Below are positions 1 to 45,752 of a stretch of DNA of 45,752 bases, piece by piece. Source of the DNA: Catajapyx aquilonaris (taxonomy: Eukaryota). How positions within the stretch are numbered: the stretch's first letter is position 1; every line of letters starts with the position of its first letter. Location: assembly GCA_000934665.2 (NCBI GenBank), contig JYFJ02000811.1, positions 62,001-107,752 on the forward strand, given 5' to 3'. The position numbers and the translations under genes are program-made. The notes under the pieces are model-generated. The model saw only the letters and a program-made list of their open reading frames with translations. It was not told where the DNA came from and did no database searches.

Positions 1-3000
1 TCAGCAGAGAAAAGGGCCGGAGAAGATATGCAGCTGGAGCAGGAAGGAGCTAGACATTCCGTCAGTCACTCTAGAGTTCCCATGCTCACGTGCTTGCATG
101 TGATCATATCGGACAAGTGCATGTGCTTGGGTGATTTTCCGCTGCACAGACGGATTTTGCTGGACACTTTTGTGCATGGTCTGCGCATCCGTTCCTCTGC
201 ATTGTGCTGAAATATGCTGTTACATTTATTGTTATTTATGAGCGTATCTTGCAAAACAAGAAGGAAGCCAAAACAAGGCAGAAGTTAATGCGTATATGGC
301 TCATCCAAAATGCATGATTTATTTTGGCAAGACCCCCGGCCAACGGGTAGAGATAGTGAAAAAATAGGCAGGAATCCGCCTGGATATTTAATGGCGAGGT
401 GCATGTAGGTGGGCAAGAATGTCAACATTTGTGGGAAAGCTGCCACATGGACATGCTGACCTTGATTGTATCTTCAACATGCTCCTCTTCGAGTCAATCA
501 AAAAGTCTATACATAATCATTAAGGGAAGCGCCTTCTGTCCAGATCGATCTTTCCGATGCATGATTCACGAGCAATATTGTTTGAGGAGATCGTAATCGC
601 CTCAGGTGTTGAGTCACACATATCTAATGGTAACCTCAGAGAAGTTTCTGATCGATCTAACTTCAGAGAGAGACCCCCAAAGTTTACACTTGAGACCGCA
701 AATCTTCGGTTGAGCGATGGAGGAACCCTCGGTTGCGGTTTAGAAACAGGTAATTTCTGGCAGCCCAACTTTTCTTCTACAAAAGGTAGTGTCGCGCACG
801 TGTCGCGGTCTGCGTGACTCACTTGATGCGTAGTACGTGAGTGATATTCCCGTTCCATATCCCGGTCAGAATATTCGTTGCAGGTCATCCAGTGGTGCCC
901 ATGAGACAAATGTGGCATATGAGCACAACTAATAGAGTCTTCTGCGAATAAGCTTAAGAGAGTTGATGAATGGATTCATGTCCAAATCACGCCTTTCTCG
1001 TTTCTTATCGCGTCGGAGTAAGCCAGGTAAGCAGGGACAATTCGTTCCAAAGGGGGACACCCTTGCCGTTTCCATCGGACAGGGCTATCCATCCTGGACT
1101 GGTCTTTATGCTGCCTGGAGAGAAGGAGGAGACACAAGCTGTGGCAGCAATGAGCACTTTTCCACCAACTCCAACCAGGTGACACTCCCTCCGTTTTATG
1201 CCTCTTTTTGGGCGGGGAGAGAATTCTGTCTTCATAGCATTTCGGCACAACATTGTTTGCATTGTGTTGGTGTCCATTCTGAGAACGAGTCCATCTCAGA
1301 ACTCGGGGGACTCGCTTATCTTCAAACCGTATGCTGCCTTGATGCTGTACTTTCCAAGAAAGGAATGTCCCGGTGACATTCTTGGTCCCAGAAATGCATA
1401 TCAAAATCACTATAGAAGCGCCTGGAGCAAATTGCAGCGAATCAGAAAATTTTAAATCGTATTAAAATGTACAAGAAGGATAAAGTGACGGAATTAAATA
1501 ATTTAATAAAATTCGGGAAATATTATACCATGGCCTCAATGTAGTAGGCTACGCACTGACAGTGAGTGTCCAAATAAATTGTATAGAAACTAACCCAATC
1601 CGGCCATTAATGTTCCTTCTTAATAACTCAATAGTGAGGTGTTGACGTGTCCCGATTGACACAATAATCCGAGTTTCACTTTCGACGCCCAAATTCCAAA
1701 TTATGTAACAAATCAACCACATCAAATCTCAAACCAGTTCCATAAAATCAAAATTCCGCCCAAAAGGCAAAACAAACCGCATAATAACCTGCCTACAGCC
1801 ACGCAACTACCTTCGAATTATACAACTGTCTACCTTCTTTTTTTGTTGTTTTGTTTGTTTCCATCCCGCCAACAAGAAGCCTCCATTCGAATACAAACAG
1901 GGCAATAAATAATACCGTGCGGTCATGATTGGCACACTTCGACATGAAAAACCAACACCTTATTATCGCCTGGCCAGCCTCGGGGCAACACAGGGGTTCG
2001 AGGGCAACAATCGTACGACCAAAAACCAACTGGAGAAAACAACTCCCCCCTGTCACGGCCAGGGATCGTATTGACGTAGTCTCATTAGAATAGGCATTCA
2101 TCTTGGGTATATGCACACACATACACCGCGTGCGTGTGTGTGTGTTTGAGGAGTTATAGGTCGTTCGTGAGAGGCATCCTTAGCCAGCCAGTCCCAATAT
2201 TGTAGAAGCCAAAGAGTCGCCATAACTTGCGCCCCGGACAGTGAAGAATGGTCCGGGGAGGAAGCTGAAGAATGGCCAGCTCCGAAATGGATGGGATAAG
2301 TGCCACGGATACTTTGTGTGGCAAGTCGACGTGGCAAACATGTCGGGTTGAACCAGCCTATATACGCACCCAAGCCCGGGACAGACTCTATGATATAGGA
2401 GACAGTAGTACCCAATAATAATTGGCATAATGATTGATTCAAATTGAGGGAATTTATTGACTGACTCAGTCAGGAACGTTGAAATAATAGAGCACAAAAA
2501 ATAATTTTAAGGATGTTTAAGGGGTTTTCCCCGTCGCGTCGCGTCGGTTCGCGATCAAGCAATATTTCGCAATAAAACTTATGTGGTTGCTAAATGTAGG
2601 TTGCATAGACAGGATTTTGCGCTGAAAGCTGCATGTCAGTGCATGTCGTAAAAACATTCATCCCACAATGAGATCACAACCTTTTCTCCTACCCAACCTG
2701 GAGGCTACTATACAGTATATCGTATGCTACAGTATGACATGCACATCACTCAATGATTTATTGTAAGGATAAGTGTAATTCATCAGAGAAGTGTGACGTT
2801 TCCATTCGTTCAGAAATATTATCAGACGAAGTCAAATAACAAAATAGGGCTCGATAATAATGCAAAGCAGGCCATGATACTGTACATTGAGTCCATATAT
2901 TATTTTGTTTAATTTCAACCACATTTGTGTATGTAATGGTCCGTGTACCACTCATGAGGCGTGCAATTATTTCATCATTATTAACATCGCATACAAAATA

Positions 3001-4206
3001 ATACGCAACAACAAACTATTATTAACGGTAATTAAATTTGTTTGACATCAGTTGACCCATGTAATCCCATCAATTTACCCCCTTGTGATTGCGCGTAATA
3101 ACTTCATCCCGCTAAAAAATTAACAAAAACTAACATGGTTGAAGTACTACCTGGCTCCCCTGATTTCACTATATCCAAAGCATTAAATTACTTTTTTTTA
3201 GAACCGGTGCAACAGCATTCGAGTGCCGCATATATATAACCCCCTTTTTTTGCCATGTTTTGTCTTTAAATAACAACCGGACCTGAGCCGAATAATAAAT
3301 ATTTCCATCCGACTCCTCCCTACAAAGGGAGTCGGAAAAAAATTTATAAACATCTTATACGCATTTTAAAATTTAAAAGAAATGGGATTCCGTAGATGAC
3401 GACTTAATGCGAAGGTCACTGATTTTAGTTACGTGCGAAGGAGACATCCGGTTGCAATAGCACCAACAATATAATATTTTCCTCGAATGGGATTCAGGCG
3501 GAAAAAATTCTACGCGGAGATGATTTTTGCTTACTCTCCTGGATAAATAATTGCCCTTTATTGCCCGATTAAAAAATCGCGGGACAGGAACGGTTTTAAT
3601 TTATAGCTCTATGGGCCTTTTTTAATGAACAAGGGGGCCAACGGAAAGATCACGCGAGTCGTTGAATTTCCCATTGCAAATAGCTTCGTGCAGGTTGCAA
3701 TGGGCGTAAGTACATACTTTATTTAAAATGAAATAAGGAGCATGTCGTATGTCGCCCTCTTGCATGACCCCTGAGGCCATCACTCCATCAGGTAAGTCTC
3801 TCCCAGGGAAAACAATTGAAATAATGCCAGCCTGGTTTGAAAGTCACGTATTTTTAAGGTGGGCCGACCCCCAACAAAACAGGCTGTGAATTTCCGACTG
3901 GAAATTTTGGCCGGATGAAACCCTCCTTGCGGTACCAACAAGACCTCTTTTCAACCTGCCTATTCAAAATGCTTGCGCTTGAGATCTTCATTTTTTTTCT
4001 AGTTACGTGAGGAGTACTCATAATTCGCTCGCACCCAGACCCAGTCATTATTGTGCCTAAAAAACAGGAGAAATATTCAGAGTAAAATTATTATTCAGGA
4101 TCCAATTGAATGTGTGACCATGACATGTGTAACGGGTTTCGTTCAGGGAGTGACGAGCCGTTTTGAGACACCCTGTACAAAAGAGCCGTTTGTTCATCCT
4201 ACTCAC

Positions 4207-4682
4207 CCAAGTTGGCAGTGAGGGCCTCGAGGTCTTTAGGTTTCCTTTTCCTGGGCCTCCCCTTCTGACCTCCTCCTGAGCCATTGTAGAAGTGCATCTT
4301 GGTCACCTCCCCTGGTCCCCCGAACTGCGACCTGGGGCAGTCCGGCGCCAACGGGAACATGCTGGGGGCTGTCTGCTGGTGCTGCTGGTGCTGTTGGGAT
4401 GTTGGTGGTGCGGACGGGGCAGGGGTCGGGGTGCTGGTAGGGGTGGGCACAGGAACAACAGGGGCCGAGGCTGGAATGGATCCGTTCAGGGCCATCTCGT
4501 AGTGTAACGAGCAGAACACCAGGTGGTCTTGCATTCCGAAGTGGTCTCCCTTGCTCAGGGCTCCGTTGCAAGTGACGCAGGTGAAGCAATGTACGTGAAA
4601 CACGTACTCTTTGGCCCGCATCACTAGCTCGTGGGATGCAATCGCCGCTTGGCAACGGGCGCATCTCTTCAGTCCGAACAAC
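4207..4682 (-). CDS. ap: apterous coding exon 3: LIM domain 2 and basic KGRPRKRK linker; gene continues beyond the left window edge
   Basis: Acceptor tttcttctccacag|G, donor TTG G|GTGAGT, 476 nt (phase 2 to 1). Encodes LFGLKRCARCQAAIASHELVMRAKEYVFHVHCFTCVTCNGALSKGDHFG...FCSLHYE and KGRPRKRKPKDLEALTANL, characteristic of Apterous/Lhx2/9. CG+G restores the Arg codon across the intron. Confidence 0.95.
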
Positions 4683-5631
4683 CTGTGGAGAAGAAACAAT
4701 ATTGTGTGCAAATTTCCAATCCAAACTTCGCATTGTAAAGGCGATAATCCAACTGCATCATATACCAAGCAACAGATGTCCCCCCTATGGGCCACGGTTG
4801 CCCCTCTTCACCTATCCATTATGTAGAAAATCTCAAAGTGAGATTAAGCCGCATCTTAGGCGTCCCCGACACTGTATGAAAAGCCAATTGGGAAAACGGG
4901 AGGCGATATTCAAAATGGACAAGACGGGGGCTCCCCTTTTTGTCCGGAAAAAAAATCAGTTGCCCCCGCGTGTAACAGTGTGTATAAAAAGGACATACCT
5001 TTGGCTGGCTTTCATTTCAAAGGGGGAGTTTCAGTATGAGAACTGGAAGGGGGTGGTTGTGAATGGGGAGGGCTTCCAGCCTCCTCCCAGCGGGGAGGCG
5101 GATTTCCTGCCCCCCGGTGATAAACAATGGCAACTTCTTTTGAAAGCCGCCATTTTCGGCATGATTTCCTACAAATGTTACCGCCACCCCCTGTGGCGAG
5201 CCCACAGAAGGCGAAGAATGGAGGCACCGGAGGCAAGCCTGGATTCCGAGTTACACTGTGAAAGCTACATACTTTGTCCCGAGCTTTCAACGACCAGTGA
5301 AAGCCGCCATCGTGCATGCACGTCAAAAGAAATGTGACCTCTCTTTCGCTATAAATACGACCAGGCTTGAATTAGCCCCCACTCGATTGTGAAAGTGTAT
5401 CCACCCCACTCGACATACCCCCTCTTTCAACAACAAAAAAAAAGATGGGTACAATTCACTTAAGCTGAAAATGAGGTGTCGATAGTCACGGCCCGTCACG
5501 CTAGCCTCATCCCTTTAGAGCGGCGAGGGCATGAAAAATCGCCCTCTCGAGACATGAATACGAACATAGGAGGAAAATTCGCCGTAATTCATATACCAAT
5601 TCCGGAGGCGGTATATTGCGATCAACATAAT

Positions 5632-5788
5632 AATACCGTCTACAGTAGCCTACTGGCTTGTAGATGTACTGCAGACTTGAAAATGGTACATCACGATTCA
5701 TGTACCGACTTGGACGTCAAATATACAAGTCAGTACTTGTAGACGGTATTTGTTGATCACAAGTACCACCTTCAAGTCGGTATACATG
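5632..5788. repeat. Interleaved imperfect inverted repeats (foldback/MITE-like remnant)
   Basis: aataccgtctaca (5632) pairs with tgtagacggtatt (5738); catgtaccgacttg (5699) and gacttgaaaatggtac pair with gtaccaccttcaagtcggtatacatg (5763-5788). Confidence 0.7.
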
Positions 5789-8671
5789 ACAGTGTACTTT
5801 TTCAACTTATTTAACCGAGATATGCCTGCTTTTTGCATTTTTAAAATATTTTTATTTTATGAGCAAATGAAGTTAACTAACATGATAACTAAAAACTAAC
5901 AACCTGTAGTGTTTAGGCATATCTGGGTGAGACAGTATCCAGCTCATTCCTGCATTCAAGTCTCCTGAATGCCACATATCCTGTGTAAAAATGGCGCGAC
6001 ACTTTCCTTACGATTTGGCAAGAAAGAAATAGGGTTTCCAAGTAGGCTTTTTGATTGTTTCTTCATTCCCTGGGCCTCCGGACAGGCGCAGAATACCCGG
6101 AAATCCATTCGACGTGGTTATCGCAAGGTACACGAAGGGAGTCCTCCCCAGACAATGGAAACGGATCACCTACTGAGCTGTTTCAAGCCAGTTTTCCTGC
6201 CTACCGGGGCCGTATATTTTTTTCTTGCCACAGATATTTCGAGCATCTTTTTTCGGCGCGAAAGGCTTTTTCTGATGCGGCGTGACCGAGTAATAAATCT
6301 CTTCGAAGATTACAGTCAGGTTTCAGTGCATCCCACAAACGTTTTCTCTCCACCCATACCACCCACTCCGCATATGGGCATGAGAAAAAAAAACTGGCAG
6401 TTTCCGTAGTTTTATCGCTAAGATATGTCTTCGGTCAGGCGCGGAATATTTACCAGTATTTCTTTAAGTTGTCCCGAAGCGGTACCATCAACTCTGATGA
6501 TCCATGTCCAGACACGCTCTACATTGATCGGACACCCAGCACGTTTCTCATTTCCACATCAGGGTGTGTCCAATCTGTCCATCTTGCAAAGTCCGCGAAA
6601 ATTTTTCATGACGTTACCCAATTTTTGCGCAATAAAGATGTGCAATGTCGCGCCAAGGGGGGTTTCCGCGAACAGATAGATCCGATTCCGTTCTTTTTTT
6701 TCTTTTCCACTTCACGTTTAGTTACTCAAGTGCAACCATCGCGGCAACCTTTCATGCTGCTTAGGCAGGCAAGCAATCGGCAAACACTATGGTGCTGCTT
6801 ACGTCATCTTTTTTTCCTCTCTCTTCATCTGTAACTACAATCCTCAAAGAGGAAAACGTGTCGGTGCGGTATATTCCGACCCGAATTTTTTGTGCCATTA
6901 TCCTCAACAGTGTGGTGACAATTAGGTCATCCGTCCCCAGAAAGGCACAGCAAATCGCAATTTCAGTAGCGAAAAAAAAATTCTTGGAAATTTTTATATA
7001 GGAGTAAACCGTCACTTACACCCAAGACAATTACATAGCAGTCATTAACATTTTGGGTACATTGTGCGAGACAGTTTTTTGTCACCTGCCTGAGTACCTG
7101 AATCCTTGATGTTTTTCCGAGCTTTAATCCCCGATTACCTCCCATCGCGTGTCAGTATTTAGCAATTAAGTAAAAAAGCATTATGAGGTAGCGGCCAACC
7201 TTTTGTAAACATGGTTGGGCCCGGGACCGGTTTTGTCACCTCCCACTTAATTACAGCCTTTGTACGTTACTAACCTAGAGTGCTTGTCACTTTTCTATCT
7301 AGCCACCCACCCCTCTTATGTGAGGCCATAAGTTCATAAGTGTTTAGGCGTTGACGGTTGATTACGATAATTAGAGTGGGGAGGCTACCGATTCGCCTGG
7401 AGGAATTATTAACCAGCCGTTTCCGCAAAGTAAGGTGTTGTCAGATGGATTTTAAAACCTCCGGTGATGACTGCTGATGCATTAAACATGGGTATACCGC
7501 CGCCCCTGCTGTCAATGTTATCAGCCGGAGATATTCCGGAGGGGCGCCATAACCTATCAATTATTAGTATGGGGAGACGAGAGGTTCGTTACGTGGTCAT
7601 CAACAAGTTTGATTGTTGCTTACATATTTTATAACGACGCAGGTTCATTCATTTTTAAAGGGCAGTGTACGGGAAAGATAGCTGTTTTTCTAGATATACT
7701 GCTTTCATAAGCGCACTAATTTGGCCAGTGTACTGCCATCATGTTGGCATCATATTCATTTGAAAGTCGCGCAGTATTTAGATTAAAGCCTGAATTTGGA
7801 TAATAAGTAGGCCTATACATATACCTTGATGTACTATGAAATTAGACATTTTAAATGCGGTACACATAGTGGCGCTGGGAAATATGGAATGCTGGCAAAA
7901 ATTATAAATTCCTTAAAATTAACTTAGACTGCGTATCATAATATGGAAAGTTATAAATTTGGTTGAAAAATTAGTACGGATATTATCTGTCATTGTCTGA
8001 TGAATATGTCCAAAATCTGTTTTCTGACTCACCAAAACATAATTATATCATTAGTATCAAAATGTTGAAATTGGCTTAACTCTGTGACAATGTGTAACAG
8101 ATTAACACCTGCATTAATAGACACAATTAGCATAACGACTCTGGGAAAAATTAACGCTAAGAACGCAATCAGTAAAATATTGTGTGTATAGTATACACTA
8201 CAGAAAATGATTTCATACTACATCGGTGTTTACGCGTGTTTACAAATAGGTCTACAATAATCAAGATTTTGCTTCAAAAAATCATTAAAACCATTTTGAC
8301 TTTTTCATATGTGATTAAAAATATAATATGCCTGCTGTGTATTTGAGTGGTCTGAAATGCAGGCCATCATCACAATGCATTAGGCTATATTTATTAGGTT
8401 ATTATTTTGATGTGCGGCTCTGAAACTCAATTCCATTGTTTTCTCACATTGCACAACCTCAAGTCCAGTCATGATATATGAATACACCAGCATTTAGATT
8501 TTAGAGAATGTTATTAATTTTCCCATCAATTATAGTGCACAACGAATAAATCCTGGTTGGTTCATCTACTCTTGAGTGGCGCAACTCAGATTCATAGGAG
8601 ACAACCGGTTGAAATCAGAGTATATAGGAAGGAACACTGATTCACACGCACGCAAAAGCACGTAATCTTAC

Positions 8672-9399
8672 CGGTAGTAGTCCTCCTTGCAGTAGATGCT
8701 ACCATCCCTTGCAAAGCAGGTACCTTCTGTCTCTAAGAGCATGTTGCACTGACAGCACTTGAGGCAAGAGCTGTGCCATCTCTGGTCCACTGCCATCAGG
8801 TAGAACCTGTCCACAATTTTGTCCCCGCAACCTGCACAGACCACTCCCGTCGCCCCACCGGCACTTGCAGCGTCCTCAGAAGCAGACGGACTCTCTCCGC
8901 TCTTACTGTTGGCGCCCGCAACTTCACCGACGCCACCGCCAGGAGCGCCACCTGCGACAGCCTCCATTTTGTTGCTGCTGCACGTGGACGACGGAGGCGA
9001 CACCACTCTTTGCGACGTCGGCGTCATCGACGACGGCGTCATGGGCTTGTGCGACGGGGACGTCGAAGGGTTGCCGCATGAAGTCAACGACGACGGTAAG
9101 GGAGGCGAGAGAGACGAGCTGGCGTGGTACTCGAACCCGACCTTTGGAGCACCTCCGTGGTGACCTCCCGGGTCGCCTTCTCCTTCGACGCCGGTGCAGT
9201 ATGAGGCAGGAGGCATCGGAGGGTACCAGGGCGCGCCGGGACCCATCATGAAACCGGTACCGCACCGCTCGAAGCAGCGGCTGCCTTCTGGGTCTCCGCT
9301 CGGGTGGTGGTGATGGTGATGGTGAGCCGACGGTGCGCTGGGTGACGGGGCGTGTGGCACAAGACGCTCCTGGACTGGCCCCCAGCGGTCGAACTGTTG
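8672..9399 (-). CDS. ap: apterous coding exon 2: His/Pro/Ser-rich N-terminal region and LIM domain 1
   Basis: Acceptor ttgttgacag|CAA, donor TAC TAC CG|GTAAGA, 728 nt (phase 0 to 2). Encodes CAGCGDKIVDRFYLMAVDQRWHSSCLKCCQCNMLLETEGTCFARDGSIYCKEDYYR, a canonical Lhx2/9-type LIM1. Confidence 0.95.
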
Positions 9400-10306
9400 C
9401 TGTCAACAACATAAATAATAATTTCGACTCAGTATTATCGCCATAATTATCTTCACCTTATATTGTGTCAGAAAATAAGCAACATCCCACATCAGCGAGT
9501 GACCTATTCTTAAACCCATGTTGCATCACAATCGTGACGTCACTTATCCCGTAATAACAACTTATACGCCCTTAATTTTTATCGCATTATAAAAATCACA
9601 GGTTCCCTCCGTCACGTGGTGCGTCATAAAGAGCGCAAGACATCAGGATACATGTCAGGCGTGCCGCAAACCATTAGCAGAACGGGTCAGTCCAGCCCAG
9701 GCGACGATCGCTTAATAACCAAAAAGGATAATTACGACTAATGAAATAGCAAGGTCTTCGTTCTGCATTTCACGCGCAAGCCTTTGCCAACTCAATTTGT
9801 GTGGGAAGAAGACTCTCATTATACCTCCACCGCCGTGCTTAACAATTTTTGCGATCATTACTATTAATTTTTTGAAATGCAAGAGTAGGAGGAGCCATTA
9901 GACGCCCGAGTCATACATGCTCCTAGACACATGAATTACGAATTAAATGCTTCTGGAGCAGGTCGCACCTCTACATGTGTCTGTGGGAACACTTCGCAAC
10001 ACTAGAGTTGTTTTCACGTATCGCAGGTGGAAATCTTCTCTCTTTTTTTCCTTCAGGAGGATGGACCCTTCTCTATAGCAATTTGTCTCGCCTTATCGTG
10101 GGGTTTGGGGGGCGCAACATCGACCCCGAGGTCACCTTGCTAACATGCGGTTACTTCCGAGCCTATTGCAAGGCTGTCCATTCACGCTTTGTATGTATCG
10201 AAAGCACAAATTGCTGGGTTCGAACCCGCCACTTTTGCAGGACTGTGGCGGAAGTGGTGGTAAGGCTTTCTTAAAGCTATTAAAAATATTTGTGGTTACA
10301 GCGCAC

Positions 10307-10728
10307 GTTTCGCAAACTGTACTTAAAACACATGCAAATTTTTGCGGAACATGTCCGCTCTAATTGGTTGTTTCGTTGTCGTCACCCGCATTTATCGGCG
10401 CAATAAATTTGAAAACTAGTGTACTTCACTTCTATGTCGAATTATGATTAAGGACCAGTCCAAATTATAACATAATCTCAGATTATATTATATTGTCAAT
10501 GCTTATAATACATACAATTATAACTAAATTTTCTTTCTTAAATATTGTTTTCATACAACTGCTCTTGACCTACAGTGTACTTCTCTGTAAGTACACGCTC
10601 TATTAAGAGTTTTGCAAATTGTTCCAGTCAACAAGATGCAAATTTTGACGGACCACACTACATGCCTTGTCGGCTCTAATTGCTTGTTTTCCACCAGTTG
10701 TTATCGGCGCAATAAATTCGAGAAAACT
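10307..10728. repeat. Diverged direct duplication (about 110-120 bp; 10307-10417 and 10609-10728)
   Basis: Collinear blocks atgcaaatttt, gctctaattg.ttgttt and an exact 18-mer ttatcggcgcaataaatt (10392 and 10701). Confidence 0.75.
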
Positions 10729-13545
10729 GTAAATGAGCTCTGAAAAGTTTTTCAAAGGAGGGGTCGAAAACTCATCCAGTTTCACACTAACTAATTGAGT
10801 AACTTTATAGGCTATAAAATGCGTGGACATTAAAGAGCTGGCACAATAGGCATTGCACGGGGGCAATCCAAGCAAAAGCTGCCTTGTTAACACGCTCAGA
10901 TCAAGGCTTGGTTTTGTGTCCGATGTCCCTGCCGCCCTAATTATGTGAACCTTAGGTATGTCAATAGCGACTCTTGATTGGCCGAATGTGTAACAATGGA
11001 AGCTCTTTCCTTTTTTATATAGCATACGATATTGCAACCTGTTTCGGTAAAAACATAATCGTGCAGCAGGTTAGCTTCTTAATGAATCAATTATGTACAC
11101 TGTCAAGTATTTTCACTGTTTTTTGGCCAGTTCCTGTAGCATATGCAGTAGTTAACAGACAGGGCTAAAGGTCAGCTCAGAAACTGGGAGGATGCGATAA
11201 ACACCATGATTGCTAAGTAAAAAAACGGAACCATTTCAGTTTCCTGAGTTTTATCGCATTCCTGTTCCGCTACCCACCAAAAATTCATATAACTTAAACC
11301 CCCATAATTAATATTCTGGTGCGGAATAACATCTTAATGAAGCTATACCTGTTATTTTTCCACAACTGGCCAGACTAAGAAACTGCAGCTCTGAGACGTC
11401 ACAAATAGGATGAGTCGCAGCCGGATGCTGCTGGGCTTGCAGATAAGCTTTCCATTCATAACCAGACAGAAAACAGCTATTCATGCCCCACCCTGTATAT
11501 AGAGTTACACATAACGCTGAGTTTTCAAGTCTACAGCAGGTACAACTCTGACATTATTTTTTTATATGCAGAGGCCTTTTCCGACTCTTTGAGCACAGCT
11601 AACCGGAATGGACCTCTTTTTTTTCCAAATGATTGTTGAAGAGGAACGTGACTTTCAATGCCGTCGGGGATCAAACCCGCCCTAGGAAACGGTTTTTTTA
11701 AATCTAACAATTCCGCAATCCGCAAATTTTTTTTCAGCACATTTCATGGCCTGATTTTTGGTCCTTCCTCCGACACGTTGACACTCATCTGCGTTGCTGA
11801 CTAATCTCTGTCAAGATCTGGGTTGAAGCCCACGATGGCAGGCCCCCTGCATTAAAGCCTTCCCATTGTCACCTTGTTTGCCTGCAACTGTGGCTTATTG
11901 TCGGATTGGAGGGCTTGTGGAGCTGGGCCCTTGTCTGCTGCTTGTCACTTGATGTTTCTTGAAGGCTTTTCCCTCCACCGATTGCATCATAAAAAGGTGG
12001 GCTTCTGTTGTTGGAAAAAGAAAACGGGACTGCTGGTCAACACGACTTTCCAGTTGGCTTCGGTACATTTTTGGAACAGCCTGTGGTTCTAATCCGATTT
12101 GTAGCCGGCCCAGATTAGACTGAAAACATGGACTGCAATCTTTTTTTATGTATAAAACCTGCTTTTTTTGCGAGAATCGATGTACGTTGAATTTTTGCAG
12201 AAGCCGCCGGATATCCTGCCCAATTTTTTATAGATAAAAATATCGCTTGGTTGAATCAAGTTTTTATAGGCGTTTTGGTAGCAATCGAGTCAACAAACAG
12301 CTTTATGGCGTCATATTCGTGACACTGGCTTTTACGTGACCTAGGACTTGTTCTGTACTTTTTCCAGCCTTGTGGAAGGTGTCAGGGCAAATAAGCTCTG
12401 GCGGTCAAACGCCCTTAAAACTGATAACATCGTACAGGCTTTGCGAAAGGGGGATGGGCAAAGGTATAAGACAGAAAAAAGTGACATCCCCACACACCCC
12501 TAGTTTTTTTAAAAAAAGTGAACCGAACAGAACCAGGCGACAGTTTTGACAGTCCCCGAGCTCGTCCTTGGTCTTTATTCCTCAAGTTTCCACTGGGACA
12601 ACTCAAGGATGTCCAGAATTCCTCACACAACCAGACTCGATGTTTTGTAAAAATGTACGCAGAATAGGAAGCCGCTCTATTCTTGACAAAAAAAGTTGCA
12701 ATCTTGCCATCAGTGTGTGGAAATATAATGCTGGAGGTGGTGGCCATGAGCTTATGAGTCATATAAACCGCGGAAGCTTCTGGCTGTATACAACAAGAGG
12801 ATGCTGCGTAGCCCTTTTTGCTTGTATCTTTTCATCGTGGCGAAGGGCCCCAGTGCGCACAGACACTAAGACTGAATTTAAGATTTTTCTAGAATTGGGC
12901 AAGATCTTAAGGAGGTGTGTATAAAAAGGGGGGAAATGGTTTATTTCATGCCTTCTTGCTTTCTCCAATTTTTGCTCTGAAATCTTTATCTCGTCATCCG
13001 GTGATATATACTTGGGTGGCACATACTGTGCAAAAAAAAAATAGTTGGGGAATGGTTTTCGCATACAGAAGGTGTAAATCAGTGTTTGCATCATTCCCAG
13101 CACGAATGATGGGAAAGAAAAAAATTGAGGCCAATGTCGAAAACTTTACAACAAATTCACGTACATTTGTCATTATCGTCATTGATGGGAAGGTCGAGTC
13201 TGTCACACCAACACACGCAGCACTTGGCGATAAGAATTTTGATTTGAACTTTGCGATTTTTCAGCTGTGTACTCAGATTTGTTAATAGCATGGCCATGCA
13301 CCATTGTTGCCACAATAATCAGTCCATATTGCGTCATTTATGCACATCGGGCTGAAAAATTAACTTTATTAGACTGTACATTTGTAATGTTAATCCGTAA
13401 AGCGTCAATAACGCAAAATGCAGCCTTAATTTGGCATAAACAGAAAAGACCAAATTAGTGGTGGCGCCGTCTAACAATCCCATTATTATTCCTTCGATCT
13501 GTTTACAACTCTACGTGGTGTTGCTATATACAGTACCTGAGGAGT

Positions 13546-13642
13546 GTATGTACTATTATCGCTCAAAAAGATGGAGACGATTTTGCATTGAAACCAAAAA
13601 TGCACAATCGTCTCCATTTTTTTGAGAGAAATAAGTACATAC
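13546..13642. repeat. Long inverted repeat (about 44-bp arms, 9-nt loop)
   Basis: Arm 13548-13589 matches the reverse complement of 13599-13640 at 36/42 positions, plus two further flanking pairs. Confidence 0.85.
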
Positions 13643-13763
13643 CGAGCTACTCCAATTTTAGATATGATCTTGCCTTATTGCATTCAGTCATACTAGTGCA
13701 CCTGACACGCTGCAATTTCCCACATTACGTGCTTCCTGCTATTAGATCAATATTGCGTACTGA

Positions 13764-13764
<1 letters not shown>

Positions 13765-13830
<66 letters not shown>
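13765..13830. repeat. (ATT)n microsatellite
   Basis: 22 triplets, two of them ATC. Confidence 0.97.
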
Positions 13831-14714
13831 GCAATGGAGTACCGTTGAGTAAATGGAGTTAATTTACGTTGGCTGTATAAATGTTGGTAATTGATGCAAG
13901 TTGTGTGTTGATTTTGAAACACTCCATCTGGGCACAGTAATTGGCGGGATAATTTTCCATTAATGGGGCAGGTAACAAGGGAGAAGCATCGGCAAATAAC
14001 GCCAAAAGGTTCGAAAACCAGGCTGCATTTTTGTGTCATAAAAAGTGATACCGGTACCCAATTACGAACGATCGACAAATGTTTACGGTTTTATTGGGTT
14101 GGCAATTTGGTTTGATATGTCCTGCCAAGCGCAATTTGTTCCATATCTGCGGCAAACGGGGCTATCTCTCGGACATCATCACAGAGATGGAAAAAAAAAG
14201 TTTTGTTTTGAATGAAATGCAAAAAAAAGGAACCATATTATCGGTTCGTGCATCCAAACTTGTTTTGCCTTTCGGTCCGATATGTGGCAAGAAGCCATGG
14301 AGAGGAGAGGTTGTTTTTTTTTATTCGTTTGGTACTTTCCGAGCTGCAGTGAATGACCTCAAGTACAAACTGGAGAGATCTCACTCACCAAAATGAGGTC
14401 GTGCCTAGAAATGCTCAAAATTTTTGTCGTTTTGTTCCCATCCTCCAGCTATGTTCGCACTAGACTCATATCCGGTTGGAAGTTGCACAAAAAATATATA
14501 TAGGAATTGGAACGACGCATTCTAAATCAGCCCAAAGCTATATCTAGGAGCATGTCGAATCTGCTAATTAAGTAGATATGCATGTAACATGGAGCAAGCA
14601 TCAAAAAATTCGAAAAACTTTAGCATCACATTTTTTTAAAAACCGAAATGCGAAATGCATTGAATTATAGGCAAAAATCCGCTCGCAAAATTATTAATTT
14701 TTCCAAGAAGATTT

Positions 14715-15082
14715 TTAGCTCAATTTGGACACAAAAATTTGATTTCTGCTGGATCAGTCTTTGTGAAAAGGGTAATATTTTTAAAATAATTGCTTTATTT
14801 TTCAAAAAATTTAATATACATTTAGCAACTGGTCTGTCAGAAAGTACACATTATTGCAAAATTATTAGCTCAATTTGGACACAGAAATTTGCTTTCTGCT
14901 GTCAGTCATTGTGAAAATTGTTATATTTTTATAATAATTGTTGTATTTTTCAAAAAAAAAATCATTTAGAAACGGGTCTGTCAGAAAGTACAATACGTAT
15001 TATTGCAAAATTATTAGCTCCATTTGGATACCAAAATTTGCAGTCATTGTGAAAAAAGTGTTATATTTTAAAAAAATAATTG
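14715..15082. repeat. Degenerate tandem repeat, about 150-bp unit, about 2.5 copies
   Basis: ttagctc(a/c)atttgga recurs near 14715, 14865 and 15014; ggtctgtcagaaagtaca and tattgcaaaattattagctc each occur twice. Confidence 0.88.
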
Positions 15083-18000
15083 CGGCATGTAAGTACAACC
15101 GTACAGTGCACAGCGACCTGATACCTTTTTCCTCTGTCTGGAGGATAAACCCTTCCAATAATTACACGGTAGTCCCCCCCAACTTCTGACCCTTGTACAT
15201 ATGAAGTGACGTGGTGTGACGAGGGTGGGTGGGGAGGGTTGTAAGGGTGGGAGTGTTGAGAACACCTGCGGAAGGTTTTTCCCTCGCATGTCATCTGCAA
15301 CGCTTGCATGTGTGTAACTTATCTGGAAAAGGTCCTTAAGCTGCCATTATTTTCCCTCGAAGGTGCACCTTCTCCTGCTCAAGGGCAGAGGAAACGGGGA
15401 ATTTGGAAGGCAAGTCGGGTCCCCCTACCCTCCCTTTACCTACCTACCACCCCTGCCATCTCACCTGTCGGTCTCTTGTAAAACGCGACGGTTTTGTGGC
15501 GTGCTTGCCAAATAACCTTCCCAAAAAAAAAGTAGAGGAAATGAGACCCCAGTCAATTCTTGTAATACCACTAGGGGTGACACCTTCGAGCCAACATTTG
15601 GTGACACTTAGTATTGGAGAGTATTAGGGCAGCACGGTTGGGAGACAGCGCGGCGCGTGCAATGATCATATGACGTGAAAATGCTCAAATCCTGCCCATG
15701 GAAAAGTCATTAATCTTTTCAAGCAGTCAGCAACATGTGAAAATAAGGTAAACTCGTGTGCAGAAAGAGTCAACTCGTTTTTAGGGGGTTGAGCTCTCCG
15801 GCCCTTTTTATCCTCCCATTCTTAGGATTGTAACAGGCGTAAATTGCATAGAGGCAGCGATATATTTTTAAAGGAAAAATGCCACAATGGTTTTGGGTGA
15901 GCAGTTAAACTTACCAAGTTTGTAAAGATTACTTATATCATATTATTTTCATTTAATGTCAATTTTTGTTAATTGATTTGGGTCTTATGTTCATGCAAAT
16001 GTCGTTGCTCACATGGCGAAAGGGGAGAATTCGTAGATTAAGACATGGTTTTCTACCACAAAAGTGCCCTCAATTTAGTAGCCTTATCATGATTCTACAA
16101 TAATGATTCAACTTCAATTATATAGCTCGGGAAAGGTGTAATAAAAATATTTATCGTGTGGCTCATTTCGAGTTAAAAAAAACGTGATTTGCGTACGGGT
16201 TTTTGTGCACCTAACAATCAACACTTATATACATTGCATAATGATTTCCGCCATATTTGAAGGGTTATGCCATAATTGGTTTTTAAGTTATTCATTTACC
16301 ATTGTGTGCTATATAAATGTTGGATTTCAAGTGCTGATGATTTTACGTCATCAATAACAATACAAAAAGTAGGGTAATAATAGAACCACGGCATTTTGTT
16401 TTTTATGATAAGAACAGGAGGAATATACTGTGGCAGGTTTGTAACGTATATTTTGAGATGAATTATTGCTTCCTCGAGGTATTTAGACGTTGCCACACAC
16501 AAATCTTTTGATCAGCTTCATGTTAGATTTAATAACAACTTTTTGTGTCGTCGGAAGGCACATGTGGACATAAAACTATACATGTCAAATAAAGCCAAAT
16601 ATACCTCTACAGCTTTTACAATGTGATTTTAGTAATTTCAAAGGCGATGTCTCTTTATCAGGAAAGATTGACAAATGTATTTGTTTAAATTTTGAAACGA
16701 GTTACCTTACATGGACTTTCAGCAATATAATAATTATCCGCTCATTTCAATGCGAATTTCAGTGTACTATCTTTATCAGAAGACAAAAGGCCGAAAATGA
16801 TTTACAACCAAACTGATCAAAATTTTCTTAAACATATTATATAACACACACACGCACTTTCTTTTACATACACATCCTTGCAGGTTCATCTGTAAGTTAT
16901 TTCATGCACCCCAAGCTCAAGGGAGACATTCACCGGTTCAGCATTGCTTCTGTAAGCGTTATGAAAATAGGTTTTGTTATTTCGGTGTCATTATACAGTG
17001 GGTAACCTTTCAGATTCAGTGCGCCTTTCTACTATGCCGCGTGTTTCATAAGTTAGTTCATGTCATTGTTAGTACAAATCTTTCGGGCGCTTATTTGCTA
17101 GTGTCTTCTGTTGTCTCACCTTCACCATTGGCACCAAGTTACATGTGCCCTCTAAAAAGCCATTTAATGGAAATTATTATGGATGTACGATTCCACTCAA
17201 AACTTGCAGATGAAGTCAAAGGGGCGAGTGGAAGTTATCGTTCTCGAGATTTTTACATAATTATTATGAGGATATGGCCTAACTTATGAAACACAAGGCT
17301 ACTGCACAGGCGAGGGTAATCCATCTGCTTTTCACAATCTAAACCGTTTGTACATGTCCACATAAATAGCTATCTGTGTTTCTCAGTAAGGAAAGGAAAG
17401 GATTCTCAGAAAGAAAGGAAAGCAGGAAATCTAAATCACAATTGAGTGCTCTATAGCCACAGGCACATTATTAGACATCAGATTATGAGCACAAAAGCTG
17501 GAGCATTAGCACAGTAAACATGCAAAATATGTATGTCATATCATAAAAATAAGCATTGCTTAGTGTTACTTCTGATGTAGGCCTACAACAATTGCATTAT
17601 TTATTTATTTATGCTGGTGTCCATTTTTCTTCATTGAGATAATAAAATTGCCTTATCGCATGTTATTATCAACATTTAGACAAAATCTTCCCTTCCATTA
17701 AGTTTGAGAACATTGGGCATATCTTACACAATTGTGCAATCTCATGCTGTACACGGATGGCAGCATTTGAATATTATTGTTGCTGTTGTTGTATTATCTA
17801 CACAAGTGATGCGAGTATTGTTACAACATCACTTGCGCCCCTGAATTGGATGTATCACAATAGTCATGGAATGCATCTATCTAACGCTCTATGCTATGGT
17901 GAGATGGAAATGTATTAACGAGTGGACATTACCAGCGTGAATGTACAATTCATGGTCTGTTTGCTTGGTACCGTGAAATTTTACAATACTTCGCTTCAAA

Positions 18001-18640
18001 TAATTACGAAAAAATGCATTTGCACGTGTCAAAAGTTATGCCCAGCTGTAGCATTGTGTAATCACGTCAGCGTACATTGACAGAAATTGTTAAGTCCCTT
18101 TTGAGAGAGTTTATAATAATTCCTTATTACGCCTAAGTTCAAACAACCAAGTGAGCGAACACACCTACAGCTCTTCACACGCTTGTTAAACGATTTGCGT
18201 GGGCCGTGTTAGGCCAAAGCACCCGCCGCCCTTTGACTCATCTCATAATTGCTATTACTCCATCTGCAAATAATTCGCGCACTGTACAACAAAGCAATAG
18301 GCCACTCATCTCACAACACCTCTAACACGCTAACAAAAACCCCGTTAGAACTCGAAGACACATCGCCTAAGAACCAATTCGGAACAGACAACCAATACTG
18401 TTGCACCAAAATGTTTACAAACAAACGACACCCTTGCAACTTATTTATTAAAACAGTAAGTGAACTTTGACTTGAATGGACGATATGAAATGTTCCGTGC
18501 AATAGTGTGGTCTGACATTCACCACTTTGAACTTCCATTCTCAATGATACTGCTAAGGTGTAAATAAGTCACCAAGCTTCCGTCAATGATGCGACAAGCC
18601 CTATAGTATTGTCACTCGAGTGTCACCCAGTGTAACTTAC

Positions 18641-18685
18641 CCAGTGCATCCCTGGTGATGCCGGAGCCTCTTCAAAAACGCCCAT
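18641..18685 (-). CDS. ap: apterous first coding exon (MGVFEEAPASPGMHW, 15 aa)
   Basis: ATG at 18685-18683, 45 nt, then TGG|GTAAGT donor (phase 0). Spliced to the acceptor at 9399 it gives MGVFEEAPASPGMHW-QQFDRWGP, which resembles the Drosophila Apterous N-terminus as I recall it (MGV..EE....MHWQQ). Confidence 0.88.
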
Positions 18686-18899
18686 CAGCGAGGAAGCGGG
18701 TACTGCCGGCGGAATGTTCCCAGGCTGTGCTGGACGGAACAGTCTGGACAAATATCACCACTGCCGTTCCCGGGGTAATTTCTTTTTCACGACATCAGCA
18801 AAGCACAACACCCGGTTAGTTAGTAGATAGTCCTTTTTCTCCCCCCCATTGACAAAAGAGGGGGTGTGTGTTATGGGAGTGTGTGTGGGTGTGTATGTA

Positions 18900-19170
18900 A
18901 GAGGTGGGATAGAGGCGCCGGCGCTAGGGGACCGTCCCTTCCCAGGTTCGCAGTAGCCAACCGCGGGTTGGTAGGGGAGGGGACTGGGTCGGAAGGAGAT
19001 GGAGAGCGCGGGCGCCACGGCCGAACTGCGCCGCGTCTGAAGCCTGACTAGCCGGCCAAGGAAAAGGCACAGGCAGGCAGCGGGGGCCCTCCCGATCCGG
19101 ACAGCCTCCTGCCGCCTGCCTCTGCACGACTGCCAACCCTGCCACACTCCACCGCCACCTTTCCTTCACC
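18900..19170 (-). promoter_or_regulatory. Probable apterous promoter / 5' leader (GC- and CpG-rich patch)
   Basis: Abrupt GC/CpG-rich segment 200-500 nt upstream of the ATG with Inr-like TCAGAC/GCAGTT near 19024-19040 on the minus strand. No TATA box; the start site cannot be fixed from sequence. Confidence 0.45.
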
Positions 19171-22100
19171 AATCACCATAGGTGAAGCACATGCACAACA
19201 ACCCACAACAACCACAATCAAAGGTTCTCAAATTGGTATGAAACGAGCACATTATTGTCAGATCCAATTACATGTTGTTGTGACATGCTTATACGACTTT
19301 TAAAGAGGCAGTGTTTCGTACCGGTAATGATTTGAGCAAACTTCTAGAGTGAGTTGGTGAGGACCGGATAATCATTTTATATACAGGTCTCATTTGGTCT
19401 ACGCTGCCTCGTTACCCGGATAATGGGCTACAAACATGTACTATGACATGTATCCTGGCAGGTATGCATTACTCCGAGCGACCTTGCCATTTTGGTTTTT
19501 CTATGTCGCGGATACAGCTTACGGCACTTCCATCGCAATTCTAATTGTTACCACGAGATCAACAGATGTGGCAATGCAGGGAAGTGTCGTAGGCTGTATC
19601 CGCGACATTAGCACCTGAACAAATACGGTACCTGATAGTACATAAGAATTCGTTGGTTTTCTTCTTAATTTTATAGAACTTGTTCTATAACAAGAGACAT
19701 GTAACTGCTGACATATTTAGAGACATCTTGTAACATGTGGGCCTGTCCAATGTGGGTGCCATCTAACTGTACAAACTATTGTCTGAAGGGGGCTTGACTA
19801 ATTCGGCCAGTACTGTACAACAGTGCGAGACTGCGCCGTTTCGTTGTTCCGTTGACTTTGAGCAATGTTTCGATGGTAACTGTTTCGGCCTGGTTGAATC
19901 TTGCAGTAGCCACAGAGTGTCTTCTGAAGGCTTCTTGAAGGTCACGAGCCCAGACCATTTTAGTAAATAGGACCCCCAAAAAGGAGACCTCTCTAAACTT
20001 TCTACTTCCAGACGAGCGTGCCAACCCCTCGGAGTTGATCCATTCTTTTCTTTTACAACCCCCCCAGGTGACAATACGGGTTGGAGTGGATGGGATGGGG
20101 GGTGCTGGATTGGTCACGGGCTAGTGGCGGCCCCGGGTTCCAGGTGACAGGAAGAGGGGTTCGCCCCCGCTTCCAAAAGCTGCAGGGGGGACAGCAAGAG
20201 GAGGGGGGCTAAAAGAGGGACAGTATAACCTGCGGGGGGTCCGACCTTTTCAAGTGGGGGTGCCACTGCTGGACATGGGTTATCTGTTTTGTTGTCCGGC
20301 TGGGTAAGCTCCACCGTTGCGCCCTGACGGATTAAGCAATCTGCACGCCTCACTTGTGCCAATACAGTGTTAACTTCATCAGCATTGTCAGGGGTAGGGG
20401 ATAAGGCGGATACTTCCTGGTCCGGGAGTGGTACAGGGTGGTTCGTGAGAGTTCAAATCAATTATTCTAGGGTCGACTTCTGGTCAAACAATCTTGTCAC
20501 TTTCTAGACACCTCAGTCACTCATACCCACCGTACCCAATAAATAAAACAAATTAATATACCGTTAAAATTACATCAATTAATAACATCGATAATAAAAT
20601 TGCATTATTAATAACAGAAATATTGATTGATAATTAAATGTGTTATAAAACAAATAATAAAAATTAACAAAATAAATAATTGGGTGGGTTATCACTGCAA
20701 TAATTAATGACAAATAAAAATATTAACAAAAAAATAGCATCTATTCTCTGAGTGCATATAATGCAATACTCGACCTGACATGACATGTGAGTGGTTCAAA
20801 GCCTGGTCAGAATATCTGAATGCGACGTAACCTTCCTATACTCCAATCCTATCTAGCATGTCGATACTGCCCGGAGTGGACTGTCACATTACCTGACGGC
20901 TGATCCGAACAGAATCACATGAGATTTTCAGGGAGGTTGACACGATTATGACTCGGTCAATTTGTAAACTGGACGGAAAAAAAATTGCGAACATGACACC
21001 TGCCCTGGAATAATTAACATGTAGTGACATTGATGCCGGTTCAGCCTGAAATTACGGCACGTCGCTTCAAGCCTGCAAGATCTGATATACTGTATGTTGG
21101 GGGGGGGGGGGGAAAGTNGATCGCCCGCTAGTATTTTGATTGTCCAGTGTATTTTACCCCATTGACGTATAGGCACGCGCTTGTTATCACCTTACAAGGA
21201 AAAGGCTTCATACACCCATCATTACGGGCAACGGCTTCTACTTTGCCTCAATTAAGATGCGATTGAGATATATGAGCCTTTTAGAAACGCCTCAGCTTTT
21301 CCCGGAGAAGTTTCTATTCAGGAAAACCGTCAGGGCAAGATATTGTAATAGGCCTTATATGTGAGATTTAATCGTACGAGTTTTATTGTGGGAACCGACG
21401 GGGGAATCCGTTCTAACAAGTTTTCATGCCCACAATAAGACTGTTTTTTGTGTGTGTATGTGATGTGTAGGATAGCTCATGTGCGAAGATGTCATATTTT
21501 CCGTTACATATTAAATTACCAAATATTACGTTGGCAGCATCCGCATTTATAACAATGCCATTACTTTAAATAATAGTTTTAAAGTACAAACAGGGATTGT
21601 AAATACAGCTGATCACTTTTTTGTGCTGCGGATTTGATAGTTTGATGGCAGTAGGAAGCCTCAGATTGCCAAAGACCTGACATGTTTACATGATCTGAGC
21701 ACAACCAGGCGGAATAATCAATACGAATTAAAGCCGTTGACTGTTTAAATAAAGTTGACACTTAATTGGCCCACGCCGGCCTTAAATCCAACAGGCAATT
21801 ATTTGACCGCTCCCGATTTCCATACCGATAATTCAATTGAAACTGCCCCCTTGAGACGGCCTTACCCTTCACCTGAGGCTACCCCATCCTGTCCTGCACC
21901 AGAGCAATTGCTATGCAAATAACCAATGAGTAGGCAACCATTTGTTCCTCTGATCTTTTCCGCCCTCAACATTATCTCGAATGACTTAATTACAATTCCA
22001 AAGCACCCATCGTATATTGATGAGGCCTACCAGCAGGTGCTATCCAACACTGTAACCTTTTGGCATGGGAAAAAAAATAACTGGAGGATTTTTGGCTGGC

Positions 22101-25100
22101 ACCAAAAAGTGTTGCGTGCGCCCAAAACCGCGCCCAAGGCTATACCTCCAAGGACCTTGTCATGTCGCCAGAAAACTCATCTTCCGAACTATTGTTTGCC
22201 GTTCCGTATGTAATTTTCCTCCGATCCTTGCAGACACGGTCCAAGAAGCCTACCACGGACGTGGAAATTAAAGGCCAGAAGAGAGTGCTGCATACACAGG
22301 GTGAGTTAAAACACTGGTCCGAAACGAGTCGAAAATGTCGAGAAACCAACCGGTAGCGACTTGCGCGACCCCGAGTGTCTCAGGTACACCCAAAAGGGGC
22401 ATTCTGGCTCATCCTGTACATGTTGCGTGCAACTGATGAATATACGAGCTGCTTCCATTTAATTTTTTTCCACACCACAATTGGAATTTACACCTCGAAT
22501 CGAATTCAAAAATGTGGCCCATGTGGCGCCCATTCTGTTTACAAAAACGCAGCTGGAGGAATTAATTTAAATTTGTAATAATTGAATGCCAGTGGTCAGA
22601 GGAAATGAATGCACGGGGAGAAAGAATTAAGGAACCTACCCTCATCTGGTATTTATACGCGTCGGAAGTTATGGCTCATTAAGAAAGCACGTGGCTGCGA
22701 TGTTTATTTCAAGTCATGCAGCCGGCTGCTTGTTTTCATATTGTAATAAGCCTGAGGTCGTTTAGGGTGCCAGAAACAACCCTCTTTTTACTATTAAAAG
22801 TATTTGTAATTATTCACCGAGTTTATGCCGCATTAATTTTTTTACAACTTCAGCAGATGGGCTAAGTTCGACTTCATGGCACGTGTCAGACCCCTGCTAA
22901 GAATATTTGTGTTCTATTTTTTAAAAAACATAGGTACGATAGCATCAATTATTATTGGACTAATCGAGCCTATTTATATGAAATGGTCTGAGGCTGAAAA
23001 TAGTATCTTCATACCAATAGCTTGTAACTTTCCGACCCATCCTGTCGCATATATGACCAGACAACGTCAGTGTGATATCCATATAGAAATCTTCTGGCGC
23101 ATCAGCCCGTGGGTCAGACTTCTAGAGAGATAAGTGAGTGTCGGGCCATGATGGATAGGCCCCACATGGGCGTCGACTAATGACTGCGGTTCCCATGGAG
23201 CTCCTCCGGTATATCGATGGCAGGCATCTCGTGGGCGGAATGTGGCCTATGGATAGATATCTGTTTGAACCCGCGGGTCTATATAGGAGGGACACAAGGA
23301 CTGCATCACTTACCTGCGACAACTTGATTCCAGCCCCGGTGGAAGGTGTCCCGTTGGCAGCTGCCACTGTGCAGGGGTTGTAAAGCCATTAGGAAGATGT
23401 CCTGCTGGCTGACCCGACCCTACCAAAAAGCCTTTTTTCCAAGGAGCGAGGAGGGACAAGGTGTTACCATCGTCCCCCTAATATACGCGCAGTCCTACCC
23501 TGATTTACACTCTGGGTGAGTAAAAAGGAGGAGTGTCCCCTGATTTGCGATGGGAAAAGACCCGGAGGAATTTGGCGGTGATGTAATTGAATCGGAGCAG
23601 TGTATATGTATGTGACGCAAATGCCGGTTGCGTGTCGACTTTCCCTTTCTAAAAAGTCTAGTTATACCGTCATAAAGCAATCATGGGGGACACGGGGTTG
23701 GCGTGGAAGACGTATGCGACTTGTCTCACGCGAGGAGGAACAAAGGAAGCGTGCGAGTTGCAGACCAGCAACTATTATAGCTGGCCACCCCCCGATAAGG
23801 CCAAAGAGGCGGAAAGGATGTGAGCAAGAAAGCAAACAAAACAAGTGGATGGGTAGGTTTTGAGGATGGAAGAAAATCTACCACTGTGAATGATGGTTAT
23901 GTATACAACTCGGGTTCTACCACTAGCAGTGCGCATGCGCCAGTTGACGACCCGCGCGCATGCGCTAATGGGCAACCAATCATCATTGGCGGAGGTGCCA
24001 ACCTGAGCGCAAAATAGTGCGTGACAGTGCATTTGCACCAAAGGAATTTGTGGGTCCCCAATCCCGGACCGCAACGCGTTCCAGACGCGACCGTCGGCTG
24101 CAATGATAGGGATTAGACCGGACATTATCTGTGAAGAGTGGCAATTGGGGTGTCGGTTTTCACAAGTGGCATAACCCGGGCGCCGGACGGTTGACGTGCG
24201 CCTAATGCCCCTGACGTACAGTCTCTCCTGGAGGTGGATGCCTGCTATTACTGCGCCAGTAGGGTCCCCAAAATGGAGGACCCTTCCCTTCATTTCTCTT
24301 TTTGTAGTTTTCAGGGATTGTTATTAAACCGACCCCTCTCCGCAGGCCGCCTGTCACGAACGCCAACTTTGGGACTTAACAACGACTCGGGTGTCGTTTC
24401 ATGAGCGGCAAGGGTCAGGCCCCCTAACTAAGGTGACCACTCGTTTAGTTAGGCTCAAGTGGATTTTTGGGATCAAGGGCGGACCATGCAAGTGCAGGTT
24501 TCGGATAACGATTATTGCTCAAATTGCACGCACTTGCTTAGTTGGCAGAAAACGACGAATCTCGAAAGCATATGGGGAGCGTCGCCGAAGAAAAACATCT
24601 GCAATGTAGGCATGAATTAGACGTTATTTTAATGAAATTGTGATCACAGCTGAATCAAATTATCCGTCTTAAAAAGACAACAATAAACTGCAAAAGTGGG
24701 AATGATGTAAATGACAAAATAATATAGCTAAATATCAGTCCTACATTCCAGGTCTTGTAACATACTTTAATTTACAGGTTAATGAATGTACCAACCTGAC
24801 TACTTTTACCATTAAATATCTGGAATATTTCTGCCTTTACAGTATATTGTTTACTTTATTATTTATTTGAATTATGCATTATTGCCTTATTTGATAAGAT
24901 AATAAAGTACAGAGAATGAATACGAAAACACATTAATTACTTTGAACGTTCATATAAACTAGTATTATTTAAACATTGTAAATGGAAATATCAATTGTGA
25001 AATATTACATTTATTTGTATTTATTTCGCTCGTATTTACATTGAGACACTTGCACATTATCCACACTTCGAGGTGTAAATGCAACATACAGCCATATTTT

Positions 25101-28100
25101 TTGCCAGTCCTTTGTAATTGCGCCCTTTTGCTCAGATGATGATTCACATAATCACCTTGCATGCACATGTCGGTGCACATTGCGGCATGTATGCTACAAC
25201 AAGATGATGGGAGCTTAATTGCACTGCAGCATGTTGCGTGCGCAATTATACTCAAGTACTAGAACACTGCACCGCACATGTATCTCTAATTGTACAATTT
25301 GTTCCCCGCCGTAACAAGGCGCTGAATTACAATAAGCGGCTGCAATGGTCGCGCATTTAACGACAGCGTCATTACCGCCACGCTCATGTATTCTTCGGCA
25401 TTCCGCTAATGAAGTTGCAATGCTTGACAAGCCCTCTCTTGATATGGAACCAGAAGCAGCAGGTAAATCCGGACTCAACTTTACGGCTCGCAGACAATGG
25501 GCCCTCGTATATATCCGCACCCGCATTGTGTTTGGTAATGAACGACTTTTCAAGCTAATTGCATTATGTCGGGCCCCTTTTTAGTTATTTGGCCTGAGGA
25601 TCCTCGGCGCACGGGTCAATTTCTCAAGTCCAGTCGGAAGGTGGTGATTGGTCTGAAAATGAAATTTGGAGCGCGTGTGAGTCGAGTTCAGACGAGGTTA
25701 ATTGGACACCCAGCCGGTAGCAATACCACAGATCACTGAAATAGAAAAACAGGCTAGAGCTAGCGACTGGAAACAAACCCACCCCTTATAATAAAAATGA
25801 ATGTTGTAAAAGTGTCAGGGGACAATTTAGACAGCAGCATTTTGTCAGGCTCTTTGCACTTCATAACAAACCTTGCGCGGCCCAGAGCATGGCAATTACA
25901 CCTGGAGTTTTTTTATTATTTTTTATTTCTGCTTTTGCAGAGAGCGCCAAAGTGTGAACTTAATTAAGGCGAGAAAGTATCCGCGCGATGTTTCCGCCTG
26001 TTATCATAGCAGTTGACAACCCCCACCTCCAAATGACGAATCTCTGCGACCTGATTGGTGCGCAATCGTCCCACCGATCTTACTCCTGGGAGCAGCTCCG
26101 CTATCCGGAAGCTTTACCTGATTGTGTCTAATTAGCGCGTACTTGGAGGACCGCTCACCAGAAGGGTGGTTTGCACTTGGCGAGGAACTCCTTTCCCTCC
26201 AAAAGTCCTGTAATATAAAACCAGAAACTGGCCTCATCAGTGGGTAATCATGAGGCATAATATTTACGCGAATTCGAGGCAATTAAATGGAAATTTCGAC
26301 TAAATAATTGGGCACCCTGAACAATCAGTTCCAGTCAATATGCAAACGGCTAAAATTTAGGAGACTACTTTCACTTTTGTGTGATTCGGCCAATACCAAT
26401 TAGTACTACAAATAAGCTGGACAATTCAGATTTATTATGTGGGCTAAACTATAGCCAATTCGCAAATGTGTGGTTTTGCGAATGAACAAATCGTCCCAAG
26501 TCAGAGTGAACTATTGCAAAAATTATTTCATCATCTGCGGGTACACTCTTACAATAGTGAAGATATTTTCGTGAACTAACTCCGGGTCCAGCTGGAGGAC
26601 GATTTTCTGATATAATTTTTCCTGGCAGACGACTCAGAATGGTGCAGTGATGCATTTGTTTCCCTGCATAACTAATGGCCAGCTGGTAACGGTTTTTACG
26701 CGGTCAAGCTACACGCAGCAGCCGGGGTCTTGACCCTTTCATCGGACACGCGTGAGCGAAACACACGGAAAAATGACAAAGGCATAGCAGCAGCTTCTGA
26801 AACTGCTTGCATGCAAGGAGTGATGGGTTTTGTCCGGAATGCACTAATGAGAAGTTGGCGCCTGATGGAGACCAAGGAACCTGCGAGCGTCAGCAGCACG
26901 AAAAAGCTCCATGAAAAGGGCTGTCGATGGATGGGTTTGTCCCAAAGCATGGCACTCCAGGACTCTGTCCCATTCGCCAGAAGACATCATTACTTACGCT
27001 CCACCGCCAACTGGATTCCAAACCCTGCTCCACTTTGCATCTCTTCTTCAGCTGCTGGATGGTCCACATCATGCCCAGGCCTTCCTTCGAATTTTATTTT
27101 ATTTTTAAATTATTGAAATCGTATGTCGCAAAATATTATGTCAACCAATATTGTCGACAGTGTATATTTTTTGATATTATACGTTTTCCCTGGCAACAAT
27201 ATAGTGACGGAATATTTCGTCGCCGGATTTGTCATCAGGTGATTGCGATGTCACTCCAGCTGGCTAATTAGATGTGAAAGAGTCAGCCAAAAAAGCAAGA
27301 AGGTGGCGATGTCTTACGGGACACTGAACTCTGCTGGTCAGCATGACAAATGACTACTCACAAGATTAATCGCTCAACTTGCGCTTCTTTCAACAATAGC
27401 TTCGAGCAAATATGCCGTGCAGAAATTAGATTCAATACCACGTGTAGGATTTTGCGATATCATGAGATCCATCCATATTAGACGTTTAGCACGCACGCAG
27501 TAAACACGTCGAGTGCCCTGTTATTACACCTCTCAATTGCAGGTAATTTCTTCTCTGTTGAAATTTTATGTGCTTACATTGTGCATGGGTGTGTGCGCGT
27601 GTAACAATTTTGGTATAAAAAAATATAATAATGATTGTAGTTACACCCTGTTGACCTCCATCCATCGGCTGTTTTGACACACGCGTTTAAACGGTCGTTA
27701 GGTGAAATGAAGGCAGGAAATAGCCAGCCATTGAGACTCCTCTTCCTCTCCCATCGCGTGCCCCGGATTCTCCTTTTTTTCATTGTTGTTTTCCCCAGTC
27801 ACAAGTCACACTGCGGGTTTCCGGAGCAGATCTTCCTTCAGGGGGAATTACACGATTCGAATCTTTGCTGGGCCTCCCAAAATTGCAGGTATTTTGCCCT
27901 GGAAAAAGCGTCCAGTTTGTGGTAGGTCGGTCGTGATCCAGTTTTTGTATGGGGCCAATTTGAGGCTGGGACTGGATTCTTGCATGTTTTATGCGACTGG
28001 CAATGGCATTTAATTGTGATGTAAGGAGCTGTAAAATCTGTTTACAAATTTTTAGATAAATTTTCAACTGCTACCAACTCTTAAATCGACCCAAAAAAAA

Positions 28101-31100
28101 TATTTCCGATTTTGACACACTGGGTTTTGCCTTACATTATACGCAGAAATTTATGATCCACATCCTTTATACTGTACGATAAAAATTCTAATGTACATAT
28201 TCATTCACCATCTCTTGGGAATGGCATCCTCAAGAAAATAAAAAGGTCTCACGCGAATTTCTGCCCAGAAAAAAACCTAGTGAGTTGGACCGTAACTGTT
28301 TCAAACTGATTAGTATGACAAGGGCAAGCAGGATAGGTCTGCGAAAGATGAGCCTCTTTTTTTTGTATTATTTGTAAGTTTTTTTGTTGTAAATTTTCCC
28401 TGGCTATATAACGCCTGGGTCTTTTGGGCCGAGGTGGAATTGCGTGACGCTGCGCCATCTGATAAACCGGACCTTTTCCGACTTCTTTTCCCTGCGATCC
28501 CCAATTCTGATAGGCCTATTCCGCGGCGGAAATAAAGGCCAGCAAACAAATTATTGGACGACGTGCTTGGGTACCGGGCTGGAAAATCCTTTCCTTGCAG
28601 CCGAGTAATATCCGAGGAAAAATCTTGCCCAGAAAAATTTTTGGAAGGAGAAAATTTGGAAACCACAGTATGAAAATGACAGTAGCCTACCTATGGTTTC
28701 ATCGTGAAATTAACGACTTGCTGCACAACTGCGATAAACTGTCGCAAATTGTGTTGCAATTGCGTGAAAATGATACTTTTAATTTGACAGGCAAAAAGTA
28801 GCCAAATGGCAGATACATTGATAAACCGGATTAAGTTATAAATATCAATTTTAGACAAACAGTGCCAGATGGCTGCTAGGCAGACGTTGAAAAGGTCGGC
28901 CATTACTTGTCTTGCGCCGAAAACTAATGAAGTAATCTCGGATGCAAGCAGGTGCTGATTACAATCTCTAGTTAATGAGAAGACTCGATAGGTGTTTACT
29001 TCGAGCACTAATTAAATAAACTTTTTTTTACATATACGAGCATTTCTCAGTCGTGACATTTTAATTAAAAGGAATCAATCGATTTAACATGCACGAGCAA
29101 CATTCCGGATTGAAATTAACACACAGGTTTTTTTTAGGTAAGTCAGCCAATTGGACGGCCGGATTCGCATCTGAAAGACTTAAGTCGGTTTCCAGGCGAA
29201 TGGGTTCTCCTAGTTGATAAATCAGAGGATATGAGCAGTGAAAGGCATGGATGGAGTCGACTGAAACTGCGTTTGGTTGACTGGGGCCTGGACCTATGAA
29301 AGCCAGTGCAGGGGCAGCCCTTCTCGGATGAGTGGCTGGCAAAGGATGGCCACGTGCTCTTGTGAACCCAGAGTTGGTCCATTGTCAGCCTCCCTTCCCT
29401 GGCTGACCTCAGGGACCGCTCTCTCAGACTCCCAACTTACCCTTTTCATGCATATGCTGGTGGAAAGAGCTGGGGGAATACCTTTTATGTCCTGCTCGTG
29501 TCGTGTGGGGATATGGGGACGGTCGCCAACGGCCATCAAAATAATATTTCATACAACAGAAAGGCAAGGGGAGACAAATGCAGAGAAGAAAAAAAGAGAG
29601 TTTCAAACAGACCCCACTGCGAAAACAAGACTGGCAGTGCTGGACGGTTCCCTCAATGTAGCTTTCATGTCATTTAATGCCGGTGTTATGAAAAGCACTT
29701 GCTGGAAACATGTGAGAGAGTTGGGGTTTCTAGGAACTGAGCTGGGCTTTTCTTCGGATTTGTGAGGCGGAATGTGAATGAAGCACCGGACAGGTCGCTT
29801 TAAATGTAATTTCAACAGATAGCTTCATCGTAACGTATATACACATCCGAAATAATCAATTTAATATTCAGGGCACCCTGAGCAGAACCACAGATACAAA
29901 AGGTTGTCCCCCTTCCCGCACCAAATAACATGCAAACATTTCCAATAACCTCCGTTAGCCCAAATAATACCTCATTGTTCAGGGCACACGTTGGGAAGTG
30001 GGTTGCCAGATTTCCACATTTCCACCCCAACCTCCGGATTGCTCCACAACAATGGTCCTAATACGTGGGCGGTCTCTGTCGCCAGGATAGATTGACAAAG
30101 AAGAGTGTTTTGGACGCAATGCGTCAGTCTATTTGGAAGTGAACCGAGCGAGAAGCGTCATTTAAACCTCTGTGTGCACCCACCTCTCATCGAAAATGGG
30201 TGGGAAGGGAAAAGGACCCCACACGTGAAGCAGCCTCTTGTGTTGTGTGCAACCCCCATTTGTCACCGGCACGTAACCTCCAGCTGTAAATATAGAACTC
30301 TCATGGCCCGACGGCACTCCCGGAATTGCAACCTAACAATCCACATTCTCTCCAGCCTCCCCCTTTAGCTATACACATATGCACACCCTTTACGTCTCTA
30401 TCATTTCAATCCGAATTCTTGGTATTCTGAGAGACAAGGGGAGCCTGTGTTTTGGTCCGAATGGAGCTCACATGTTTGGAGGAGCACAGAAAACCGGCAT
30501 TTTATGACTCGTCTACGGTAGAGAAGAAACGACAAAAAAAAAAGCCAAGACGCAAACGTGGGGACAAATGGGGCGTTGGAACATGGCCGACGTGATGTGG
30601 AAGTTTGGCTGGATCGGATTTCGGGTTGGTGACACACTGCCAATCTCTTGCTTAAATGTGGTTTAAAGTGATTGATTGCCTGGGAGATATGTGGCAAAAA
30701 AAAACAGAAATGAAATCCAATAAGCTGCTATTAAGCAAAGTGTAAAATCTGTAGGGTCTACTAATTTGCCTCCGTCATGTCGTGCCGGGCAGAGTTTCAG
30801 GAAGGAGCAGCATGCTCCATCTACTGATTTTCTTCTCAACATCCCGCTTGCCCAATGCATAGCTGTGACTAGTTGCTAGTTAGTAATAAATAATTATCTA
30901 ATGAGCATAATATCGGAGGCATTTTCTTGCCGGAATTCTTCCTGTAATTTCATATGACGACCGGATGAGCCCAGAATTACACTTTTTCCAATACGTGTTT
31001 GGTGACGCGACTTTTTGAAAAAAGGGATCCAGAGGTTGTAAGGGGTTATCGTGGTAACGGTAACAACAATTTGTACACTTCAGACCGCCTTGCTTAAGGT

Positions 31101-33964
31101 GTGTAGCTGCAAAACCAGTTGGCAGGAAGACGAAGAGGACTGGCTCTTACCCTGGTCCCCCGCTTGATTTATTCGCCGGCTTCCTGAATGAATCCGAGCT
31201 GGATAGGTACAGAAAATTATATGTACGGCGGTGGTACCAGAAACCCTCGATGCCATTTCCTGCTCATGTGCACACTCTTCACTTCCCAGATTATATGACC
31301 AGATAAATCGGAATAAAAACGAGCTTGCAAACACACAATAGACACGTTTCTATATTATGCCTCCGTAATTGTGTAATTGTGGGAATAGTGCGCGACCTTG
31401 TTCCTTACTTGGGATTGCGAGGAATGGCATTATGCTCCGGATATGCGTACAGAGTATTTGCGGCAGGAATAAATTTTGGGGTTGTCGGAATCGCTGTTTT
31501 TCCCACGAGAGTCAGCGTCCTTTGAATGGGGGCGAATATATACTGACCCTGCCACTAGACTGTACTACGGTGTATAAAACAAGGCTGCGTGCTGGAATCC
31601 CCCGGTCCTTTTTGCTGACAAAGATCCCTCCAGCAGCAACCTGCATGTTTTTTCACAAGTGTATTGCGTATGTACGACTACTTAGAACCTGTTTTTGCAT
31701 GTTTATGTAAATAAGGATATTCAGCGAAAGTCTTCAAAAACTGGGCCACGTTTTAACGCATAGCATCGCAGCCTATAAGTGACAAAAACATAACCGTAAC
31801 ATTGCAGCATCAACAAACACGACAACCATGTTCATTAGCGCAGGGCACGTTCCCATCACCGGTTATCTCCCAATCTGCAAATGAGCGGTATCCTATGGCG
31901 AGAACAATATAAATTCAGACTTCAGGAATACTCCAAGAGGCTATCCCCGGCACGAAACGTCATGTGCAGGTGAATAACGCATTTTGTTTCTGGTGTATAA
32001 GCTGGTGCACCAAAAGCCTAAAGATACGACCTGCAGATAAGCCAAGATGTGGAACAGGTGAAGCTTCTTTCCCTCCCGCCGAGACCCCCGACGTGTCTCT
32101 TCCTCTCCTGAAAATACTCACCTGAGACGGGTGTAATACTGGGGCGCCCCTGTGTATAATAATAAAAAGGGCCGAATTATTCTCACCTTGCAGGCTTTGG
32201 CCGGTTATACCAGCGAGCGAAGGTGTGTCCACTCATTCTTTGTCTCCCGCTTACCGATTCGGAGCAGATAGCCAACGAAAAGGTAAAAAGATGAGTGGAA
32301 AAAGAAGAAAAAAAACCACCATGCCAGAAGAAGGGAACATGGCGTAAGAGACACGAAGGAAGAGCGGCTCACCCTTTGAGTCGCCTTAAGACACACACAA
32401 AAAAATATAGTTGGCGTTGACTAGACTTGGACATCATCAATAATAGGCTTGTTGTGCAGCTGCCGGCGATACCACTGATACTATCCATTAACCCGCTCTT
32501 TCCGGTCCCCGCTTCCATTTGGCTATCGGAAACGTCCGGTGTTCCATGGTGAAAAGTGGTTCTGGCTACTTCGGTCATTACGCCGCCGATGTTTCAATCG
32601 GCAGCGGAAAAAGGTGGCCGCAATTTGTTATTGCATTAAAAAGCGATAACGCCACGGAGTTTTAAAAGTGTGACAAAAATTACATACCGTTATGAAATAT
32701 TATTCATTAAAATATGAATCTTATTGCACACATTACAATGTTGTTAATTGAAATTATTATGAATATGTTAATAGAAATGATAAAATTGAAGAATTAATAA
32801 ATTTAATATCTAGCCTACACCCTACAGTATTAGCAACTATTATGAACGAAATTATTAATTAACACAAATTATTACTCGACAAAAACTATATAACTTGACA
32901 AAAATAATATAATCGCACTATACGTAAAAAACGATCCATACCAAAATTTATTAATTAACAAAATTAAAGTCACAAAAATGAAAAAATTAATTACCTCATT
33001 CGTCTAATTGTTATATAAGCAAAAATCATAAAAATTAAAAATTTCACGAATTTACGTCGTGCTTTGTGCGTCGATTGCGTCGATTTCGCGGCTCAAAATG
33101 GGGCCAAGTGAAAACAGCCCTGCACTTTGTAAAGATGGTGGTGGGTGGACGCCATCCTGGCAGCAAAGGGCGTGGTGCCGACAGAAACACCGCCGGGACC
33201 AAGCAGTAGCCTTTGGTCTCGTTAGGTGGGCCTATAAATCCACCCTTGCGCTGCAAGAGGGGATGCCAGGATGATTTTTTTCTTCTTCTTCTTGAAGCGG
33301 TCCGGAAACACTGAAAAATACTCCGCGGGCTCCTTCTTATAATATGAAGGATGACGATGTTATCGGCGACAGCTTTTCGCTCCTTGGGTGTATTTACCAA
33401 GCTGATAACAATGTCCTCCGGATTTGGGTTCAAAAACGGGGGTTTTATATGAGGGTAGGAGTGGGACAAAGGGCTGGGTTTTTGCCGCCGACCCTGTCCA
33501 GTTTTTGTCGGATTCCTTAGTGTGTGTGTGTGTATGTGAACCAGTTGCAAGGCCACGTATGGAGGTGGGCTTCAGAGTCAGTGGCCTTTGGCTGCTTGGT
33601 CACACGGGATTCGACGTGTAACACCGGGACCTACACCGCGACATCTTCGGGATTAGGCAATGCCACCGATAGGCATGTACAGGGAATCTTTTTTTTTTGT
33701 TCTTATGGTTCTTTTTTTCTGATTTATTTGCTTGGTTTGGAAGAGCCAGACTCGCGCTGGGGGTTCGACAGGTTTGCCGCTCATTCGTTCCAAGTGCATA
33801 TAATTTAAAATGCAATAGTGTCACATTCCAGCTTGGTCATTTTGCAGCTGGAGGCTGTTTTCACGCGGAAATTTCTCACAAGATTGTTGCTGCTGGATGG
33901 TTGCAGGTTAAAGGTTGGCATTTCTCTGCCGTCATCAACCCTTCCGAAATCTCCTCTTAAATGC

Positions 33965-34092
33965 ACGAAAAGCGAATTTCATCGAGCAAAATATCTAGGG
34001 CGAAATTTCATTGAACGAAAATTTATGAGACTGAATTTCATTAACAAAATTTTATTAGGCTGTATATAGGACGAAATTTCATTTGACGAAAA
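33965..34092. repeat. Degenerate minisatellite with about 15-bp period (cgaaatttcattga-like)
   Basis: Repeated cgaaa/aatttcat units at roughly 15- and 30-bp spacing. Confidence 0.65.
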
Positions 34093-37092
34093 TGGTTTAG
34101 TCGGCTAAGTTGCCACAAATTGTGAAATTACTATAATTAAAGCAGTCACAATGCATAGCACTGACAAATGTGTCGTATTGATAAATTTGTTCAAAAATTC
34201 GCAAGTTATTTTGGCATAATACTTGTGTCAAAATAATTTAAATTAAATTAAAGATGAAATAACTAAATATTTCTGGGCTAGACTATTCGAATGTCCTATA
34301 TATAAACTGACTTCCAAGAGGTAACTAATTTGAACACTCCTTCACAATAGTTATGCGAATCACTAGAAGCCATCGCAGGTGCTCAGCGATACTGATTAAA
34401 TCATGGCGGGTTGCACGAATGATATCAGAAAACTGTTCCTTTCTTTGTTTTTGGCACACACACCCCCTGCCCTTTTATCTTTGTTTTCCATCCATCCCAC
34501 CCCTCATTTGTGAGCTACACCTCTTTCCCCCCCATCTGCTTGAATTATTCACGATGCTAGGAACAGATCAAATCGGATTGGCCCGTGACCTACCCTAAAT
34601 TCGCCAATTTTTCACTGCAATTTTCGAATATGAATCAATGCACGTGCACTTATGATCCGGTAATCCTCTTGTGGGGAGTATGAATGGGGGGGAAGGGGTT
34701 TGCATCCCTCCCCCATCGGCGTCGACAAGCCCGCCCCATCTCGGTGGCATCTCCATGGCAGTTAACAGGCTCTAATTCAGCGGATTCGCATCGGGTGGCG
34801 TGAATAGGACTGCCTTGTTCCTCTGCGGGTGGAGTTCACAAATCAGGCCTAGCCTCCTCTAGATTGCCGCTTCTACTACCCCTTCCAGCAACCCCCAGGC
34901 AACCACCCCCATTTTCTTTCAAACAAGGTACTTGGCATTCCGCCTGCGCACTTCCACCTAGGATTTATGACCCATCCTTGTCGCCTTCCAAACGAATGCT
35001 TTTAAATATTTTGATATACGCATAGAACTATATCTTTGATATGTCCACTGCATTTCCTCGATATTTGCAGTGGTTAATACATGCGAAGGCGGACATTGAC
35101 TTTTCGGGAGGGTTGCGAAGTCAGCATCAGCAATTTCCCCCTTCGAGGGGTATACACGCCAAAGGCGGGCGATAAATCTCTGGGAGAAGTCGTAGGCATC
35201 GTATAAGAGTTGCGCAGGATTCGGAAAGTGGGCGTGTTTCGAAAACTAGAACCGACCAAAAAAAAGAAAGAAAAAAAAAGAGGACAACATCCCTGCATGT
35301 GGAGGCAACCATTCATCTTTCGCGAAAAAAATTCGACAGGGTTTTATTATTTCTCCACTTTAAATATCACCCTATGATTTTGGGCAAATTATATTTCATG
35401 CGCCCAATTTTCCATTTTTTCGCGAAAAATACTCAAATCGACAGAAATTTTTAGAGTGGGAGAACTCATGAGCATCATTATTTTGTACAATGGTCGTACG
35501 TTTTCACAGTTTGCTTTTGATTATTCATAAATGGTTATAGCCTACTCTTTGATGTCATCTTATATGTGTGTCACATATTAATTATTTTTATTATGTTGGG
35601 TCTTCTACATCGCTGACTGCTACTTTATTAGGAAAGTGTAATGGTTTGTTTTGTTTGATTACTTAAGGGAGGAGGGCGTTTCTTGTCCCAAAAACTGTAC
35701 AAGGTTGCAAGGGGATGAACAAATAACATAAATTATTCATTGGTCATTTTCAGTCAGCAGGAGTGGGCGTTATCCCACATGTAGAAAGCTTGAATACCAC
35801 CAACAATAAGAGAGCAGGCCGAATTACCAACAATCATATATCGGAAACGTTGAAAAACTTCATTTGGATGTCCGCTCCGTGCAGCCAACTCAAACACTGT
35901 CAAATGATGCCGTATAAAGATTAACCAGTTGTGTTAAGCGCCAACGAACCTGTCTTTTTTTTACAACGATGCTGCTGAGGCCCGGGCAATTTTGGTATGC
36001 TAACACGGCGATAAAATATGGGGGTCCATAAGCACGGTGCACCAGAAAACTTCGTATAGCAAAGCATCAGAAAAACACAACAGAACCATTCTCCACTCAT
36101 ATGGTAGAATGCAAAGCAGGGGGCTGTAAACCTGTTCCAAAATCCATTTGGGAGGATGATGGCTATAGCTTTGAATACACCTTCGGAGCTCGAACTACCA
36201 CTTTTAAGTAGATTGTTCAATAGATATCGCGCTTGACTTTTTATTGGAGGAGGGGGTAGCTTCTACTTTACAATGGCCATCAAGCATCGCAACTAGGGCT
36301 GTATATAACTAATACAGCCGGACTCACAGTAGCCCATGTGGTTATAACGAATCCTAGTAGCAAATAGACCTGTCCAGAGATTGTTTTGTTGGCCATCGTA
36401 AATCGGACAGTCGCTATTGACAAATCTTGAAAATTTTCGATCAAAACATCCATTTCTCCTAGGCCGGTCATTAAATTTTTTTGTATGGGGGCCAACAGGA
36501 TATCGCTGTCGTAATTACAAATAATTGCGCCCAAATCATACTCGGTGTTATTGCATCGGGGAGTTGCCGGTCGGATTGCATCGGGACTGATTTATAGCCA
36601 GGGTTTGGAAATTGCGCAAATTTTCTTGGTTATCCCCGCGGAAAGGGGCCTCACTTGACTGCGCGAGGAAGAATAACCAGGGTGGTCTTTTTCCCACCTC
36701 AGTTCTGCCCCCTCCCCTTTCCCGCCTAGAACCTCATTAAGGCAACGTAATAACCGCTAATTTCGACAGACACTTATGTCGATAAGCCTAAAAACCCCTC
36801 CGCCTCCTGCCTCTTAATGCGTTTTGGTCGCCTAACGAAGTGCGAAAAAAAAAAGCACAGCACGTGCTGCTAACACCGAAACCAATTTTTTGTGTCCACC
36901 CCACGACACTGTCAATTTTTGGGGGGAATAAATAGGTCCCATTGGTAATCAAGCGACAAAAATATCATGAGAATGGGGGGTAATCTGCGATCTTTTTTGA
37001 GGTTCGACTAACGAGCATGGGGGCAAAAGGGGCCGGAGACCACAAAGCACTTCCTCAATGTCGTCAATGAACAGCAAAATGGCATCTTTAGA

Positions 37093-37108
37093 TGAATGAA
37101 TGAATGAA

Positions 37109-37139
<31 letters not shown>

Positions 37140-37142
37140 ATA
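37093..37142. repeat. Compound (TGAA)n(TAAA)n microsatellite
   Basis: Direct inspection. Confidence 0.95.
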
Positions 37143-40100
37143 TTACGTGCAGGGTGTCAGTAATATAGAGAATATGATCCGGCAGCCATTGTTCCATTGC
37201 ACTATTCAGTATTCAATTAAAATCGGTTGTAGACTTGCAACGTACAGGAATAGGTCGCTTTTGGGCAATCGAGGGGGGTGGGTAACAGCAAACGGGACCC
37301 GCCATTACTGTAATTAAACCCAGAGGGTTCATTTATTAATCGCTAATCACCGGACCAATAGCGGAATGTGCACACCGTTTGCCCAATCCAATTGGGTTGG
37401 GCCCTTCATTAGGGGCTCTAATTGAGGGATTATTTGCTTGATTGTTTTTAATACTCGGTGAAAAACTGTTTTCCCCTCCCGTGTGTGGTACACGCTGCAT
37501 GTAAATGAACTAATTTTCGCATCCAGGGCACCCCACCACTCTGCCGCTACACTAATGACGGTACCGGTACTGCTTAGGGGGGAAAAGGTCTGCGAAACAA
37601 TTGATGGCACATTGTTATACTTTTATTCTTTGTTTATCAGCATTACCGTGTCCAACACTGGAAAAAATTAAGGGGATGGTACGTGGAGTTCAATGGAATA
37701 TATCACTGCTTCCTGGAGGAAATGGCATCAGGAATCTGTATCAAATGTACTGTAAAATGTACAGAAGGTTTTAGAGTCCAATGTGCACTGAAAGAATTAC
37801 AGAAGAGCTTTCGTCGCTGAGCATTTAGCATGGCAAAGACTGGTTAAAGGAATTAAACCTATCACACCATCGCCTTTTGGCCAGGAAAAGTTCCCAAACA
37901 GGCCTGGAAGATCTGATAATAAAAAAAGAGGAAACCACCACTATTTTTTTCCGCCTCTTTCCCTTGCTAGTTCGATGTCAACCATTTCGACTTCACATGT
38001 AACGGCCCACACTATAGGTTTGTATGTTGTGCTCGGTCCGTATGAGACGAGCTATAACAAAAAAAAAAAAAAAAAGTTGGCGTAAAAAAATTTCTGCCGG
38101 ATGCACACCTCATAAAATGCTACATCTGATAGTGAGCAAGACTTTTAAAAAAGAACGTCATACGAGGGACTCTTTGGAAGCCAAGAAGTGGCGGCAAAAG
38201 CTGATACTGCGGCTCGTGACTGTGAAATTTGTGGTGCGCGGGGGCGGGGCATGTTGATTAGAAAGTTCTCTGGCCTCTTTGGATGCGAAACTTGAGGATT
38301 TAAGATCGGTTTGGCTCATTTAATCTGGGCCTGTAATCTGGGCCCAAATCCTCCACAATCGCCTGCAAATCTGAGGAGCAAATTAATTTTAATGGTGTTA
38401 GTTTCTAAGGACTTTGCAACAAGGAGATGTTATTAATGATCACGTGAGGAAAGGTGGAGTATTAGCGATGTATATATATATATATTTTTTTGCTGCTTTC
38501 CCAAAACTACTTTATTTGTCTCCCGTGGTGTGTATAGAGGCGAGCATGACTGTCCAAAGTTGTATCGCTGCTGTTTAGCAGCTGGCAGCATATAAAGCGG
38601 CGACAGTCACGACTGGAGGGGGGTCTGAGTCCATAACTGGAGTGTAAATCACGGACCTGAGCAACTTCGCTCGCAGTAAATGACTGAGGTGTCCAAAGTA
38701 AAGAATTCCTCCCAAAGTGTCTGACCAGATGTGAGGAAACGAGCTTGGAAATAATGGGCTATTTGCTGACATTGTACTGCGAGGCTACATTGGTGCGTGT
38801 ACTAATAATAGTGATAGATGCTAACAAAAATGGGGCAAGATTGTTTGTTTTTTATTATTGCTAAATGATAGGTAGAGAACAAGTAGTTTGACCGTCATCA
38901 GAATTTTAAACTGTAAGGGCAGCTGATAAGTCTTGCCTTAAAATCAAATAAAAATTATATTCGGTGATATTGTTACTCTTTATCAGTCAGTTCAGTATAA
39001 CCGGTTATCCACAGTTCTATAGATCTTTGAAAGTGGGCAAGTTGTTTATTAAAGGTTGCACTTAATTGCGGTTTTATTGTTAGACATTAACTATTACGGA
39101 AATCATGTTTGCTTTGATAGGTTTGTGTCGAAGCAATCTGTAACGGCCTCCTGATAAGAATGCCTGTTGGCATAAAAGGCATTTAAAATAAACCCAACAA
39201 GAGCATCACTTCAGAAAAAAATGTCCAATAATATTTCAAGTTGAAAGTCAACAGTTTTGTTCCCTTAATCGGCCTATTTTCCCCCCAGAAAAATTAGCAA
39301 TTCCTTAGTTAACACCTAGTAAAAACTTTGTATTACAATAGCCTATTAGTCGCGTAATTAAATGTAATAATATTATTGCTGCCTATACACTTGGAAAAAT
39401 GATGCAATAAATTACCAGATAAAAATATTCAAGAATATAAGAAGTATCGCAAGTATAGACGTATACTGTAGATATCCTCTGGGAAGGAGTTATTTAGGCA
39501 GATACAGTTCCTAACATGTGTATGATGTAAGTACTTTATAACGTCTGTAAACAATAATAACACAGCCACTGTTTCAGAGAAGCTGCAATATAAACCAGCC
39601 GCATTTTTTTATATATACGTACGTACTAGGAATTAATAATGAAAATAATGATAGCCTACTCAATAATATATTGCTTGTACAGTAGTATGTAACAGTGGTA
39701 ACAGTAACAACACCGATAGATTAGGCTTATACTGTATTTTACATGGGTTCTGCTAGGGATACGGGCCCGATGCACTATACCTACACTTGAATTTTCATAT
39801 CCCGTCGAATAATAATAGATTGTCGTTTCTAGACTATCTAGAATAATGACCCTAGACCTAGAGGCAGCCTCCATTCAGATGAGAGTTTTGATAAATTCAG
39901 CCAATGCCGTGAAGAGAGCAATGTGGCTCCCCCGGTACAAATGCTGACCCCTGTTGGGTTGAACGGGAAGGGCAGGAAATAGCTATCCAGCTGCTTCACT
40001 CCGCTCCTGACATCTGTTGCCCAGGATTTCATTGCTTCAGAGCACTGAGACCAGAGTCCGAGACAGCTCGGCCTTCTTCCGTCTGAGAGAGTATCCGATT

Positions 40101-40260
40101 TCTCAAGATTGACTGGCTCTCAGGGTAATACCAAGCTTTGAGAAGTAGGCATTTCATGAATACCTGTACTTTGAGTTGCGCAATACAAGTTTTCCTTAAA
40201 AACGCTTAAATAAGGTTAGGCCTACCTGCTTTCAAATTACCTCAGCTCGGCTATTATACT

Positions 40261-40321
40261 TTAAATTAACTTCAATAGATATTGTACAGTAACTGTACAC
40301 TGTCTATTGAAGTTAATTTAA
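40261..40321. repeat. Near-perfect 61-bp palindrome
   Basis: 30-bp arms around a single central base, 28/30 complementary. Confidence 0.92.
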
Positions 40322-40553
40322 TTTTGAGGGTTATCACCTTCTTCTCCCGAATCCTTCAGTTGTAGATGGTTACACGGTAAAAAATTTCCTTCAACGTTAA
40401 ATTTGTCCTTACCTCCCAGCACCATCTATACAGAATGTTCCTGTTGTGAAGATGGGTATGCTTTTTACGTGTCAAATAATAACTTACAATTAAATTATTG
40501 AGCTCATGTGCAACTAACAATAAGGAATGAATGTTACACAATTACGAGAAATA

Positions 40554-40559
40554 TTTATT
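40554..40559 (-). terminator. Candidate polyadenylation signal of the CUB gene
   Basis: First AATAAA on the minus strand downstream of both stop codons, followed by U/GU-rich sequence. Confidence 0.45.
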
Positions 40560-40876
40560 TCTAACAATAAGGTACGTCTTAAACACACCTGGTATAACAA
40601 TAATACAAGCATTCTTACCTGCACTCTTTGGCATTTACTTGAATAAAGCACTCGAGCTCGGCGCAAATTTAAACATCAAAATCAAAGAATTTTTTAACTA
40701 AAATCAAAGCAATTTAGTTTAGTAATTTGTTGTAGAAACCGTACGAAAATATAAATACGAACTGGTATAAAATTACACAACACGGATGCAATTGCAACGA
40801 CAATGTCCCAACAACACTTTGTACTTTAAAAAAACCGAAAAAGCCACAAAACCTGCTTGGTAAATTGCAACGTGAT

Positions 40877-41004
40877 TCAAGAGCTGCGCATTCTTCCTTG
40901 GTTGCACGGTTGCTGAAAGAACATTAAACAGAATCCTCTGTTCTGATCATCTCCCATTTCGTTGTCATCTGTGTGGTAGTACACGCGAAACGGTTTGACG
41001 TAAC
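40877..41004 (-). CDS. Secreted CUB-domain protein, duplicated alternative terminal coding exon 8b (distal; predicted 443-aa isoform)
   Basis: Long polypyrimidine tract, acceptor ctttctaaag|GT (phase 1), 128 nt to TGA. SYVKPFRVYYHTDDNEMGDDQNRGFCLMFFQQPCNQGRMRSS*, 23/34 aa identical to exon 8a with no gaps. Confidence 0.85.
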
Positions 41005-41243
41005 CTTTAGAAAGAGAGAAAGAAAAGAAAGCAAAGCAACGTAACTACTCTTCCTGCAAAAATGCATCCAAATAAATATGCAATAATGCCCAAGAAGGTT
41101 ATGAAAACAAATAATAAATATGGTTACAAAAAAATCGACATCTTCTCAGGGAGGATCCGGTGTGAGTTGTTGGAAAAGTATATACCTCTCCAGGTATCTT
41201 GTAGTTGGTACAGTATCATACACAAGTGTCTTGCGTGTGAGTC

Positions 41244-41365
41244 TTAGCCACCCATGCCGGATGTGCAAGGTTGTTGGATGTACTGCAGGCAGAAGCCCCT
41301 GTTTCCAGAGTCGTTGTTCTCGTTGGCGTCCGTGTGGTAGTATATGTAGAATGGCTTCACGTTGC
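41244..41365 (-). CDS. Secreted CUB-domain protein, terminal coding exon 8a (proximal; predicted 441-aa isoform)
   Basis: Acceptor actctgcttcag|GC (phase 1), 122 nt to TAA. SNVKPFYIYYHTDANENNDSGNRGFCLQYIQQPCTSGMGG* carries the family C-terminal PF...HTD..E....NRGFCL.Y.QQPC motif. Confidence 0.9.
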
Positions 41366-41690
41366 CTGAAGCAGAGTAGCCATCTGAGTTTCATGCTTGT
41401 CAACATTAGTGGTGGTGTTGTGCTATTTGACTTGTCAGTGTCGGTTGTCGTCAAGTGTCGCAAGAGTGTCCAGGCATGCTCTTAACCTTAATATCCAAGC
41501 CGGACTCAAAAGCCTTCAAAATATATGTAGCGTTGAGTCACATGCAGGCCAGTAAGCTATACCCATGACTACCACCGCAGAACAAAGTCACACTACACTC
41601 GGTTCTAGGTCAGAAGAGCAGCACAATTTGCATATAGCACTTGTCACCTTTCTCATGCCCATCTCCGCATAAAAAAGCAAAATTACTCAC

Positions 41691-41924
41691 TGAAAACGGG
41701 CGCCGCTTGATTGGATGTCTCACTGTTGAAAGTGTCTCCGCAGATTCTGTCCTGACATATGGAGTTGGCCGCCTGTTGCAACCTTCCAGTGTTGGTGGCG
41801 CAAGGGATGTTGATCCAGTCGGTTTGGCAGCTGGTTGGCCCCACCTGGGCACCCACGGGGCTGCCCTGGTTGCCCGTCAAGGAGAAGGCTCTTGAACGCT
41901 GGTTCGGTGATCCAGGGACTTGGG
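41691..41924 (-). CDS. Secreted CUB-domain protein, coding exon 7
   Basis: Acceptor gtctgtag|CC, donor TTC A|GTGAGT, 234 nt. AFSLTG...SCQTDWINIPC...DRICGDTFN...APVF. Confidence 0.9.
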
Positions 41925-41977
41925 CTACAGACGACAACCATTAGAATATTCCGGATGTTGACACCTAAGTAACGTAC

Positions 41978-42142
41978 TGTTATCCTGGCATGCGGTGTAG
42001 CGGATGCTGCAGAAGTTTTGCTCCATCCGAATGCATAGTGAGTAGTCTTGGTTAGACAGCTGCTGACCTGCGGACAGGTCGAAGTTGAAGGACCGGAGGT
42101 ACCCTGAAACTCCGCTGTGGTATTGCAGGCATCCGTCCGGAG
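41978..42142 (-). CDS. Secreted CUB-domain protein, coding exon 6 (start of second CUB-like domain)
   Basis: Acceptor ttgttgcag|CT, donor AAC A|GTACGT, 165 nt. APDGCLQYHSGVSGYLRSFNF...QLSNQDYSLCIRMEQNFCSIRYTACQDN. Confidence 0.92.
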
Positions 42143-42196
42143 CTGCAACAATCAACCATAACTATTCAGCCCAATGGGTAATGACGGAATACAAAC

Positions 42197-42322
42197 CTCT
42201 AAGCAGGGCGTGGCATGGTATTTGGGTGATTTTGACCTTCCAGGACCTTCCGAAGCTGTTTCCGCTCGTGACAAACGTCAGGGTGACAGGACTGGACACC
42301 GCATTGCCTACGTCTACGTACA
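42197..42322 (-). CDS. Secreted CUB-domain protein, coding exon 5
   Basis: Acceptor tattttcag|TG, donor AGA G|GTTTGT, 126 nt. MYVDVGNAVSSPVTLTFVTSGNSFGRSWKVKITQIPCHALLR. Confidence 0.9.
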
Positions 42323-42383
42323 CTGAAAATAGAGCACTCGTGTAACTCGCAGTACTTCTTTGTTGCCTTCTGCATATACGTAC

Positions 42384-42644
42384 TGTGATTCCCTGTGTTG
42401 ATTCCGCAGATGGTAGGCACCGGCTGTCCACCCCCAACAATGAACTGGTCATTCTGGCAGAGTCCGTTTATGGCCGGTTGGGCGATGGCGAACGAGTCAA
42501 AGTCAAGCCTCAGCTGGCACACGTCCGGAGAGCACTTGTGGATGGTCAGTTGACACGACCCGGTGCCGTCGTACGAACTGGGGTATCCGCCGTTCACGAA
42601 GTAGGTGCAATTCTGGTCCGTCTTGTCTCCGCATGTGTGCGTGA
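42384..42644 (-). CDS. Secreted CUB-domain protein, coding exon 4 (first CUB-like domain)
   Basis: Acceptor catggcag|TC, donor CAC A|GTACGT, 261 nt. TCGDKTDQNCTYFVNGGYP...CQLRLDFDSFAIAQP...CQNDQFIV...ICGINTGNH. Confidence 0.92.
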
Positions 42645-42711
42645 CTGCCATGAACGACATGTTGCGAGTAGTTTCATAGTTGGTATACACTCATAGCTAT
42701 AATACACTCAC

Positions 42712-42864
42712 ACACGCAGCAGACGCCGTACCCTCCAGCGCAGTGTCCGCTGGACGATCCTCCTCTCCAGGCACACTCCTTGGCAGTGTAGCATGTTCCA
42801 TTGTCACCGGACGCAGAGTGACACTCGGTGTTCTCGAACTGGATCACGTTGAACAGGGACAGAA
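42712..42864 (-). CDS. Secreted CUB-domain protein, coding exon 3 (N-terminal six-Cys module)
   Basis: Acceptor tctctccag|TT, donor GTG T|GTGAGT, 153 nt. LSLFNVIQFENTECHSASGDNGTCYTAKECAWRGGSSSGHCAGGYGVCCV is the typical N-terminal module of this arthropod-expanded CUB family. Confidence 0.92.
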
Positions 42865-42956
42865 CTGGAGAGATAGACACGTCTAGAAAATATCGGCAGT
42901 ACCAACGTTATACTGGGATGCCGCTGGTTGTGTCCGACTCGCATGGGGCTACTCAC

Positions 42957-43068
42957 ATCTGCCGTCCCTCGCCGTCGCGGTGTCCGTAACGTTCTGGACA
43001 ATGGTTGCGTTGGATATCACCGGACTCTGGGCTGGACCTCTTCTAAAACTGACCGCCGGGGTCCGGTT
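42957..43068 (-). CDS. Secreted CUB-domain protein, coding exon 2 (linker ending in RDGR)
   Basis: Acceptor gtattgtag|AAC, donor AGA T|GTGAGT, 112 nt (phase 0 to 1), open frame NRTPAVSFRRG...TATARDGR joining exon 3 as RDGRFLSLFNVIQF. Confidence 0.8.
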
Positions 43069-43142
43069 CTACAATACGCAAAATACGGTACCCAAAACAT
43101 GTTACGTCTACACTTAGACAGGTATGGTAATGCAGTACGCAC

Positions 43143-43295
43143 CATGTAACCGGCGATCTTCCCGAACCACGACCCGATGCCGAACATGGGCTGGTTTCGT
43201 GAGTGCCTCGATTCGCGCCACGGCTCCGGATGGAATGGGTCGGCAGCCACCAGGGTCAGCAACAATGCCAATCTCCAACACAGCGTCATGACCAT
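43143..43295 (-). CDS. Secreted CUB-domain protein, coding exon 1 (signal peptide)
   Basis: Acceptor ctgtatag|G then ATG; MVMTLCWRLALLLTLVAADPF is signal-peptide-like; donor ATG|GTGCGT (phase 0); 153 nt. The second Met (43289) is an alternative start. Confidence 0.8.
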
Positions 43296-43539
43296 CCTAT
43301 ACAGGGCAAATCAGAACTCATCGTTGTTGTCCAAAACAAGTAGAAAATGTGAGGGTGAAGAATGTCAAAAGTCCAACAGGTATGAGTTCCCCTTAGACAC
43401 ACGCGGCCACCCGCATGACACCTTATCCTGAAATGTAGGCTATACGTCGTTACCAGTTGGGTTTTCGACATTTATCTCTCCTACATTTTAGAGTCATTCT
43501 AGTCGCTGGCTAGTAGCTGGCTGGATAGTTCTGACTCAC

Positions 43540-43620
43540 CCTGTATACACCTACGACCGACACACTCCCGAGTCCCACCAGCTTTTGACCGGTTGTCTCC
43601 TGGACTGCTCGGTTTTTATA
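43540..43620 (-). promoter_or_regulatory. TATA box and probable non-coding first exon of the CUB gene
   Basis: TATAAAAA at 43620-43613, expected start near 43590, consensus donor CAGG|GTGAGT at 43540/43539, and a matching acceptor one base before the ATG (43296). Confidence 0.65.
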
Positions 43621-44340
43621 CAGGGCGGAACCCTCTGACGGAAGGGAGGTAGTGGGGGGAAGGGAGGGCCAACAAAGAGGGGCTTCATTGTCATTGTCAC
43701 GGACCATCTTGCGGTCAACTAGCGCACAGAACGTTTGATGTGGGGCATTGTTTCAAACGCTTGGCGGACGGCAACATGAGTTTAGAAAGTCGACCTTCTC
43801 AATTTCTCTGGCTGGGGGAAAGTAATTAAGGGCATGTGACACCTTTAGTGGGTTTGTTGGTCAGCGGCTGGGGGAATGCCCAACAATGGCTTCCGACCGT
43901 TTCCGGAGGGAATTATCTAGTGCATTAAGTGGAGGCCAGCAGAAGAGGCCATTTTGCACGAGGCTAAGCAAATATGGGCCCTCTTCAGACTATAAAAGTC
44001 GGGAGGTGTAAACCAGAACCGTTTCCATAATATGAGTTGGAGGCTTTACAGCCTCTGTTACATTGTTTGTCAATAATTGTTAAGTCACTGCTACATACAG
44101 CGCGTAAAGCAGAGGACGTCGTTAGATTTGCAATGCGCTTACTATATACGCGATTGTTAATAGCATTACTTTTCTGTGCAGACGCCCACAGTGTTTCAAT
44201 TACCGGTAATTGTCACATTATTTATTTATTTATTTACTTGTTTTTTTGTTTATGTTTATGCTGCAGGTAGCTAACACCTTACAAAATAATAGTATTAAAT
44301 TATAGCAGAAGAATTACAATTGCTAAGTTAAGCAATTCAG

Positions 44341-44730
44341 CAGGGTCATTCCATGTCAATTCACCGAGCTTTTAAGGAAAATTGACCCTTGGGTTGTCAG
44401 ATTATGACGAAAATCGGCGAATCGCTTTAATTACGTCTTTCAAAAATACCATTTGCGCGGTTTTGAGATTTACCCCCCCTCCCCGGAGATAGGCCCACCG
44501 AAAAAAAAAGTCATTTTCGGAAGGTATAGGGTTTCAGAAATCGGTCATATCTCGTGAACCAATTGAGCTACAGACGTCGTAGACCGCTCCCTTTGAAGAG
44601 ATTCGAGAGCCCAATCTCACTAAGGATTGAAAATTCGTATTTTGACATTTTTGAAAATTTTGTCCCATTTTCAAAATTTCAAATTTTTTTAAAAAAAAAT
44701 CCGCCTAATTTAAAAATCCGATTTTTAAAT
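44341..44730. mobile_element. Possible truncated non-autonomous DNA transposon fragment
   Basis: Begins with a TIR-like CAGGGTCATTCCATGTCAA and has phased A/T tracts typical of such elements. No matching second end or transposase was found. Confidence 0.3.
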
Positions 44731-45752
44731 AATGTTGTAGCTCAGACCCTTTCCCTCACATAGAAAAAAATCCCAGGAGGACTTTTTTGATTTAAGGAAA
44801 ATAATTGCATTTGAAGGAACGCATGTGCGCCTTGAAAGTACGCAATGGGGCCAAATATAGGCCCTAATCAGTCCCAGAATGATCCATGAACAGTTATCTA
44901 AATAGACACTGTCTGATGGGATGACTAACAGTGCTGAAGAGGAAATGCATGGTACTGTATTTATTACAAAAATGGTCCTTTTGCTATTTTTACAAAATTT
45001 CAAAGACTGTCAAGAATTGAGATTTGCGCATAAGAAAAAGTGCGCTGATTGATTGCACACAGCAGCTTCATTAGTTGCTTATTTAAAAGAAAGAAAGACG
45101 GGAATTAGCCTATTATATTGCCCCGCACTGTCGGTACAGGGCCACGGGCGGGAACAGGCCGGTGAGAATAGGTGAGTAGCAGATGGGAGAGATCACACGC
45201 GCGCACAAACATTTTCCTCATTCACGCAGTATTTTCCCACTTCTTGGAGGAAACATTAATCCCACCTCTCCCCCCCCCCCTCTCTCTCTCTCTCTCGAGG
45301 TCGAACCTTTTGCTGACTTTCCCAAGGCCTGTTTATGCCCTCGCGAAGTGAGCCCAGTTCGCGCGACCAGGGTGCTTTGGCAACGATAACGGTGCCCACC
45401 AGAGATAATGTCGGAACGAATCGAGCGCATGCGACCGTTTTTCTCCCAAGGAGTCTTTTCCGCAACCTCTGCTTCTCCTCCATCCCCCATCTACCCACTC
45501 CCTCTGCCTATATTGGTCTGGTCACCCTGCTGAGAATTTTAAATATGACCAATCAGGGTCCGGGTGGAGCCTCCCCCCTTGCAACTCTCCGTGTTCATCT
45601 GGCCACTCCACACTACGTCTCTGTCGAGACCATTTGCCAACTACCATTCTATTTCCGCAGCTGTAAAGGTAATTGTGAATGCATATTTTGGGTTTTCTTT
45701 GTTTCAGGGCAAAGGCGAAGGGACTCAGCCAGAGAAAACCGACATCCAGCAC

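Follow-up and report, generated by a model that had tools for sequence, protein, structure and literature searches.

A gene on the minus strand of the 45,752-nt stretch of DNA analyzed here (the window) encodes a predicted secreted protein with a small Cys-rich module followed by two CUB domains, and its last coding exon stands in two tandem copies, 8a and 8b. We think it probable that this is a working two-ended gene in which both copies are used as alternatives. The last coding exon would have been duplicated in tandem long ago and both copies kept. The phase-1 donor at 41691 would then be joined either to a proximal acceptor at 41366/41365 (8a) or to a distal one at 41005/41004 (8b); an mRNA of the first kind would carry 8b silently within a 3'UTR of about 700 nt, and an mRNA of the second kind would lack 8a. 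Because each copy has its own stop codon, the two protein ends would be mutually exclusive without any special device. We infer from the sequence that both acceptors are probably used in the species of the window.

The two-CUB gene and its duplicated last exon

Splice sites were read directly from the DNA, giving the following features.

43295-43143, minus strand: exon 1; joined frame open
43068-42957, minus strand: exon 2; joined frame open
42882-42712, minus strand: exon 3; joined frame open
42644-42384, minus strand: exon 4; joined frame open
42322-42197, minus strand: exon 5; joined frame open
42142-41978, minus strand: exon 6; joined frame open
41924-41691, minus strand: exon 7, the last constitutive exon; ends in phase 1, one base into a codon; donor GTGAGT at 41690-41685
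41690-41366, minus strand: intron 7 up to the proximal acceptor; 325 nt, 45% GC
41365-41244, minus strand: coding part of exon 8a; acceptor ...ctgcttcAG; 40 codons plus stop TAA at 41246-41244; GC3 31/40
41243-41005, minus strand: spacer between 8a and 8b; 239 nt, 36% GC
41186/41185, minus strand: possible weak donor GAGAG/GTATAT in the spacer, read directly
41040-41007, minus strand: pyrimidine-rich tract ahead of 8b; 34 nt, five G, no A
41006-41005, minus strand: acceptor AG of 8b (aAG), read directly
41004-40877, minus strand: coding part of exon 8b; 42 codons plus stop TGA at 40879-40877; GC3 23/42
40559-40554, minus strand: AATAAA, the first canonical poly(A) signal 3' of either stop, about 320 nt past the 8b stop
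43295-40877, minus strand: whole coding span of the two-CUB gene; 8 exons, all introns GT-AG

Introns 1-6 measure 53-74 nt, all introns after exon 1 are phase 1, and the seven donors of the gene read GTGCGT, GTGAGT (three times), GTACGT (twice), and GTTTGT. Exons 1-7 joined to 8a or to 8b predict products of 447 and 449 aa, respectively, in which a signal-peptide-like start precedes the Cys-rich module and the CUB domains.

The first-pass annotation had described two homologous last exons after the 41691 donor, each with a phase-1 AG acceptor and its own stop, and direct reading bears this out, together with the peptides that it had written for them. Its counts were reproduced as well: across 34 aligned codons the peptides share 23 residues with no indels, and 15 of those 23 residues are encoded by different codons. 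Nucleotide identity over the same codons is 65/102 (64%). As neighboring exons, 8a and 8b are homologous, have coding parts of 122 and 128 nt, and share phase 1 and an AG acceptor. When each isoform was compared by tblastn with the whole 45.7-kb window, the other copy was recovered at E values of 7e-11 and 1e-10; the extra matches all had E values of at least 0.9, which upholds the claim that the last exon is the only one of the gene with a second copy in the window. A repeat search also detects the pair (48 nt, 73%, spacing 361). Chance similarity between 8a and 8b is ruled out by the E value of 7e-11, and an assembly duplication is ruled out by a nucleotide identity of merely 64%.

Two additional AG dinucleotides lie near the acceptors. 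One, in frame at 41385-41384, is 18 nt 5' of the 8a acceptor, and its use would add six residues before 8a. The homologous position in all relatives argues for 41366/41365 as the real 8a acceptor. The other is an acceptor-like tttttgcAG at 41054-41060 (minus strand), 49 nt upstream of the 8b acceptor; entry there in phase 1 leads to a stop after about 15 codons. A protein made from this site would lack the end of CUB2, and the site may be a decoy or nonproductive. Elsewhere in the window, long open frames at 4199-4807 and 8668-9402 (minus strand) contain a basic stretch and two Cys/His patterns resembling those of LIM domains; they may be exons of a LIM-homeobox transcription factor gene, with the basic stretch possibly beginning the homeodomain. 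Simple repeats occur at about 13790-13850, where the sequence translates as poly-Ile, and at 37107-37140, as (AATA)n.

The protein belongs to a family that is widespread in arthropods. Searching with the exon-4 peptide returned 33 proteins at E values of 0.001 or below among 43 candidates, with identities of up to 72%. All are arthropod proteins named "CUB domain-containing" or uncharacterized, from Collembola, thrips, cockroach, termite, bugs, moths, tephritid flies, barnacle, decapods, and mantis shrimp, and most carry a precomputed PF26080 assignment. Full-length identity to the window protein is 57-60% in Collembola (over about 390-440 residues), 54-61% in insects, and 49-54% in crustaceans. 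On these identities the source is an arthropod that lacks close kin in the protein database. By this full-length similarity and a shared cysteine pattern the window protein falls in the PF26080 family, although PF26080 was not among the matches in our Pfam scans of the homologs. With the CUB profile PF00431, run on the separate exon pieces, the exon-4 open reading frame by itself scored 18.7 bits (E value of 0.0023), less than the cutoff of 21.4, and none of the remaining pieces matched. Among full-length homologs, P0001 (26.1 bits) and P0010 (21.8 bits) passed and P0011 gave no match.

The fold was assessed on a homolog, the collembolan protein P0001, which is 57% identical to the window protein. 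Its AlphaFold model, built from a 29-row alignment, has a mean pLDDT of 73 that is high over residues 120-466, and consists of a small Cys-rich module and two beta-sandwich domains. Foldseek searches with the model retrieved PCPE-1, neuropilin a1a2, MASP, and C1r/C1s at E values of 1e-9 to 1e-7; the predicted structure of the homolog is that of a CUB beta-sandwich. Residues homologous to the last exon start at S429 of P0001 and comprise strands 434-439 and 452-461, their connecting loop, and the last two cysteines. On this model, CUB2 owes its final two beta-strands and their connecting loop to the last exon, which also encodes two cysteines and the C-terminal tail. Such an exon would be indispensable for CUB2, so at least one copy must be used.

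The two isoforms would both keep the fold and would differ in the hairpin loop (DANENNDSG in 8a versus DDNEMGDDQ in 8b), in several strand residues, and in the tail (TSGMGG versus NQGRMRSS). We take the last CUB loop to carry part of the Ca2+/ligand-binding face, and here it aligns with a conserved H-T-D...E motif. A swapped loop may change binding specificity. The isoform difference as a whole presumably alters binding or processing.

Database searches with the last-exon peptides were sparse. The 8a peptide matched only two distant insect proteins, at 59-60% identity, and in the same protein database 8b had no candidate sharing three words. That database held no same-species or close-relative protein carrying either junction. 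The protein clusters of 10 homologs, as listed, comprised orthologs, paralogs, and models of differing length, and an alignment of 38 homolog C-termini held no second C-terminal type within a species. In the P0008 cluster, two neighboring gene models of Ranatra chinensis (004394 and 004395) lie on the same contig and fall in one 90% cluster; there the whole gene, not one exon, seems to have been tandemly duplicated. A literature search found no published description of this CUB family, which is conserved across hexapods and crustaceans, and, among the papers listed, nothing relevant that linked a CUB domain with a duplicated alternative last exon.

Age of the duplication and constraint on the copies

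An old duplication followed by purifying selection on both copies had been proposed from the sequence, and the divergence between 8a and 8b agrees with it. By the Nei-Gojobori method, synonymous sites are saturated (18.8 differences at 17.7 sites, with no finite dS). Nonsynonymous sites show 18.2 differences at 84.3 sites (pN of 0.215, dN of 0.25), a within-pair comparison that is blind to recent loss of function in one copy. Third codon positions are identical in 14 of 34 codons, compared with 51 of 68 first and second positions. Within the 23 shared residues, all five fourfold sites and 9 of 17 twofold sites differ. The 60 nt 5' of the two acceptors match at 19 positions, which is the random level. 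A simple model puts the neutral distance between the copies at roughly 1.25 or more substitutions per site (delta lnL of 2.07 at 1.25).

How long could one copy have drifted and still look as it does? Neutral decay was simulated by evolving one copy from the other through substitutions only, with 20000 runs per setting, and counting the runs that kept at least 23/34 identity and no stop. No more than 0.0001 of runs did so at 0.5 substitutions per site; the fraction was 0.015-0.024 at 0.3 and 0.17-0.22 at 0.2. When 8a and 8b are aligned with the 38 homolog C-termini, both have all 14 residues of the last exon that are invariant in the family, as defined on 14 full-length homologs. Of the nearly invariant sites, a single one is altered: 8b has F in place of Y, as tephritid flies do. 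A few derived residues set each copy apart: at a position occupied by R in nearly all hexapod sequences, 8a carries Y, and a strand of 8b reads LMFF versus LNY[VI] in the family.

Taken together, the saturated synonymous sites, a dN near 0.25, the retained invariant residues, and the simulation strongly support the view that both copies were constrained for most of the time since the duplication. The simulation suggests that either copy can have spent about 0.2-0.3 substitutions per site in a neutral state, and the retention of invariant residues points to less. The first-pass annotation had also held that neither copy is decayed. That statement stands as regards long decay, which the simulation and the invariant residues speak against, but a recent loss in one copy is compatible with the data.

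Base composition distinguishes the two copies. GC3 is 291/407 in exons 1-7 and similar in 8a (31/40) but lower in 8b (23/42; Fisher P = 0.033 versus exons 1-7), and the flanks are 32-36% GC. The GC3 of 8b, lower than in the rest of the gene, hints that it may be the minor or less constrained form; 8a would be the likelier major form.

The last exon in related loci

An alignment of 14 homologs, used to scan metagenome contigs, yielded 62 loci, and tblastn with the last-exon peptides found the last exon in 38 of them. The 36 loci with a complete copy were typed by loop length, measured from the Lys/Arg of the KPF motif to the final Cys. Twenty-two are crustacean-type (34-38 residues), 11 are insect-type (32 residues), and 3 are Collembola-type (31 residues, the same as in 8a and 8b).

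Eleven loci, all crustacean-type when L002 is counted, hold two to four tandem copies of the last exon: four in L033, three each in L001 and L061, and two each in L002, L034, L035, L038, L039, L055, L059, and L060. L038, L039, and L061 are near identical, so the number of independent multicopy loci is below 11. Copies in the crustacean-type loci are spaced 224-1901 nt apart. The phase-1 acceptor position is shared by all 21 copies in the nine genomic multicopy loci: each has an AG exactly two bases ahead of the codon that corresponds to residue 2 of 8a and 8b, with a pyrimidine-rich stretch before it. All 21 also have their own stop, 3-10 codons past the final Cys.

Selection on each exon between species, which had been put forward as a check, was measured in relatives by comparing L034 with L038, and was purifying for both copies. 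Copy 1 gave a pS of 0.55 and a pN of 0.063 (pN/pS of about 0.11), and copy 2 gave a pS of 0.34 and a pN of 0.017 (about 0.05). In blastn comparisons of these two loci the exons align, but the spacer between the copies does not. Several loci share copy-specific signatures, [AS]LEG in first copies and GAEG in second copies, which points to an old duplication in the crustacean-type clade.

The loci nearest to the window, by last-exon tree and by loop length, are the three Collembola-type ones, and these hold a single copy. Among the matches listed at E values of up to 5, tblastn gave only noise as a second last-exon copy in Collembola-type and insect-type loci, L007 and L018 included, and in two of the three Collembola-type loci the sequence continues for more than 3 kb downstream.

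A maximum-likelihood tree of 55 distinct last-exon peptides, which at 37 columns is weakly resolved, groups 8a and 8b with all Collembola sequences (support 93/77) and places the crustacean-type copies elsewhere. The branch leading to 8b is longer (0.38) than that leading to 8a (0.21). Since the crustacean-type copies fall outside the group of 8a and 8b, the duplication in the window is most simply an independent event. A broader proposal, which we advance tentatively and rate at somewhat below an even chance, is that the last exon is a recurrent duplication hot spot, duplicated independently in hexapod-like and (earlier and repeatedly) in crustacean-type lineages. In a convergent splicing switch, it would then serve as an interchangeable C-terminal module, by which the last CUB2 hairpin is swapped together with a C-terminal processing signal.

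The processing signal refers to the tails. Thirty-two of 36 crustacean-type copies, a count that includes near-identical loci, end in Gly or Gly plus Lys/Arg only (e.g., ...STG, ...TGK, ...GGRR, and ...VGRRRRR). Such endings resemble a C-terminal amidation or carboxypeptidase signal. Copies of one locus often differ in the Gly ending. A terminal Gly is present in 8a of the window but absent from 8b and from the tails of insects and Collembola.

Two of the multicopy contigs are mRNA-like. In L002, an intronless coding sequence runs into copy 1 and its stop, followed by about 200 nt, a retained ...ctttcAG, and copy 2, which is truncated by the contig end. This contig shows that transcripts using the proximal copy can continue through the distal copy, at least as its sequence reads. 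Between the two good copies (L002:1600-1680) lies a truncated, deleted, and clearly decayed last-exon remnant, which shows what a dead copy looks like in the CUB family. In L001, an intronless 585-residue open reading frame ends in copy 1 and two more copies follow (L001:1776-2523). Their frames and stops are intact, but they have CG and AA at the position of the conserved AG; an in-phase AG lies 12 nt 5' of copy 2 and none lies 5' of copy 3. Either these distal copies were joined by splicing or they are unusable as they stand, and by this sequence not every distal copy in the family appears obviously spliceable. L001 and L002 both use copy 1, and no contig of any species had exon 7 joined to a distal copy.

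A third transcript-like contig, L004 (positions 390-1060), concerns another part of the gene. It retains two introns and has a tandem pair of homologous internal exons, which correspond to window residues of about 191-232 in the second half of CUB1. Both are preceded by an acceptor; copy A has a retained GT donor, and copy B continues unspliced into the downstream exons. The pair looks like a candidate for internal mutually exclusive exons, and isoform tblastn found no second copy of this CUB1 exon in the window.

Proposed choice of the last exon and comparison with known systems

The original proposal was a mutually exclusive last-exon switch. Architecture, constraint, and the same layout in relatives favor it, and we would recast it as a choice between nested 3' splice sites with a shared 3' end. 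The gene strand has neither AATAAA nor ATTAAA between the 8a stop and the 8b acceptor. Because no canonical poly(A) signal separates the copies and L002 carries unspliced copy 2 in its 3'UTR, we read the locus as a single terminal region in which two 3' splice sites are nested ahead of a shared 3' end. On these grounds, nested 3' splice-site choice appears more likely than two terminal exons with their own poly(A) sites, and the AATAAA at 40559-40554 is likely the shared 3' end signal.

Perhaps just one copy, most probably 8a, is in use today, and the other, a working alternative over most of its past, was recently silenced and, while still intact, is now 3'UTR or downstream DNA? We regard this as unlikely but as deserving serious weight. 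The lower GC3 of 8b than of exons 1-7 (P of 0.03) is what drift toward the GC content of the flanks would produce, yet the simulation permits just a short neutral period. The 8b acceptor reads AAG, and an A at acceptor position -3 is the rarer choice; even so, the acceptor has the exact phase, and the 34-nt tract without A, hence without AG, between a plausible branch point and this acceptor is intact. Although its strand is more derived and its tree branch longer, 8b keeps the 14 invariant residues and the stop position. That exon 7 is joined to the first copy in both mRNA-like contigs, and that a partial copy has decayed in L002, so that copies do die in this family, fits silencing, but in relatives both copies are under purifying selection across species.

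Distinct from silencing is serial inclusion, which we consider improbable. Here 8a would be an internal stop-containing exon spliced to 8b (for example, from the donor at 41186/41185), transcripts would read 7-8a-8b or 7-8b, and skipping of 8a would switch the end. A GT with a purine-rich exon end is present in the spacer of the window, but GTATAT is unlike all seven real donors of the gene. L001 has three copies in series, the two distal ones without an adjacent AG, as if their acceptors had been spliced out; L002, however, is unspliced, with its acceptor retained. At the protein level the outcome would be the same as with nested splice sites. It is very improbable that 8b is foreign to the gene, as a recently copied paralog fragment or an assembly artifact. 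What speaks for this is no more than its general possibility; 8b lies 240 nt past a homologous exon with which it shares strand and phase, like the copies of 11 related loci, and groups with 8a in the same Collembola-type part of the tree. The window holds no other paralog exon, and 64% nucleotide identity does not fit a collapsed or duplicated assembly. Hence, a working gene with two alternative last exons is the reading that we favor.

If both ends are used, one gene gives two secreted CUB proteins that differ solely in the tail and one surface hairpin, and this would offer a compact natural experiment to learn which part of the CUB domain sets specificity. For annotation, the rule would be to seek extra phase-1 terminal exons 3' of the annotated stop in this family, which offers a system where terminal-exon choice may have evolved more than once.

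The mechanism itself is already known, with established cases in Drosophila in which exons duplicated in tandem provide alternative 3' ends. The genes pip (pipe), PGRP-LC, and CG42235 have tandemly duplicated alternative 3' terminal exons or cassettes (PMC9013439, PMC6191721). Like the window gene, they place homologous 3' coding units, arisen by tandem duplication, in tandem past a common exon, and one unit is chosen per transcript, so that the same body receives alternative C-terminal parts. Their cassettes comprise 2-8 exons or whole domains in up to 10 copies; in the window gene each unit is a single exon of 122-128 nt that replaces just the last domain hairpin, the copies are 361 nt apart, and one poly(A) site is probably shared. 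PMC6191721 ascribes the choice in PGRP-LC, CG42235, and pip to competing intronic RNA pairings. We found no docking/selector elements of the PGRP-LC type in the window. Inverted repeats of 10-20 nt with 75-100% complementarity occurred between positions 40500 and 41700 at chance level, and no convincing one linked intron 7 with the spacer.

Internal mutually exclusive exons (Dscam1, Mhc, and human sets) resemble 8a and 8b in tandem origin, length class, phase, homology, and the substitution of a structural element within a fold. Internal pairs need a bar on double inclusion, whereas the copies in the window each end in a stop, and the first one spliced sets the end. The human survey set terminal-exon candidates apart as possibly chosen by polyadenylation (PMC5740500).

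The crustacean-type members of the family have the same exon duplicated, with the same phase-1 acceptor position and a stop for each copy, but unlike the window gene they have two to four copies, a loop longer by 3-7 residues, and tails of Gly or Gly plus basic residues. Solved tandem-CUB structures (PCPE-1 CUB1-CUB2, neuropilin a1a2, and MASP/C1r/C1s) are matched by the P0001 model at a sequence identity of 10-18%, and the family is set apart from them by an N-terminal Cys-rich module of its own and by an additional insertion within CUB2.
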